Of a stretch of DNA of 64,000 nucleotides, positions 1 through 64,000 are shown one piece after another. The stretch is from Savitreella phatthalungensis (taxonomy: Eukaryota), in the NCBI GenBank assembly GCA_051599415.1, contig AP039712.1, positions 124,001 to 188,000 on the forward strand, given 5' to 3'. The notes beneath the pieces are model-generated. The model was not told where the DNA came from, made no database searches, and worked only from the letters and a program-made list of their open reading frames with translations. Position numbers and translations under genes: made by a program. Positions within the stretch are counted from its first letter, which is position 1, and every line of letters begins with the position of its first letter.

Positions 1-214
1 ACCACTAGGTAGACTTGATCAAATTCCACTCGGGAGTGGTGGCGACTCGAATTAGCCTGATCTTCAGGGATCGTGCTCGCTCCATCTAAAAGGATTGCGA
101 ACCAATTTCGCAAATGCTGTATATCTGGAGCAAGTGTGAAAATCTCTTCCTACCACGATCATCTCTCAAATTGATGACTCGATCTATGATTCTATCTGAA
201 TCCAGCCAAATGAG

Positions 215-1330
215 GTGACTCATGGATGCGAATTGCCAATGGTTTTCAACATCGCTTCTGTTCTCGCTCAGATAGGATGAGTGAATTGAGGTCTCAGGAT
301 GAAACGCACACATGGTAACTCCTCGAACCCAGAAAAGACCAGACTCCGGCCGGTGGCTCAGCGCAGATCTGTCGAAGCATGGCTCTGCCCTCATAACTAA
401 TCATGGTCAAGCGCTCTGCAGCTCCTCAGAACACCTCGAGAAATTCGTCAAGCTAAACACCGTCAGCTTGGTTGCCATGAGATGCGCGCTCTGACTCAGA
501 TTGATTGTTCTCGCTCATCACGCAGACGATCGATCCAGATAGATTAGCGTCTCGTGATTGATTTTGACCTGGTCGAGCTATGGTAACAATTATCATTCGT
601 GCGTGAGTCAATCTATTTGAATCATTCTGAGAAAAGTCAGTCATTTCTACCTTTGTCGCCCCTCCCTGCGCTTCAAAACTACAAATCTGCCGCAGGTGTA
701 ATGGTACTCGGCCAAACATGAGAACGAGAACAGGGCAGTAAAGAGAAACACAGAGGATTTCGGCTTCGACGGAAATCATCACCACCACCACCACCACCAC
801 CATCATATCCAACAATCCAACAATCCACCACCACAATCCACAATCCACAGCCCATACTCCCCAAGATCCTTCCTGCCTGGTACCTTCCGCTCGCTCCTAC
901 GACAGCGAGTCATTCAATCCTCCGACTCATCCTGCGACTCATCCTGCGAGTCATCCCATTCTCTGACGCACATTACGCAACCATCTGACTGAAAAGATTT
1001 CATCGACGCGCGTCCGAGCTGAAGGCGCTCTGACTCACGTCGAATCACTACAGAAAACAGGAAGACAGTGCGCAAGAGACTAGAGGAAACCCTTTCTCGA
1101 ACGAGTCATATCAAGTCATCTACAAAAATTCCAGCAATAACTGGATTTGCGTAGCGACGACTTGACTCGATCTTCCTTGTCTTACCCTTCCTCTTCCACT
1201 CCATCTCTCTCTGAGTCTTAGTTGCGCTGCACTTGTTTGCACTGCGCTGCATTGTACTGTACTGCGCATCGCTCGCTCAATTGTCTTTCTGACGTGTGCG
1301 CGCGCTTGACTTTGCAGAGACCAAGAGTCA
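215..1330. promoter_or_regulatory. Cluster of Gcn4/CpcA/AP-1-type elements upstream of the cyclin gene
   Basis: TGACTCA at 216-222, 492-498 and 1031-1037; TGAGTCA at 604-610; four CGA(C/G)TCAT variants in 906-954 and one at ~1102; GAGTCA at 1325. TATAAG at 1411. Confidence 0.6.
779..850. repeat. (CCA)n microsatellite followed by CAATCCA repeats
   Basis: Read directly: accaccaccaccaccaccac...caatccaacaatccaccaccacaatccacaatccac. Confidence 0.9.
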
Positions 1331-1559
1331 GATTTCTGAGGTGATTCTCGTCAAGAGTAGTCTAGTCCTGACAAACATACTGGACTAGTTCTTCACACAG
1401 AGTCCCTTCTTATAAGAGCTTCGGTGTCCTCACACTACCCTTCGGCACTTTTCAGCCGGTCCTTGATTGGTCCTGGCCAACCTCTTTCTACATTTCTACC
1501 GGTCAAAACTCTCGACCGTCCTTCACCCGAAACCTGACAGCACATCGATTCTACCCAGC

Positions 1560-1649
1560 ATGGCTACGCCATCGCTCCCGATCCCAGTACTTTCAAACGT
1601 CGTCGTCGTCGCAGCAGCAGCAACAAGAAGCGTCGCAGAGCGCCTCTAA
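1560..1649 (+). promoter_or_regulatory. Upstream ORF (29 aa, MATPSLPIPVLSNVVVVAAAATRSVAERL) in the cyclin leader
   Basis: ATG in strong context (agcATGG) between the TATA at 1411 and the main ATG at 1842; stops at 1649. Confidence 0.5.
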
Positions 1650-1841
1650 GCATCGGACCTGAACCCATTCGATACCCATCTCAAGTCTCCATCGTAAGAT
1701 AGCAGGCGCACAGCGCAAGCCATTGACGATTCCTCAATTGCTCGACACGACAACATCTTCTCGCCGTCTCTACACAATCTTTCTGGTTAACTCTTTATCG
1801 CCTCTTTGAAAATCCCTCCACAAACCAAAATCACTGAATCA

Positions 1842-3143
1842 ATGGCCAGCTTTAGAGCGAAAAGCTGTTGCTATCCTAGCCCAAATGCCGCACTTCTGGC
1901 CGCTTCTGCAGTAGCGCCCACATCGGTCACTGCACTCGCACCGCCAGTGCCATCACTCCGCCGCGAGGCGTCCCAAAACTACACCTACGTCGACGGACTC
2001 GTCGATGCCGCCGTCCTGATTGTGCGTTGCCTCTGGGGCAAGCACGAGACCCGCCAAGGCAACCACATGTGCGACGCCGCACGGTCTAGCGAGATCCTCA
2101 GACACTTCATCACCGAGACTTCGCGCAAGTCGAAGACTTCGCTCAGCACGATGCAGCTCGCGCTCATGTACTGTATTAAGCTGCGCCGGAAGCAAGACAT
2201 CGCTTTTGCATCCATAGGCCAAACGCCTGGATCCACCTGCGGTCGTAAGAATTTCTTGGTCAGCCTGATCCTCGCATCAAAATACCTGCAGGACCGCAAC
2301 TTCAGCAATCGTGCGTGGTCGCGAATCTCCTTGCTGGACGTGCGCGACATCAATCTTCTCGAGCGCGATTTCCTCTCACTCGTCGACTGGAACCTCAACA
2401 TCGCCTGCGACAAGTTCCGCCGATGGACTGATGTCGTCAATGCCTTCACCGTCGAGCTGCGCGAAGCCACCATGTTTGGCAGTCTCGAGGCGTGCTACGA
2501 CCGCCTCAAGATGCTGGTCGAGAAGTGCGTAGCCATCACGGAGCCACAGATCGAGGCATCCATGGCCGTCAAGCGTCTGGACCAGCGTACCGCTGTCGAG
2601 GTCCTCGAGGAAATCGACACTGCACTGCTCACGCCTGCTGCCACGCCCAAGGAGACCAGCCCTCAGGAATCGGTCCTCGATGTGGACGCCAGTGCGCCTG
2701 CAGAAAGCAAGACCACAGATGTTGCCGCCACTGCTGCAGCTGAGCCTGCTTCACCATCGTCGCTCTTTGACGAGTTCATCAAGGCAACACCGCTCGTTCA
2801 GACGGACGATGCAGCTTGCTCGTTCTCATACTTGACGCCGGCATCACTCCGTACTGAAACACCGCGCACGGACGACTCCGCGGCTGCGTCGCCAAACGAC
2901 GCGCTTCGTCAGTCCTCCTTCACCTCGGCCATGTCGCTCGACCTGATGCTCTGCACTGCACCAGGATCAAGAAAGCGCGGTCACTCCTCCTCAGCGTCGC
3001 CTTCGTCGTCATCGTCCTCTTCTTTTGATTCGGTGCCGTCGACGCCGACCCTTGCCACCACCACCACAAACCTTCACGTTTATGACCCTGAGATTGCACA
3101 TTCCATGCACGAGCTGCCGCCTTGCAAGAGGCAGCGCTTGTAG
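1842..3143 (+). CDS. Pho85-family (PCL/Pho80-type; Pcl5/Clg1/Pas1-like) cyclin
   Basis: Cyclin box FITETSRKSKTSLSTMQLALMY...CGRKNFLVSLILASKYLQDRNFSNRAWSRIS...INLLERDFLSLVDWNL; PEST-rich tail; first ATG at 1842. Confidence 0.9.
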   Translation: MASFRAKSCCYPSPNAALLAASAVAPTSVTALAPPVPSLRREASQNYTYVDGLVDAAVLIVRCLWGKHETRQGNHMCDAARSSEILRHFITETSRKSKTSLSTMQLALMYCIKLRRKQDIAFASIGQTPGSTCGRKNFLVSLILASKYLQDRNFSNRAWSRISLLDVRDINLLERDFLSLVDWNLNIACDKFRRWTDVVNAFTVELREATMFGSLEACYDRLKMLVEKCVAITEPQIEASMAVKRLDQRTAVEVLEEIDTALLTPAATPKETSPQESVLDVDASAPAESKTTDVAATAAAEPASPSSLFDEFIKATPLVQTDDAACSFSYLTPASLRTETPRTDDSAAASPNDALRQSSFTSAMSLDLMLCTAPGSRKRGHSSSASPSSSSSSSFDSVPSTPTLATTTTNLHVYDPEIAHSMHELPPCKRQRL

Positions 3144-3874
3144 ACTTATGGGAATCAGCACACTCTCTCGCGGGGAAGAACTCAACATTCAACCTCGTGT
3201 GCTCTGTCAGGCTGACATGCTGGACCTCGGATGACAATTGAGGTCTCTGCAGCAGGCTCGCAGGCGACGTCACCAAAGAAATAAGTAACGGAAGATTGTG
3301 TCGTTGTCCAATCCCCTGGCCTCCACCGAAGACGCTGTTGCTGATCATCGTGTCGTTCGATCGATGTATCAAAGACGAGCGTGCGCTTCACTATGGAAGA
3401 TCGAGTTGGATAACTATGACGCATCTCTGTTGGTTTTTATCTGAATGACGCATGTAGTTCAAGAAAATGTCATGTCATTGTATCCATTCACCCTCGCCAA
3501 ACATATTTAGTTTGTGTCTGTGCCGGTTTCTTGTGTCTGAGGAAGTGCAATGTGGGTATATGAGTGTCAAGGACATGTTTAATGTACACCGTGTCCTTGA
3601 CGTTCGCTCGCTCGCTCACTCGGGAAATATTTTAGCTCCGACTTGAGTTATTGATTGGTTGAATAAATCTGAATCATCGATGCACGATCGATGGTGCGAC
3701 TTTCCTAATTCAGTAACTGACATCACCACCTGTACCAGGGCGACACAAAACCCTCACATCTTCAAAGCCTGCCTATTCACAGTACCAGCAAGCAGCCCTT
3801 TTGCCTCGCTGAAGGAGTCACAAGTCATTCTCCAGGTCTAGTCTTCCAGTGATTGGTCACATTGCTCAGGGAGG

Positions 3875-6800
3875 ATGGTACATCCAACGCTCGACACTCC
3901 CGAAGAGCGAGAGCAAGACCCTCTTGAGCGTCTTCTGGCATGGCATCGTGAGAGTCCAGACGCAGCTGCACTCGAAATCGGCAAACAAATCTACTCCATC
4001 GAACACGTTCTTCAACGAGTGTCTGCCATCTCCACACTCATCAACGAGAGCTGGCCCGAGGCATCTCGTGCGGAAGGTCGAGAAGATCGTCAATCTCGCG
4101 GTCTGGACGCCGATGTCGTGGGACTCTGGATGGATCTCGAGCAGGATCTGTACACTGGCTTCTTCGCCTGCTGGGCGGCAGGATGTACGCCGACGGTGCT
4201 CAACCTTGCTTGGCCATCAGACGTGCTCGAAGCTGTAGTGAAGAGACTCGGTATCTCCATCGTCCTCCATAACGCCAGGACTCCACCAGACGTCGACGGT
4301 CTCCGGGCGGTCTCGACAAGCTCTGTCAAGGATGCGAGGATTGATATACTCCAGGGATTACAGCTACCCAAGATCGCCCTTGTCAACCAGAGCAGCGGAT
4401 CAACAGGCACACCAAAGTCGATCCCAGCCGCCACGGTCGTCTACAAGAAGTACTGTCCAGGTTCTGCACGTGCGCTACCGAACGGCACTCGTACTGCCTA
4501 TGTCGCCGCTCCCAGCTTCTCAAACACGACAGCCGGACTCATGGTCGCTGGATATTGCCGCAATACCGTGCTCTACCCTGCCGTTGGCCCAGAAAAGGCA
4601 GACGCGGCGGAAGTGGCAGCCAATGTGCGTGCTCATCTGCAGAATGGAGCAACACAGCTCTCATTCACATCATCGATATTCGGTCTCGCGACTGCGGGCG
4701 ATCTTCCGGCGTATGATGCAGTTCGGAACGTCTACTTCGGAGGCGAGATCACTCCAGTTTCCACGGTTCAGCGTGCTCGCCAGCTTTTCCCAAACGCCAG
4801 CATCACCGTCGGCTACGGCTCCACCGAAGCCCTCCGTGCAGGATTCTCATTCACCCTGCAGGCCAACGAGTCTGCAGACGGCCTCGAAACCATCGAATAC
4901 ACGCCAAATTCCGTTGTCGAAGAGCTCGTTCTCCTTGACGATGCAGGTGAGCCTGTGGAGCTCAAGGCAGGAGCCAAGGGAACCATCTGCGTCGTCACAC
5001 GCGGCGCAGCTGAGCCGTACGTTCGCGATCAAAAAGACGTGCCCGTGGCAGCGACCGCAGACACGTTCAGAGAGACTTCGTCTGGGGAGTGTCTGATCAA
5101 CTTTGGAGACGTCGGCGAGCTGGTCGGTGATGGTAAGCGTCTAAAGGTGTCTGGTCGATCAGGCCGTCGGATCAAGCTGAATGGCGTCTTTGTCGACCTT
5201 GCCCAGCTTGACCATCTGATCAGCACCTCTCTGCCAACCACGCTCGTCAAAGATGCACACACCGAACAAGTCGGCAATGCCATCATCCTCGTCTACGTCT
5301 CAGACACGCAAGACGACGACCTCGTCAGAAACAGAGTCAATGCCCTTCTCTCCCGGCATCAAGTCAAAGTCCCAGTCGCTCACGCAGTCTACCTCGCAGC
5401 GACCCCAATCGCCGTCTCAGGCAAGAAGGACCTCAAGGTTCTCCAAAAGGTAGCACAAGAGGGTGTCAAGCGCAAGCTCGCAGCTCTCCCATCCGTGCCA
5501 GAGGCCGACCCCGTGGCAAATTTCGTGTCGTCGCGAGCGGCAGAGCTTGTCAAGACGCCCGAGCTCGCAGGAAAGGAGTTTCTATTCGTCGAAGCCGGAC
5601 TTGACTCCATCTCTGCCGTTCACCTCTTGCGGGCTGTCGAGCGTGAGTTTGGTGTATCCCTGTCGCCTGCACAGGTGATCGATCCTGAAGCTTCTCCATC
5701 GTCGATCTCCACCTTCATCGCAGAGTCTCGAGAGAATGCAGCAAAGTCGCCACAGGAGAGAGGCGCTGCAATTCGAGATCGACTCAGACACGATATCGCA
5801 GTCCTTGACGACAAGATCGCCAAAGCCATCGATCCAGATCTCATCCGGAATGAGAGCGCACGTAGGCTGACAGTCTTCCTCACAGGCGCGTCCGGCTTTG
5901 CAGGAGCCTTCATCGCCCATGCCCTTCTCACCTACGACGGCTGGCGACCGGGCTGTAACCTGATTGTCCATGTCCGCGCAGGTTCTGCTGCGCTCGGGAA
6001 GCGCAGGGTGGTTGAGCAACTGCGCCGATGCGGCCTGTGGGAGCCTGAGTTCGAGGCGAGAATCGAGTGTGTCCCTGGTGATTTGGACGAGCCTCGCTTA
6101 GGTCTTTCGGACGCTGACCACCGTGAAGTCTGCCACCGCGCAGACGTCGTCGTTCACAACGCAGCCCGCGTTCACTGGCTACAACCATACTCCCAACTCA
6201 AACCCGCAAACGCAGACGCCACTGCCGATATCCTCATTCTTGCAGCCACCACCAGACTCAAGCGCGTCATCTTCATCTCCGGCGGTTCACAAACCCTCCT
6301 AGACGCCGCAGAAGCATCCAACGACTACACAGCATTCGCGACCGCCAACGGCTACTCACACGCCAAGTATGTCGCAGAGCAGCTCACCCTGCGGGCCTAC
6401 CACAGAGGCATCCCAGCATACATCGTCAGGCCAGGATTCATCCTAGGATCCGCCGCCACAGGTGTCTCCAACACAGACGACTTTGTCTGGCGGCTTCTCA
6501 AGACCTCCATCGAGATCGGTGCTCAGAAGACCAACAAAGAGCAGGTATCACCACTCAACGCGGTCTTTGTCGATGACTTTGCCAAGCAAGTCGTCCTCCT
6601 TGCAGCCGGCGCTCGCACCATCTCCAGTGCAACCCCGACCACCGGTGGAGATCTCCCCAATACGGGCGCCGTCACGGCTGGCGCAGGATCTCTCGACGCC
6701 AGACCAGCAGAGGAGCGAGGTGCGCCGCTCTACCGCATCTGGAGAGACCTCCATTTCACCACCCTATTCGAAGCTGCAAGCGCCGTGGGCTTCGACCTCA

Positions 6801-7675
6801 CATACCTCGACGCCGAAGCCTGGGTCTCCGCTCTCAAGAACTCCCTCGAGAAGCACGCGTCCAAACCCGACTCGCAAGGTCCAAAGGACGCGCCGCCGCA
6901 AGCACACGGCGACGAGATTGCCCACCGCTCAGATGATGTCAAAGGCTCCTCATCCGGCTACGACCAGCAGATCAAATCATCAGCGACGGCTCGAAACATC
7001 GATCCTGTCGGTGAAGCCGCTCGACTGAACAAGCCAATCCCAGCGGCCGCATCCGCGTCGTCTGCAAATCTGATCACTCGAGGCACAGGATCGTCCAACG
7101 CCGATGGTCACCCTCTCGCGCCAGTCGCACACACCCTCCTCGGCTCCTCCACCGATGGCAGAGTTGGCATTGCCAAGTACACCATCCCGCGCCCTACCGA
7201 CTTAGACGACCGCCTCGACACGACACCCTTCTCATCCCCGGGTCGCCTAGGTGGGGTTCACGCCACTGACGACCCCGATCGCCTGCCGAAAGCATTCCTC
7301 CACGGTGGCGAATCCACCCTCACGTCCGCGAACCCGCATGACGACAAACCTTCCATCGACAGCGATATCGACGTCGGTCTAAAACACTGCGTCTCCTACC
7401 TCGTCAGGAACGCATACCTGCCGACCCCTCCGAAGGGTCAAGCACTACTCGCTCCAGCCGTCTCCGCACAGCCGCCCTTCCACACCTATCCGTCACCGAG
7501 AACCGCACTCGACGGCACCGATCCAGGACCGATCCAGAGGGACGCCTTCATCCTCTCCTCCCAGACTCGCAAGGTCAAGCAGGAGATCGAGCGTCCTGAC
7601 AACGCCGACACTGGCATCGTTGAAAGCGGTGGCACCTTGGAGGGCATGCGAATCACGCGATCTGGCGAAGCATAG
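3875..7675 (+). CDS. NRPS-like A-T-R protein (carboxylic acid reductase type), 1266 aa
   Basis: A domain SSGSTGTPK, GYGSTE, FGDVG, GRSGRRIKLNG, SGKKD; T domain AGLDSI; R domain VFLTGASGFAG, VVHNAARVHW, GYSHAKYVAE, IVRPGFI. Confidence 0.92.
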   Translation: MVHPTLDTPEEREQDPLERLLAWHRESPDAAALEIGKQIYSIEHVLQRVSAISTLINESWPEASRAEGREDRQSRGLDADVVGLWMDLEQDLYTGFFACWAAGCTPTVLNLAWPSDVLEAVVKRLGISIVLHNARTPPDVDGLRAVSTSSVKDARIDILQGLQLPKIALVNQSSGSTGTPKSIPAATVVYKKYCPGSARALPNGTRTAYVAAPSFSNTTAGLMVAGYCRNTVLYPAVGPEKADAAEVAANVRAHLQNGATQLSFTSSIFGLATAGDLPAYDAVRNVYFGGEITPVSTVQRARQLFPNASITVGYGSTEALRAGFSFTLQANESADGLETIEYTPNSVVEELVLLDDAGEPVELKAGAKGTICVVTRGAAEPYVRDQKDVPVAATADTFRETSSGECLINFGDVGELVGDGKRLKVSGRSGRRIKLNGVFVDLAQLDHLISTSLPTTLVKDAHTEQVGNAIILVYVSDTQDDDLVRNRVNALLSRHQVKVPVAHAVYLAATPIAVSGKKDLKVLQKVAQEGVKRKLAALPSVPEADPVANFVSSRAAELVKTPELAGKEFLFVEAGLDSISAVHLLRAVEREFGVSLSPAQVIDPEASPSSISTFIAESRENAAKSPQERGAAIRDRLRHDIAVLDDKIAKAIDPDLIRNESARRLTVFLTGASGFAGAFIAHALLTYDGWRPGCNLIVHVRAGSAALGKRRVVEQLRRCGLWEPEFEARIECVPGDLDEPRLGLSDADHREVCHRADVVVHNAARVHWLQPYSQLKPANADATADILILAATTRLKRVIFISGGSQTLLDAAEASNDYTAFATANGYSHAKYVAEQLTLRAYHRGIPAYIVRPGFILGSAATGVSNTDDFVWRLLKTSIEIGAQKTNKEQVSPLNAVFVDDFAKQVVLLAAGARTISSATPTTGGDLPNTGAVTAGAGSLDARPAEERGAPLYRIWRDLHFTTLFEAASAVGFDLTYLDAEAWVSALKNSLEKHASKPDSQGPKDAPPQAHGDEIAHRSDDVKGSSSGYDQQIKSSATARNIDPVGEAARLNKPIPAAASASSANLITRGTGSSNADGHPLAPVAHTLLGSSTDGRVGIAKYTIPRPTDLDDRLDTTPFSSPGRLGGVHATDDPDRLPKAFLHGGESTLTSANPHDDKPSIDSDIDVGLKHCVSYLVRNAYLPTPPKGQALLAPAVSAQPPFHTYPSPRTALDGTDPGPIQRDAFILSSQTRKVKQEIERPDNADTGIVESGGTLEGMRITRSGEA

Positions 7676-7694
7676 ATAGACATTCATTTCTAGA

Positions 7695-10169
7695 CTATAA
7701 GCGACCGATTCGCTCTGCCAGGTGGACGCGATTGTGATGCGCAGCGACCTTGAGTGCGGCGTCTAGGATCGTCGATGGTGAGAGGTCGTTGGCGTGAGCG
7801 TTTGCGAGGGCGGTGGCGAGTGCGAGTGCTCGAGCGTCGTCGGCCTTGCGGCATGCCATGTTGAGCAACTTGAGCAACAACGTATCTGCAGCCACGCGCA
7901 ATTCCGACACTCGGTCCTCCACCACATCGTCCTCCTCCGCCGACAGCAGCGACCCGTACATCTCCGACGTCACAAGCGCCACCGACAGTGCAGGCTCCGT
8001 GTTGGGCACCTCCACGGGCTTGCCCGTCCCGTGCTCGAACGGTTTGTCGTCCGGGGATGTGAGTGGGAGGATTGGGATGTGGAGGTCGAAATCTGAGGTG
8101 ATGGGTCTTGGGAAGGACGGGTGTCGCTCTGCTCCCTTGAGGATGACGCAGACGAAGCGTGACTCGTCCGTGACGCCGACCGGCCAGTACGATTCGTCCC
8201 TGCCTGTACGGCGGGTGAGGGTGGTGGTGTCGAGCACGGGTACCCACTGCGGGAGCCCGGAAGCCTGCAGGCCGCTCAGCACTGACAGCAGGCCTGCGTC
8301 CGAGTACACGTACGCCTGGCCATCGTCACCAAAGAAGCACGACCTCAGCGCTCCCAGGCACCCAGGCAGCACCCCCTCGCACACCGGAACAGGCACAGAC
8401 GGCGTGCCGTCACGCACCTTGTAAACAACGTACGACAGCACCGGCACCCCATCGCTCGACACCCCACAGTTCCCAATCGACATCACACACTCGTCACGCC
8501 CAATCAGGCACACAACGTCCAGCGACCGAGCGTGCACCATCGATTTCGCCACTCCACCAGCTCGATCGAAACCCCGAATGTAGCCGTTCGTGGACGCGAC
8601 GATGGCGGCAGTGCGTGTGAGTGCGATGGCCGCCACCTCTTCGACCACAGGGAGTGTGATGGACCAGGTGGCGTTGGCAGTCCAGGCGTTGTGTGGTCGA
8701 TAGTGGAGTTGGACTGGTTGCTTAATGCCTTCGCGCGTGCGGACGGGTGAGGCGAAAAGTGCGCCTTCGTCGTCCAAGGCGGCAAACTCGAATTTAGAGG
8801 CGTCAGTGAAATGGTACTGCCTGTGGCGGTCGCGGTCGTGGAACTCGACAGTGACGACGTAGTGGGAGTCCTGGTCGACACTCCAGATCCACCCGACAGA
8901 GTTCAGCGTCAGGTACCGCCGATTCTGTCGCCATGGCGTCGAACCAGGCGCCACCGGTGGGTGGACAATCGAGGTGAAGGCAGGGTTCTCGACACGGCGG
9001 CGTTTCGATGGAGGTGCATCCTCGACAGCGTCACGCTCACCAAAGTTCGGGACGTACCCAGCGCCATCGTCATCCTCAATCCAGTCTGCGCCAGCGTCCT
9101 CCAGGTCTTCGAGAAGGGACTCGCGTGCGCGCGAGCGAGAGTCCTTTGCAGCGGTTCCGGCACCGCTAGTAGCAGCCACCGGCGTTGCGTCAGCCAGGAG
9201 GCCGCGGATTGGTCTTGTGGCAGGGGATGGGAGGTCCTGCGGGATGACCTCCTCTGCCGTGACAAGTTCGCCTGCGGCTGTCGTCCACGACAGGACGTTC
9301 CGAGTGGGATGCCAGAGCAGCTGCTGCGGCGTGTGCTGTGTCTTTATGCGGTGAATCACAGCGCGCGTGGACGCGTGCCAGATAACGACCGCGTCGTCCT
9401 GTCCTGCCGTCGCCAAGTACGCTCCGTTCGGAGACCAGGCAAAGTCAGTGATCGGCTTCGTGTGGCCATCACCAGCAGACTTGAACACCAGCTGACGCCG
9501 CCACTCAGACCGATCGTACACAGCTACCTCGTTCTCGATCGTCGAGACACCAAAAGACTGACCGTCCGGGTGCCAAACACATTTAGAGGCTATATCACTC
9601 TCGAGGTCTGCACTCGGTCGCGTGAGTGACTGAAGGGACTCGAGCAGTGTCGGCTCCTGTGTCGAGAGGGAGTAGATCTTGACGTTGCCTGCGGCGTCTG
9701 TGAGTGCGAGAAGATTGCCCGATGGGTGGAAAGACACGTGTCGGACGCTTCTGTCTGCGCTGACGAGCATCACGTTCATCATGTCGTCGACCTGGACGAC
9801 CTTGACGCGGGTCTCGTCAGAGGCGATTGCGAGCAAGCTACCATCTGGCGAGAAGGCGATGTGACGCATCGGAAGCGTGGTCCGGCATAGTTTTGAGGAC
9901 TCTTGACCAAGGACTTCATCGAACAGTGAGACCGAGCCGTCTTCAGAGCATGTCGCTAGGCGGTCGTTCGTGCAGGCGATCGAGGAGACAGCATCGTCAT
10001 GAAGTGGATCGATCGCGAGAGGCTCGTCTGTAGAAGCGAGGTGGAATCTCCTGACTACTCGATCGCTCCCTGTGGTGAAGACATACTGCCCGTCACGGGA
10101 ATAGCAGGCGCGCGTCCTGCCTGGCCTGTGTGGGCTGACCCTGGACAGCTGGGGTTCCTGGTGCGGCAT
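7695..10169 (-). CDS. CTF4: WD40 replisome hub Ctf4/Mcl1/SepB
   Basis: N-terminal WD40 repeats, acidic linker, Mcl1-type PGSTPW..RRYL.LN.VG.IW, QWVPVLD and YWPV motifs, helical C-terminus. MCB ACGCGT at 10283-10288 upstream. Confidence 0.92.
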   Translation of the reverse strand: MPHQEPQLSRVSPHRPGRTRACYSRDGQYVFTTGSDRVVRRFHLASTDEPLAIDPLHDDAVSSIACTNDRLATCSEDGSVSLFDEVLGQESSKLCRTTLPMRHIAFSPDGSLLAIASDETRVKVVQVDDMMNVMLVSADRSVRHVSFHPSGNLLALTDAAGNVKIYSLSTQEPTLLESLQSLTRPSADLESDIASKCVWHPDGQSFGVSTIENEVAVYDRSEWRRQLVFKSAGDGHTKPITDFAWSPNGAYLATAGQDDAVVIWHASTRAVIHRIKTQHTPQQLLWHPTRNVLSWTTAAGELVTAEEVIPQDLPSPATRPIRGLLADATPVAATSGAGTAAKDSRSRARESLLEDLEDAGADWIEDDDGAGYVPNFGERDAVEDAPPSKRRRVENPAFTSIVHPPVAPGSTPWRQNRRYLTLNSVGWIWSVDQDSHYVVTVEFHDRDRHRQYHFTDASKFEFAALDDEGALFASPVRTREGIKQPVQLHYRPHNAWTANATWSITLPVVEEVAAIALTRTAAIVASTNGYIRGFDRAGGVAKSMVHARSLDVVCLIGRDECVMSIGNCGVSSDGVPVLSYVVYKVRDGTPSVPVPVCEGVLPGCLGALRSCFFGDDGQAYVYSDAGLLSVLSGLQASGLPQWVPVLDTTTLTRRTGRDESYWPVGVTDESRFVCVILKGAERHPSFPRPITSDFDLHIPILPLTSPDDKPFEHGTGKPVEVPNTEPALSVALVTSEMYGSLLSAEEDDVVEDRVSELRVAADTLLLKLLNMACRKADDARALALATALANAHANDLSPSTILDAALKVAAHHNRVHLAERIGRL

Positions 10170-10646
10170 GCGGTCGACCCTTCAGACACGTACAAAACCC
10201 TTCGAATACAAATCAGAAGAAAGGTGAAGAACAGTGTAATTCTTGAGGTTAGGAGGTGTAGCGATAGACCTGTCACGGATGGACGCGTCTTTAGAAGGTC
10301 GTACATGCATTTGAAGCTGCAATCAAGGTCAACGGAGAAAGATTCGCGCTTGCACGTGATTAGTGTGAGAGTCCAGCCAGAAAAGTAAATAAATGGCAAC
10401 CACTCAAATTGTGGCTAAGTTCATGCAAGTTCACCCGTGGGCACGTGTATATCCTCCGACGACGTCACTAGCAACACGTGATATGGATTCACCTCGCACA
10501 CAGTCTACGTATATGCTGTACTACACATAATATTCTCATATAGACTCTCATACGCCTCTTCGGCTTGCTGATAGCGATCCTCGGCCCCGAAGCATTTCAA
10601 CATCTGCTGACCTCAGCCGGCTGGCTAGTTCTCGTGGCGATTGGGG

Positions 10647-12185
10647 ATGTTGCTGTGTGAGGACCCGCCGTTTCTTGACTTGCTGGAAGCTGTGCGGCGT
10701 GGCGACTTGGAGCAGGTGTCCACGCTGGTTGAGAACTTTGGCGTTGACGTCAATCGGGTGGATAAGTATGACTACTCGCCGCTGATCCTCGCCAGCCTGT
10801 GTGGACACATGCCTGTCGTCAAATATCTGCTCGAACACGGCGCCGTGCTCGAGAGAGATACATTCGACGGGGCCAGATGCTTGTACGGTGCTCTGAATGA
10901 TGAGATTCGGAATCTGCTTCTCAAGTATGACGCCTCCACAGCAGTCGACCTCATGCAGCCATTTGCAGCCCACCTCTCGTCGCTCTTCCGAAAGACCGCG
11001 CTCCTGGACTGTCACGACGTCGTCTTCGACGGCAGGTACGAGGCTCACCGTTTCCTGCTAGGTGCTCGGTCCGCACATCTGCGAGGGGTTCTGGCAAAGA
11101 AGGCATCAGGCGGTGTAGGAAGCGAGGCTAACATCCGGATAGGGGAAGGCGAGAAGGACGCGCTCGAGTACCTGCTGAGATGGCTGTATGTGGACGCTCG
11201 CGACACAGGTCTGTCGCAGGGAGAGATGGCGCAGCTCCTCCTCCTCGCAGATCGATTGGGACTTGAAGACATTGCAGACTTTTATCTAAATCCGAAAGAC
11301 CTCCCAAGGCGGGATCTTCGACAGCAGCAATCTCGCAGAGCACAGGACGATATGGAACGGTGGGTGGACGAGGAGGTGCTCGGGAAGGCGTTCGAAGTCA
11401 GTGCTCCGGTTGGAGAATGCAGCGAGCTGGCAAGAGAGGCGTTCAAGCGAGTTGAAAACTCTCCTGCGGACTGCCTACTTGCAATTCCATCCCCTGGTGG
11501 CGCGCTCGTCTACCCGGTCTCGCGTGCGATGCTCATCCGATCAGAGTACTATCTGACACTGTTCACGTCGCCGTTTGCAGAAGCGCAGACATCGCTGCCG
11601 GTGACGACGCTGGAGGTCGATCGGCCGGTCGCAGAGATCGTCCTCCGTTTTCTGTACACGGATAAGGCTGAGATTCCGCGAGAGCTGGCGGTCCAGGTGG
11701 TTGAGACTGCGTCGTTCCTCCTGATGGACAAGGATCGATCGCTGAAATCGCTTGCCGCCATTGCCCTTACCTCAGACGAAGACGAGCTGCCCGAGGGCAC
11801 AGACATCTATGCCATCCTCCGTGTCGCCTGGCTGACAGACACCCCTCGCCTAGAACAGTTCGCGGCCCGCTGGATCGCACACCACTTTGACGCCTGTATT
11901 TTCTCCACCGACTTTGCAGACGCAGTGCTCGAGTCCGCTGGCAGGATCAGGGATAGACAAGAGACCGATACGGTCGAGCTTGTGGATGATATCAGGTTCT
12001 ATCTCCAGGACAGGTTCGGCATCTACTTTGGGCTCGAGAGCGCAGAGCGCCAGAGAGAGATGCGCGGCAAGGAGATTGAGAATGACGTCTTCCTCCCAGG
12101 CGGACTCACCCAGTACGAGCTCGACTATAACGAGACACTCCGGAAGCTCGATGATGTGCTCGGCGGCCTCAACCTGGACGTGTGA
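10647..12185 (+). CDS. Ankyrin-repeat + BTB/POZ Cul3 adaptor (Btb3/ABTB1-like)
   Basis: Ankyrin motif VNRVDKYDYSPLILASLCGH...ERDTFDGARCLYGAL; two BTB segments (AHRFLLGARS; LIRSEYY..LF); RQETDTVELVDDIR. Confidence 0.88.
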   Translation: MLLCEDPPFLDLLEAVRRGDLEQVSTLVENFGVDVNRVDKYDYSPLILASLCGHMPVVKYLLEHGAVLERDTFDGARCLYGALNDEIRNLLLKYDASTAVDLMQPFAAHLSSLFRKTALLDCHDVVFDGRYEAHRFLLGARSAHLRGVLAKKASGGVGSEANIRIGEGEKDALEYLLRWLYVDARDTGLSQGEMAQLLLLADRLGLEDIADFYLNPKDLPRRDLRQQQSRRAQDDMERWVDEEVLGKAFEVSAPVGECSELAREAFKRVENSPADCLLAIPSPGGALVYPVSRAMLIRSEYYLTLFTSPFAEAQTSLPVTTLEVDRPVAEIVLRFLYTDKAEIPRELAVQVVETASFLLMDKDRSLKSLAAIALTSDEDELPEGTDIYAILRVAWLTDTPRLEQFAARWIAHHFDACIFSTDFADAVLESAGRIRDRQETDTVELVDDIRFYLQDRFGIYFGLESAERQREMRGKEIENDVFLPGGLTQYELDYNETLRKLDDVLGGLNLDV

Positions 12186-12368
12186 GGCACGACCACGCCA
12201 ACGAAGTGTACAACCACACGAAGATGTATGACAATTAACCGAAGGACAGGACAGAGCAAAATATGAGACATGACATTGAATTCTAGCGTAGGTGAGTGCA
12301 CGAGTAGTACGCCTGACCGATTCATTTCGTGAGGAGGGCTGGGGCTCGATCCGGTCTGAGCCTCAGGC

Positions 12369-13112
12369 TCAAGCTCTTGGGGTAGCCAGGAGAACAGGTG
12401 GCTTGGCGTATCTGCCAAAGGCAGTCTCGCCGATGAAGAGGCCGACGAGGACGGCGAAGAAGTAGCCTGCATTGCCCGTCATCACAATCAGCATCAGCAG
12501 ATACCCTAGCCCTGCATACAGAAAGTGAAGCAGGCCTCTGGGCACATCCACCGTCAACCGCCAAGGATTGACAATCCGGCCGCCAGCAGCAGGCTCGATC
12601 GCGCGTGCTGGCAGGACTACCTGGAGTGGTGTCTTTTCCCCGTGAATTGCTGGATCCGCAGCGGGAGTGGTGACTGTAGTGGATGGACCGGGATGGCGAG
12701 AGGCGTTGGCGGTATCTTCGGACGAGATGGATGGCTGGTAGTTTGTAGAGTCACGGCGGATGAAGACGGCGTCGACGGCATCGATGTCGCACTCGCTCGC
12801 TGCGTCCACACGCCGTACCAGCACACTGCCCTTCTCCAAGTTGCGCACTCGCACCTTGCGCTCCCAAACGTGCATGTATGCGCTCACCGCCCGAGTCAAA
12901 ATCCCAAGCACCATCACAGCCAGCCAGGTGACAGCATAAGCACCAGACGACCGAGGCGACCAGGACGCCCACAGGATCGGGTCTCTGAACGAGGTGTGGA
13001 AGAGAGACATCATCATCGAGGAGGATGAAGATGAGGTGGAAGACGAAGTGTCACCTGTCGAGGATGTAGACCCCATGTCCATATTCATGTCCATGCCACT
13101 GTGAGCCACCAT
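12369..13112 (-). CDS. Ctr-family copper transporter
   Basis: Met-rich N-terminus (MDMNMDM, MMM), TM1, and YLLMLIVMT (MxxxM) followed by GLFIG (GxxxG). Confidence 0.92.
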   Translation of the reverse strand: MVAHSGMDMNMDMGSTSSTGDTSSSTSSSSSSMMMSLFHTSFRDPILWASWSPRSSGAYAVTWLAVMVLGILTRAVSAYMHVWERKVRVRNLEKGSVLVRRVDAASECDIDAVDAVFIRRDSTNYQPSISSEDTANASRHPGPSTTVTTPAADPAIHGEKTPLQVVLPARAIEPAAGGRIVNPWRLTVDVPRGLLHFLYAGLGYLLMLIVMTGNAGYFFAVLVGLFIGETAFGRYAKPPVLLATPRA

Positions 13113-13863
13113 GTTCTAGTCAACCAGGCAAGCGAGCGTGAAGCAGAGAAGCGGACTTCGGAAAGAGATGATCCCTTCAGAAGTTGTAGCGGTGCGGAGG
13201 ACAGGGAAGAACACCGGGCACGGATATCACTGCGTTGTTGAAAGACTTTGTGAGTCAGCTGAGGCGCGACTTCGATGACAATAGAAGGTCGACGAGGCAA
13301 TGGACGATAGAAGGAGAAGGGAGACTCAGTACAGTCGAGGAAGATTCACGGGTGACTGGATCGATGGATGGATGTATGGATGTGTGACGGAGAATGTGTC
13401 CAGTAGTCAAGGTAGAGAGTGTGACAGGATGGAAGGGCGTGTAAAGCGTGGTGACCATCTGATCTGAACTGAACTGAACAGATCTGAGCTCTCTTCCTGT
13501 TGCGCTTTTGTCTCGAATGTGTAACAAATCCCTCAACCGGAGACTCACATCCATCCTCCAGGATACGCAATCGGAGCGTATCCTCGGGGTGAGTATAGCT
13601 GATGAGGGTGTAGAACAAAAAGAGTTCGGGATTCTATCGGAGTTTTCTCCGGAATAGAAGAGGAATCTGGATCTGTTGACTTCTAAACAGCAACAAACAC
13701 TGCCAACGAACCCTTCAATCAACGAGTCAAGCCTCTACTCTACTCAGTCACTCCACCACTCACTCGATCACTCACTCAGCAGACAGTCTACACCTACTGT
13801 ACAACCCCTGTCACAACCTCGTACTACCCGTCGTACAAGATTGTACTACCTCTCTAGACCACC

Positions 13864-13949
13864 GTCGCACAAAGTGGTGACACCTCGCACAAAACAACCC
13901 TCGCACAAGTACCCTCGCACAAGTACCCTCGCACAAACACCCTCGCGCA
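13864..13949. repeat. Tandem array of ~14-bp units containing TCGCACAA in the Ctr/NIMA divergent promoter
   Basis: Five TCGCACAA copies (e.g. ccctcgcacaagta x2) plus one variant. Confidence 0.85.
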
Positions 13950-14079
13950 TACTCTGACAAGGGTCTACCGGGATTACTGACGCGCTTTTTACCTCCTCCT
14001 CTCCCTTCCCTCTCCACTCTTACCCCTTTTCAACGCCGTTCACCCCCTCTCACATTCCCTCGGTCTGCCCTCTCCGCCG

Positions 14080-16041
14080 ATGAAGCCAGACGAGTATACA
14101 GTCGTGGCACCCATCGGTAAGGGCAGCTTCGGCCTTGTACATAAAGTTCAGAGGCGTCTCGATGGCGCGATTCTCTGTCGGAAGGAGATCCTGTGGGCGC
14201 GCATGTCAGTTCGAGAGCGTGAGCAGCTAGCTCAAGAGCTCTCAATCCTCAGAGGACTTCAGCATCCAAACATCGTCCAGTACATCACAGACGTCGTCGA
14301 CCCACACACCAAGGTCGTTCACATCTTCATGGAGTACTGCGGCAATGGTGACCTGTCCGACCTGATACGCGACTATCGAGAAAGCGGTAATCCGCCAAGG
14401 CGCGTGCCAGAGTCAGTTGTATGGCAAATCTTCGCCCAGGCTACTGCCGCTCTCCACCGGTGTCACACAGGCACAGGCTCCATGACATCCGCTGACGCCA
14501 CCACCGGAGACAATGTCGTCCTCCACCGTGACATCAAACCACAGAACATCTTCCTCGACCACAACAACCGTGTCAAGCTCGGCGACTTTGGGTTGTCGAA
14601 GCAGCTCGGTTCAGGGTCGGCAGGTCTGGCAGAGACGTACGTCGGCACACCCTTCTACATGTCACCGGAACTCATCATGGGCAGACGGTATTGCTCAAAG
14701 TCGGATATCTGGGCACTCGGCTGTGTTATCTACGAGGTCGCTGCACTTACCACGCCTTTCTACGCCGCCAACCAGGAGGAACTGAATCGCAAGATCCGCG
14801 CAGGCAACGTGGCCTCCCTCGAGCGATACGGCTACAGTGCGGCGCTCAACGCAGCCGTCAGATCTTGTCTCGTTCGGGACGAAGCATCGAGACCGTCTGC
14901 AGCTGGGCTGCTGAAGCTTCAGGAGATGCAGCTCGCTCGACAGGTGCTCGACAATGCCGATCGAGAGGCTGCCCTATTGCGGCGAGAGGCGGAAGTTGTC
15001 GTCAGGGAGAAACAGGTCGAGGCTGCGATCCAGGAGAAGCAGGAAGAGTTTGCCCGTCGCGAGGAAGCCTTGCATCGGCGAGAGTTAGCGTCTACCATCT
15101 CGTCGACGGCAGAAGCTCTCTCCCGCGCACTTGACGACGCACGCCGCCAGATTGATCTCCTCCTCCGTGACAAAGAAGCTCTGCAGGGCAGATTGACCGC
15201 GCTCGAATCAACACCGAGAATCCTCGCAGCCACCTCTGCCTCCAATCGCCCTTCGCTCGCGCGCGCCCAGACAGAAGACCCTCTCCACCTCCTTCCCGTC
15301 CCGTCCACTTTCGCATCGGCAGCGACAACCACTTCATCAAACGATCGGCCAGACTCCCGTCACTCTTTGCGCTCCCCACATCGACGAAAGTCGCAAATCC
15401 CCATGTCACGCGTCCGACCGAGCGTCGACAATGCTGCCAACACGTGTCACAACGCAGGAACTGGGACTGGCATTGGGCTAGGTCCACCGAAGATGTTGTT
15501 TGGGGGTGTCGGAAAGGAAGGACTTGAGAACGTACGCCCTCATTCGGCCACTGGATTCGTTGATCGGCAGCCTGAGCACGGTGTCGGCAGGCTGATCGAG
15601 CGTCGATCGTCGCTGCCGAGGGCGAGTCCAGTACGTGACCTGTCGATGAAGACGCTCACACTGGAGAGCGGTCGTCAGACTCTGGAGGATTCCCCGCTGT
15701 CTCCTAGAAAGCTGGCATACCCTTCTCCGTCACGGGCAACAGCGAGGACGCTGTTTGGTGCTAAGCGGGTTGCACCTCCTGCTCCCCTACAGGCATCCCC
15801 TACACAGCCGGCATTCTCCCGATCCAACACCCTCCGCCTCGAGCGCGAGAGAGAATCTACCGCGAGGCAGCGCAGAGACGTCGTCATCCAGACCCAACCA
15901 GTCCACCAAAGACTCTCGCGCACAAACTCAGCAGCCTCTCACCTTCACGACACCAACGACCATCACGACAACGACAATGATAATCACAACGACGATGACC
16001 TGCCTTCACCTTTCATCAAGCGGCAGTACCTGCTCGTATAA
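14080..16041 (+). CDS. nimA: NIMA-family Ser/Thr kinase (NimA/Fin1/Kin3)
   Basis: IGKGSFG, CRKEI, ELSILRGLQHPNIVQY, MEYCGNGDL, LHRDIKPQNIFL, LGDFGLSK, TYVGTPFYMSPE; coiled coil; C-terminal DLPSPF. Confidence 0.92.
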   Translation: MKPDEYTVVAPIGKGSFGLVHKVQRRLDGAILCRKEILWARMSVREREQLAQELSILRGLQHPNIVQYITDVVDPHTKVVHIFMEYCGNGDLSDLIRDYRESGNPPRRVPESVVWQIFAQATAALHRCHTGTGSMTSADATTGDNVVLHRDIKPQNIFLDHNNRVKLGDFGLSKQLGSGSAGLAETYVGTPFYMSPELIMGRRYCSKSDIWALGCVIYEVAALTTPFYAANQEELNRKIRAGNVASLERYGYSAALNAAVRSCLVRDEASRPSAAGLLKLQEMQLARQVLDNADREAALLRREAEVVVREKQVEAAIQEKQEEFARREEALHRRELASTISSTAEALSRALDDARRQIDLLLRDKEALQGRLTALESTPRILAATSASNRPSLARAQTEDPLHLLPVPSTFASAATTTSSNDRPDSRHSLRSPHRRKSQIPMSRVRPSVDNAANTCHNAGTGTGIGLGPPKMLFGGVGKEGLENVRPHSATGFVDRQPEHGVGRLIERRSSLPRASPVRDLSMKTLTLESGRQTLEDSPLSPRKLAYPSPSRATARTLFGAKRVAPPAPLQASPTQPAFSRSNTLRLERERESTARQRRDVVIQTQPVHQRLSRTNSAASHLHDTNDHHDNDNDNHNDDDLPSPFIKRQYLLV

Positions 16042-16324
16042 TACAGACGTAGACAGTAACTTCCAGTCTTCCTTGACCTGAGGATGTGATGTCTGTGAGA
16101 CCTTGACCTCAGACTTCCTTGTGAGAGTTGGGTTTGTGGTAGGTGGTAGCGGTGTTTGTCCTCGTACAAACTTTCCTCGGTGATCAACAATTTCCCGTAT
16201 TGGGAATTCCAATACCAGGACTACAAACTCATCCATTAACCCCCGCCCACCTGTGACGTACACCTTCAAGAGCACCCAACACCATCGCAAGACACTTGAC
16301 CAATTCTCTTCACACAGCTGCACT

Positions 16325-16770
16325 ATGAATCTCGCATCTCTCTTCTCACGCACTAAGCCAGTCGTCTCCCTGTTGTAAGTCACCATCCCCTTTAGCTTCC
16401 ATCGCGTGTTACTAACATCCCGAAAAGCCATGCGCCAGCGAGTCCGCCATCGAAAGCCGCATTGACACTCCTGAAGTCTTTGGTGGAGGCGCGCGAGCGT
16501 GGTGAAGGATCAGGTCGGCCAGTGGAGTTGGAGGTCAGCGAAGGAAGTCCAACGGCGACGCAGCTTTCATCGATCTTGGGTTTCCGTGGTGCCGAGGAGG
16601 TCGGCAAGGTTGTGAAGGGGAGTGTTGGTGCTGAGGATGCAGCGAAGTTGATGAAGAAGAGGCCGGAGTCGCTGACGAGGCCACTCGTGGTCGATTGGGG
16701 GAATGGCAAGGCTTTGGTCGGCGACGAGTGCACGGAAGCCAAGATCCGCACGCTCGTCGATGGGATCTAG
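16325..16770 (+). CDS. FMP46: Fmp46/DUF1687 thioredoxin-like mitochondrial protein; exons 16325-16374 and 16428-16770
   Basis: 53-nt intron GTAAGT...ACTAAC...AAG. Spliced product MNLASLFSRTKPVVSLFHAPASPPSKAALTLL...PTATQLSSIL...RPLVVDW. Confidence 0.8.
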
Positions 16771-16860
16771 AGAAGGGGAAGACTACTACTGCTGCTTTGA
16801 TAACGCCATCGATATAGTATATACATATTTCCCAGGTAAAGAGTAGGAGCACAAGGCACT

Positions 16861-18486
16861 TTAGCCGCGCTTGCAACCGTCGTGCAGGCCACCCACGTGA
16901 CCATTGTACAGGGCGACATCGTCCATGGCAGCCTGCTCAATGCCAGAGTCCGATTTGGCGACCTTGCCAGCTCCAGGCCGATGGCGGCTCGCTTCTAGCT
17001 TGTCTAGGGTGTCGCTGTCGACGCCGGAGATGTACGTGCCCGAGAAGACGCCGACCTCGAATGTGGTGACGTTCGGGTTGCTGCACTCCTCCAGACACGC
17101 GTGGACGAGGTCGTCGAGTTCCTGGTAGATGACTTTGTCTGCACCAATCGCCCTCGAGATCTCATCGTGGGTGCGGTCGTGGGCGACGAGGTCTGCCCTG
17201 TCCGCGAGATCGATGCCGTAGATGTGGTTGTGGCGGATAGGTGGTGCGCAGGAGGCAAAGTATACTTTTACAGCTCCAGCATCACGCGCCATCTGCACAA
17301 TCTCCTTCGACGTCGTTCCGCGCACAATCGAGTCGTCCACGATCAACACAGACTTCCCTCGGAACTCCTGCGCCTGCGCATTCAGCTTCCGTCGGACATT
17401 CTGTCGGCGGACCTGCTGACCAGGCATGATGAAGGTTCTGCCAACATACCGGTTCTTGATAAATCCTTCCTTGTAGTTCAGCCCGAGATACTGGGCCAGC
17501 TCGAGCGCGGAATTCCGGGATGTGTCTGGTACTGGGACAACGACATCGATAAGGGACTTGTACTCTGGACCGAGTGCCTTGACGACCTGTCCCGCGAGTT
17601 TGATCCCCATCGCCAGCCGCGACCGGTAGACGGAGATGCCATCCATGATGGAATCTGGTCTGGCGAAATACACGTACTCGAAGATGTCTGGCGAGTAGCT
17701 CTGTGCTGGAACGACCTGACGGGGTGTCACGACAGGGTCGAATCGGCCTGTTTCTGGGGATGGCTGCTTGCGTTGGCGGACGATGATGCACTCGCCAGGC
17801 AACACGTCGCGCACATCGGTGTATCCGAGCTGCGAAAGCACCACGCTCTCGGACGCAAACATGTAGTCCTTTCCAAATCTCGTCTCCCGGGAACCCAAAA
17901 CAAGCGGCCTGATACCATGCGGATCTCTGAATCCGAGAATTCCAAACCCAGCCAGCATTGCCACACATGCATATCCGCCTGCACACATGCCGTACATCCT
18001 GCCAAGTGCGGTGAACAAGTCCTCCTCGTTGATGCGGACCTTGTCTGTGTCTGCGAGGAAGGAGGCAAAGATGTTGAGGAGGACCTCTGAGTCGGAGTCC
18101 GTGTTGACATGGCGATGTGCGGTCTGGTCGAGGTACGCCTTGAGCTCGGGTGTGTTGACCAGGTTGCCGTTGTGTGCGAAGGAGATGCCGTAGGGTGAGT
18201 TGACGTAGAATGGTTGTGCTTCTGAATTTGCGCTGCTTCCGGCAGTCGGATACCGCAGATGCGCGATACCCATATTCCCGATCAAGCCCTGCATCACTGT
18301 CGGCCCGCCAAACACGTTCGCCACCATACCGTTGCCCTTGACCTGGTAGAACCGACCGCGAGGACCACACGTGACCATACCAGCCGCGTCCTGGCCCCGG
18401 TGCTGCGCAATGTACAGACCTTCCGAGAGATCCGCACAGGCAAAGCCCTCGGGATTAGCGACCACGCATCCAAGAATGCCACACAT
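16861..18486 (-). CDS. ADE4: Amidophosphoribosyltransferase
   Basis: MCGILG N-terminal nucleophile Cys, QHRGQDAAG, HLRYPTAG, HNGN, DIFEYVYFARPDS, PRPP motif VLIVDDSIVRGTTS. A 5'-UTR intron 18487-18650 (GTATGT...ACTGAC...CAG) ends directly at the ATG. Confidence 0.97.
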   Translation of the reverse strand: MCGILGCVVANPEGFACADLSEGLYIAQHRGQDAAGMVTCGPRGRFYQVKGNGMVANVFGGPTVMQGLIGNMGIAHLRYPTAGSSANSEAQPFYVNSPYGISFAHNGNLVNTPELKAYLDQTAHRHVNTDSDSEVLLNIFASFLADTDKVRINEEDLFTALGRMYGMCAGGYACVAMLAGFGILGFRDPHGIRPLVLGSRETRFGKDYMFASESVVLSQLGYTDVRDVLPGECIIVRQRKQPSPETGRFDPVVTPRQVVPAQSYSPDIFEYVYFARPDSIMDGISVYRSRLAMGIKLAGQVVKALGPEYKSLIDVVVPVPDTSRNSALELAQYLGLNYKEGFIKNRYVGRTFIMPGQQVRRQNVRRKLNAQAQEFRGKSVLIVDDSIVRGTTSKEIVQMARDAGAVKVYFASCAPPIRHNHIYGIDLADRADLVAHDRTHDEISRAIGADKVIYQELDDLVHACLEECSNPNVTTFEVGVFSGTYISGVDSDTLDKLEASRHRPGAGKVAKSDSGIEQAAMDDVALYNGHVGGLHDGCKRG

Positions 18487-18542
18487 CTGAATGAAGAAGA
18501 AGGTCAGTGAATGTCCCAAATCGAGGGAATAGGAACGAATAG

Positions 18543-18619
18543 AAAGCTCAGCTCGGAAAATAGTTGTCTCTGATATGTGTGACAGAGTAGTCTAACATCT
18601 GATTGAGCATCATCGCCTC
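18543..18619 (-). ncRNA. Intronic box C/D snoRNA, snR58/SNORD104-like guide for LSU rRNA (yeast Cm663 equivalent)
   Basis: Box C AUGAUGC (18613-18607); 12-nt guide AGAUGUUAGACU (18600-18589) complementary to the fungal LSU sequence AGUCUAACAUCU as recalled; degenerate D' CUCU; box D CUGA (18551-18548); terminal stem GAGGC/GCUUU; ~45 nt upstream of the branch point. Confidence 0.72.
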
Positions 18620-19054
18620 GTCCGCAGGATCTTGAGGTGGTAGAACATACCTTGAGTTAGAGAGAGCGCGCGCGACTCCGGTGCTCTAGTGAATGGAGCT
18701 GCCTCGAAGGCTCTGTTCGATAGCGTGCCAGACGCAGATGACCTCGTACAGCCTGTCCTGCGTTCTGTACTATACGCTCTGGACCGCACTAGCTCACTAC
18801 TATCTCCGTACCAGGTCTGTTGTTGTACGACCCTAGTACAGTGAGTACAAGAAAATGAAAAACGGAAAGAAAAAAAAATTAAGATGAGATTGATCAAACA
18901 CGTGATTGATAATAATCTTCTACTTTCAACCTCGCACATGCATTCCGAGTCAGAAGTGGCTGTTTGTGGCAAAGTACAACGGCTCCATCAGAGGTTACGA
19001 CAACATCATCGGTGACGTATAACTCCAAGAGTTCTAGTGACGAGCAAGCAATCT

Positions 19055-19541
19055 ATGGATGATGAGCTAGGTAAACAAGTTCGTCAGTCAGCAGAAAAGA
19101 CTCACAAAGTACTTGAGGAATGTGCGCATCAGGTCGAGCATGAGTACAACGCTTTCCTCGTGCGATTAGCCCACCGCGTTGATCAGGTGAGTATACCATG
19201 ATACCCCAGATCATAGACAGCATGCTGACGTCAGCTCGCTCGGCAATCGCTCCTAGCAGCACAGTACCAAGCTCAGGAAGCGGAATCACTCTCAGGCCAG
19301 CTAGACCGCAGGTCAGATGCGCTCGAGATGACCCTCAGCACGGCCCGTCAATTGCAGCAGGAATTTCGAGACTTTGAGACGTTGTCCCAGGAATGGTGAG
19401 CGGGACACTAAGCATTCTTGCAGAACACCTCTCGTATCTCGAGGCTGACCACTGTGCAGTGACTTGCTATCGAGGAGGCTGGTAGATGTCGAGCGTGCGA
19501 TGGATAGGCTCAAATCCACGGGGCGGAGTTCGATGCGGTGA
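19055..19541 (+). CDS. Three-exon 124-aa coiled-coil protein (possibly a BLOC-1/BORC subunit such as Cnl1); exons 19055-19186, 19235-19395, 19460-19541
   Basis: Two canonical introns (GTGAGT..GCTGAC..CAG, 48 nt; GTGAGC..GCTGAC..CAG, 64 nt) join an open frame MDDELGKQVRQ...DLLSRRLVDVERAMDRLKSTGRSSMR. The family call is tentative. Confidence 0.75.
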
Positions 19542-20283
19542 TCTGAAAGATATGCATTAGTCATGACTCAAGCTGTGTACACTACAACACAGAGGTTATG
19601 CAACGATGGTTATCGTGGATGCTGGTGTGTGATGGAGAACAGAGCACAGCGAGGTACAGGTTCAATGCACTTTTTCCAATGCGACAACCTCATGAAAACG
19701 AAACAGATGTCCCAGAAGATTGCCCTTGCTTCTGCTAGCTCGATTTTGCAAAACGAGTCCTTCAGGTGCTTCAGTGGACCTGGTCGAAGAGAACGCTTGG
19801 ATGCTGTCCGCCTGAGACGGACAGTTTTGCAATCAGGTGCTTTGTAGGGAGGCTGGTATATGCAGACTGTGTCATTTGCAGATTCAAGCTGGCACTCGGT
19901 CGACACGGCTCAATGCAAATATCTCAGGCACAAGACAAAGATGTCTCAGATGTCACTGACGTCGTCTGTCATTCACATTTGCATAAAGCTTAATCTCCGG
20001 TTGGCCTTCCCCAGATTTATCACAGCCATCACATGTCAATCACACCTCGATTGCAATGCTCGCTTCGACGCAATTGACTCTTATGTCCGTCCAGGCCAAT
20101 GACTTTTGCAACGGAAGCATTGGCATTGGACGATTGCTAGCGACCACGACGACGGTTGACTCGCTCAGAGAAACCATAAAAGGAGGACTTTCCACCTCCT
20201 AGTTCATCATTCACAGACACAAGTCTCTACCTGACCTTTACACCGTCAAGTTACCACTTTCAAGTCTTCTCTCACATATCAAG

Positions 20284-21210
20284 ATGTCTTCCATCAATGT
20301 CAGCACTATCTCAAACGCCATCGCTCAGGCGAACCTTGCTACTGTCGCCGCTACCGCCGCGGCCGTTGCTCAAGCCAAGGCTCAGGGAGTCTCTTGCAAG
20401 GTCATCGCCAGGCAGGTGCAGCACATGGCTGCCAAGTCGCAGTCCAAGATCCCAATCAAGGCTGAGCCGATGCCCATCAAGCAGCAGCCACAGCAACAGA
20501 AGCGCCCCTACCGCTCGACCTTCACCGAGCTCTTCGACAATGCTGAACTTGCTGTCGCTGCAGCCAACACTCTCTCGCTGCCACCGATTCTCGCGTACCA
20601 GCCGGACAACATCACACCGAAGCTCAGCGCTGCTGTTCGCCGATCTGCAGAGCTTGACCCACGCTCCGTCCCACCAATTCTCCTGATTGGCGACAACGCC
20701 TACCTCCGTCCTCGGCCGGCCAAGCAAACTTCGAAGCTCCCAAAGCTCAAGGGCACGACGCGACCAATCAAGGTGATGAAGGTGGCGACGACGAACCCTG
20801 AAGGCCGTCGGGTTCCTCCTGGGATGCAATTCGCCACCTGCAATGCGCGTACGCCGGAGACAGTCAAGTCTACGGATGGTGGTGTCCAGCGTGAGACGTC
20901 GGTGGCATACCTGATCCGGATGGAGAAGCCTCGTGCTCGGACGCCGTTTGGGAAGGCGCTGCTGGCGAAGATCAAGTCGAAGGTGGTGTGTGCATTTGCA
21001 CGGAAGCCAGCCGTCTACAGGGCGCCCCGTGATGGAGAGAAAGTCCAGAAGCTGTCGAAGCGGATGATCAAGGTCATGTCGAGAGACCAAGTCGCCAACC
21101 ACAATGAACTCCTTCTCGACCAAGAGGTCCGTCAAGCGAACGAGCGCCGCGAACGCCGTCGTCAGAAGCAGGCAGCCTCTTTCTGGACTGCTTCACCCGG
21201 AATGTACTAG
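20284..21210 (+). CDS. Hypothetical basic (K/R/P-rich) protein, 308 aa
   Basis: Strong C/G-ending codon bias, aagATG context, CATAAAA at ~20176; no recognised domain. Confidence 0.7.
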   Translation: MSSINVSTISNAIAQANLATVAATAAAVAQAKAQGVSCKVIARQVQHMAAKSQSKIPIKAEPMPIKQQPQQQKRPYRSTFTELFDNAELAVAAANTLSLPPILAYQPDNITPKLSAAVRRSAELDPRSVPPILLIGDNAYLRPRPAKQTSKLPKLKGTTRPIKVMKVATTNPEGRRVPPGMQFATCNARTPETVKSTDGGVQRETSVAYLIRMEKPRARTPFGKALLAKIKSKVVCAFARKPAVYRAPRDGEKVQKLSKRMIKVMSRDQVANHNELLLDQEVRQANERRERRRQKQAASFWTASPGMY

Positions 21211-21937
21211 GCATTCGAAAAGCATTACACGCCCTGTACAACATCACTTCAATCCCTTTCACTTCAAAAAATCAAGGACACTTTTCAATCACGACATTAT
21301 TCACCTGTCGACCTTTCGCTTCTTTTGCACTATCTTCTTCGCCTGGCGCGGCGATCATAAGCCTTGACGACTCGCAAGAAGAGAGACGAAGAAGAGGAGG
21401 ATATCACAACCAAGAACTGTCGTACTTCAGGCCTTTTACTTTATCTTTCATAGCTCTGCTTATGCATCGAGCGCCTTTGGACTCTAAACTAAGAAATCTA
21501 TCATCTTCTACTCTACCTTGTTCTACTGTACACTGAATGACTCGAGACTTCTGAGTGATTGACTGTGTGCATCGAGCTGATTGAGTGAGTATAAAGTGGT
21601 TGAGTCAATGTAGTGAAGTGAATTCCCGAAGTTCCGCGTTGGACAGAAGCTTATCTTTCAGAGATGGAATTTGAGCTCTCTGGTTTCAAGCTGCATCGTT
21701 GAGGAATTGCCGGAATATATCATCTGTGCATCTGGAACACAAACGAAACTTGGACTACAAGGTGGTCTAGAAGTACACGTGATTCTGCAAGTGAGAGATA
21801 CGCACCAATTCAGGTAGCTGGGGTCTGAACCTCACTGAGGGAGTGATTCTGCATGCCGAGGCAAAGTTCGGTGAAAACCTCTGATTACGTTTCAGATTGA
21901 TTTTGTGAATCAATCAATTTGATACTCGATCGATCAT

Positions 21938-22054
21938 TTCAGATTGATAGAATTTAATCAACATGATACATAATAAATTCAGCATGAAAGCATTCAATCA
22001 ATATGATACATAATCGTTCAGATTGATGGTAGTCTAATCAACATGATGCATAAT
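21938..22054. repeat. AT-rich minisatellite, three ~40-bp units
   Basis: AATCAAYATGATRCATAAT at 21956, 21996 and 22036; TTCAGATTGAT-type half at 21938, 21978 (variant) and 22017; partial copy at 21891. Confidence 0.85.
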
Positions 22055-22763
22055 CAACTAATCAATTCGATACATATCTATGCATCTCGATCAATTGTGC
22101 GAGGGTGTCTGCCATGCTCAATTAAAGCGGTACATAGATATCAGTGTCAACAGCATGCACACGCACCCACATGGCCAAAGCGGAATTTCGGCCCTTGTAC
22201 AAGATCAAAAATCCATTCTATCTTTTTCCTTCCTTAGAAACCTGATCTGACGCTGAATAGATTGTATAGTTTATACTCTGTTGTACACATGATCATAAGC
22301 AGAACGATTCTTTACAGTGTCACAAGCAACAACTGGACCTGGCAGCCGCCAAAAGCCCGAAAGGCCCGACAATCCCCGCCTCCACAATCCTTTGCCCCGG
22401 TCCAACTCTCTACACCGGTCAGAGCCAGAGACCCTCACCATTACGCACCACTCACTCATCCACTCACTCACTCACGCACACACTCAGGCGCCAGGAAGGT
22501 AGACCGACAGAGTACCAGAGGGTGTGTCTGTCTGTCACCGTCACTCACCGACCAGGGTTCGGTCAGACACACTCACAGACACACACAGACACACACAGAC
22601 ACACGGAATCTTCCACAGGCAACACAACCACAGACCCATCATCATCCATCGTTCGTTCCGAACAACTTCACAATCGTCCTGGAAGACGCACACACAGACA
22701 CACCCTTTCTAAGACAACCCTTACCCTCTCCACATCTCTCTTTCGTTTCTCTTCATTCAAACC

Positions 22764-24407
22764 ATGGCTACGTCAATGGGATTCAACGTCAACAACATCG
22801 AGGGTGTCACAATCCTCGGCAACGTCGATGCAGCTGCAAAGACAATCCTCACACCAGAGGCAGTCGCTTTCGTCGCACACCTCCACCGCACCTTCAACCC
22901 ACGCCGCAAGGAGCTTCTCCAGCGCCGTGTCGACCGTCAGGCCCAGCTCGATGCCGGCGTCCTCCCAGACTTCCTTCCTGAGACAAAGTGGATCCGTGAG
23001 GACAAGACCTGGAAGGCAGCACCGCCTGCACCTGGACTCGTCGACCGTCGTGTCGAGATCACAGGTCCAGTCGACCGAAAGATGGTCATCAACGCCCTCA
23101 ACTCCGACGTCGCCACCTACATGGCCGACTTTGAGGACTCCTCCACACCCACCTGGGCTAACCTGATCTCCGGACAGATCAACCTGCGTGACGCCATCGC
23201 CAGACAGATCTCTTTCAAGGGCCCCAATGGCAAGGAGTACAAGCTCAACACCCAGCCAGGCAGGCACATCCCGACCTTGCTCGTCCGCCCACGTGGATGG
23301 CACCTGGAGGAGAAGCACTTCCTCGTCGACGGAGAGGCCATCTCCGGCGGCATCTTTGACTTTGCCATCTACTTCTTCCACAACGCACGCAACCTGATCA
23401 AGAACGGCCACGGACCGTACTTCTACCTACCAAAGATGGAGTCCCACCTGGAGGCCCGTCTGTGGAACGACATCTTCAACATGTCGCAGGACTACATTGG
23501 CATCCCACGCGGCACCATCCGTGGTACCGTGCTGATCGAGACCATCCTCGGCGTCTTCGAGATGGACGAGATCATCTTCGAGCTCCGCGACCACTCTTCT
23601 GGCCTCAACTGTGGCCGATGGGACTACATCTTCTCCCTCATCAAGAAGCTCCGTCAGAACCCATCGTTCGTCCTGCCAAACCGTGGTGACGTGACGATGA
23701 CGGTCACCTTCATGCGTTCCTACACTGAGCTGCTGATCAAGACATGCCACCAGCGTGGTGTGCACGCCATGGGTGGCATGGCTGCCCAGATCCCGCTCAA
23801 GGACCGAGCATCCGAGGCCAACAAGATCGCAATGAAGAAGGTGTTCGACGACAAGCTGCGCGAGGTCAAGGCTGGTCACGACGGCACCTGGATCGCCCAC
23901 CCTGAGCTTGGCAAGATCGCGATGGAGGTCTTCAACAAGTACATGCCCACACCTAACCAGCTCCACCGCCGTCGTGAGGACGTCCAGGTTGGCCAGAACG
24001 ACCTGCTGAACATGAACGTGCCAGGACAGATCACCGAGGAAGGTGTGCGGGAGAACATCCGGATCGGTCTCCAGTACATGGAGGCCTGGCTTCGTGGCAC
24101 CGGCTGCGTGCCCATCAACAACCTGATGGAGGACGCCGCGACTGCGGAGATCTCTCGCGCGCAGCTGTGGCAGTGGGCCAAGCACCAGCCCACCACCAAG
24201 GAGGGCTCCAAGGTCACAAAGGAGCTCAACCTCAGATTCCTCAAGGAAGTCACGTCGGAGCTTGCAGCCAAGGCACCCCAGGGCAACAAGTTCGAGCTCG
24301 CTGCCAGGTACTTCGGCACCCAGGTCACCGGAGAGCAATTCTCAGACTTCCTCACCTCCCAGATCTACGACGAGGTCACCACCACTGGAACACCAGCAAA
24401 GCTCTAA
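22764..24407 (+). CDS. MLS1: Malate synthase (glyoxylate cycle), peroxisomal
   Basis: [70 protein letters not shown]-terminal PTS1 AKL. Confidence 0.98.
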
Positions 24408-24655
24408 ATCGCCCAACGCCTCACTTCTAAACTCCATATCTCTCCTTCTCTCTCTGTTCATCTCGCCCTAGTGCGTTTCCGTAGTCGGAATCGAGTTCAG
24501 TTTTAACTTACCCGGGTGCACGTGTACACATCAAGTAGCGACATCATTGACAGTATATGTACTCTGTCCCATCGATGGAGGTGATGGTGGTGGTTCCTGG
24601 AGATCACCTGCGTCACCTCTACGCGTCTCCGGTCGATCGAGTCTCTCAATCGGAC

Positions 24656-24954
24656 GATCGACCCTGACACATCACCCAAGTTTGCATCTCTTGGTTTGAC
24701 AGGTCGCGCGCAAGAAACCTGTACAACCCTTCCTGATTGGCTACGCTCTACAGATAAAAACCGTGTACGAGTGTCCAGTCCATCTCCCTGTCGTCCCGGC
24801 TTCAAGAAGCAATCCAATGATCGACCCTGACATATCACCCCAGGTGTGCATCTCTTGATTTGACAGGTCGCGTGCGATACACTCATACGGCCTTACCTCA
24901 TTGACTCAACCCTAAAGATAGAATCCGAGTAGGAGTGTCCGGCCCATCTCCCTG
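24656..24954. repeat. Degenerate tandem duplication, period 163-164 bp
   Basis: gatcgaccctgaca...tgcatctcttg.tttgacaggtcgcg...gagtgtcc..ccatctccctg at 24656-24790 and 24819-24954. Confidence 0.85.
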
Positions 24955-26289
24955 ACCTCCCTCCTTTCGAAAGTTCCGATCAAATCTCCGGATCCGCGGA
25001 ACGTCTTTTGGTCACGCGTGACCTATCAATGTCATTCACACCCAGAACAACAAAGTGGTGGCAAGTGTGTGTATATCGAAGGAAACGATTGGCTGACGAT
25101 AGAAGGGACAACCCATCAGATCGCGAGTGTGAGTGATGGTTGCTGGAGTGGAGGATGGAGTGATCTACATACCCACGGACATTGCCATCTTCCGCGGTGT
25201 AGGTGTGCGGGCGAGCGAGCGAATGAGGTGGATCGCGTTATGGGGGGAGCCGTCGAAGAAGGCGAAAAAATTCTGTAGCTTCTACCCCGGATACATCATC
25301 GACAGCCGCATGACCACACGGGCACGGTTGAGAAAGCGTGGAAGCTGCAGGATAATCGCGTCCGCTCACTTTACAACAAAAATTCCAACGCCACCTGGTG
25401 CCCACAAATTTGGTGGAAGGTAAAGGTGATTTAGGAGGAGTGACCTGGTAGGTACAAGATCGACATGGGAATACAGGAGACAGCAGAAGAAGGTGAGTAG
25501 TGAATTCCATCAAAATTCGGTCTCCCGTCATCGACATTTGTACGACCATTGATAGATTGACACCTTTCAAAATGTGTCATCTAGAAAAGGATAATCTCAG
25601 TACGATCAAAGAGAATCTGGGGTATCTGTGACAGGCATGCAGTGACAAGACCACGCGAGCAACCCACGTTGTCATGGAAGGAGCCGCTTTTATCCTTTTA
25701 TTGCTTCTGCTTCTCTTCTATTCCTCTACTCTTGTGAATTTCGGGGCTCTAGCATTGTGGTTCCCGTACGCTTCCCTCATTCTGTTAAGTCTTCTTCTTG
25801 ACACGGAGGCTGAGCAGTGTCCGCGTCCAATTTCCTTGGTCGATCGACCATCTTTCTGGGAACCGGTATCCGCGGAGGAGGACTAATTGACGACTTGTCA
25901 TTGGCAGGAAAGCTTCCTCATCTCCCATGTCAACCTGTCCGGGACCTTTGAGACTGGCAAGGTCATGTCTTTCGATCCGTCAAAAATCCGGGGTAGGCCT
26001 TACGAGGTCATTCCGCAGGTCGCGCGTCCGCCACCCTGGACGTCGATCATTACTACGCCCGCGAGTTCCATTACCCCAGAAAGCAACCCCGACCAATGAA
26101 TCTCTCCACAATGTCACCATTTCCCGTAAGAGCCCTTCTGTAGTCCTCAATTGAGGACTCTTAGTGAGACCAGCTCGGCGGCTCCCATCGTCAACGGGAT
26201 ATGTACCCCGTAAACATCGTCGTAGTGTAAGGAAGAGTCGTGGTGTATATAAAGCTCGAGGACATCCTAAAATTTAGAGCATCAGCAAC

Positions 26290-27579
26290 ATGCACTTCAC
26301 TACTGCTCTTGCACTTTCCGCAGCGGGCGCTTCGGCGTTCCCTCACATGGCCGTTCGCATGGCCGAGCAGCTGAAGGCGAAGCGCGACGCCGGCGTTGAC
26401 GGTGGCATGGACATCCAGGAGCTTCTCGCCAAGCGTCAGCTCCTTGCCGACCACGCCGGTTTCCCCTCGACCTCGTACGACGCAGCTGCACAGACAGTCT
26501 GCAACTCCAAAGCCTGCGGTCACGAGTACATCCCTGCCGACTTCAGCAAGGGTGACATCCGTGGACCATGCCCTGGTCTCAACGCAGCAGCCAACCACGG
26601 CTACATCGCCCGCAACGGTGTGACAAACCTGCAGGAGGCGATCGAGGGCACAAACGCCGTCTTCTCCATGAGCACGGATCTCGGTGGATTCCTGTCCCTG
26701 TACTCGGTCCTCCAGGACGGTGACCTGATGACCCAGAAGTGGTCGATTGGTGGTCAGCCACCTTCCGGTGGCGGTCTCGGTCTCACCGGCTCCCACAACA
26801 AGTATGAGACCGACTCGTCTCCAATGCGCGGCGACCTGTACGAGTACGGCAACAACTTCAAGCTGCAGATGTCGCAGTTCCAGTCGTTCTACGACCGCCA
26901 CCGTGGTGAGAAGGACCCAGCGTGGACGTTCGACGGTGACATCATCCCATTCCGCAGCCAGCGATTCACCGAGTCGATCGAGCAGAACCCATACTTCTAC
27001 TACGGTGCCTTCACCGGTATCCAGGTCTCCCAGGCAGCCTTCACCTTCATCCGTGCATTCATGGCAAACTACTCTGCAGAGTTCCCCAACGGTCGGCTGA
27101 ACCGTAAGTCTCTGCGATCGTTCATGGGCATCCAGGTCGACGACGAGACTGTCGACTACGAGTCTGGAACGTCCAAGCTTACCTGGGTCCCTGGTACCGA
27201 ACGTATCCCGGACAACTGGCACAAGCGCCCGCCGAGCAACCCTTACTCGATCCCTTCGTTCCAGCAGGACGTTCTGCGCATCGGTGCTGTTGACCCTCGT
27301 ATCCTGTCTGCTGGCTACAACTCAAACGGCGTCAACACCTACGTCTCTGTCCCACCGACCACCAGCTCGAACTACAACCCTGCCAACTTTGTCGCCAACC
27401 CGACCTCGTTCAACTGCTTCTTCTACCAGACAATCTCCCTCGCCTTCGCAGACGCACTCAAGCAGGCAGGCGCAGGTCTCATCCTCGCCGCACAGCCAAT
27501 CATCTCACAGCTCGTGCCCGCATCAACCTGCCCATCGATCGAGCTCACCAAGGTGCCAGCACCCAAGACACCTGCTTGA
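26290..27579 (+). CDS. Secreted heme-thiolate peroxidase / unspecific peroxygenase (long type)
   Basis: Signal peptide, KR propeptide sites, RGPCPGLNAAANHGY (PCP heme ligand), SHNKYETDSSPMRGD, GTERIPDNWHKRP; TATATAAA at ~26245. Confidence 0.93.
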   Translation: MHFTTALALSAAGASAFPHMAVRMAEQLKAKRDAGVDGGMDIQELLAKRQLLADHAGFPSTSYDAAAQTVCNSKACGHEYIPADFSKGDIRGPCPGLNAAANHGYIARNGVTNLQEAIEGTNAVFSMSTDLGGFLSLYSVLQDGDLMTQKWSIGGQPPSGGGLGLTGSHNKYETDSSPMRGDLYEYGNNFKLQMSQFQSFYDRHRGEKDPAWTFDGDIIPFRSQRFTESIEQNPYFYYGAFTGIQVSQAAFTFIRAFMANYSAEFPNGRLNRKSLRSFMGIQVDDETVDYESGTSKLTWVPGTERIPDNWHKRPPSNPYSIPSFQQDVLRIGAVDPRILSAGYNSNGVNTYVSVPPTTSSNYNPANFVANPTSFNCFFYQTISLAFADALKQAGAGLILAAQPIISQLVPASTCPSIELTKVPAPKTPA

Positions 27580-27693
27580 TCGCTCACTTAGTTAGTGGCA
27601 TGAGAGAGACAGTATCTTCTAGTACATAGCACAAGAGAATTGAAAAAGCTTCTTTTATTTCTCCCATCGTCACGTTACGTACATACATACCCA

Positions 27694-28822
27694 CCCTATG
27701 AGATTTATGCGCCGGGATTTTACTGTGGAGGAAAGAAAATCACCACTGTAACCTGAATTTTGCGCCGGGATTTTTGACCGCAGTGCGCCGGGATTTTGGC
27801 CAAATTTCCCTTAATTCTTGCGTTCAGGCCGGGATCCGGGATTTCTGCGCCGGGATTTAGGCCGGGATCCGGGATTTCGAAGGTCTGACAAGAATCTCGA
27901 AGTAAAATTTTGCTAAGTCATGGAAACTAACTAGCACGTGCTCTGTGTACGTCACCGACCTCGTATACGTGAAACACCGCGTGTTCTCCACCATATACCT
28001 GAAACGAAACGCGTGTTTCAGATAGAGCACCAGACACCAGCAGTACAGCGCAACAGTATACCTTCCAGCCAGTCAAGAACAGCGCAGTACAGTCTTGAGG
28101 TCATCATTGTGTGTGTACAGCATGGTGATAATCTCAAGACTACTCCCAGCTACTTGGACTACCTGGCAAGGTGTGACTGCCTTTGTCGTGTCATGTTATG
28201 TTGTGTCGTGTCATGCCGTGTCCTGTCTACCTGAAACAACGCGCCGTCTGTCGACTGCCAGCTGTCACTGACACGCTAGTATCGCTATCTGAAACATGGC
28301 ATGGCGGGTCACACCTTGTCAATCTGGGACACAGCAATCTACCTGGGAATCAAAGCACTGCTGCTAGGACTATTGGATTGGCTGCTACACGTGAGACACG
28401 CGACTTTGACAGCAATTTGTCTGACACAAACCCAACATGCGCAATACTGGCTATTGTCAAGCTGAAACACGGCATGGCAGGTCACACACAATTAATCTAT
28501 CTGGTACACGACAACTGCTAGTACCTCTACAGTCCTAGGACTACTGGATCTGCTGGGACTGCTGTCACTAGGCTACACCTGGCAGTCTCTTGTCAGATAG
28601 ACCTGTAGATTGTTACTGTAGCTTTCCAATCATTCTATTGACCAATTGACTACCTACCCGGAGACCACCCGAAGATAAAAATCCCGGCCCGAATCTCGAA
28701 ATCCCGTTTCCCGAATCCCGGCGCAAAAGTGGTTACAAAACGCCGGGATTCGGGATTTTCTGCGAAGTGGGCGAAAATCCCGGATCCCGGCCCAAAAATC
28801 CCGGCGGAAATTTCTTATAGGG
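27694..28822. mobile_element. Putative non-autonomous DNA transposon (CCC-ended, CMC/CACTA-like), 1129 bp
   Basis: 28-bp imperfect TIRs (23/28 identical) at 27694-27721 and 28795-28822; CA on both flanks (possible 2-bp TSD); arrays of GCCGGGATTT subterminal repeats, mostly inverted between the two ends; no transposase. Confidence 0.7.
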
Positions 28823-28836
28823 CATCATTTGATCTT

Positions 28837-29835
28837 TTACACAAGTTTGAAAGCATGAAAAAGTGCTTCGGCTGGAGTTCCGAAGCCTCTGAGTTTGCGA
28901 TCGTGGTAGGTGACTTCGGTTCCCCTGACGATACCGATGACTGCGTTTGAAGGTTTTGCGAGGACCGGTGCTCCTGAGGAGCCTTGTGAGGGGGTCGCCC
29001 TGAACAGGAGCGTGTTGAGCTCATCGTACGTGCCGGTCTCTGCCTCCCGTCCTCGCCTGTCCTGGTAGAGTGCGAGTTCTGACTGGACCCATGTGCCGTG
29101 TGGGGCGCCCGTGGACGGGTCTGGTCTGCCCGCGTCGAAGTGGAGGACGGTGGTGCCGGTGGGGGATGGGTAGGGGTCGACAGGGAGTGGTTGGATCGGT
29201 TTAGCAACGCGGAGGATCACCAAGTCACCCACAACCAAATGGGAAGCAACTTCCACCACAGGAATCACATCACCTTCACACCCAATTACAACACACCGGC
29301 CATCACGCAGGCCGCGCATCTGAGCCACACCGTCAAACGAACGCGTCGCAGCAGCCAGCTGGTGGAATGGGTGAGCGCAGGTCACGACGAGCGAGCCGTC
29401 ACCGATAGCGAATCCGGTCGCATACACGGCGCGAGAGGCTGTGGGGTCGGCGGATGGGAATACATGAGCGACAGTAACCAAGGACTTGCTTACGTCGTCA
29501 AGAGGTAGGGACGTGCCGCGGTTTCCGTTAGAGAGCGTCTCCTGAATCTCGAATCCAGCACGGTCGTCCAGTTGTGTCAGCAGCTGGGAGAATGTCGGGG
29601 ATGTTTGTGGGAGAGTGCTGTCAAGGAGGCGTTTCGACAGAGAGGCCTTCAGCTCGTCATGCGCGGAGTCCTTTGGCCGCGGCGGTGGAGTTGGGAGGGA
29701 GATGGAAGGCGTAGGTTGTGGGGCGGTTGGCGGGTGACCAGTGATAGGGACATCCACCGGTTTTGCATAGCATCTCCGAGCAGACAGGGCTGTGCGAGCT
29801 AGCTGCCTGGCGGTGGAAGCTCTCATGTAGCTCAT
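28837..29835 (-). CDS. Trypsin-like serine peptidase with a mitochondrial-type presequence
   Basis: ATGFAI, VVTCAH (His), DLVIL (Asp), GSSGAPV (Ser); Arg/Ala/Ser-rich N-terminus; alternative start at 29826. Confidence 0.8.
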   Translation of the reverse strand: MSYMRASTARQLARTALSARRCYAKPVDVPITGHPPTAPQPTPSISLPTPPPRPKDSAHDELKASLSKRLLDSTLPQTSPTFSQLLTQLDDRAGFEIQETLSNGNRGTSLPLDDVSKSLVTVAHVFPSADPTASRAVYATGFAIGDGSLVVTCAHPFHQLAAATRSFDGVAQMRGLRDGRCVVIGCEGDVIPVVEVASHLVVGDLVILRVAKPIQPLPVDPYPSPTGTTVLHFDAGRPDPSTGAPHGTWVQSELALYQDRRGREAETGTYDELNTLLFRATPSQGSSGAPVLAKPSNAVIGIVRGTEVTYHDRKLRGFGTPAEALFHAFKLV

Positions 29836-30914
29836 TAAATAGGGGGGTCAACCGGACGAGGACGGTCTTGTTTAAGGGTTGATGAATGTATTGTACTACC
29901 CCGTGCATATCATTCGATAGATGCTGTCATCGATATCAACCTACTGATCACATCAAAGATTTCTCACGTGTATTGAGGCGTTCGTTCTCTGCTGTGGCTT
30001 GAAGGTGATCATCTAGCTGGAGCCTGGAGCCTTGAGTTCTGGCAGTGGACGCTCGACCTGACTTTCCCTCGAACTTGGCTCAAATGGATGCATGAATTTG
30101 ATTCGATTTCATCCCACCCAAGTAAATACATTCGATAGAAGGACTCTTCTATTTCTTCTACTTCTTCTTCTTCCTCTTCATCTTCACCTCGGAGTAAATG
30201 GATGCAGGGTGTGGAAGGCTTGTGCCGCCTTCGGCACCTCGGCCCTCCCGAATTTGCCGTTTGATTATGTATCGAATTGATTGATTTAATGCCCTTTTCA
30301 ATCGAAGATGATTAAATTTCAGATTTATTATAGTCAATCTTTCTACTAAAATTCCCGATCAGTGCAACCTACCCCACATCCACGCGGCATTATCAACAAA
30401 TTCAAAGAACTTCAATGTGGAGCACAATCAATAATTCACTCCAGTGGACTCCGGCACAAATCAGAACAAGAAATAGAAGAATGTATAGGAATTCTCCTTA
30501 TTCAAATTGATCGTATAAACATCTAGTAATAGAGATTCAATCTCTACTTGAAACCTTTGATCAATAGATTTACGCTTCAAATTGATTAAAACATCTTATA
30601 TCGCCTTTCTGAAACGTTATCACTTTCCCGAATTCCTGCTGCGGCGGCTACTGCAGTGTATGAACCAGTCAGAGTTCAGTCTACTCCACACACAACTTCT
30701 ACTCTCTTTCCCCAAGCTGTACTACCTTTGAACCATTATAAAGACGAAACGTCCACGTATCAACCCCACAAAAACTTCACCAAAACCCCTTCCTCCTCCT
30801 CATCCTCTTCAACCTCGAGGATTTCCCCTTTTTGTACTACAGTTCTACCTCAGTCGTAACACAGTCGTCATCAGCAGAACCTCTTTCTGCTCTTCTCCTT
30901 CTCCCCAAGTCACA

Positions 30915-32294
30915 ATGGCAGTAGACACAATCCCAAGCAACCCGCCCAACGGTGAGGGAGTCCAGATCCCTTCGATGGCACAGACCCTCGTCAGGCCTCA
31001 CGCTCGCAAGATCCTCGACACCCTGTACAAGTTTGTGCACGAGGAGTGTCTTCCCGCTCAGGCAGTCTACCACGCCCAGATGGGTCATGGCGACCAGCGA
31101 TGGAAGGTGATTCCGCCAGTGGTTGAGGAACTGAAGTTGCGTGCAAAGAAGCTTGGACTCTGGAACCTGTTCCTTCACTCCCACTACAAGGAGGGCGCAG
31201 GTCTGACAAACGTCGAATACGGTCTGATGGCCGAGATCATGGGTCACTGCCACATCGCCTCCGAGGCAACCAACTGTGCAGCCCCAGACACCGGCAACAT
31301 GGAGGTGTTTGCCAAGTACGGCTCAGAGGAGCAGAAGAAGACTTGGCTGGAGCCACTTCTGGAGGGAAAGATCCGATCTGCTTTTGCGATGACGGAGCCT
31401 GGAATCGCTTCCTCTGACGCGACCAACATCGGCCTGTCGATGAAGCGCGAGGGCGACGAGTGGGTGCTGAACGGCAACAAGTGGTGGATCTCTGGCGCTG
31501 GTGACCCGCGATGCAAGATCTACATCGTCATGGGCAAGACCGACCCACAGAACTCGAACCCGTACCGCCAGCAGTCGATCATCCTCGTGCCTGCAGACAC
31601 GCCGGGCGTCAAGGTCATTCGCCCGCTTGGCGTCTTCGGCTTCGACGACGCACCCCACGGCCACTGCGAGCTCGAGTTCAGAAACTGCAGAGTGCCGTAC
31701 AAGAACATCGTCCTCGGCGAGGGTCGCGGATTCGAAATCATCCAGGGCAGACTCGGTCCAGGACGTATCCACCACTGCATGCGATCGATCGGCACTGCCG
31801 AGCGAGCACTCCAGCTGATGGTCAAGCGCGTGGTCGACCCTGCGAAGCGACAGAAGGGCAAGCTGCTGATGCAGGAAGGCGTCATCCTCGCTCGTCTCGC
31901 AGACGCCCGAATCCAGATCGATGCAGCCAGACTGATGGTCCTCAACGCTGCAGCCCAGATCGATGTGAAGGATGCCAAGTCGGCGTTGAACCAGATCGCC
32001 GAGGCCAAGGTGATGGTGCCGTCGATGGCACTCCAGGTGATCGACTGGGCGATGCAGGCCTACGGTGCAGAGGGTATCTGCCAGGACCAAGAACTCGCTC
32101 AGATGTGGGCACACCAGAGAACCCTCCGTTACGCAGACGGACCAGACGAGTCACACCAGAACCAGCTAGGCAGAATCGAAGTCCGAAAGGCAAAGTGGAT
32201 CGTTCCAACCTTCCAAGCAGCCAAGGACAAGTCAGACGCAGCACTCAAGGCAGCAGGACTTTCTCACCTCATTGGCAAGAAGGCTCTCCTCTAA
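30915..32294 (+). CDS. Acyl-CoA dehydrogenase (ACAD10/11/IBR3-like)
   Basis: GLWNLFL, NCAAPDTGNMEV, SAFAMTEP..ASSDATN, KWWISGAGDPRC, DDAPHGH, QGRLGPGRIHHCMR, RTLRYADGPDE. Confidence 0.96.
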   Translation: MAVDTIPSNPPNGEGVQIPSMAQTLVRPHARKILDTLYKFVHEECLPAQAVYHAQMGHGDQRWKVIPPVVEELKLRAKKLGLWNLFLHSHYKEGAGLTNVEYGLMAEIMGHCHIASEATNCAAPDTGNMEVFAKYGSEEQKKTWLEPLLEGKIRSAFAMTEPGIASSDATNIGLSMKREGDEWVLNGNKWWISGAGDPRCKIYIVMGKTDPQNSNPYRQQSIILVPADTPGVKVIRPLGVFGFDDAPHGHCELEFRNCRVPYKNIVLGEGRGFEIIQGRLGPGRIHHCMRSIGTAERALQLMVKRVVDPAKRQKGKLLMQEGVILARLADARIQIDAARLMVLNAAAQIDVKDAKSALNQIAEAKVMVPSMALQVIDWAMQAYGAEGICQDQELAQMWAHQRTLRYADGPDESHQNQLGRIEVRKAKWIVPTFQAAKDKSDAALKAAGLSHLIGKKALL

Positions 32295-32384
32295 AACAAT
32301 CACTCTCTCTTCACAGAAACAAGAAAAAGTCATATATGTCTCTTTTCCCGCCACTCTCTTTCTCTCTAAGACATTTTCAGTTTC

Positions 32385-32975
32385 TTAAAGCTGCTCCTTG
32401 AAGTCGTAGACGAGGACGACGACCTTGTTGACCTTTGGTGAGTTGAACTTGTTGATTCTAGTCCATCGTCGTTCCTTTGTGCCGTTGACGTCGACGAGGG
32501 TGACGCCGGTTGTGAGGAATGCCCTCCAGTTTGTCTTGTTTCCAGCAGATGCGTCTGCCCAAGACTCGATCAGCACAATCTTGCCGTTCTCATCCACGGT
32601 CTCCTCGAGCACGAGCGAGTCGACGAGCGCAGGGTCGATCTGTCTAGCCTCGTCCGGAGTGACAAGTCTAGCGCGGGTGATCATGTCACCGTAGATGTCG
32701 TGCTTGTCCTTGTGCTCCTGGTCGTCCACGTAGATGTGCTCCTTTGCTCCAGGGATCGAGCCGAGGAACGAAGCAGACACAATCTCCAGGTTGCCGCTGG
32801 CGTTCTTAGAAACACGGTTCTCAATCGACACGGTACCGTAAGAGATAGCCTTCCGCTTCAGCATGCCTACACCCTGAGCAGACAGGACATCCTCGTATGG
32901 CGTAGACAACTTCGCGTTCATCGTCATCTTCGCAGACAGGCCGTTGGCCGAGTTGATCGAGGCTGGCAGAGACAT
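32385..32975 (-). CDS. Conserved fungal protein, lipocalin/FABP-like beta-barrel
   Basis: N-terminal pattern LS.KMTMNAKLS..YEDVLSAQGVGMLKRKA resembles the FABP/lipocalin start; beta-strand pattern; ends LVYDF. Confidence 0.65.
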   Translation of the reverse strand: MSLPASINSANGLSAKMTMNAKLSTPYEDVLSAQGVGMLKRKAISYGTVSIENRVSKNASGNLEIVSASFLGSIPGAKEHIYVDDQEHKDKHDIYGDMITRARLVTPDEARQIDPALVDSLVLEETVDENGKIVLIESWADASAGNKTNWRAFLTTGVTLVDVNGTKERRWTRINKFNSPKVNKVVVLVYDFKEQL

Positions 32976-33219
32976 GGTTTTTGTTGTAGTTGTAAAAGAT
33001 ATCGAGAAAGAATAGGTATAGAAGGATGCAGATTGGTTTGACGGGAGAGGGATCGACGGTCTCTTATATTGTCACAGGTTTCGACGTGTCACGTCACGGA
33101 TCCGAGGGCCGCCGACGTGGGGGTCTAGTGCGTGTGGGTGTGGGTGTAGGAAGGTAGACGTGTCTGTGTCGGTAGGTGTGTCAGAGTGAGTGGTCGGGTG
33201 ATTGAGTGGTATGTGACCT

Positions 33220-34155
33220 CACACCAGCGTAACCGTCTGGACCGCTGGCATTCGGCCTGGCAAAGCTTGGGTCGGGGTGGGCTAAGGCCCCCGTGTGTCT
33301 CCGCCCTGCGAAACTCGCGGAGACTTTTCGCCCACTGTACAGCCAAAAGGTGTTGTCACGGTGGATCACACTTAGGCGGTGCTCACTTAGAGTGCGGCGC
33401 GGCGCAGCGCAGCGCATTGGCACGATAGTACCAGGATTCAGGAGCCGCAGATACTGTTGGAGGGTAATGATCCCCCGAGCTCACTGGAGTCTGGGAGATT
33501 TTCCATTCCTGCTTCCTAGTCTGGATGCGGGTGACGGGACAAGGTATGCAACGTGGATCTGCCAGCAGTCTATACGGTAGTGGTGGGTAAGTCGGAATGG
33601 TAATTTCAGTCTAGACACTGTGAGAAGCCTAACGAGGTCTTCTTTCTGAATGCGAGTGAGAGAGTGGACAAGCGAGTCTGATGACAGTCGACCGGGAGGA
33701 TTTTCCTTAGGACGACGTAGATCCTGCCCCGCTTTAGAGGCGAAGGGCAAAAGGCTTCGAGCAGTCTTTGACTATCCCTTGATTTTGGTAAATGGAAACA
33801 CGGCTGGCTGTAAGTTGCCATTGGGAAGGATGCTCTGGGGACCTATGATGGTGATTGGGCTATCGGGGCCGTCGGCCTTAGTATCTGTGAAGGATTGTAC
33901 GTGTTCTCTCGGCAGTCAAAGGTTGCGCATGAAGCGGGGCAGCACTCCGAACCCTCTGGTGATTGCACTCTGGCCTCCAAGCTCTGCACTCTGGCCTAGC
34001 TGTAGAACTTTTAAAGTTAGTTAGGGTTAGGGTTTGGGTGTGGCGCAGTATCGATCAAATTCCAGTGAGACTGATAAATTTCAGCCACTGATTGATTGAT
34101 TCACCTTTTCCAGCTTGGTACATTGCCAAGCACCCCAAATTTCACGTGCGCCAAG
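33220..34155 (-). ncRNA. Candidate structured long ncRNA, possibly telomerase RNA
   Basis: TATATA at 34187-34192; template-like AACCCUAACCCUAAC at 34034-34020; multiple inverted repeats; intron-like signals at the 3' end; no convincing ORF. Boundaries are inferred. Confidence 0.35.
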
Positions 34156-34337
34156 CAGAATGACCCGTCATCCTCTGCCACCCAAGTATATACGCGCCTG
34201 TCCATCCTGTAGACATACTTCAATGCGTATGTTTCCGTCCATCGCCAAGAACGCAACCGCCTTACCGTCTCATAGTCCGCATTTCGTCTTGGCAGCGTAA
34301 CGTATGATCTTCCATTCTGTTGTATTCTGCTGCATGA

Positions 34338-34972
34338 TCAGACATGTCGACCGGTGACACGTGCACGCCGTATCCGGACATCTTCGACTGGTCTATCGTC
34401 TTTGTCAGTGCGGACGAGTGCTATACGCTTGACAACGTGCATGCCAGCGTTGACCCTGCCGAAGATGGTGTGCTTGCCGTCGAGCCCTGTATGGAATCTG
34501 GGTCAGTCACGTGTCCATCGATCGGTCCGGGGTTTTGGCCCCTGTACTTACACGGTGTTGGGGCTAGGGTGATGAAGAACTGAGAGCCATTCGTGTCAGG
34601 ACCTGCGTTCGCCATACTCAAGATCCCTGCACCCGTGTGTGAGAGCTCTCCATGGATCTCGTCCCCGAACGCCTCCCCCCCAAACGCACTCTCACCACCA
34701 CGACCACTCCCACTCGGGTCACCGGTCTGAATCGCAAACCCAGCGACCACCCGGTGAAAGGGACAGCCGTCGTAGTACCCGCGCTCGGCCAGCGACTGCA
34801 TGTTCAGGCACGCTCGTGGCGCGTGGTCCCAGTATAGCTCAAGCTCGATGTCTCCCTGGTGAGAAAATTCCGAGGTTAGTCGCAGGTTTCGCGTTTGTAG
34901 TGAAGCAGAAGCGAGCTGACATACCATGTTTGTCTCTAAGACGATGTTGCCTCGCAGCGTATCGTCCGCCAT
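34338..34972 (-). CDS. Cyclophilin PPIL1/Cyp1-type; exons 34972-34925, 34855-34552, 34486-34338
   Basis: [69 protein letters not shown] after removing introns of 69 and 65 nt. Confidence 0.93.
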
Positions 34973-35197
34973 GACTCTGATAGAGAGGCACAGCGTAGAA
35001 TGTCCTTTACCTTTTGAGCAGATTCATCAGACTTCACTCCACTATAGACCACAATCCACGCAATCACATGCCGGCTGTATCAATTAACGTATTATTGATA
35101 CGCACGTGCAGGGTGACCACCCATCAATAAGTTCACGTCCGGGGTATATAGTACAGCATACAGTACATGCACGACTTGGCTATGCGGGCGTTATCTA

Positions 35198-36213
35198 CTA
35201 TCGGAGTCCTTGCTGGTGCTGAGCGTGTGCTTGAGCTTGGGCTTGCGCTTGCGCTTGAGCTGCAGCTTGGGCTTGCGCGTGTGCTTGGGCGAGTTGCATC
35301 TGCCGGAGTTGCTGGATCTGCATTGGAGTTGGCCCTGTTCGGGGAACGACGACGCCTGCGCCGCTGGCCGAGACGGCCTGCTGCTGAGCGGCAAGTGCCT
35401 GGGCCTGCTGCTGCGCCTGCAGGTTGCGGATGTTCATGACACGCTGCTGGAGCATGAGCTGCTGCTGGCGAGCAAGCGAGTCGATGACTGCGCTGTTCGG
35501 AGGCTGTTGTCCCGCAACCCCTGCCCCTGGACCGTGACCCTGTTGCGTAGCAGCAGCGGCGGCAGCGGCCAATTGCTGTTGCTGTTGCTGTCGCATCGCC
35601 GCCTGGGCCTGGTTTGCCTGAAGGTTCTGGAGAGCGGCCTGGAGGGAACCTGCGGTCGGTGGCGCATGACCCATGAATTGATGCTGTGCAGAGGCAGCGG
35701 CGGCGGCGGCTGCAGCGGCGGCTGCCTGTTGCTGAGCCTGTTGGTGCTGCTGCTGTGCTTGCAGAGCCGCATGCGCTTGTTGAGGCGTTCGCGCGTTCGG
35801 TGCTGGCGACGCTGACGCCCTTTGCCGCGCCACAGCTTGAGCGAGCAGCTGCGCTTGTGCTTGTGAGGGCGTGCCTTGCATGCCAGGTTGAGGTGTCGCC
35901 CTGCCGATCGCTGGAGACGCACTTGCGCGGGCACGTGCAACAGCCATCGCCTGCGCTTGCGCCTGTGCTTGCGCTTGCAATTGTGCTTGTGCTTGCGCTT
36001 GCGCTTGCGCTTGCAGCTGAGCTTGAACCTGTGCCTGTAGTTGCCCGGCAGCGGCGTGCTGTTGCGATTGAGGATGAGTAGCCTGTTGCACTGCGGCAGC
36101 CGCCTGAAGTGCTTGTTGCGCCTGCAGAGCTGACAGACCACCACCTGTAGGACCATTGGCCATAGGTATCCCAGGCGCTGGCGCTTGTTGCTGTTGTTGT
36201 TGCTGCTGTTGTG

Positions 36214-36253
<40 letters not shown>

Positions 36254-37105
36254 TTGTTGTTGCTGCTGTTGCTGTTGTTGCTGCTGTTGTGCGGCGCGTT
36301 TCCGCCTGTGAGCCTCGACAAAAGCCAGTCTTTTGAAATCTGGTGCGAACTCCTTTCCGTGGTGTTCGTCGTATAGGTACATGAGCCGTCGCTGCTCGTT
36401 GTCGTCGTCTGTGTGCTTTTTCGGTCTCCGGCGCTTGCGAAGTGGTAGTGGAGGGTCATTGATATTGTTGACGACGTACGAGAGCTGTGCAGGATGGACA
36501 CACGGCCGAAGGTCGAGTGGTGCTGTTGTGGCAATCAAGATATCGCTCTCGACCTGAAGCGCCTTGACGTCGGTGAAGAGTCCAGTGGTCTGCTCGGCGT
36601 ACAATTGCATCTCTGTCCAGATACTCTCTGGAGATGGCCGTAGACAGGTCTTGTACTCTGTGTTTGGGTCTGTCCGATGATCGACTAGCTTCACAATCAA
36701 ACAGCCCTCGTAGTACCGCGTCTTGACGTCACGAAATACCTCGATGCAGTCCACGGGGATCTGCTCGTTCCGGATGCACTCGAGGACATGGCGAGAGGCA
36801 GGTGTGGAGTAAAGAAAGATTCCGTCCTGTTGCTCAAACTTCCAGTGATGATCGTACAGATGAACAATGAGGGACGGATCACAAGCGCCGTATCTCTCGA
36901 GTATTTCGGATGCAGAGCTTGAGATTGTGTTGGAGAGCTTCTGGAGAGTGGCTCGATACGACATGCCTGGCTGTTTGACCTTGATCTTCGGCATCGGTGT
37001 CGTATTTGATGCCGAGGATGCCGACGCCTGCTTTGTAGCCGCGGGCGATGACGACGGAACATGCGCGGCCTGTTGCGCAGCTGTCGTGACGCCTCGCGTC
37101 TCCAT
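35198..37105 (-). CDS. SPT20: SAGA subunit Spt20
   Basis: PSLIVHLY..HWKFEQQDG.FLY, YYEGCLIVKLVDHR, LRPSPES.W, ATTAPLDL; Q/A-rich tail. Confidence 0.88.
36185..36290. repeat. CAG/CAA polyglutamine tract in SPT20
   Basis: (tgc/tgt)n on + encoding more than 30 Gln interrupted by one Ser. Confidence 0.95.
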
Positions 37106-37620
37106 GATCCGAACCACCTGAACTACCACTTTCTCGAGAGCATTGTTTGATCTAGCACTGTTTGGCGACTTTCGCGTCTCCCGGAAGACTGCAACCGATC
37201 TAAATCGGCTCCCAACTCCTCGACAAGGGCTACTAAATGTTGAGAGAGTCGCGCGGCAACTGTTGACGTTATACTGTATCCTGCATCTATTGTATTCGTG
37301 TGAGTATGTGTGTATGTGTGTATGGGGGAGCGGAGTGAATGATCGACGATAGCACGAACTCTAGAGACACGTGAGTATGCGCCACAAATTTGCAATCACG
37401 TGGAAGTGAATCGAGGCGCAGATGGTCACGTGGATTAGAGACTCTCCTACGCGTCTGATGCACAATTGCTATCTACCATTTGGACCCATACTTTATCAGC
37501 CGCCAGCTTCAATCGAGCCATCACATAGAAGGCTAGCCTTCAAGCTGCAAGCCTAGTCGCTCTCCCAGACTCGATTCCTGCGACGTGGAGAGTAGTGGGC
37601 CCATCTCTTCAGCTCGATCA

Positions 37621-38208
37621 ATGTTCACGCTGCTCTCGGAAGTTCGAGCACTGCTGTTCAGAAGAGATGAGTACAATGTGCTGATCCTCGGACTCGACAA
37701 TGCTGGTAAGACCACATTTCTGGAAAAGTTGAAGGCGCTCCGTGGGCTCGCGCACGAGGAAGTCTCGAAAATTGTGCCGACAGTCGGTCAGAACGTTGGA
37801 CGATTCGCAGTTGGAGGTGCACGGTACAATTTCTGGGATCTGGGCGGTCAGGAGGCATTGCGATCACTCTGGACACGATACCTCGAGGACACCCACTTGA
37901 TCTGCTTTGTTGTGGATGCGGCTGATCCTGAGCGGTTGGGAGAAGCCGTCGGTGCTCTCGAGCATGTCGGCACGGAGATCCAGAATATGCCGCTCCTCGT
38001 CCTCGCCAACAAGCAGGATCTCGAAGGTGCGGTCGAGATCGGCGAGATCAAGGACACAGTCAATCAGGTCCTCCAGCGCATCGATCCGAAGGAGGGTGGC
38101 GTGCTCGGCTGTAGCGCCGCTGAAGGTAGAGGACTAGAGGAAGCGTTAGCTTGGATGACCAGCCGGACAACGCGCAACAAGCGAGAACGTCCTCCAAAGA
38201 CTGGCTAA
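37621..38208 (+). CDS. ARL3: ARF-like GTPase Arl3 (ARFRP1)
   Basis: Starts MF without Gly2; GLDNAGKTT, PTVGQN, WDLGGQ, ANKQD, CSA; C-terminal RPP. Confidence 0.92.
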   Translation: MFTLLSEVRALLFRRDEYNVLILGLDNAGKTTFLEKLKALRGLAHEEVSKIVPTVGQNVGRFAVGGARYNFWDLGGQEALRSLWTRYLEDTHLICFVVDAADPERLGEAVGALEHVGTEIQNMPLLVLANKQDLEGAVEIGEIKDTVNQVLQRIDPKEGGVLGCSAAEGRGLEEALAWMTSRTTRNKRERPPKTG

Positions 38209-38445
38209 ATGTTAAGGAACAGACGTCAAGGACACGATAGATGATAGGCCTTTAATGAGATATGACTAATAAGTACTTGCCACGTAGTGCACGATAATGT
38301 GCTTACGTCGATCTTTTTTTAGAAACATATTGTTGTGTGTGGTGGGGGAAATCTGCCGTGACGTAAACCATAGCACATCAAAGTCCATCGCACAAGCAAC
38401 ATCGTTCAACAAACCGCTTCGCATTCCCACAAGAGAGGGAGTTTG

Positions 38446-39714
38446 ATGGGCAAGCGATCTCGCGGGAGCAGCTCTGTGCTGACGAAGCGGTACGCTAGCA
38501 CCTCTCACGCTGGCGGCGGCAGTAGTAGTGGCTCGAGCGATGGTATGGGTGTGGGTGTGTCTGAGAAGTTGCTGCAGCTTCGACGGGAGGGTCGCCCATC
38601 ATCCGTCGCCCATCGCTCCACACAGACCCCCAGTACCCCTACCAACATGATAACCTCCGCTGTCGGTCACCCGGGACTGCCACACCCTCTCGCTGCAGCA
38701 GCTGCTGCCGACCCGGACCTCGCTTCCCTCCTCCAGACCTCCCACACACCCTACCTGCCGCCAAGACCTAGGCGACTCCATAACGACCACAAGGCCATCG
38801 GTCTTGCAGCCCCACCGTCCTGGCAGACTCGCGCACCGCGCTCAACCCCCACCGCACGCTCCACTACACATACGCGCGCACACGCACACAGCCAAGGAGT
38901 GCCATCGCTCCGAGATACATGCATCCGTTTCGTGGGCGCGCATCTCCGGCGATACCGGGGCTGTGGGATGGAGCTGCTGCCTGTGGGGATGAAGGGTGAG
39001 TTGCTAGGCGGGGTGCGCGGTGAGGATTTTGAGGTTGGAGTTGGGATGTTGTTTGAGGGTGGTGGTGGTGTGGGTGGTGGTGAGGTGTCATGGGACGGTG
39101 ACGATGAGGATGATGTGTGTATCGAGACCCTCACGCTCCATGTAGGAGATACTCACCCGTACACAGACTGGGCAGTACTCAAGCGCCTGCCACCACTCAG
39201 GCACCTCCAACTAGTCCTCACCCACCACCAGCATCCAACACACGCAAGCAATGCAGACCTCCATCAGCTCGCGAGGAAACTCCCACCAGGTATCAGGCAT
39301 CTCACCCTTCTCGTAGACGCCGTTGGGGCGCCGGCGGATGTTGGGGGGCTGGCGTCACAGCTGAGCTGGTGGCTGAGTACGGTTTCTGGGAAGGGGACTG
39401 TGGGGTTGTCGACGCTGGAGGTGGTGGTGGAGTTTGGTGAAGGCGGTGTGCAGAGCGGTGAGGGGTTGGTGAATCGGTTCTCGAGCGAGCTTGCCGCAGG
39501 CGAAGCGGTCTCCAGGCAGTGGTATGGCAGTTGGGCTGGCATTGATACCTTCATATGGAATCTACAGGTCAAGGAGACAGGTGCAAGTGACCTCGACCTT
39601 CGTGCAGAAGCACTCGCCACAACACTTCGCAAGGCGATCGTTGGACTCCGTAAAGCGCGTGACTGTCACAGGTCGATCGACGTGCTTGTCGCCATCACCA
39701 GGAATTGCTCGTGA
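38446..39714 (+). CDS. Hypothetical protein with a BC-box-like PSLRDTC motif and an LRR-like C-terminal half
   Basis: 422-aa ORF; APPSW, PSLRDTCIRFV, repeated LxxLxL strands. Confidence 0.6.
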   Translation: MGKRSRGSSSVLTKRYASTSHAGGGSSSGSSDGMGVGVSEKLLQLRREGRPSSVAHRSTQTPSTPTNMITSAVGHPGLPHPLAAAAAADPDLASLLQTSHTPYLPPRPRRLHNDHKAIGLAAPPSWQTRAPRSTPTARSTTHTRAHAHSQGVPSLRDTCIRFVGAHLRRYRGCGMELLPVGMKGELLGGVRGEDFEVGVGMLFEGGGGVGGGEVSWDGDDEDDVCIETLTLHVGDTHPYTDWAVLKRLPPLRHLQLVLTHHQHPTHASNADLHQLARKLPPGIRHLTLLVDAVGAPADVGGLASQLSWWLSTVSGKGTVGLSTLEVVVEFGEGGVQSGEGLVNRFSSELAAGEAVSRQWYGSWAGIDTFIWNLQVKETGASDLDLRAEALATTLRKAIVGLRKARDCHRSIDVLVAITRNCS

Positions 39715-39768
39715 AGAGCGGTAGAGACAATTCATTAGGCATTACAGGAAAGGGTGAAAAGAGGAAAT

Positions 39769-40443
39769 CTAGTCTTTGAACTTGCGGGTCTGCGACTCGC
39801 CAAACAGGGCAGCTCGGACGAGTGGGAGTGCATCAGTCTCGAGGATCAGGAGACGACCTTCGAGCGTGTTGTCGCAACGGATGGTACCCTTGTTGGCCTT
39901 GACGATGACACCGCCAGCGGATTTCTCCGGCAGGGGTGAGTCCTCGTCAATGGAGACGTCTGCATCGATGCCAGACTTGTCCTTGAACGACTTCTTCGCC
40001 GACTCGATCGCCTTTTTCACAACGTCGTAGTCATTCTCACGCGCAGAGACGGTGACTTTCTTGCCCATGATCTTCAGAAGACCCTGAAGGATGAGTCTTG
40101 AGAGGAGATCCTCGTACGACTTTGCATCCTTTGAGATCTCTGCCAAAGACTTTCGCGCCTGCTCGAAGATGTCGTCGACAGCTGCCTGGCGCGCCTGCAG
40201 AACCTTCAGTCGCTGCTTGTTCAGGACTGTGGACCTAGCAATCTGCTGTGACATACCAGCTTTCTTGATCCGAGCCTCGTGCTGCTCATCTACTTTCGAC
40301 TGTTCTTGACGAACAAGCTTTGCCTTTTCGATTGCAAATTCCTCGTCTGCCTTGATGTGGATCTCCTTGCTCTTCTCGAGGGCCTCTTGCTTGATGAAGG
40401 CCACCATCTTGCGCATCTCTCCTTGTACTTGCGCGTCGTTCAT
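39769..40443 (-). CDS. VMA4: V-ATPase V1 subunit E
   Basis: KMVAFIKQEALEK..EI.IKADEEFAIEK, NKQRLKVL.AR, GGV, DNTLE.RL, TRKFKD. A short upstream exon is possible. Confidence 0.96.
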   Translation of the reverse strand: MNDAQVQGEMRKMVAFIKQEALEKSKEIHIKADEEFAIEKAKLVRQEQSKVDEQHEARIKKAGMSQQIARSTVLNKQRLKVLQARQAAVDDIFEQARKSLAEISKDAKSYEDLLSRLILQGLLKIMGKKVTVSARENDYDVVKKAIESAKKSFKDKSGIDADVSIDEDSPLPEKSAGGVIVKANKGTIRCDNTLEGRLLILETDALPLVRAALFGESQTRKFKD

Positions 40444-40987
40444 GGTCGGAAGCTGGCCGTGGAAATGCGAAGCAGATTAGGGTTCCTGTAGCAAGATCAA
40501 TACAGATGTCGGTAATATGAAGCTGCCTAGTTCCAGAGACTAGCTATCTGAGTGTGAATGATGGCTAGATGAAGAGATCTGAGGATGATATGTTGGCCCG
40601 GTGATGCTGTGTATAGTAGTAGATGTGGGTTTGTGACATGGACGTCACTGCCGACTCACCAGCCACACACCACGTGTATACACGTGCAACTCATTTTTTG
40701 ACTCAGCCACGATCATGAAAGATGATCAGTAGATCTGTGCGTGCGACCGACTACCCATCATATTCCTCTTCAAGGTACTAAATAATGTAGAAACCTGGAT
40801 GGATTTCCTAGTGATTATTAGATTATCACAATTTCACGTCAGATCCACGGATTAGATCCCTTTAATCCTTGCATCTACCAAATAGTGTTCACTCCATACA
40901 GTCTCTCTTTCATTCTCTCTGTGTCTCTCTGTAGGTCTGTACTGTGTACTGTGTGTACTCTACGCAGCCGCTTAGGCTACGCTACGG

Positions 40988-41150
40988 CACACACACACAC
41001 ACACAGTCAGTCAGCCAGTGAGCAACTGACTGACTGACTGAGTGAGTCAGTGAGTCAGTGAGTGAGCAAGTGAATGACCAGGCGGGTGACTGAATGATTG
41101 ACTGAGCCAGTGAGCAACTGACTCAGGGAGTGACTGACTGACTGAGTAAC
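40988..41150. repeat. (CA)n plus TGAC/TGAG tetranucleotide low-complexity tract
   Basis: cacacacacacacacagtcagtcag...actgactgactgactgagtgagtcagtgagtcag; agccagtgagcaactgact occurs twice. Confidence 0.85.
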
Positions 41151-41354
41151 CAACAGTGAACCTCTCTCTAATCACCTTCCTTAGCCCTTCCAGCTACACT
41201 CCTTCCCTTACACGCGTATCCTCACTCGGCTTCACTCAGCTAGCTGGGCATCACAGCGTCAATCCCCAAGCAACAGTCTGGTACCTCTCACTGTCCTTCT
41301 TGAAAGGCAATACTTGATACCTGACTCGTTTCTCATCGCTCATACAATACAACA

Positions 41355-41810
41355 ATGAAGGTCGAGGCAGACTCCTTCTCAGGCGCAAGGATCTACCCTG
41401 GCACGGGCAAGCTCTACGCCCGTATCGACAACCGTATCTTCCGTTTCTTCAACGGCAAGAGCGAGTCTCTCTTCCTCCAGCGCAAGAACCCGCGCAAGAT
41501 CGGATGGACGGTGCTGTTCAGGCGGATGCACAAGAAGGGTGCTTCCGAGGAGGCTGCAAAGCGGCGTACACGTAAGACCGTCAAGGTCCAGCGTGCCGTC
41601 GTCGGTGCTTCCCTCGACGACATCCGCAAGCGTCAGCGTCCAGAGGCCCGCGCCCAGCTCCGAACAGAGTCACTGGCCCAGCGCAAGCAGAAGAAGGCAG
41701 CCTCAGACGAAGCCAAGAAGGCAGCAAAGGCAAAGGTCCAGCAGCAACAGAACCAGCAGCAGAAGGTGTCCAAGGTCCAGACAAAGGGCGCAGCAGGCAA
41801 GGGTCGTTAA
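41355..41810 (+). CDS. RPL24: 60S ribosomal protein eL24
   Basis: [16 protein letters not shown]...[28 protein letters not shown]...RAVVGASL. Confidence 0.97.
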
Positions 41811-42270
41811 AAAATAACCACACTCCCTTTTCACGCTAACACCCATACACACACACACACCTATCGACACCTTTTTCCTGCATCTTCTCTCTACAAGACA
41901 GCACATAACTCATACGATTGACGAGCGCGCGATACCCTTTTCACCTTCTCGTTTCCTTTCTTTCCATGCTGATTGCTCGTACAGTGGTCATCTGCGCGAT
42001 ACCTTCCCACTCACCACTTCGCTTTTGTCAAATCATCCGTGCTTCCGTTACCCGTGACATGACATGACCTGCCGCCACCTGAGCGACGTGAGCGACATCA
42101 ATCGAGTCACCGTCTGACTACACTGGGAAGATCACTTGATTCGTGTCAAATGTCCCCTAAGTCACTCCATCCAAGGATTTTCAACCGTGTCATTCATTTC
42201 TTTCTTATACAAAGTGTGCGTGAACCTCGTGCTCGCAGCTTCTCGTCACGTCGAGTCTGCCCTCCATGTT

Positions 42271-42778
42271 CTACTCCTTGGCGTACTTGACTGTCCATTC
42301 CTGAGCGGTCCGAATGGCTGCAGCCTCGTCTTCCTTCCATGCGGCTGCGACGTCGTTTGCGAGCGGATCGTCCGGATTCGGTGCTGACAACAACGCCTGG
42401 ATACTCAACAACACAGTCCTGATCTGCAACGCCGGCGACCAAGCATTCTTCAGCGTATCCATACAGATCCGACCGAGCCGATCGATATTCGGGTGGTAGA
42501 TCTTGGTGAGAAACCTCACCTTGGGCGGCACCATCGGGTACTCTTCCGGCAGAAACAACTCAAGCTTGAAAAATCCGCCAGCATAAGCACTCGCGCTAGG
42601 ACCAGAAATCACAATCTCAAAATGTCGAAGGTTGTCCTCAGTCGGCACCGCAGAGATACCAGGAGGAGAGTCAGACACTAGCCGTTCAGTCTCCTAGCGG
42701 GAGAAGTGTCAGTAATGGTGCAAAACAAGGTACAGAATGACTCACCTTGAGAATGCGCTTCGGCAGTGGCGCAGACAT
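42271..42778 (-). CDS. UBC13: Ubiquitin-conjugating enzyme Ubc13; exons 42778-42746 and 42693-42271
   Basis: [58 protein letters not shown]; 52-nt intron. Confidence 0.95.
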
Positions 42779-43045
42779 AGCTGACGATCTACACGACCGT
42801 TGTGGTTGGAGGTGATGAGACGCGCAGATCACGTCTTAGGTTAACTCTGACGTTCGTGCGTTCGTTCGTGCGTGCGTGCGTGGGTTCGTTCGTGCAAGGG
42901 TGACCTAATTCGAACCACACTCGGTCGATGTGATCCGGATGCACGTGTAAAAAATGGCAGAACTGGGTATGCACAATCAATTGAGGATAATAGAAAAAGT
43001 ACAGGGTTACGGAGTACCGTAAAATACGACAGCACTCGTATGCGC

Positions 43046-45349
43046 TCATGATGATGATTCGCGCGCTTGACGACGCTTGTGGGCCAGGAATGCTGCAGAG
43101 TGGCCTACCACCATGCCTTCCCAGCCTGCAGGGTCGACTGGGTCGAGTGGTGGCGTAGGGAACCAGAGTACTCTGTGCTTTGCGTCTGTGGCGAGGTGTG
43201 TGGTGGCTGAAGGGGAGAGGCCGAGTGCGCCGATGGGGAATGCATAGGCCGGTGCGTGGACGCGTGAGCCGAGCGAGTACAGGCGGTTGATGCTCTGTGG
43301 GGGCTGAGGGACCGGCGGAAGGTGGTGGAAACCGGTAGTCCCGCGAAGCAGGCTGTTGGCAGAAGCACTCGCAAGTGTCGGCTTGCCACCACCACCACCA
43401 CCGCCTGTGCTCGTGCTGATGCCTGAGCTAGGAGGCACGCCGCCCATGGAAACCGAGGGTGAAGAGGCAGCAAATGTGTTTACAAATTCACCGCCACGAG
43501 GAGTGCCACCGCCAGCCATCGGAGATCCGCTCATTCCTTGCCCGGCCACACCTACAGCAAATGTCGGCGTCCGCCCGGGCATGATTGGCGTGGTATGTGA
43601 CGGTGGAGGAACCTTGACTGCCGTGGCGGTTGGGAAGTCGATAGGGTTCAGAACTTGCGGCATCGGCACGTTTGGGCCCGGTGCAGGAGCGAGGACAATG
43701 TTGGCGTTGGAAGAGGTGCGCTCGGTAATGCGAGGGAGTGTGGGAGCGTCGCTCTTCGGCGGTTGCGGGACCTCGATGATTGCGGTGATGATGATGTTGC
43801 CGACCTTGGGCGGACCTGAGGGCGATCCAGGCTCCTCAGGCATCGGTGTCGGCTCTTCAGGACGCTCAATCCATTTCGCCTTGTCCTTCGGCATCAGGTA
43901 CATGAGCGGCGAGGGTATTCTCCGTGGCTCGAACATGTACTCAAATAGCTTGACTTCATATGTCGCACACTCCTCCCGACGCTCCTCCGGTACGCAGCTC
44001 CGCCAGCTCTTAATCTTGATAAATTGCCGTGTCTCCTCCACGTATCGAGATTCGCACACCCACAAGTCCTTCTCCTCACCATGCCAGGCCACCGGTCGTC
44101 CGCGCACGTACCTGGTTGCGTGCATCACGTAGCAGCGACCGACGATCTCATCGGCAGCGTGATCGCGGTACTGTGCTGTCTTGACAATCTCCTTGTGTAC
44201 CCATGGCCGATCTGCTCTGTGTACGGTCTGCTCAGGGCGATAGTACCAGCATGTGTGAATCATCGGTTTTCTAGGACTCGCGCTTCCGAGCGCAGCTCCC
44301 GAGGAACTCGAAGGCTCCCAGATTCGGAAAATCTGTGCGATGATCGGTTTGCGAGAGTCGTTCGGGTTCTTCAGATAGACCCAGTCGCCAATCTTGTAGA
44401 CCTCCCCGGTAATGGTGACCTGCTCGAGAGGCACTTGCCCTTCGACCTTGTCGGCCACGGGCTCTTCTGAAGTTTCGGCATCAGCCTCGACCTCATCGCC
44501 GAGCATCTCGTCCAACGCCTTGAGCAGCATCGTCGCATCCTTGTGAATTTGCGACGTGTCCTCGTTGTAAATGTGGGCGTTATGGAAGACCTGTCTGAGA
44601 TCGGCTGCAAAGGCAGCCAAGTCAGTGTAAGCCTTCGACTTGAGCTTTCGTGAGACGGTCTCAAGTGACATGGGCAGCTTGATTATGTCATAATAGTCCG
44701 GATAATCCTTCCTGTCCGGAAGCTCCTCGAACACTCTGGCGAGCTGTCTGCCCTTCGACTCGAATTTGCGGATGTCCCGTAGAATCTGCTTGGCGCGTAG
44801 CTCGAGCGACTTGCCGCGCTTGTTGCGCGCAGGATCGCCGGAGCCTTCGTCGTCGTCGGAGGGAGCCTCACGCTTTGCAGGGATTGCAGCAGAAGTCTCC
44901 TCTTCAACAACTCGAGCTCCTTCACCGGCTCTAGCCTCCTCGGGAGGTCCGATCTCTGGCAGCTGCGACACGTCAACCCACCCGCGAGCTTTCAACTCTA
45001 CAAGCGCCTTATTGACAGCGTCCTCGATCGCTTTGACATCCTTGACGATGAGGGAGCCTGGCATGTTGTAGTGACGCGCGTTCCAGAAGATTCTCCCTAG
45101 ATCTTTGAGAAACGGTGTGATGGACGTATACTCGTTCTCACTCCGCTTTGTCTCGATCATATCAAGTGCCATCGGCTCCTTGATGATGTCGTAGTAGTCT
45201 GGTAAGTCTTTCTGAGGCGGTAACTCTTCGAAAGCGGCCGCTCTATCCCTGCCTTTGTCTGAGCATGCCCTTACAGCAGCAAGGATGTCTGTGATGGCTC
45301 CATTCAGCTGAGCATCACCTCCAGATCCTACTTTGACGCGTATCCGCAT
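43046..45349 (-). CDS. RSC1: RSC complex subunit Rsc1/Rsc2 (two bromodomains + BAH)
   Basis: Two PDYYDIIK.PM.L bromodomains; BAH YKIGDWVYL.NPND..KPIIAQIFRIW, CWYYRPEQTVH; LWFPTPP tail. Confidence 0.92.
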   Translation of the reverse strand: MRIRVKVGSGGDAQLNGAITDILAAVRACSDKGRDRAAAFEELPPQKDLPDYYDIIKEPMALDMIETKRSENEYTSITPFLKDLGRIFWNARHYNMPGSLIVKDVKAIEDAVNKALVELKARGWVDVSQLPEIGPPEEARAGEGARVVEEETSAAIPAKREAPSDDDEGSGDPARNKRGKSLELRAKQILRDIRKFESKGRQLARVFEELPDRKDYPDYYDIIKLPMSLETVSRKLKSKAYTDLAAFAADLRQVFHNAHIYNEDTSQIHKDATMLLKALDEMLGDEVEADAETSEEPVADKVEGQVPLEQVTITGEVYKIGDWVYLKNPNDSRKPIIAQIFRIWEPSSSSGAALGSASPRKPMIHTCWYYRPEQTVHRADRPWVHKEIVKTAQYRDHAADEIVGRCYVMHATRYVRGRPVAWHGEEKDLWVCESRYVEETRQFIKIKSWRSCVPEERREECATYEVKLFEYMFEPRRIPSPLMYLMPKDKAKWIERPEEPTPMPEEPGSPSGPPKVGNIIITAIIEVPQPPKSDAPTLPRITERTSSNANIVLAPAPGPNVPMPQVLNPIDFPTATAVKVPPPSHTTPIMPGRTPTFAVGVAGQGMSGSPMAGGGTPRGGEFVNTFAASSPSVSMGGVPPSSGISTSTGGGGGGGKPTLASASANSLLRGTTGFHHLPPVPQPPQSINRLYSLGSRVHAPAYAFPIGALGLSPSATTHLATDAKHRVLWFPTPPLDPVDPAGWEGMVVGHSAAFLAHKRRQARESSS

Positions 45350-45680
45350 CTTCAAAGAAGCCTGACACTCGTTCTTCTAACCAAGTGTGAGTATATAGAG
45401 TAAGTGTACACTACCTTTGATATGTGCTTCAATATGTCTTTGGGTACGTGATCATGTTTTCTTCCACTTCCAAGGTGAACCAGTGACTCAATAGGTTCAA
45501 TGCACAAAAGTACAGAACGGCGTCAACGTCATCATCATCAACACACACCTCCTCTCCATCATCCTTCCAGCTCTGGAGGATCTGCTCTTCAGCCTGCTCT
45601 GCAGTCTATACTCCGGTGCCCACTCTAGCAACTGATCTGTCGTTGTCTGAAGAGAGTCATCTGGAGAAGGACGATAGACG

Positions 45681-47175
45681 ATGGCGCCAAGGCTGCTTGC
45701 AGTCGGCATCGTCGTCGCTCTAATCACGTCCTTCGTCCAGTCATTAGGTCTGACACTTCAGCGCAAAGCTCAGTAAGTTTCTATTGCCCTACCATCTCTG
45801 CTTTTCACGCATGCTCGGTCTCCGCAGGATACTAACCTCCTCCAGTGTCTCCCAAGGAGACCAGACATGGACGTGGCGGACTGGCTTCATCATCTTCATC
45901 CTGGCGAACCTCTTTGGCTCAACAGTCCAGATCGCTGCATTACCTCTGGCTATTCTAGCTCCATTGCATGCAGTCGGACTCGTCTATAACGCTATTCTGG
46001 CCACATGGATGCTGGGCGAGCCGTTCACATACCTCGCTTGGGCAGGCACGTTGCTTGTGGCTGTTGGGGCATCGCTCATTGCTGTGTTTGGCGCCATTGA
46101 GGAGCCAACGCACTCCCTCGAGCAGCTGCTTCACCTGTTTGTCGGCCCGGGCTTTCTCACCTGGATGTCGTTCCAGGCTGTGCTGATTCTGGCTATCGTG
46201 GCGGGCGTCTCGTTCGTGTCCAGAACAGCACACGGAAAGACGGAACACAGCCGGCGCGCTCAGGGAGCAGCATTGGGCATTCTCGCTGGTATCCTCGCCT
46301 CCCACTGCCTCCTTCTCGCAAAGCTCACAGTTGAGCTCCTCGTCAAGACATTCGGCGAGGGGGACAATCAGTTCAAGTCCGTCAAGGCGTTCGTCATCCC
46401 AGCTGTTTTTGTGAGTGGAGCACTAGCTCAGCTGTACTACCTCAATCGGGGGCTACGCATGTGCTCGACCTCGATTCTATACCCGCTCAACTTCAGCATA
46501 TACAACATCACCACGATCGTTGACGGCATCGTTTACTACGGCGAAGGGAAACAGCTCAACGGACTACATATCGGTCTGATCGTTTTGGGCATCGCGCTGT
46601 TGTTGACAGGAGTCGCGGGACTCTCGTGGAAGCTGACTCACTCGGCCCACGAAGGCGTGCACGACACATGTGACTCCAGCGATGATGAAGACGATATTGC
46701 CGCAGGCTTACAGCTGTCTATTCCAGGTCTCTACGACCTACCGGCTCCAGCATGGCACTCGCCAAAATCCCCACGCTCACACCGGCGGCAGAGCTCTGCC
46801 GACCCGTGGGACAGGATGGGTCATTCCGGCAGACGTGTACGTTCCGGGGGCAGTCGCGAGGAGAGTGTATCACCACCGGATCGACGTAGTCCGAGCCCGA
46901 CTGAGGCTTCCACTCGCGGACGCAGAGTCAGGCAAAATTCAGACCCACATCTGGGCGTCGCTACGGAGCGCACAGGTCTTCTAGCCAGGGACTCGCTCGT
47001 GCGACACTCCATCGCGGCACCATCACGTCGTGCCGCTCAACCTCCACCAGACAACACCCCTATCAGACATCTGAAGGGAGTTTGGCAGAGGCTAGTGTCC
47101 GGCCAGCAGGTCCATCTCGAAGAGGAGGAGAACGAGGACGGCGCAGGACAAGAACGCCAATCGACTTCGCGATGA
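45681..47175 (+). CDS. NIPA-family Mg2+ transporter-like membrane protein; exons 45681-45772 and 45846-47175
   Basis: QSLGLTLQRKAH, GSTVQI.ALPL.ILAPL.A.GLVYN, QLYYLNRGL..CSTSILYP; 73-nt intron GTAAGT..ACTAAC..CAG. Confidence 0.88.
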
Positions 47176-47304
47176 GACCAGACGAGACCAAACGGGAGAC
47201 GAGATTGTCATGCGCCTACCGGTAGATGTACTTCCTTGGATCTCCCTCACCGCCCCTTACACTTTCATGAAAATGCATAGCTCGTTACAGACCGTCCTAC
47301 TCTA

Positions 47305-48801
47305 CTACGCGGCCAGCTCATATCTGCTGTTGTCGACGTCGTCGTCATCGTCGTTGTCATCATCATCATTGTCATCCTGTAGTCGATTCCAGGTCGCATC
47401 GCCGTGAGTTGTCTTGAACCACTTGCCTCGGGATGACTCCATGGGTCCGCTGAGCAGCTCCGTCCCGTGACCACTGTGCTTCTTGAAGACGAGATCAATG
47501 TCACCAGACAAGACATTCCGCGGAAACCCTTGACGTGCGCGATCAGCGTCCTCTGCCCTGTCGCGCTTCATCTGCTCTTCCTTCGCAGCGGCTGCAGCGG
47601 CTTCGTCATCGCGAAGCGATCTGTCCACATCCTCTGCGCGAGTCTCCCGACCGAGCTTCCCGCCATCGTTCAATCCGATGCGCTGCTTGCCAGCCGTCGC
47701 CTTGCCGGACAGGTCGATGCGGAGCACGCGTGTGCCGCGATTGGCGTCGACCTCACGAGCTTTTTGATCAGCCAGGTGTCTGCGGAGCGCGAGTGCGCGG
47801 TCCTGCGGGGACACCCATCGATCGCTAGCGGTCGCAGCGTCCCGGTCGAAGTCGGACGCGCGATCGACCACAGTTCTCCGGGCACCCGACCGGACATGCT
47901 GTAGCAGATCATCCTTGCGCTTCTGTGCGGCGTCCGCCTTCTCCCGAACGGTCTCCTCATCAAGCGAAGCGGTAGTGCCAAAGTTAGCGCCCACCTTGCC
48001 ACTGTACGCCATGCTCCCTGGAACGCCGGCACCGCGAGGCATGCTGCCAGCGGCGGCCTTGCGCCGCACCTGCTTCGCAGCAGCCTGAGCAGCACCACGC
48101 TCCCGACGAAGCTCAGCAAGCATCGCGCGCGTAGCGTCAACGCTCATCAGCTCACTCCCACAGAACGAGCACCGGATTGGAGACTCCAGTGCGCAAATCA
48201 CCTTCCCGCATGACAAGCAATTAGGACTCACAGTGTTGAGGCCGTGTCGTTGAGCAGCACAATCACATCGGATGGCGGCGTGCTCGTCATCGCCATTGGC
48301 CGTCGATGAGGTTTTGTCTGTGAGCTCGAGCTCGCGGATGGCTGCGTCGATCTCTGACAAAGCATCGACTTTCCGTGTGGGCTGGGTTGTTGTTCGAGCT
48401 TTCTTCTTACCGAGCTCACTGGTCATCGTCCCTGCAGTGTTGCCGACAGGTAACGGGGCAGGGTCGGCATTTGAAGATCCCTTCTGTGGCTGTAGCTGTT
48501 GATGTTGCTGCGACTGCGAGTGCTTTGACCGCTGACCAGATGCCTTTGATGCCGAGGCAGGCACATGGACTCGGTCATTGGCTTTCGGAGCAGTGTACCG
48601 TCTGGAGCAGAACTCCGAGATGAATGTTAGCGCTGGAGGATCCATTCCCAGTAACCCAGTAAGCAGCTCCGCACATTCATCCGACGATGGTTGAGAAGAC
48701 GCAGCCCTGATCAGCTCAGAGACCTGGACGTCATCCATATAAGGTGCAAGCGTCCTTAGGTGATGCGTCGCCCATCGGGTCAAGGCAACCTCCCCTGTCA
48801 T
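47305..48801 (-). CDS. RQT4: C2HC5 zinc-finger protein Rqt4/ASC-1 (TRIP4)
   Basis: CDCAAQRH.L....NCLSCGKVICALE....CSFCG; A..RKD.LL..., RTVVD.ASDF, RWVSP. Confidence 0.88.
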   Translation of the reverse strand: MTGEVALTRWATHHLRTLAPYMDDVQVSELIRAASSQPSSDECAELLTGLLGMDPPALTFISEFCSRRYTAPKANDRVHVPASASKASGQRSKHSQSQQHQQLQPQKGSSNADPAPLPVGNTAGTMTSELGKKKARTTTQPTRKVDALSEIDAAIRELELTDKTSSTANGDDEHAAIRCDCAAQRHGLNTVSPNCLSCGKVICALESPIRCSFCGSELMSVDATRAMLAELRRERGAAQAAAKQVRRKAAAGSMPRGAGVPGSMAYSGKVGANFGTTASLDEETVREKADAAQKRKDDLLQHVRSGARRTVVDRASDFDRDAATASDRWVSPQDRALALRRHLADQKAREVDANRGTRVLRIDLSGKATAGKQRIGLNDGGKLGRETRAEDVDRSLRDDEAAAAAAKEEQMKRDRAEDADRARQGFPRNVLSGDIDLVFKKHSGHGTELLSGPMESSRGKWFKTTHGDATWNRLQDDNDDDDNDDDDDVDNSRYELAA

Positions 48802-49129
48802 CCTTTACAGACTACAGTATTCAGACTTCAGTCTTCCCCCTTGACGTTCAAACTTCAACCTGCGACAGACTTCAGACCCTCACCGGGAGACTCGGAGCTG
48901 AAAGGTATGTTTTGAGTGACTTTTATCTCCTCACGCGACGCGGCAATTGTCCTGTGTGCGTCATTAACAGCGCGTTCAGTTTTTGTCGTCTTCGACGTCA
49001 CCACAACATCCTCTATATATACCGTCACCATCACCTGCTCATCTATCCAAAAGCGAACAGCAGGACTCTTCACCTGAGCCAAAGTTCCCCTGCTCAGAGT
49101 CGCTGGACGACATCACCACTGTATCTATC

Positions 49130-50182
49130 ATGTCTCTACCATCAATCCCGAACGTTACAAGACTAGCGCCGAATGTCATCCGTATCCTCGGGCAGAATGG
49201 ACCATCGCAGTTCGTCCTTCAGGGAACAAACACCTATCTCATCGGTACAGGAAACGAGCGCATACTCCTTGACACTGCGGAAGGTCATGATGAGTATGTA
49301 TCCTTGCTCAAGGAAGTACTCGAGGATGAAAAGTGTACCATCTCCACCATCCTCCTCTCGCACTGGCATCATGACCACGTTGAAGGTCTTCCTTCAGTCA
49401 GGCAGCTTCTCAAGGATCTCGGACATCAGCAGCCCATCAGAGTCCTCAAGTTCCCTCATGAGACTGACGAGCAGGACTGGGAGCATCTGAAAGATGGAGA
49501 GGTTGTCGAGGTGCAAGGTGCATCGATGAAAGCTGTCCACACGCCGGGCCATACAGTAGACCATTTGGCGTTTATGCTTGGGAGTGCAAGCTCCACAGAC
49601 TCGATTCTCTTCACCGCTGATCATATCCTTGGTGGCTCGACCTCGATCTTCGAGGATTTAGGCGTGTACATGGCTTCTCTGCGGAAAGTGCAGGCGCTTA
49701 AGCCTGGAAAGCTGTTCCCCGGGCACGGCGAAGTGATGGAGCAAGGCACTCGCATCATCGATCACTACATCACCCACAGACAGGCTCGTGAGGACCAGAT
49801 CGTCCACACACTCGCTGAAGAAACCGACGGGAAAGCCATCACCAGCATGGGCATTGTCAAAATCGTATACAAGGACGTTCGCGAAGATCTGCACTTGGCA
49901 GCGGTAAGTTTCCCTTACGACACAAGTCAAACAATCAGATCTGCAGGTGTGCTAAGCTCTCTGACGGGGAGCTTCAGACCCGTGCAGATCTGATTGACAT
50001 CGTAGTGACTGAAGACTGACCAGAAACAGGAGCGCGGTGTCATTCAGCATCTCGACAAGCTTATCAGCGAGGGTCGCGTGGAGAAGCGTGGTGAAGCTTA
50101 CGTTTTGCTTGCAGGAGCAGCAGGAGACGCCACCAGCAGTAGTACATCCCAGAACAAGTCAAAATCCTCTGGAAAGATTTGA
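49130..50182 (+). CDS. LACTB2-like metallo-beta-lactamase-fold protein; exons 49130-49903 and 50030-50182
   Basis: LQGTNTYLIGTG, LSHWHHDH, HTPGHTVDH, FTADHILG, FPGHG, YITHRQAREDQI; spliced winged-helix tail AAERGVIQHLDKL..EGRV. Confidence 0.9.
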
Positions 50183-51564
50183 GCTTCTCCCATGCTCAGA
50201 CCCTAGCCTTTGTGCGGAATCTCGGGTTTCTCTAGTATCCGGTCGGTCAGGTCGGCGAGATCTTCTGTCGTTGATTCCAGATCATGTACTTCTGTCGGAC
50301 TATCATTTCTCGGGAAGGATATCCAAGCGACGCTAAGCGACATTGCACTGCCATTCAGTCACGTCTGCCGCTCGCCAATCTCGCATCAGAGCTGCCAATA
50401 ATAGCACTTGCCGCATGCAAAACAGTCACGCCCTGCGTCAGATGACACGATCGACACGGCTCATGGTGACCAACTCATTGACCGCGTCCTGCTATGAGTT
50501 GGTCCCAGAGCCTTGGAGCAAGACGCCTCGTCTCATGCTCGCTACCAAGGTACGACGCATGAAACGTGTCAAGCTAAAGCGCAGCGTCAGCGTCAGATCC
50601 CATCTGGATGACCAACTGCAAGATCTGAAGTGCAGATCTATCTGAACCGCATCCTGTCGCGCAGCGCCGCATCGCATTACATCACTTAGCTTTGCGACGC
50701 ATCCGAACCGGCATACTCGAACGAGCAGAGGGTTGAGAACTGGCAATGACAGTGGCAGTGACAGACGCGCAATCTTGGAAGCACCGGGGCCGAAGAAGGA
50801 GAAGAGGCAAAAGAAGAAACAACGCATGGCCGAGACGCGTGTCCATGCCTGGTGTCTCAGAAGGATCTTTTCGTCATGTTATCTCTTCCAGGAACATACC
50901 AACTGGAAATTGAACAGGGGAGGGGACCGATGCGAATACGAATCACTTCAGCTGCATGCGCGTCAGCAGCTCTCGTCCCCACGCAGTACCCAGAGGTCTA
51001 CAGCTCAGACTCACAGACACCTTCCGAGTCGCCAGTCCCAAGCTACAAGCTGTAATCTACAAGTCACGAGCCTATGAAGTGGAAAGATGCAAGTTCTGAA
51101 CTATACGAGGAACGACGTCCTACTGTCGCCGTTTTGAAAAGGGTCTCTTAGGAAGTCTGTATCTCCAGTCGGCCATCTACGATCTCAAGACACACGCGCA
51201 CGCAGAGTACGCGCGCGCGTGCGCCTCCTTGGCTCGTTTTCCTCAAATGACCGCTCTCTGCTCTGCTGACAATTACGGACACATCGTCGACTTCTCTGCC
51301 CACAGGTCGAAAATCTGCACATTGCAGCCCGTCACCGAGGTCAGGAGTCTTACACGGAACTCCTCGTATTTCGAAGGGAAACCGAAGGGAGCAGCGGCAA
51401 GCGCATTCGCGGAATTGCTCCGCTCCAAGGCTCCGTCGTCCGGACTTTTTACACCTATTTAAAGAGTCCTCACTACCAGCACTTTGCCTTCACCATCATC
51501 TCCGTCGTCGTCATCTTTAGCTGCTGCGTCAAGATCTACACCTGTCTCATTAGCTCGTCCGAAG

Positions 51565-53715
51565 ATGCATTATCAGGTAATCGGTCATGTACTCGTGATG
51601 CTGCTGACAGCGGCTCCACCGCTCGTCAGTGCGCAGCAAGTTACACTTGCAATTCCTTCGCCAGTCGACCAGGTCATTGGAGCAACACTTCGCATCACTG
51701 GCCCAGTCGTCCCGACCTCTTCAACGACTGTCACGCCGTCCGTCTTCGTGAATTCGGGTGCACGTGCCTCGGGACTTCGCTCAAACAGACTGGCAAATTC
51801 ATCGGGATCTAGCCTGACGGGTGCCAGTGCACCTACTACATTCATTAGCAGTTCAACGCCAGCGTCCAGCTCTACACCGGCGACTCCGGGATCCACACTG
51901 ACTCCAACCAACACGACCATTCCCACACAGTGGGAGTATCTCTATGTGAGCGCGGGCCAAGTCAGCTACACGTGCACCGTTAATCGCAACTCCGGTCTTA
52001 TCAATGGAACGTGGCCAGGACCACAGCTGCGGCTGAAGAGTGGCGTCCGAACCATCATCCGCGTCTACAATCAAGATCCAGGCTACAACCTTACGATCCA
52101 CTGGCATGGTCTTGCACAAAAGGTCTCTCCCTGGGCAGACGGGGTGCCGCATGTGACCCAGTGGCCAATTCCACCAAACAATTTCTTCGACTACGAGATG
52201 CTGTTAGGTCAAGAAGATGAAGGGTCTTTCTGGTACCACTCGCATGTCGGCCCACTTTCGACGGTGTTTGGGACCATCATTGTCGAGCCACAGACGCCCT
52301 GCGACACGTCTCCAGCGCCGAAAGATATTTTCATCTCATTATCAGACATCTACCTGGCTGAAGATCGCGCGGTCGAGCTTGGCTTCTCGGGATCGCCGAT
52401 CGCCCCACCTGGATCCACGGTCATCTTCGTCGATGGCAAGCGAGCGGGCGCTGCTCCTGGCGCGTCCGATGCGACGTGCAACACAACCTACCCTGTGTTT
52501 GACGTCGACTTTGACACGGACTATCGGTTCCGGTGGGTTTCCACAGGCGAGCTGTTCTACTACAACGTCGAAATCCAAGGACATGTGCAGACGGTGATCG
52601 AGACTGACGGAACTGCAGTCGCACCGCTCAACCTCACGCGGATCGAGCTCGGACCTGGCCAGCGCTACTCCTCACTCGTCCACACCAAGACACAGGCAGA
52701 AGTGGACACGGATGGACAAGGTGGATTGTATCTCGCAAAGGTCGTCAACATGTGGCGCACTCCGACGCTCGAGACGTGGTTCGTCCTGCGATACACTTCC
52801 ACGCCGAGCACTGGCTCATACTACATCGACCTTACAGCGGGCCAATTGTACACGAAGTCCGTGGACGACGTCAAAGCAACCTTACTAAACCCCAACCAGA
52901 CCGTCGACTGGGACTCGCGCTTCTCACCTCGCGTCGCAGCTGGCCCGCCAGACAATCCTAACCAGCTCACGATCGTACTAAATGTTCAGCAGCATGTGTT
53001 CGCGGATGGGCACATCCGGTACGAGATCAATGGTAAAACGCACAATGAGTCTCAGCCCGGCGTGCCGTGGCTCGTGCAGGCTTATCGTGGCGACAAGGTG
53101 GTAGACGCGAATGTGGCACAGGGATACGATCCCCAGTCAGATGTATACGTACTCCAGCCCGGAGACATTGTCGACATCATCATCGAACTCGACAACCGCT
53201 TACTGCCGAACGGCAGTATTCAGGAAGCGGCAGAATTTCATCCGTGGCACTTTCACTCGCGGAAATTCTTCCTAATGGGTCGAGGCGCAGGAACCTTCGA
53301 TGAGGCAACGTACTGGTCCGGCGGGTATCCTCTCTACGGCGCACCCTACCGGCGGGACACCGTAGGGTTGTTCCCACAGCAGGCTGGCGCAGGGACCAAG
53401 TGGGGTTGGACTGCATTGCGATGGGTCGCGACGCCATTCATCATGCTCGGTCACTGCCACCTGTCACCACACCTCGCAGCACTCGGCATGGGCGTCGTCT
53501 TCGTCGTCGGACCACAATTCCTACCAAATCTCATCGACACGTACGTCAAGGGTGGCTACCTCGACTACGGAGGAGAACCCTACGGTAACGACACCTGGAC
53601 TCCATCGCCGCCATCGTGGTTCACACCAGACGGACCAGGCCAAGAAGCAGTCACAGCACTAGAGAGACAATTAGACGCGGGTGACACCGTCGGGGGCTGT
53701 TCGCCAAATCAGTAG
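51565..53715 (+). CDS. Secreted multicopper oxidase (laccase/ascorbate oxidase-like) with an S/T-rich N-terminal linker
   Basis: Signal peptide; TIHWHG, WADG...TQWPIPP, GSFWYHSH, HPWHFH, RRDT, HCHLSPH; TATTTAAA at ~51456. Confidence 0.92.
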   Translation: MHYQVIGHVLVMLLTAAPPLVSAQQVTLAIPSPVDQVIGATLRITGPVVPTSSTTVTPSVFVNSGARASGLRSNRLANSSGSSLTGASAPTTFISSSTPASSSTPATPGSTLTPTNTTIPTQWEYLYVSAGQVSYTCTVNRNSGLINGTWPGPQLRLKSGVRTIIRVYNQDPGYNLTIHWHGLAQKVSPWADGVPHVTQWPIPPNNFFDYEMLLGQEDEGSFWYHSHVGPLSTVFGTIIVEPQTPCDTSPAPKDIFISLSDIYLAEDRAVELGFSGSPIAPPGSTVIFVDGKRAGAAPGASDATCNTTYPVFDVDFDTDYRFRWVSTGELFYYNVEIQGHVQTVIETDGTAVAPLNLTRIELGPGQRYSSLVHTKTQAEVDTDGQGGLYLAKVVNMWRTPTLETWFVLRYTSTPSTGSYYIDLTAGQLYTKSVDDVKATLLNPNQTVDWDSRFSPRVAAGPPDNPNQLTIVLNVQQHVFADGHIRYEINGKTHNESQPGVPWLVQAYRGDKVVDANVAQGYDPQSDVYVLQPGDIVDIIIELDNRLLPNGSIQEAAEFHPWHFHSRKFFLMGRGAGTFDEATYWSGGYPLYGAPYRRDTVGLFPQQAGAGTKWGWTALRWVATPFIMLGHCHLSPHLAALGMGVVFVVGPQFLPNLIDTYVKGGYLDYGGEPYGNDTWTPSPPSWFTPDGPGQEAVTALERQLDAGDTVGGCSPNQ

Positions 53716-53834
53716 ACCCATCCGACAAAAACGAGCGGTAGCAATGATACTCAAACATTCTTGACGAGGGACATTCATCGCATGTGAGTGCATCCGTATA
53801 TGTGTGCATGTTTGCGTATTTTCTAGGACTCCGG

Positions 53835-55052
53835 CTATTCCGGTGATGGATTTAGATCGACGTGGTCTGCGAAGCTCTGCAGGAAGTCTGCGAGAAGATT
53901 TGCATCGTCCTGATCGTCTTCTGGTGGTGAGATGTCGATGAGGTCGCAGAGGCTGGATACCGCTTCTGGCGACTGTTTGATTGCTGTAGCGAGCGCGGCA
54001 GCAGCCTGTTTGAACGCTACCGTCTCCCTCACCCCATCGCCCAAATCTGCCGCAGTCAGGTGCGGGAACAAGTGACGACCCCAACGACTACCGACGATCC
54101 GACCCAGCAACTCATCCGAGATCAGCGTCACAGGCAACTCGAGTGACGGACTAGACCGTGTGACTCTAGGCCCATTCGTAGACCCTGGCAGTGAGAGTGC
54201 GTTGATGGCTGCGACGATGTCTTCGGCGCTGGCGGTTGTACGGTCGTCGTTGATGTGTGGGATGGCTGCCTGCTGTCCTGCGGAAGGTGGTGCGAGTCCC
54301 GATGTGGCTGAGCCAGGTGTACCGATAGACTCGAGCGCCGTGCGGATCAACCCTTCCATCGCATTCGTGTCTTCCATCTCAGCGTCGTCGTCAGCGTCAG
54401 CGCCACCACCCGACAGCGCAGCAGCAACACCATCGTCCCCACCAGCGCTCCCGAAAGCCGCCTTCCCTGCATCGCTCACGAGGAAATCCATCAGCGCATT
54501 CCGTGAAATGTGCATCGCGTCAGCAGTCCGCGTCACAGATAAGTCAGCCAGTGGACCATCGCGGCCTATCAGCCTGGCGACTTCCGGTGTTACTGGGAGA
54601 TGGTCACCGGATGGGTCGTAGATTGGCTCCAGTGTTGGTGGGTGTTGCGGGTCTGCTAGGAGTTGATTGACGCGGTTGAAATGGTGGTCGTCCATGACAG
54701 AGTCCTTTGACTGCATCCAGAAGAAGTGGAGTTGGCCAGAGGACTCAAACTTGAGCGCATACACACGCCGGTCCCCAGCCTCGCTCACCTTCTCAAACGT
54801 TGCATCCTCGGGAAAGCAAATCAGGTCATCCTCGACCTCACCAGTCTCACGAGACCGCCAGAAGAAGTGAAGCAGCTCATCGTCCAAGACGTCCAAGTAC
54901 ACGAGGCCCTTTGTAGGCTCGGCACGCACCTTGTTCGTCCCTTCCACACGCTGCATTCGCCCAGCGCGAAACCCATACAGCCCGAGTCGATCGCTTGACA
55001 GGGAGGCTCCGAGATTAGCAGCAGCTGTGGCTGTAGCTGTAGCGGTAGCCAT
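53835..55052 (-). CDS. RPN13: Proteasome ubiquitin receptor Rpn13
   Basis: Pru domain FRAGRM...KGLVYL...LLHFFWRSR...EDDLICFP.DA.F...RVYALKF.SS...HFFWMQ; DEUBAD-like FKQA...L.TA. Confidence 0.92.
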   Translation of the reverse strand: MATATATATAAANLGASLSSDRLGLYGFRAGRMQRVEGTNKVRAEPTKGLVYLDVLDDELLHFFWRSRETGEVEDDLICFPEDATFEKVSEAGDRRVYALKFESSGQLHFFWMQSKDSVMDDHHFNRVNQLLADPQHPPTLEPIYDPSGDHLPVTPEVARLIGRDGPLADLSVTRTADAMHISRNALMDFLVSDAGKAAFGSAGGDDGVAAALSGGGADADDDAEMEDTNAMEGLIRTALESIGTPGSATSGLAPPSAGQQAAIPHINDDRTTASAEDIVAAINALSLPGSTNGPRVTRSSPSLELPVTLISDELLGRIVGSRWGRHLFPHLTAADLGDGVRETVAFKQAAAALATAIKQSPEAVSSLCDLIDISPPEDDQDDANLLADFLQSFADHVDLNPSPE

Positions 55053-55237
55053 GTCCTTGCCGTCGCAAATGCGGGTTTGTTCTATTGGTGTGGTTGTCGT
55101 CTGTGTTACGCGTCAGTCACTTCAGGTGACTATACCCTATTTTTAGACTTGAGCTGCAAGTGACGACATACAGAGAAAAAGAAACCGGACGATTGAGTTA
55201 CTACTGTACACATACTCTGGACCTTGTATATTCCAAG

Positions 55238-56251
55238 ATGCCTATCTCATTTGCCGTCATCGGCACCAACTGGATCACGCACTCATTCGTCGAGTCTGCT
55301 ACATCGACTGGAGAATGGACACTGGGTGCGGTCTACTCTCGTGGGATGGAGACTGCTGAAGCGTTTGCGAGCAAGTACGGGCTGCCTCGGGAGACGTGCT
55401 ACACGGACTTGGACGAGCTTCTTGCAAAGTCGTCCGTAGATGCAGTGTACATCGCATCGCCCAATTCGCTCCACCTCTCACAGGCAGTCGCTGTGCTCAA
55501 GGCAGGCAAGCACGCAATCGTCGAGAAACCGATCGTCAGCAACGTCGACGAGCTCGACATCCTCGAAGGGGTCGCAGCACAGGCAAAGAAGGAGAGTGGA
55601 GCCCTCCTGATCGAGGCGTACAGGCATATCCAGGAGCCAAACTTCAAGACACTCCGCCAGAATCTCGGGAAGCTAGGGACGATCAGAGGAGCATCGCTCT
55701 CTTACTGTGCGTATTCGTCACGGTACGATGCGGTGCTGCGAGGAGAGGTCCCGAACGTGTTCTCGAGGAAGTTCGGGGGAGGGTGTCTGGTGGATCTGTG
55801 TGTGTACCCGCTCACTTTTGCAGTCAGGCTGTTCGGTCCGCCAAAGAAGGCAACGTACCATGCACAGCTGCTGCCACTCCCGTGTGCAGACGGTGCAGGA
55901 ATTGCTGTGCTCGAGTATGACGGGTTTGTCGCGGTCTGTCATGCGTCCAAGATGTACACGTCTCTTGCAGGGGTGGAGATCTGGGGAGATGATGGCGTCT
56001 TCGCTACAAATGCTACGGCCGATATTGACTCTGTCGTGCTGAGGAACCCGAGAGACAAGTCGGAGGAGGAGCTGGCTAAGGCGCCCGAGAAGCTCAATCT
56101 AGCGGCTGAAGCAAGGGAGTTTGCACGCATCATCAACGAAAACGACGAGGCAGCATTGAAAGATCTTCAGACACTCTCACGTCACATTGTCGAGCTCACC
56201 ACGGATCTTCGCCGTCAAGCAGGAATTGTGTTTGAGAGCGAGCAGAAGTGA
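55238..56251 (+). CDS. Gfo/Idh/MocA oxidoreductase (YgjR/IolU-like)
   Basis: FAVIGTNWIT, VYIASPNSLH, KHAIVEKP, YSSRYD, F.GGCLVDL.VYP...LFG.P. Confidence 0.92.
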   Translation: MPISFAVIGTNWITHSFVESATSTGEWTLGAVYSRGMETAEAFASKYGLPRETCYTDLDELLAKSSVDAVYIASPNSLHLSQAVAVLKAGKHAIVEKPIVSNVDELDILEGVAAQAKKESGALLIEAYRHIQEPNFKTLRQNLGKLGTIRGASLSYCAYSSRYDAVLRGEVPNVFSRKFGGGCLVDLCVYPLTFAVRLFGPPKKATYHAQLLPLPCADGAGIAVLEYDGFVAVCHASKMYTSLAGVEIWGDDGVFATNATADIDSVVLRNPRDKSEEELAKAPEKLNLAAEAREFARIINENDEAALKDLQTLSRHIVELTTDLRRQAGIVFESEQK

Positions 56252-56364
56252 AATAGGTCACGGTGAGATCTGAGTATGCGTTGAAAATATGCATTCCGTA
56301 AGTATTCCGTGCACGTCTGTGTGTGATGACACGTCTGTTTGTGTGATCAGCGAGTACCTGTCAA

Positions 56365-56685
56365 TCACTGGGTAGGGACGACATCCTTCGCCTTCTGTGC
56401 GCCATCCCTCGTGTCTGGTCCAGGAAGAGTGTGTGATTCAGATGCTACCTCTGGGGTGACCTGGGTGTACTGGTCGCTGTCTTGCTGGTGTCCCTGCTTG
56501 CGAGATGGAGCTGGCTCGCCGCGATTGTGAGGTGAGCCTGTATCGTTCTCTAGCTCGTTCACAAAGGTTGCCTTGTCACCTGTTGCGGCGTTCTTTCCAT
56601 CGACCGTGTGACGCGGGATGACACGGTCTGCGTCATTGGAGGCGTTGTCTAGACCTGATGAACCGACGTTGTTGCTGTCAGACAT
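56365..56685 (-). CDS. Small hydrophilic (hydrophilin/stress-type) protein, 106 aa
   Basis: agcATG context; TATAAG ~75 nt upstream; D/N/S/G/T/Q-rich with no Cys or Trp. Confidence 0.6.
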   Translation of the reverse strand: MSDSNNVGSSGLDNASNDADRVIPRHTVDGKNAATGDKATFVNELENDTGSPHNRGEPAPSRKQGHQQDSDQYTQVTPEVASESHTLPGPDTRDGAQKAKDVVPTQ

Positions 56686-57055
56686 GCTTGTAGAATTGTT
56701 TGGAGGTATTGTTACTGTTGTGCAAGAGTGTCTTGGAGTAGTGTCATCCGCGTATGTACTTATACCTCGTACAGTGAAAGTGAGAAGAGATGACTTTTTG
56801 CCGCTCATGACGTCGTTTCTTTCTTATTTCATGAAAATCATGCATCCGTGCATTTTGTGGGGAAATGTCCAAAGATGCAGGTATCATCATGCACGCACTG
56901 ATTGTTGGGAAGAAGTGGATGCAGATGTGTGAATGAACGCAACGCAGGCGCAGTCTTTCTAGTATTAGTACCACTAGGCGTCCAGTCTGATGTAGTTAGG
57001 TCCAGTCAAGTACAGCCGAGTGGAGTTCAGAGTTTTCTGCTGCGCAAGTGGATGC

Positions 57056-57988
57056 TCAGTCGTCTGTCAGTTGCTCTTGCAAGTGTTCCCGTAATCTGCC
57101 TGTCGATGGACGTGAGATCCTGCCTGGTACTTGCACTCTCCCATCGTCCATCAAGTCATCAAGCACCAACGACGGCACCTGCAGATCAAGTTCTCCTCCG
57201 TTCTGATACTCCATGTCCTCACCCAGCAGCTTGTCCATCCGATGTTGCCATCTATCATAGACGCGCTTTGAAACTCTCCCCTTGAGAATCGATCCGAGCT
57301 GCCGTCTATCCATGGCTTCCGCGCTGGTCAGCTTGTGGCGTACGACCTGTCGCTGCCGAGTCGCATGAAGTTGCTCGAGCAGTTGCCTAATGGTAACAAC
57401 AATGCCAGAGGTGACTTGCGCGGAGATATGCTCTGGCAGATCTTCATCTCTAGCTATTTGTCCCTGGTCAAGAGTCTGATTGCCTACGCGATGCAGAGCT
57501 GCGGAGATTTGCTCAGCTAATCGATCCGAGACCCGAAAGTCCGCATGGCTATACCACGCAGGCGGTAAAGGCCATGCTGACCATCTTGCTCGTGGCCGCT
57601 GGAATGTTGCAGATGCCGTAGGAGTCGCAGATGCCGTCGCAGTCGCAGGTGTCACAGGTGTCGCAGATATCGCGGGATCGCTCGAGTCTCTGATGAAAGT
57701 CTGCTGCTTCATGAGGTGGGCCTGGAGTAGATGCCGAGCGGTATCCTGCCTCTCGAGCACGCGGAGAGAGTCTAAAAGCTGTCTGTAGTCGAATCGCTCA
57801 AGGTAGGTGGACTTGATACGGTCGTCACCTGCATGATCTACATCATCCTGGTTGTCAACAGAGCGCGTTGATCTTGGTACCTGACCAGCAGTAGGCACGC
57901 TGTCATCGGTAAAAATGCTGCCAGCATCGGTGTCACTATCACTGCCGCTAGATGCGCCATAATCAAGAAGATCCCGAGCTCTGGGCAT
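57056..57988 (-). CDS. Rrn9-domain protein (RNA polymerase I upstream activating factor)
   Basis: LDSL..LE.QDTARHLLQAHLMK...WSAWPLP pattern characteristic of fungal Rrn9. Confidence 0.7.
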   Translation of the reverse strand: MPRARDLLDYGASSGSDSDTDAGSIFTDDSVPTAGQVPRSTRSVDNQDDVDHAGDDRIKSTYLERFDYRQLLDSLRVLERQDTARHLLQAHLMKQQTFIRDSSDPAISATPVTPATATASATPTASATFQRPRARWSAWPLPPAWYSHADFRVSDRLAEQISAALHRVGNQTLDQGQIARDEDLPEHISAQVTSGIVVTIRQLLEQLHATRQRQVVRHKLTSAEAMDRRQLGSILKGRVSKRVYDRWQHRMDKLLGEDMEYQNGGELDLQVPSLVLDDLMDDGRVQVPGRISRPSTGRLREHLQEQLTDD

Positions 57989-58908
57989 ACTGTACGAGCG
58001 TTTAGTTGAGAACGAAGACGACCGTTTAGCTTGCGCGTGTTGTCTGATGTGGATGTGGATATTTGCGGAAGTCTAACCTTGTAACTCATCCATGCGATGT
58101 CGCATCATTTGAAGCTTTGCGAGGCGACTCATCTGACCATGCTCTTTCACCCTCATGGGAGAGACGCGTGCTCGCTTACAAGAGCACCAAAAGAGGTCAT
58201 GACGACGGAGAATGGAGGAAGGAGGATGATGGATGCTCCTTTGCCGTTTGGACAGCAGTACTTTTTAGCTGTGATGACCTGACTTGTGTGGATATTTTGC
58301 CTTGGACGAGTTGTGATGCAGTCTCAGAATTGTGATCATGTGCACTTGTTTCTATAAATAAACAATTCTCTCTTTCTTTGCCTTCGATGCACAAAATATG
58401 GTAGTCTACACATCAGCTCACTCGACGCACAACTCCTCCTATCACCCTGGCCTTCCTTTCAACGTCCATCTCTTGAGCTTCGGCGATGAAATCGTGCTAG
58501 TCGATGATGATGCTGCATAAAGCTCTGCGATGTAGCAGCTTTTTTTCGGCCCTTTTCGAGAGGGCTTCCCAAAGTACTCCCGTTTGTCATGACGGATGTG
58601 TGGTCAGACAGCCGGGGAGGGCCAAAGTGAACGCTTCCCTTGATCTGAACCACCTCTCTCCATCAGATTTCCCCATCCTCCACAAGCTATGTATCATGTT
58701 TTCATCCCGCTCCACTCTATTCGCGGTGGAGGTCCAAACAAGGAACTTGATGGCTGGTGGAAGGATGGGGGTGTTGCTCAAAATAGCTCAACGACACCAG
58801 TCTCTCAGGCTCAAGTGCCTCATCAAACGCTCACTCACTGCACTTCCTCAACTATAAAGTGATCTGCCCATCCTCAAGTATTCTCTCCATCCAACGGCAT
58901 CTATCACA

Positions 58909-61821
58909 ATGCCTTCACTCCAATCGTATGGAGCTGCATTGGCAGCAGCTGGAGCTGGTGCAGGAGCACCAGCACCAATGCTCCGACTTCGTTCGCTCAT
59001 TCCACGAAGTGCTGGCTCTACCGACGGTTCAACTGACTCACTCACACTCAACTCAAAGCTCACCGTCCCATACGGGCCTGCCACGGGCACTTCCACCAGT
59101 GTCTACACGCACACTCACCAGGAATTCGACTTTGACCTTGCATCCATCACGTACGACCTCAAGTACCCTGGTGTCGTGCTTGATCACACCGAGCACATTC
59201 ACGCTGTGTTTGACGACACCAAATGCACACTCAGCTTTACCGAGCAACAGGCATTCCAAGTCGCTCAGGACCAGTGGGTGGGTATGTCTCAAAGCAATCC
59301 AATCATCCTCGTTACCACCAACACCCAGACAACCTCGGAGCACACTTTCTTCAAGGTCGAGAAGCTCGAATGCCACTCTGATAATCTTTCTTGCGTCGGC
59401 ACTGGCTCAGCAGACCAGATCTCTTCCCTTGCAAACGGCTTCGACGCTCTCATCGGTCTCCAGAAGCTCGACTCGCAAGACAAGACCGCTGGAAATGGTA
59501 CGTACGGACAAGTGGCCACAAAGGTCAACACTCCTGATGGTCTGGCCGGCTGCAGCTTCGGTACAGGCTTCGATACGTGTCTGGACAATCAGATCGGCTC
59601 TTCCGCAACTCCCCACAGCAAGCGCTCCAGCATCCTTCGTCGTCACTGGCTCGCAGCCAGGGACCTCGTCCGCCGCTCTATCTGCATCACCTGCCTTCTG
59701 GACATGAAGCCACCGACAGACGACAAGGTGCCGCTGATCGCATCTCCAGACACTGGATCCGGCGCTCAATCGGCCGGTCTCGATCGCGCCTGGTCGGAGG
59801 AGATCGTCCAGTCCAGCTTCGGCACAGCCATCGAGCTGAAGGCAGAGACGCAAGGCAAGGTCTACTGTGTCGATTGCCACTCTTCCGGAACGATCCAGTA
59901 CGAGGGACGGCTTACAGTCAACTTCGACAAGGGTATCACTGCCTCTTTCCTCCAGGTCACTGGTAAGGACATTGACATCGATGTGCAGCTCGGTATCGAG
60001 TCGGAAGGCGCCTTCCAGACAAAATTCCAGCAGCAGCTTGTCGAGTATGCATGTGTCGGCATTGAAGTTCCCGGCGTCTACAAAATTTCTCCAGCAATTC
60101 ACATCGCCGTCGAGTCGGAGGTTGACGTCGCCGGCAAGGCTCAGGTCGTCGGAGGTGCACACTACAACACTCCGCAGGTCGACTCTAGCATTGACGTGCT
60201 CAAGCCCGAGAACTGCACCGGTTCGGTTGCCCAGCCTCAGCCACAGCAGACCTTCAAGACGGACGTCAGCATTCAGGCGAGCGCACAGATCACCGTCGAG
60301 ATTGCTGCAAACTTCCACTTCGAGGTTGCCAGCTTATTCACCCAGGACGCTTCCTTCAAATTTACCCAGCAGCTCGAGTTCAGCTCGTCGATCTCTGGCA
60401 GTGGAGGCAACCAAGACTGTGGCACCAGTGGACTTGAGGTCGAGCTCGGCACGTCTTTCAACGTCGGAGGAGTTTGCAGCAATGGGGGTGCCTATATCAT
60501 TGGCGAATTTGAGGCAAAGCCTGAGAAGAAGTGCGCACCACCGAACGCCCAGCAGACCTTCAACAAGGAGCTACCCGTTCCGACACAGACACTCACGCCC
60601 ACCTTTGCTGCCACTCCATCAGCTCCCAGCTTGGTCGCCAAGCCCACGGGCTCGCCTTCTCAGCCAGGCTCACGCGCCACACCTTCGGGCCCCATCTCAT
60701 CTCTGCCGGCGTCGCATGCCGCGACCTCGGGACCCACACCGTCGGCTCCGTTCATCAAACCATCAAACTCCGGTGCCGTCACGCTACCTGCCAGCAGATC
60801 GTCTCCCTCCAATTCGATCCCACCGGTCGCTCTGCCCACACCAATCGGAACGCCATCCTTCCCTGCCGCAAGCCCTTCGTTGTCAGCCTCAAAATCAACG
60901 TCCATTCCTGTTCAGACACTCATCCCTCCAGTCACCCGAGCGCCGACCACGTCTGTACCAGGCTCGTCAGTGTCACCTTCGCGTTCAGCAACATCGGTTC
61001 TCGTCGGCCCCCCAGTCCAGGCTACACCGACAGGCCCGCGCGTCACCCCATCATTCTCGAATGGCACGCCTTCTATCAACACACCGGGCTGGCCGAAGGG
61101 ATCTGCTTCTCCCTCGTTCTCGATAACACCTACCGGAGGCGTGAAGTTGCCTGCCGCCACCGGTTCCCAGTCCGGATCGATTGTGGTTCCATCAGTGACG
61201 CCAAGCAAGTCTGGAGTAGTGATTCCAGGCGTGACGCCAACGCCGACATCTGGCATTCCTGTCGGCGACAACTCGACTGTCTGCCTGCAGAACAAGGAGA
61301 ACGGCGTGGTAATCGTGGTGAAGGAAGATTTCAACTACTACGTACACACCCACGCAGAGGCACAACAGTTCGGATACGAGGCCTTGGCATGGAAGACGTC
61401 GCTCGAGGGTGTGCTCCAGGACGCAAGCGTCCAGCGCTTCATGGGCGTTTACGAAGACGAGATCAAGGCTTACGGTGTCACTCGTATTCGCGGCTTCACT
61501 TCCAGCACCTGGCCGAAGACGGCAACCTGGGTGTCAGCCGTCCACTACGCGTTCGAGGAGGTCGCCACAAACGCACTCGCCTTCCTCGAGACCACCAAGT
61601 CGACGGAAACGGATGTCCGCACATTCTACCCGATTGTCTGCGCCGTCGAGGGACGTGGCTCGATCCTCTTTGCCGCAACAAACCCAGACGATGGCATCGC
61701 CAAGCTCACCTCGCCTGACTGCCAGCAGACCATCACCGGTGGCCATGTCGAGTCATGCTCGTACGTCTCCTGGACAATCACCGTCTTCACTCCCGAGCTC
61801 TTTGCAGCAGGATCGTGGTAA
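58909..61821 (+). CDS. Large putative extracellular protein: Cys-containing beta-rich domains, S/T/P-rich stalk, C-terminal globular domain
   Basis: 970 aa with strong codon bias; YDLKYPGVVLD, VYCVDC.SSG, dibasic KR/RR sites, ~240-aa S/T/P linker. Confidence 0.8.
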   Translation: MPSLQSYGAALAAAGAGAGAPAPMLRLRSLIPRSAGSTDGSTDSLTLNSKLTVPYGPATGTSTSVYTHTHQEFDFDLASITYDLKYPGVVLDHTEHIHAVFDDTKCTLSFTEQQAFQVAQDQWVGMSQSNPIILVTTNTQTTSEHTFFKVEKLECHSDNLSCVGTGSADQISSLANGFDALIGLQKLDSQDKTAGNGTYGQVATKVNTPDGLAGCSFGTGFDTCLDNQIGSSATPHSKRSSILRRHWLAARDLVRRSICITCLLDMKPPTDDKVPLIASPDTGSGAQSAGLDRAWSEEIVQSSFGTAIELKAETQGKVYCVDCHSSGTIQYEGRLTVNFDKGITASFLQVTGKDIDIDVQLGIESEGAFQTKFQQQLVEYACVGIEVPGVYKISPAIHIAVESEVDVAGKAQVVGGAHYNTPQVDSSIDVLKPENCTGSVAQPQPQQTFKTDVSIQASAQITVEIAANFHFEVASLFTQDASFKFTQQLEFSSSISGSGGNQDCGTSGLEVELGTSFNVGGVCSNGGAYIIGEFEAKPEKKCAPPNAQQTFNKELPVPTQTLTPTFAATPSAPSLVAKPTGSPSQPGSRATPSGPISSLPASHAATSGPTPSAPFIKPSNSGAVTLPASRSSPSNSIPPVALPTPIGTPSFPAASPSLSASKSTSIPVQTLIPPVTRAPTTSVPGSSVSPSRSATSVLVGPPVQATPTGPRVTPSFSNGTPSINTPGWPKGSASPSFSITPTGGVKLPAATGSQSGSIVVPSVTPSKSGVVIPGVTPTPTSGIPVGDNSTVCLQNKENGVVIVVKEDFNYYVHTHAEAQQFGYEALAWKTSLEGVLQDASVQRFMGVYEDEIKAYGVTRIRGFTSSTWPKTATWVSAVHYAFEEVATNALAFLETTKSTETDVRTFYPIVCAVEGRGSILFAATNPDDGIAKLTSPDCQQTITGGHVESCSYVSWTITVFTPELFAAGSW

Positions 61822-61980
61822 TCTCCGCAGCTTCACACCGCGACACGTCATGATCTTACCTTCAACGGCTGAACTCTCATCTTCGCATACGCACAGTACT
61901 GAAAAGCTAGTTCAACCTGGCTTTCTCCCACCCTCCCGCATTCGAGGACAGACCATAGCGGAATACCCATAATACTCGTG

Positions 61981-62844
61981 CTACAACCTCGGTCTACCAA
62001 AGGTGGCTTGCATGCTGATCTGCGCGGACGTCGGCGGTCCTGGAGCTTTGTACCTTGTGTGATCCTTACTTGAGTTTGGGCCGTCTGCTTGGCGATAGTA
62101 CATGTTGTAGAGATACCCTGAATCCTTGGGGTCGAGACCCTGTGGGATTGCTATGCCACGAGGCCATCCGGTGGCCTGCTTGATTGTGTTCCATGGTTTC
62201 GCGAGAGAAGTCTCACGGACAAGTCGATCGCCAGCCGTACTCTTCGCAGGAGGTGAGCCCTCGCGCACCTCCACGTGAACACACTGCACGTACATCTGCA
62301 CGCCCCTGCCCCCGTTGCGCGACCACATCACCTCAGCCTCATGCAGCGCAGGCAACTCCGTCCTCAGTACCGCTCCGCCCAACGGCATCTCCTTTGGAAT
62401 CTGCACATTTAGGTATCCTCGTCCGCGAATCAATCTATCACTCTCCCACCCTTCCGACGCCGACCACTTGCCACTGTACAGCTTGGTGAACCCAGTGGCG
62501 CGGTCGACGGCCGGCGTGGGCTTGGTGGTGTCGGCCGGTGCTCCGTAGATGAGGATGACGCCTGCGTGTGAGGGCGCGACGATGTCGTCTTCCGGCCTAT
62601 CGTGCTTGAACTGGAAGGTGAGCGTGGACCCACGGTACACGGGCACGAATGTCGGGTCCACGGATGCAGTCCGGCCGCACTCGAGGTCAGACGACGTGAA
62701 GTCCACTGTCGGACCATTGTCGCGAAGCACAGACATTGCTCGGCCAGCCCCAGCAGTCACACCGTCCACGAAAAACTGGTGCAGCGACATGTGCGCCCAC
62801 ACGCCACACGCCAGAGGCGCTACCATCGCCAGCGTGATAAGCAT
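61981..62844 (-). CDS. AA9 (GH61) lytic polysaccharide monooxygenase
   Basis: Signal ...VWA|H (N-terminal His of the brace), DLECG, PSHAG, LRTELPALHEA, GVQMYVQCVHV, YKAPGP. Confidence 0.88.
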   Translation of the reverse strand: MLITLAMVAPLACGVWAHMSLHQFFVDGVTAGAGRAMSVLRDNGPTVDFTSSDLECGRTASVDPTFVPVYRGSTLTFQFKHDRPEDDIVAPSHAGVILIYGAPADTTKPTPAVDRATGFTKLYSGKWSASEGWESDRLIRGRGYLNVQIPKEMPLGGAVLRTELPALHEAEVMWSRNGGRGVQMYVQCVHVEVREGSPPAKSTAGDRLVRETSLAKPWNTIKQATGWPRGIAIPQGLDPKDSGYLYNMYYRQADGPNSSKDHTRYKAPGPPTSAQISMQATFGRPRL

Positions 62845-63016
62845 GCTCGAGTCCTGTCAAGCGGCATCGTGGGAGCGAGGAGACATGCGCACTTTTATGG
62901 CTGACGGGTAGAGGCGGACATGGGTAACAGACGGCGTTTCACTTGTCAAAAGGTGAAGTTGGCGTTTTGTGATGAATTGGAGGCGATGACGCGTGTGTAC
63001 AGTAAATGATCGATGA

Positions 63017-64000
63017 CTACGAGCTCTTTCTCGGCCTCAATTTCTTGCACTTCCGCAGAAACTGCTTCGGAGACGACGTCATCGTCGGCACTGGTATCGG
63101 TGTCGGTGTCGGTGTCGGGATTTGCACCGGAATTTTGATCGGTAGACTCGACTGTGCAGGCGCACTCAACGCCGAAGACGAGCTAGCTATAGATGTCTTT
63201 GCAAGCGTCGATGCATCTGCCTTAGCCACGATAATTGGCGTCGTGACTGCGATAATCGGGGACAATGATGCTATCGGCGTGGTCGCCGCTGGTGATGATC
63301 CAGCAGCCGATAGCCTTGCCGGCGGCGATGCTTCCGTCTTGGATGTGACGACCGGGGTCGTGGCTGCAGCAATTGGAATGGACGACGACGGTGTGGCATG
63401 CATTGACGTGTTCGAGGTTGCTGTGCCCGGCGTATCACCTACACCTGCATCGACTGCCTTCATGGGTGGCGTGTTGGTGCCATTTGGTGGACCCCACGTC
63501 ACATCGACAGCGCAGTTCGCGTTCACTGCAGGGCCTGGAGCTCTGAAGTCGGTCCAATCGGACTTCTCGTTGTGGTATAGATCGTAGTGGTATCCTGGAT
63601 CCTCGTCCGAAAGATCTTGTGGGAAGTTAATGCCTTTTGTGAGAGCAATCCTATTGCCGCCACTAGACGCGCCCGCTGTTGCTGTAGTAGCAGCAGCTTT
63701 GGCAAAGTTGTCGGTCGCCCCGAAGGTTAGGTCGGTCTGCAGTGGACCATCGACCCTGACAGGAGAAGGCTCGTCCCCCATTACTGAGAGTTGCGTGCAC
63801 TGTATGTACAGTTGAACGCCAGAGCCCGTGAGTCGGAAGATCCTGTCGGCCTCGTGCATGGCCGTCAATTCAGTCCGGAAGATGTAGTTGCCGTCCGGGA
63901 GTGTGTCCGGCACACGCCAATTGACGATCCCTGAGTTATTCCTCAGCTTGTAGTTGTCCCAACCCTCGACTCCACCAGCCTTGTCGTAGTGGCCATGGTG
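63017..64000 (-). CDS. Second AA9 LPMO with an S/T/P/A-rich extension and a basic tail (5' end outside the window)
   Basis: Frame is open to the window end; LPDGNYIFRTELTAMHEA, GVQLYIQCTQL, FRAPGPAV; tail KQFLRKCKKLRPRKSS. Confidence 0.85.
   Translation of the reverse strand, partial: HHGHYDKAGGVEGWDNYKLRNNSGIVNWRVPDTLPDGNYIFRTELTAMHEADRIFRLTGSGVQLYIQCTQLSVMGDEPSPVRVDGPLQTDLTFGATDNFAKAAATTATAGASSGGNRIALTKGINFPQDLSDEDPGYHYDLYHNEKSDWTDFRAPGPAVNANCAVDVTWGPPNGTNTPPMKAVDAGVGDTPGTATSNTSMHATPSSSIPIAAATTPVVTSKTEASPPARLSAAGSSPAATTPIASLSPIIAVTTPIIVAKADASTLAKTSIASSSSALSAPAQSSLPIKIPVQIPTPTPTPIPVPTMTSSPKQFLRKCKKLRPRKSS

Follow-up and report, generated by a model that had tools for sequence, protein, structure and literature searches.

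The cytidine of the large-subunit rRNA that is targeted by snR58 in yeast (Cm661) has equivalents that are targeted by U104 in human (Cm1327) and by snoR58Y in Arabidopsis (Cm674), according to PMC3511168. In S. pombe, snR58 was identified from cDNA as an intronic RNA in which the guide is followed by one spacer base and CUGA, and its listed target is 25S-Cm688 (PMC4138321). In Candida, the helicase gene CPAR2_601470 hosts snR58 in an intron of its 3' UTR, and snR79 lies in a 5'-UTR intron (PMC5033589). The Kuraishia gene probably lies in a coding intron (PMC3879985), and another survey reports snR58 as missing in the Sordariomycetes (PMC5824354).

Among fungi, snoRNAs are commonly hosted by non-ribosomal genes and by UTR introns. 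The initial annotation of the locus described here had assumed that intronic snoRNAs usually reside in ribosome or translation genes, a rule that fails for this kingdom: 40 of the 44 C/D snoRNAs of S. pombe are intronic, of which only 7 lie in ORF introns, 4 in ribosomal-protein genes and the rest in UTR or non-coding introns (PMC4138321). Genes of purine synthesis also occur among the hosts. The pair IMD4/snR54 is treated as a standard one for S. cerevisiae (bioRxiv 10.1101/2022.02.02.478905), and an intronic C/D RNA was described in Afu2g03610, with snR58 not among the names listed in the passages and table consulted (PMC2377427). The host introns of RPL7 and NOG2 are comparably conserved in fungi, and ADE4 is not mentioned in the passages and supplement consulted (PMC8476143). 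Placement has been explained by a model of constrained drift, in which broad expression of the host is argued to be sufficient (PMC3511168).

The window, that is, the whole stretch of 64 kb that was analysed (G000:C24:124001-188000), is part of a 12.7-Mb fungal assembly. The snoRNA found in it is very probably the snR58 orthologue of this organism: a box C/D snoRNA with one guide, located in the intron that interrupts the ADE4 5' UTR, with an old placement, and riding on a housekeeping transcript.

The ADE4 gene and its leader intron

The host gene and its intron are composed as follows.

16861..18486, minus strand: ADE4 coding sequence (amidophosphoribosyltransferase), 541 aa, intron-free, N-terminus MCGI, taken from the ORF list
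18487..18650, minus strand: predicted spliceosomal intron of the ADE4 5' UTR and host of the snoRNA, 164 nt, GTATGT...ACTGAC...CAG, with an equivalent in 6 homologous loci
18645..18650, minus strand: 5' splice site GTATGT; box C follows at 37 nt (39-48 nt in the homologues)
18503..18508, minus strand: branch point ACTGAC, read from the sequence
18487..18489, minus strand: 3' splice site CAG, abutting the ADE4 ATG (18486) at a distance of 0 nt
18651..18720, minus strand: 3' portion of the first exon, which is non-coding, with an in-frame TAA at 18659-18657

The ADE4 product shares 60-64% identity with the named Ade4 proteins of Saitoella, Schizosaccharomyces, Lipomyces and Pneumocystis, and contains the Pfam domains GATase_6/7 and Pribosyltran. 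Ade4 proteins of closer relatives (P0002-P0011) are 75-80% identical, a comparison made at the protein level. An in-frame TAA is found two codons ahead of the intron GT and ATG is absent over the 289 nt that precede the 5' splice site, so that the 164-nt intron is a 5'-UTR intron; the TAA also rules out that the upstream exon extends Ade4 at its N-terminus. The earlier description of the intron as two to three times the local norm holds only roughly when set against the many candidates of 48-86 nt that a motif scan yields in the window, although these candidates are predicted by motif alone. The intron holds a single snoRNA at 37 nt from its 5' splice site, a spacing that fits an intron-encoded snoRNA; in Neurospora 41-60 nt is typical (PMC2780460).

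RNA polymerase II would start upstream of 18651 and read through the non-coding exon and the intron into the ADE4 ORF. Splicing would then join the exon directly to the ATG and remove four upstream ATGs, which would leave a clean Ade4 leader. The second residue of the protein, Cys2, is the catalytic nucleophile of Ntn amidotransferases, and the Ade4 start therefore cannot move.

Many fungal C/D snoRNAs are carried by non-coding hosts, and the RNA could likewise be made from a short transcript of its own, or from a non-coding host whose transcript stops short of ADE4, which would turn ADE4 into a neighbour. However, the 3' splice site lies 0 nt from the ATG here and ~3-32 nt from it in the homologues, which leaves no space for a terminator and a new promoter, and we hold such an arrangement to be very improbable.

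The surroundings of ADE4 are ordinary, with a protein kinase that has a long low-complexity tail (14080-16041, presumably NimA-like) and a malate synthase (22764-24407) as neighbours on the plus strand. A divergent short gene, probably spliced, is located at 19050-19500 on the plus strand, with a candidate 48-nt intron at 19187-19234; it has a promoter region of ~400 nt in common with ADE4, in which CACGTG and TGACTC are found. The plus strand also contains a 308-aa Ala/Lys/Arg-rich ORF without a Pfam family (20284-21210). Further intron candidates in the window include one of 126 nt with a long inverted repeat AATCAGATCTGCA...TGCAGATCTGATT (49904-50029, plus strand; no C/D features) and one of 219 nt with a telomere-like CCCTAACCCTAAC just before its branch point (34000-34218, minus strand; no guide found).

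Anatomy of the snoRNA and its predicted target in 25S rRNA

The elements of the snoRNA are given in the order of the transcript.

18615..18619, minus strand: 5' arm of the terminal stem, GAGGC, forming 5 bp with 18547-18543 (C-G, G-C, G-U, A-U, G-U)
18607..18613, minus strand: box C, AUGAUGC, with C as last base where the consensus has A
18589..18601, minus strand: D' guide, CAGATGTTAGACT / CAGAUGUUAGACU, 13 nt, complement of the organism's own 25S rRNA
18584..18587, minus strand: degenerate box D', CUCU, in the order guide, 1 nt (spacer A), D'; CUGA or CUGC in the homologues
18567..18573, minus strand: probable degenerate box C', UCAGAGA, placed by fold and position
18552..18566, minus strand: segment before box D, with its final three bases paired to position 7 of box C and to the two bases after it
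18548..18551, minus strand: box D, CUGA, read from the sequence
18543..18547, minus strand: 3' arm of the terminal stem, GCUUU, with 2 G-U pairs in the stem

The mature RNA is predicted to span about 18619-18543, with a length of 66-77 nt. All the elements named at the outset (box C, box D, terminal stem, guide and degenerate CUCU D', in a 164-nt intron ending at the ADE4 ATG) are present, except that the guide is 13 nt long and the 12-mer originally given was one base short. AUGAUGC and CUGA retain their two GA steps and, together with a 5-bp outer stem, have the composition of a box C/D kink-turn; the terminal stem is poorly kept in most homologues. Position 7 of box C forms C-G with the G before box D here, and A-U in all six homologous loci. 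The deviant box C base is thus compensated at box D, by a double change that would keep the kink-turn stem.

The internal motif is less regular. D' is recognized as CUCU by position only and is devoid of sheared G-A pairs, C' is tentative, and in the predicted fold D' pairs Watson-Crick with the C'-like segment; the linker between CUCU and box D measures 32 nt. The thermodynamic fold itself is uninformative for this snoRNA (z-score -0.04). Most eukaryotic C'/D' motifs are non-canonical, and yeast snR58 is among the few with intact sheared pairs, according to PMC8413462; the ADE4-intron orthologue would thus have lost this feature. The RNA might be a decaying descendant of snR58, whose CUCU no longer positions Nop1 and which leaves C662 un- or under-methylated. 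The CUGA or CUGC found in 6/6 homologous loci, the possible pairing of D' with the C'-like segment, the off-consensus box C and the failure of Rfam to find the snoRNA agree with such a decay. Set against this, the guide is perfect over 13 nt despite diverged flanks, the change in box C is compensated, and a degenerate D' is no exception, either among eukaryotes in general (PMC8413462, as above) or in this genome, where the D' of snR54 (CCGU) is as degenerate as the CUCU of snR58. Decay is, in our judgement, very improbable.

The complementarity to LSU rRNA that was originally proposed is borne out by 13 Watson-Crick pairs out of 13 with the organism's own 25S rRNA (L014:4286-4298, rRNA sequence AGTCTAACATCTG), the rDNA of which consists of at least 12 units of 7557 bp on G000:C27. 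No longer perfect complement in sense orientation was found when the 85 nt of the snoRNA region were compared with a complete rDNA unit, and the duplex, at -20.2 kcal/mol, is the best among six own RNAs tested. A complement of 13 nt followed by A and CUCU falls within the layout of a guide, for which 10-21 nt with a single base between the complement and D or D' are usual. The fifth base from D' corresponds to the C at L014:4289, LSU position 662, located in GGAGUCUAAC after the CCGUCUUGAAACACGG helix. It is the C of GUC that had been expected, and the cytidine of the snR58/SNORD104 family; we take the snR58 target to be Cm663 in the usual yeast numbering. The register equals that of S. pombe snR58, in which guide, one base and CUGA follow each other, so that it is fixed independently. 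The snoRNA is thus predicted to guide 2'-O-methylation of 25S C662. The guide starts at its 5' end with a C, facing a G of the own rRNA, whereas U occupies this guide position in the homologues; the indication is weak, since G-U is also able to pair.

By analogy with yeast intronic snoRNAs, the lariat would be debranched and trimmed until Snu13, Nop56, Nop58 and Nop1, bound to the C/D kink-turn, stop the nucleases. The snoRNA would then pair over 13 bp with 25S rRNA, and Nop1 would methylate C662 on its ribose, at the fifth base counted from D'.

The segment before box D, for which no target had been recognized, indeed has none in 18S, 5.8S, 25S, U2, U5 or U6 RNA of this organism, the set searched. 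No run of 10 Watson-Crick pairs was found. The best runs are 10 nt with 3 G-U pairs (18S), 9 nt with 1 G-U (25S) and 8 nt with 1 G-U (U2), with none in U5 or U6. Complements of its 12-mer occur 17 times in the genome at up to one mismatch, including itself, versus 24 times for a control pattern. A second guide at box D was consequently rejected, as it has no target among these RNAs, no excess of complements and no conservation; the segment is best described as a spacer, which leaves a single guide, as in the snR58/SNORD104 family.

The pairing exceeds chance expectation: when the intron was shuffled 3000 times with its dinucleotides preserved, 33 shuffles reached a perfect 13-bp match to any own rRNA. 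A generic scan that required splice signals, both boxes C and D and a complement of 11 nt to any part of the rRNA recovered the ADE4-intron locus alone in the 64-kb window and nothing in 30/30 shuffled windows. The scan is specific rather than sensitive, since it recovers 4 of 7 other snoRNA-in-intron loci. Seven other non-rDNA sites have the exact 10-mer of the guide core, all of them, by eye, without the box layout, and RF01199 detects no other candidate; a better snR58 was thus not found elsewhere in the genome by these searches.

The Rfam comparison that had been proposed as a check came out negative: the 64-kb window has no match that reaches the gathering score, and 18400-18800 has no snoRNA match at E<=10. 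On the genome, the best match of RF01199 (snR58) is an unrelated fragment of 14.8 bits against a cut-off of 70, so the ADE4-intron snoRNA stays below the >=70 bits of curated members. RF01199 also misses the homologues: the Rfam models matched none of 11 metagenome sources of homologous loci, and gave only sub-threshold C/D families on L127 and L108. The models RF00509 and RF00475 (snR64, snR69) find nothing in the genome either, and we read the failure as model bias. A model built from 5 homologues and run on the window only ranks the ADE4-intron snoRNA first (13.8 bits, E 0.0015). It aligns over positions 9-40 of 87, and the 3' half of the snoRNA is thus not conserved.

A separate observation concerns the rDNA. 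Every 7557-bp unit contains a U5 snRNA ~110 nt after the end of 25S, on the same strand (G000:C27; L014:7108-7221; e.g. 4550-4663 and 12107-12220), with 69.9 bits over the full model against a cut-off of 40. All 12 scored U5 matches are rDNA copies (48 of 365 first-look candidates were scored). U2 and U6 have one match each in the genome, and 5S is dispersed, with 8 matches on 8 contigs. A search for a published description of rDNA-linked U5 returned none. An rDNA-amplified spliceosomal snRNA looks unusual, could possibly be cut from polymerase I read-through, and may deserve more attention than the ADE4-intron snoRNA itself.

Homologous loci in other fungi

Metagenome contigs were scanned with a motif of box C and guide, without any information on ADE4, which gave at least 119 loci. 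Among those listed, 8 have a D'-like box after the guide, 7 of which also have a downstream CUGA; this anatomy filter was written after the matches had been seen. Tblastn identified Ade4 in 6 of the at least 119 listed loci (L023, L045, L061, L069, L074 and L127), and all six belong to the 7 whose C/D anatomy is complete. At least 250 nt of downstream sequence, enough for a start at 0-32 nt, was available for 116 of the 119 listed. L045 and L061 are near-identical, so the six loci represent five distinct sequences. The 112 listed loci without full anatomy were taken as chance matches; L064 and L120 looked suggestive but failed the anatomy filter. A tighter motif gave 3 matches in prokaryote genomes, in bacterial coding DNA and none in ADE4, and 0 in viral contigs.

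All six ADE4 loci have a GT donor 39-48 nt before box C, followed after the snoRNA by a branch point, an AG and, ~3-32 nt further on, ATGTGYGG. They also have the same register of guide, 1 nt and D'. Alignment of the window with the homologues is limited to box C, guide, D' and box D. Examination of ADE4 introns in relatives, which had been suggested at the outset, thus yields a snoRNA conserved in 6 ADE4 loci of other fungi, and the objection that it might be unconserved is thereby removed. The seventh locus with complete anatomy is an snR58-like C/D RNA with a canonical D' at L108:247-320 of a metagenome contig, without ADE4 within 571 nt. L069 and L074 are intron-rich ADE4 genes on soil-type contigs, whose leader-intron snoRNA has a near-canonical C' box.

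A quick Ade4 tree, with midpoint root and an incomplete careful search, was made from 37 rows (33 of 120 listed proteins and four loci; L045 and L127 were too short). L023 is placed with Phaeomoniella among the Eurotiomycetes and L061 among non-Pezizales Pezizomycotina, while L069 and L074 form a clade of their own outside Pezizomycotina and Saccharomycotina. The window Ade4 groups with Schizosaccharomyces and Pneumocystis at weak support (84). We infer from this that the window fungus belongs to the Taphrinomycotina; L069 and L074 may be Archaeorhizomycetes. On these assignments, the placement of snR58 in ADE4 is common to the Taphrinomycotina-like fungus of the window, to Pezizomycotina and to one more lineage. 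It thus extends over three or more ascomycete lineages that are distant from each other, and is hence old.

ADE4 as host and comparison with known systems

A host in purine synthesis is less unusual than the initial annotation had it; the pair IMD4/snR54 was already known, and has its counterpart in this genome. The IMP dehydrogenase gene of the window fungus contains snR54 in a 312-nt coding intron (L167:1853-2164; G000:C7), with 37.4 bits (E 0.014, below the cut-off of 50) and a 13-bp match to the own 18S rRNA. Afu2g03610 we take to be an IMPDH gene as well. Two purine gate-keeper genes thus host rRNA guides here, which is suggestive, two cases not being an enrichment.

The two pairs could reflect selected coupling, which would add to the reading given above without taking its place: snR58 in ADE4 and snR54 in IMP dehydrogenase would link rRNA guides to the two committed steps of purine synthesis and so match ribosome maturation to nucleotide supply. 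Splicing of the leader intron could also gate Ade4 translation through upstream ORFs of the retained intron. The placement kept across distant ascomycete lineages and the occurrence of snR54 in the own IMPDH gene, as in S. cerevisiae IMD4, speak for coupling. So do the four ATGs of the unspliced leader intron, each closed by a stop before the Ade4 start, and the position of snoRNP assembly, which reportedly affects host splicing in yeast. In full, early ascomycetes would have put snR58 and snR54 in ADE4 and IMPDH, selection would tie 25S Cm662 and 18S methylation to purine status, and snoRNP-dependent splicing of the leader intron would feed back on Ade4. However, almost any retained intron contains ATGs, and none of the promoter motifs sought is common to all 6 ADE4 upstream regions. 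Moreover, snR58 has other hosts in Candida and probably in Kuraishia, and is reported missing in Sordariomycetes; its location in a helicase-gene 3'-UTR intron in Candida shows that the ADE4 host is dispensable. The RPL7 and NOG2 introns are likewise long conserved, and reliable host expression suffices. Coupling, whether in its general form or as the full scenario, thus seems unlikely to us, and in ADE4 the snoRNA would rather be a stable passenger of a housekeeping transcript with broad expression than part of a dedicated regulatory link.

The snoRNA is real but, as a guide RNA carried by an intron, fairly ordinary, and its host gene is an old one. No published ADE4/snR58 pairing was found in a search that did not extend to the supplementary lists of fungal snoRNA surveys, and ADE4 is apparently a conserved, unreported snR58 host in ascomycetes. 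The locus adds an unannotated snR58 orthologue that is invisible to Rfam, and points to ADE4 as a long-standing host. Since ADE4 responds to an easily controlled nutrient, ADE4/snR58 and IMD/snR54 form a clean two-gene case for co-expression versus constrained drift. In practical terms, ADE4 promoter swaps or 5' deletions in such fungi would remove an rRNA guide.

The closest known systems compare as follows. RPL7/snR39-59 and NOG2/snR191 show similarly deep host conservation in fungi, in 82% and 72% of species, but these hosts act in ribosome biogenesis and were found from coding-intron data (PMC8476143); a snoRNA in a 5'-UTR intron would probably be missed by such surveys. S. cerevisiae IMD4/snR54 is likewise a purine-synthesis gene hosting a C/D snoRNA, whereas snR54 lies in an intron of the coding region and targets 18S. 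The S. cerevisiae snR58 (RF01199, clan CL00077), human SNORD104 and Arabidopsis snoR58Y act on the equivalent LSU site; in contrast to RF01199 members, the ADE4-intron snoRNA is below the Rfam cut-off and its D' is without GA. In S. cerevisiae, snR58 is presumably transcribed independently and not hosted by ADE4. The Candida snR58 and snR79 share with our locus the use of UTR introns of non-ribosomal protein genes, although the Candida snR58 has another host gene and sits at the opposite end of the transcript, in the 3' UTR (PMC5033589). Finally, S. pombe snR58 (SPSNORNA.17, AJ617328; PMC4138321 Tables S1, S2) differs in its canonical box C and D' and in one guide base, which is changed to C from U; it agrees with the ADE4-intron snoRNA in the single D' guide, the same cytidine, the register, the length of ~75 nt and the intronic location.

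Follow-up and report, generated by a model that had tools for sequence, protein, structure and literature searches.

A telomere-repeat motif in a non-coding gap: a possible telomerase RNA gene of a Taphrinomycotina-like fungus

Telomerase RNAs (TERs) evolve so fast that every additional class of fungi has called for a discovery of its own, while the TERs of early-branching ascomycetes had linked the RNA cores of yeasts and vertebrates. For Taphrina, Protomyces and their relatives no report of a telomerase RNA was found in the available portions of the literature. The window considered here, that is the whole 64,000-nucleotide stretch of DNA that was analysed, is Taphrinomycotina-like, its V-ATPase E protein being 70% identical to that of Taphrina deformans, 67% to that of Protomyces and at most 59% to those of Pezizomycotina, and TTAGGG telomeres have been reported in Taphrina, Pneumocystis and Saitoella (PMC7857110, available part). 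Between a cyclophilin gene and a gene for a 196-aa protein lies a gap of 1.36 kb which holds, on its minus strand, a motif of telomere-type repeats. The question that this locus raises is whether a Taphrinomycotina-like fungus has its telomerase RNA gene in this gap, from 34190 to 33160 on the minus strand, with an RNA product of ~0.9-1.0 kb. The answer proposed here is a tentative yes, held at somewhat less than even confidence: the gap is a reasonable but unproven TER candidate, and could equally be a telomere-repeat promoter element.

The template-like motif was established by direct reading and motif counts. As the preliminary description of this DNA had stated, AACCCTAACCCTAAC is present at 34034-34020 of the minus strand. 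The count of this sequence in the 64 kb is one; as a candidate template (34020..34034, minus strand) it would read AACCCUAACCCUAAC, amounting to 2.5 telomere repeats. The sequence CCCTAACCCTAA has one match in the window and none in any of 100 shuffles, TTAGGG is found 5 times in the window where 10.4 occurrences are expected, and exact matches to AACCCTAAC are absent from the remainder of the window. Degenerate repeats flank the motif, with CCACAC CCAAAC on its 5' side and UAAC on its 3' side. Reported templates comprise ~1.5 repeats (9 nt in N. crassa, 11 nt in A. fumigatus), and by its sequence a run of 2.5 repeats with degenerate flanks is unlike these and looks more like a short interstitial telomere array. 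Read on the plus strand, the motif is AGGGTTAGGGTTT, the core of the HisBox/Teb1 site of S. pombe. In the ensemble fold of the minus strand the motif is paired to about one half, and this restricted accessibility of the template counts against a TER. A repeat search also detected a direct repeat adjoining the telomere-like motif, TGCACTCTGGCCT, in two copies 21 nt apart (33964..33997), and no further copies with up to 2 mismatches were present in the window.

The surroundings of the motif are non-coding. The upstream neighbour is a cyclophilin gene as had been proposed (Pfam PF00160), while the description of the other neighbour as lipocalin-like did not hold, the 196-aa protein having no Pfam family at E up to 5. 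A protein-coding gene within the gap was ruled out, given that no sustained codon signal is present, that no ORF exceeds 124 aa and that the 124-aa ORF on the plus strand has no match among 1.84 billion representatives. Likewise, no tRNA genes were found in the 64-kb window. A spacer of 1.36 kb devoid of function would be generous, because tandem intergenic distances in the window are as short as 166-226 nt. An Aspergillus-type TER synteny (TIP49, Zpr1) was considered and discarded; it is absent from the window, where cyclophilin is the sole gene in common, and cyclophilins are many. Metagenome scans were also performed at both neighbours. With the alignment of the 196-aa protein, 173 pattern matches were obtained and none was confirmed, so that no relative emerged; with a cyclophilin exon, 562 relatives were obtained, of which the best 80 were kept. 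No close relative is present among these best 80 of 562 matches, since the highest full-length identity among them is only 65%, and none of these 80 loci contains CCCTAACCCTAA.

On the 5' side of the motif, TATATA was read directly at 34192-34187 of the minus strand (34187..34192), where it had been placed before. It would represent either a TATA box ~155 nt 5' of the template-like motif or an element for the 3' end of the cyclophilin mRNA, the latter option arising from its position 146 nt past the stop codon at 34340-34338. Between TATATA and the motif, a hairpin-rich segment (34045..34150) consists of Watson-Crick inverted repeats present on both strands, namely a long imperfect hairpin at ~34049-34101 and a hairpin at 34113-34131. 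Compared with shuffles, this segment reaches a fold z of -5.30 on the plus strand (0/300), with 32 pairs of which only 2 are G-U, and of -1.04 on the minus strand (51/300). Two stems proposed here recur in the minus-strand ensemble fold of 34180-33223: stem 34090/34063 does so with p 0.8-1.0, and stem 34131/34113 is present (p 0.77) with 6 bp instead of the 8 described. The register suggested for a template boundary element, 34139-34/34033-38, was not recovered (p 0.01). A template-boundary helix could have UUGGGGU (34132..34138, minus strand) as its 5' strand; in the ensemble fold its partner is not the sequence 5' of the template but one of the template repeats, either the first CCCUAA repeat at 34033-27 (p ~0.47) or the second at 34026-21 (p ~0.27). 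The fold of 34145-34015 reaches z -3.41 on the minus strand (0/200 shuffles) and z -2.65 on the plus strand.

On the 3' side of the motif, inverted repeats and folds outline a three-way junction domain (33724..33942, minus strand) formed by helix A, helix B and a 3' hairpin. Helix A (33942-32/33734-24, minus strand) corresponds to a previously described inverted repeat of 11 bp, 33724-34/33932-42, in which all 11 positions match and whose pair 33942/33724 has p ~1.0. Helix B (33926-14/33773-61, minus strand) matches at 11 of 13 positions and bears an apical part of ~140 nt; the nested 8-bp core reported earlier, 33766-73/33914-21, lies within it (33761-73/33914-26) and was reproduced by the fold (33921/33766, p ~1.0). 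Perfect 11-bp inverted repeats with a perfect 8-bp repeat nested inside occur twice in 64 kb, against 0.05 per 64 kb in shuffles, and the second of the two, at 41004, is low-complexity DNA. The junction fold, 33942-33724, is better on the minus strand (z -1.95, 4/200 shuffles) than on the plus strand (z -0.93). A MITE-like element was rejected as the origin of 33724-33942, as its arms are not collinear (5 versus 26 nt between the helices) and it is without a second copy in the window.

The 3' hairpin of this junction, CGAAG-CCUUUUGCC-CUUCG (33741..33759, minus strand), stands at the place of P6.1 in a CR4/5-type junction. The pattern AAGC N0-1 UUUU GC N0-2 UU matches once in 128 kb, at this hairpin (33759-41), and in none of 100 shuffles, but it was written post hoc, when both this hairpin and that of S. 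pombe had already been seen; for S. pombe, the hairpin AAGC-UUUU-GCUU was identified by eye in the sequence that PMC13058752 prints and with the help of the description given in PMC3592445. In S. pombe the junction is functional even when relocated beside the template-boundary helix (PMC13058752). In the hairpin 33759-41 the loop measures 9 nt, or there is a 1x2 internal loop, as against 4 bp and 4-5 nt in P6.1. The base before it is U, whereas an adenosine is reported to be invariant before the P6.1 hairpin in the available part of PMC4993307. The caveat of the preliminary description that no canonical P6.1 could be identified was upheld: the strict form, a 4-bp stem with a NUNGN loop, is absent from the minus strand of 33070-34200, its background being 1.26 per kb per strand. 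A relaxed scan for P6/P6.1 returned 2 sites versus 2.9 in shuffles, which is chance level. Another P6.1 motif type is AGAG..CUCU, and no hairpin of this type was found.

Further towards the 3' end, the stem described at 33600/33503 is present in the minus ensemble fold (p 0.94). As for the branched domain proposed beyond it, the inner stem 33324/33297 persisted (p 0.73) and the outer stem 33335/33277 reached only p 0.26. The same region can form a second, compact three-way junction (33268..33334, minus strand), composed of an outer helix, an 8-bp hairpin (33324-17/33304-297) and a hairpin with 4 bp and a CUUA loop (33290-33279). Its fold is minus-specific (z -2.36, 4/200 shuffles, versus z -0.58 on the plus strand), and its architecture, in relaxed form, recurs at 7 loci in 128 kb. 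The hairpin CCAGCG...CGCUGG (33224..33248, minus strand; pair 33248/33224, p 0.96), also foreseen, is directly 5' of a 59-nt intron-like unit, GUGAGG...CUGAC...CAG (33164..33222, minus strand). This unit agrees with the earlier proposal as a sequence pattern and is the only match to the intron pattern in the gap; the pattern is matched 13 times in the window, and shuffles contain 0.059 matches per kb per strand. Judged from its sequence, the unit would be a signal for spliceosomal formation of the RNA's 3' end or, alternatively, an intron in the 5' UTR of the next gene. According to the available parts of PMC4299874 and PMC4993307, the TERs of fission yeasts and filamentous fungi generally have their 3' ends formed by the spliceosome. 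No 5' splice site of the form AUA(A/C)GU is present 3' of the motif.

Other hallmarks of TERs were also sought. As had been cautioned, a U-A-U pseudoknot was not apparent: a motif scan of 33070-34200, which is a weak test, revealed no U-rich triple-helix signature of the hTR or yeast type, since this stretch of ~1.1 kb contains only two U4 runs, separated by 400 nt, and lacks paired U tracts with an A tract after them. The caveat on an Sm site was equally justified, no strict AU4-6GR being present, and the sole relaxed Sm-like match, CUUUUGG at 33349, precedes the splice-like site by 127 nt; in the available part of PMC3592445, a canonical Sm site was likewise not found in Pezizomycotina TERs by Qi et al. 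No gathering-level Rfam match was obtained in the 64 kb and no telomerase family appeared when E was relaxed to 10. Taken as a whole, the 958-nt RNA has a fold no better than that of shuffles (z -0.99 on the minus strand, -1.01 on the plus strand).

The telomerase RNA interpretation put forward in the preliminary description is therein borne out in part. What stands is a unique and correctly oriented motif, a non-coding gap, a rare junction 3' of the motif and an intron-like unit; what does not is a canonical P6.1, a pseudoknot signature, a strict Sm site, an Rfam match, AUA(A/C)GU and the predicted boundary register. A length of ~1 kb fits the subphylum, because S. pombe TER1 is 1212 nt long (PMC13058752). 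If the gap is a TER gene, RNA polymerase II would start slightly 3' of TATATA (34192-87), and the hairpin-rich 5' domain would end in the helix 34138-32/34033-27, abutting or overlapping the 5' part of CCCUAACCCUAAC and limiting the extent to which the reverse transcriptase copies. The remaining single-stranded CCCUAAC... would then align with, and serve as template for, TTAGGG repeats, a repeat known for the named relatives. The junction 33942-33724, with its rare nested-helix fold, would offer the U-rich hairpin 33759-41 in the place of P6.1, the TERT-binding element of fission yeast and vertebrates, and the 3' end would be generated by the first splicing step at GUGAGG (33222). Such a gene would make a template, a boundary element and a junction available for testing in this lineage, together with an additional data point on the variability of P6.1 and of its position. 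A more elaborate version of the telomerase RNA reading, which is improbable as a whole, holds that this would be the first TER of the Taphrina/Protomyces side of the Taphrinomycotina, with a junction ~80 nt 3' of the template, an enlarged U-rich P6.1 and possible excision from a cyclophilin read-through transcript. By analogy, such a junction would be a natural counterpart of the relocation alleles of S. pombe, and the RNA may be excised from the upstream read-through transcript in the way that has been described for an mRNA 3' UTR of Ustilago.

The alternative that best survives, a real possibility though one held with a little less confidence than the telomerase RNA gene, is that no TER is made here and that the tandem TTAGGG is a double-Myb site of the Teb1/Tay1/Tbf1 type, or a decayed interstitial array, within a non-coding spacer, where its role would be that of a promoter-proximal element, an insulator or a roadblock. 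The remainder of the gap would then comprise the cyclophilin 3' region and the promoter and 5'-UTR intron (33222-33164) of the 196-aa gene. Plant-type telomere boxes and yeast Tbf1 sites are comparable elements. The caveat raised previously, that TTAGGG pairs are also Tbf1/Teb1 sites, gains support from the identity between the core of the motif and that of the HisBox: compared by eye with the available text of PMC4839565, AGGGTTAGGGTTT is identical to the 17-base S. pombe HisBox, AGGGTTAGGGTT(t/g)tgat, over its first 13 bases. The HisBox and many further promoters are bound by Teb1 (PMC4839565 and PMC5128866, available parts), and Teb1-type proteins are the presumed ancestral TTAGGG binders in the subphylum (PMC12449055). 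In the window, 9-mers resembling AACCCTAAC with at most 1 mismatch are enriched (13 versus 5.9 expected, a number reached by none of 100 shuffles), and 3 of the 11 matches outside the candidate are situated just 5' of ORFs and in the same orientation, gene starts being inferred: one at 3749, before the plus-strand ORF at 3842, one at 22716, where the malate synthase frame starts, and one at 40476, before the V-ATPase E gene. The degenerate repeats on both sides of the array also agree with such a site, as does the failure of the defining TER elements (P6.1, splice site, pseudoknot, Sm site and Rfam). In addition, non-coding runs of at least 1 kb are common, six being detected in the window by a crude scan, and the intron-like unit, 189 nt before the ATG at 32975, fits a 5'-UTR intron. 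On the other hand, the distance from the motif to that ATG, the next on the same strand, is 1,045 nt without coding signal between, as compared with ~100 nt for the three promoter-proximal copies. Furthermore, the rare nested helices of 11 and 8 bp, the unique S. pombe-like hairpin motif and the minus-strand bias of the two junction domains are all left unexplained. A Teb1-type site, if real, would indicate that telomere-repeat boxes act gene-proximally in a member of the subphylum with TTAGGG telomeres, and would be a warning for template-based searches for TERs. As a promoter element, the motif could still have a non-coding transcript as its target.

It is less likely, and on balance doubtful, that the gap specifies another minus-strand non-coding transcript, either a lncRNA or a long structured leader of the 196-aa gene, with no role in telomerase. 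The telomere-box tandem would be promoter-proximal to such an RNA, which would contain the three-way junction and be spliced at 33222-33164. The rare nested helices and minus-biased local folds are accommodated in this manner, as are the telomere-box-like motifs found in sense orientation just 5' of three genes and the fact that no TER core element passes a strict test. [quoted passage not shown] Against this stand the lack of a match to a known RNA family, the unusual length that a leader of ~870 nt would have in so compact a genome, and the likeness of hairpin 33759-41 to S. pombe, which would have to be due to chance.

It is very unlikely that the functional strand is the plus strand, with a hairpin-rich RNA at 33970-34180 (a small-RNA precursor or an antisense RNA) in which the TTAGGG repeats form an arm of a 31-bp hairpin. 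The preliminary description had cautioned that some wobble pairs favour the plus strand, rightly so because, in a sliding scan, the strongest fold signal of the gap is on that strand, with z -5.4 in two overlapping 140-nt windows (33970-34179), while none of 880 background values outside the gap reaches z -5. Similarly, 33950-34190 reaches z -4.08 on the plus strand (0/200 shuffles) versus -1.32 on the minus strand, and the plus-strand hairpin 33973-34044 includes 9 G-U pairs, and of its 31 pairs only 22 are retained when the minus strand is folded in this way. A weak plus-strand match to mir-7615 (24.7 bits, E 0.012-0.033) is the only Rfam match in the gap at E up to 10. When the telomere arm is held fixed, however, the hairpin is ordinary (z -1.15, 65 of 500 shuffles folding as well), and 12 of 426 natural 66-nt segments gain equal energy. 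Part of the plus-strand signal comes from the sticky G/U-rich telomere strand, and what remains (34045-34150) consists of Watson-Crick inverted repeats that both strands possess, the difference in z between strands reflecting the weaker random folds of the G-poor plus strand. Membership in mir-7615 was rejected, the score of 24.7 bits comparing with a gathering score of 90 and the hairpin being accounted for by the fixed-arm shuffles. Finally, a box C/D or H/ACA snoRNA at 34045-34170 was dismissed, as inspection by eye showed no terminal stems or boxes in register and Rfam gave no match there.

Comparison with known systems places these readings side by side. Two tandem TTAGGG units in non-telomeric DNA are shared with the Teb1-bound HisBox or AACCCT-box, with 13 of 17 HisBox bases identical, and the single telomere-box-like 9-mers just upstream of three window genes resemble promoter sites of the Teb1 type. 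Unlike the HisBox, the motif is separated from the next start codon by over 1 kb and from the preceding stop by 300 nt, histone and ribosomal-protein genes are lacking nearby, and the last four HisBox bases differ. With regard to the TERs of Pezizomycotina, those of Neurospora crassa (2049 nt) and Aspergillus (1.6-2.1 kb) are about twice as long as the candidate; they possess a P6.1 with a NUNGN loop, a conserved pseudoknot with U-A.U triples and AUA(A/C)GU behind a pyrimidine-rich tract, none of which was found in the gap, and the Aspergillus order TIP49 - TER - Zpr1 is absent from the window. An ORF-free intergenic location is common to both, and the candidate would further share with them a CCCUAA-containing template for TTAGGG, a putative yeast-type boundary helix close by and spliceosomal 3'-end formation, the latter being suggested in the gap by a sequence pattern. 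Ustilago maydis is a basidiomycete, outside the lineage of the candidate, and ascomycete TERs are reported as independent Pol II transcripts; the TER of Ustilago maydis is cut from the 3' UTR of the Emi1 mRNA (PMC9564094, these statements drawing on the accessible parts of the sources), and the candidate similarly lies directly downstream of a coding gene, that of cyclophilin, on the same strand, with 146 nt from its stop to TATATA. S. pombe TER1 and the TERs of other fission yeasts and of Saitoella complicata belong to the same subphylum as the closest named relatives of the window, and the comparison with S. pombe TER1 was made by eye and with one short pattern, not by alignment. Differences from these TERs include the absence of an AU5-6GR Sm site beside the splice site and of a pseudoknot identifiable by motif scan, a template-like motif of 2.5 perfect TTAGGG-type repeats, a junction ~80 nt past the template and not in the terminal arm, and a hairpin with three extra C (a 9-nt or internal loop) and a U before it. 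In common with fission-yeast TERs, the candidate is of comparable size (~1 kb, versus 1212 nt for S. pombe TER1), its putative template is near the 5' end, behind a helix able to overlap it, and the intron-like unit with canonical GU would be at its 3' end. The three-way junction of these TERs is essential and bears a 3' hairpin with 4 bp in its stem and 4 to 5 nt in its loop, and the hairpin at 33759-41 and the printed S. pombe hairpin have AAGC..UUUU..GC..UU in common.

The locus at 33164..34192, described in preliminary form as a candidate minus-strand telomerase RNA (TER) gene, lies between two minus-strand protein-coding genes of an ascomycete that, judged by protein identity, belongs to Taphrinomycotina. 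As a lineage marker, V-ATPase subunit E (39772-40476, minus strand) shares 70% identity with Taphrina deformans, 67% with Protomyces lactucae-debilis and 56% with Saitoella; among the matches listed, any Pezizomycotina protein reaches at most 59%, and two environmental proteins at 77-78% are the sole closer relatives. This lineage is poorly sampled, and two metagenome scans found no close relative. Despite this placement, the window carries genes of filamentous-fungus type, namely two AA9 LPMOs (61981-64000), a heme-thiolate peroxidase, a multicopper oxidase and an NRPS-like carboxylate reductase. The cyclophilin assignment of the first flanking gene (stop codon 34340-34338, minus strand) is borne out by its match to Pfam PF00160. 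The other, downstream of the candidate (32385-32975, minus strand, ATG at 32975), encodes a 196-aa protein whose label of 'lipocalin-like' could not be upheld, because Pfam assigns it to no family, even with E relaxed to 5, and it has only one relative (63% identity) among 5.8 billion clustered proteins; by these matches it is a lineage-restricted orphan.

The gap between the two genes measures 1,362 nt, and ORF and codon-usage scans gave no coding signal across it: its longest ORF (124 aa) has zero matches among 1.84 billion representatives, codon-usage scores are around zero or negative, with the 196-aa gene scoring 14-29, and the few windows reaching 7-8 are isolated and in differing frames. 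The sequence elements named in the preliminary description are present at the positions given there, including the candidate template, a telomere-repeat-like motif (minus strand, 34034-34020; CCCTAACCCTAA) that occurs once in 64 kb and in 0/100 shuffles, in a window where TTAGGG is rarer than expected (5 vs 10.4). The motif spans 2.5 repeats and is flanked on both sides by degenerate repeats; published accounts of TER templates, as far as available, give ~1.5 repeats. Beside it, within 33964-33997, two exact copies of the 13-nt sequence TGCACTCTGGCCT stand 21 nt apart as a direct repeat, with no third copy in the window; they may be paired protein sites or a small duplication.

In an ensemble fold of the minus-strand RNA 34180-33223 (958 nt), most of the stems proposed earlier were recovered with pair probabilities of 0.73-1.0, the exception being 33335/33277 (0.26), and stem 34113-20/34124-31 formed with 6 pairs rather than 8. 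The proposed template-boundary register had p 0.01; the G-rich UUGGGGU (34138-32) finds its partners within the template repeats themselves (p 0.47 and 0.27). The full 958 nt fold no better than shuffles on either strand (z -0.99 and -1.01). The nested 11-bp/8-bp helices do exceed chance: only two of the 15 perfect inverted repeats of at least 11 bp within 320 nt in the window contain a nested 8-mer, such nested perfect helices arise at 0.05 cases per 64 kb (40 shuffles), and the other case is simple-sequence DNA at 41004. There, 40990-41150 consists of low-complexity (CA)n that gives way to short repeats of the GTCA/GTGA type, the source of several perfect inverted repeats.

Hallmarks of TERs, in the available portions of the literature, include a template, a boundary helix, a pseudoknot triple helix containing 4-5 uridines, a P6/P6.1 junction required for activity (4-bp stem and NUNGN loop; S. 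pombe and Saitoella have a P6.1 loop of 4-5 nt), and a 3' end produced by the first splicing step beside an Sm-like site (PMC3592445, PMC3603654, PMC4299874, PMC4993307). A strict P6.1 scan of the gap's minus strand yielded 0 matches (window background 1.26 per kb per strand), and a relaxed P6 + P6.1 scan gave 2 matches vs 2.9 in shuffles. The AGAG..CUCU motif, one P6.1 type, is absent from the gap, where a motif scan also found no U-rich pseudoknot signature (just two U4 runs) and no strict Sm site; AUA(A/C)GU does not occur 3' of the motif, and an Rfam search returned nothing for the candidate. On the other side of the ledger, a putative intron-like unit (33222-33164, minus strand) exceeds chance expectation, the intron pattern used having 13 matches across the window against a shuffle rate of 0.059 per kb per strand. 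By eye, 33365-33395 (minus strand) holds two CUAAGU copies 18 nt apart, then GUGACAA, CCUUUUGG and UGUACAG, a second, weaker intron-like arrangement by sequence, with C at intron position 1; it also includes the sole Sm-like U run close to the gap's 3' part.

We assumed low prior odds, between about 1 in 20 and 1 in 75, that a random interstitial (CCCTAA)2 is the template. The odds of a TER are raised because the ORF-free gap has room for a ~1 kb RNA, because the junction formed by the nested helices is rare and its hairpin (33759-33741) resembles that of S. pombe, and because an intron-like unit is present and a helix contacts the template; they are lowered because the strict tests failed, the motif has the length noted, and it is identical to an already described protein site. 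A number of the favourable features were set only after inspection of the sequence, and a limited literature search, including the accessible part of PMC7857110, found no TER report for Taphrina, Protomyces or relatives. A telomerase RNA gene is the reading we tentatively prefer, at somewhat below even confidence. It is also quite possible that the tandem motif is a spacer site bound by a Teb1-type protein, or else a decayed interstitial array; the next gene would then have the intron-like unit as an intron in its 5' UTR. According to two reports, the double-Myb protein Teb1 of S. pombe occupies every histone promoter at AGGGTTAGGGTT(t/g)tgat and many further promoters at TTAGGG motifs (PMC4839565, PMC5128866); the motif equals the first 13 of the 17 bases of that site. 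Moreover, AACCCTAAC-like 9-mers (at most one mismatch) are enriched in the window (13 vs 5.9, no shuffle reaching 13), and outside the candidate there are 11 copies, of which 3, each with one mismatch, stand directly upstream of ORFs in the same orientation, namely those of the carboxylate reductase (3749-3757, plus), malate synthase (22716-22724, plus) and V-ATPase E (40476-40484, minus), which suggests a gene-proximal promoter element. Because of this enrichment and placement, telomere-box-type promoter elements probably exist in the Savitreella phatthalungensis genome. However, the distance from the motif to the next ATG is 1,045 nt, and a binding site would leave both the rare nested helices and the S. 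pombe-like hairpin without explanation.

Some other minus-strand non-coding transcript from the gap is an unlikely alternative. In a local fold scan (140-nt windows; 880 background values outside the gap, of which 16 were <=-2.6, one <=-4 and none <=-5), the minus strand reached z -2.6 in 2/19 gap windows. The plus strand reached -5.4 twice, at 33970-34179, and local fold energy in the gap exceeds chance. A plus-strand 31-bp hairpin at 33973-34044 includes 9 G-U pairs and is ordinary once its G/U-rich telomere arm is fixed (z -1.15; 65/500 shuffles as good). The adjoining 34045-34150, located 190-290 nt after the cyclophilin stop codon, contains Watson-Crick inverted repeats on both strands (a long imperfect hairpin and the hairpin GCTTGGTACATTGCCAAGC) and, with 33970-34044, gives the lowest plus-strand fold z of the window (-5.3 to -5.4); it could be a 3'-end/termination element or a protein-binding palindrome. 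Since the hairpin is ordinary with its arm fixed and the remaining repeats lie on both strands, the signal is real DNA symmetry and a poor argument for a plus-strand RNA, a very improbable product of this locus.

In the proposed telomerase RNA gene, minus-strand folding of the nested helices gives a three-way junction of helix A (33942-32/33734-24, 11 bp), helix B (33926-14/33773-61, bearing a 140-nt apical part) and a 3' hairpin (33759-33741, CGAAG-CCUUUUGCC-CUUCG), with a domain z of -1.95 (4/200 shuffles) and -0.93 on the plus strand. A second, compact junction (33334-33268, minus strand), with an 8-bp hairpin and a 4-bp hairpin of loop CUUA, is minus-biased (z -2.36 vs -0.58 on plus), its relaxed architecture being found at 7 loci in 128 kb. 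Hairpin 33759-33741 takes the position that P6.1 has within a CR4/5-type junction. In the S. pombe junction (nt 1029-1090), the available text gives P6.1 as 4 bp with a loop of 4-5 nt (PMC3592445), and the hairpin, read by eye from the printed Micro-TER1 sequence, is AAGC-UUUU-GCUU (PMC13058752). The pattern AAGC N0-1 TTTT GC N0-2 TT, common to this hairpin and the junction hairpin of S. pombe TER1 and composed after both hairpin sequences had been seen, has one match in 128 kb (both strands), at 33759-33741, and none in 100 shuffles. When three inserted bases of any kind are roughly allowed for, the figure becomes ~0.02 across the 950 nt lying 3' of the motif.
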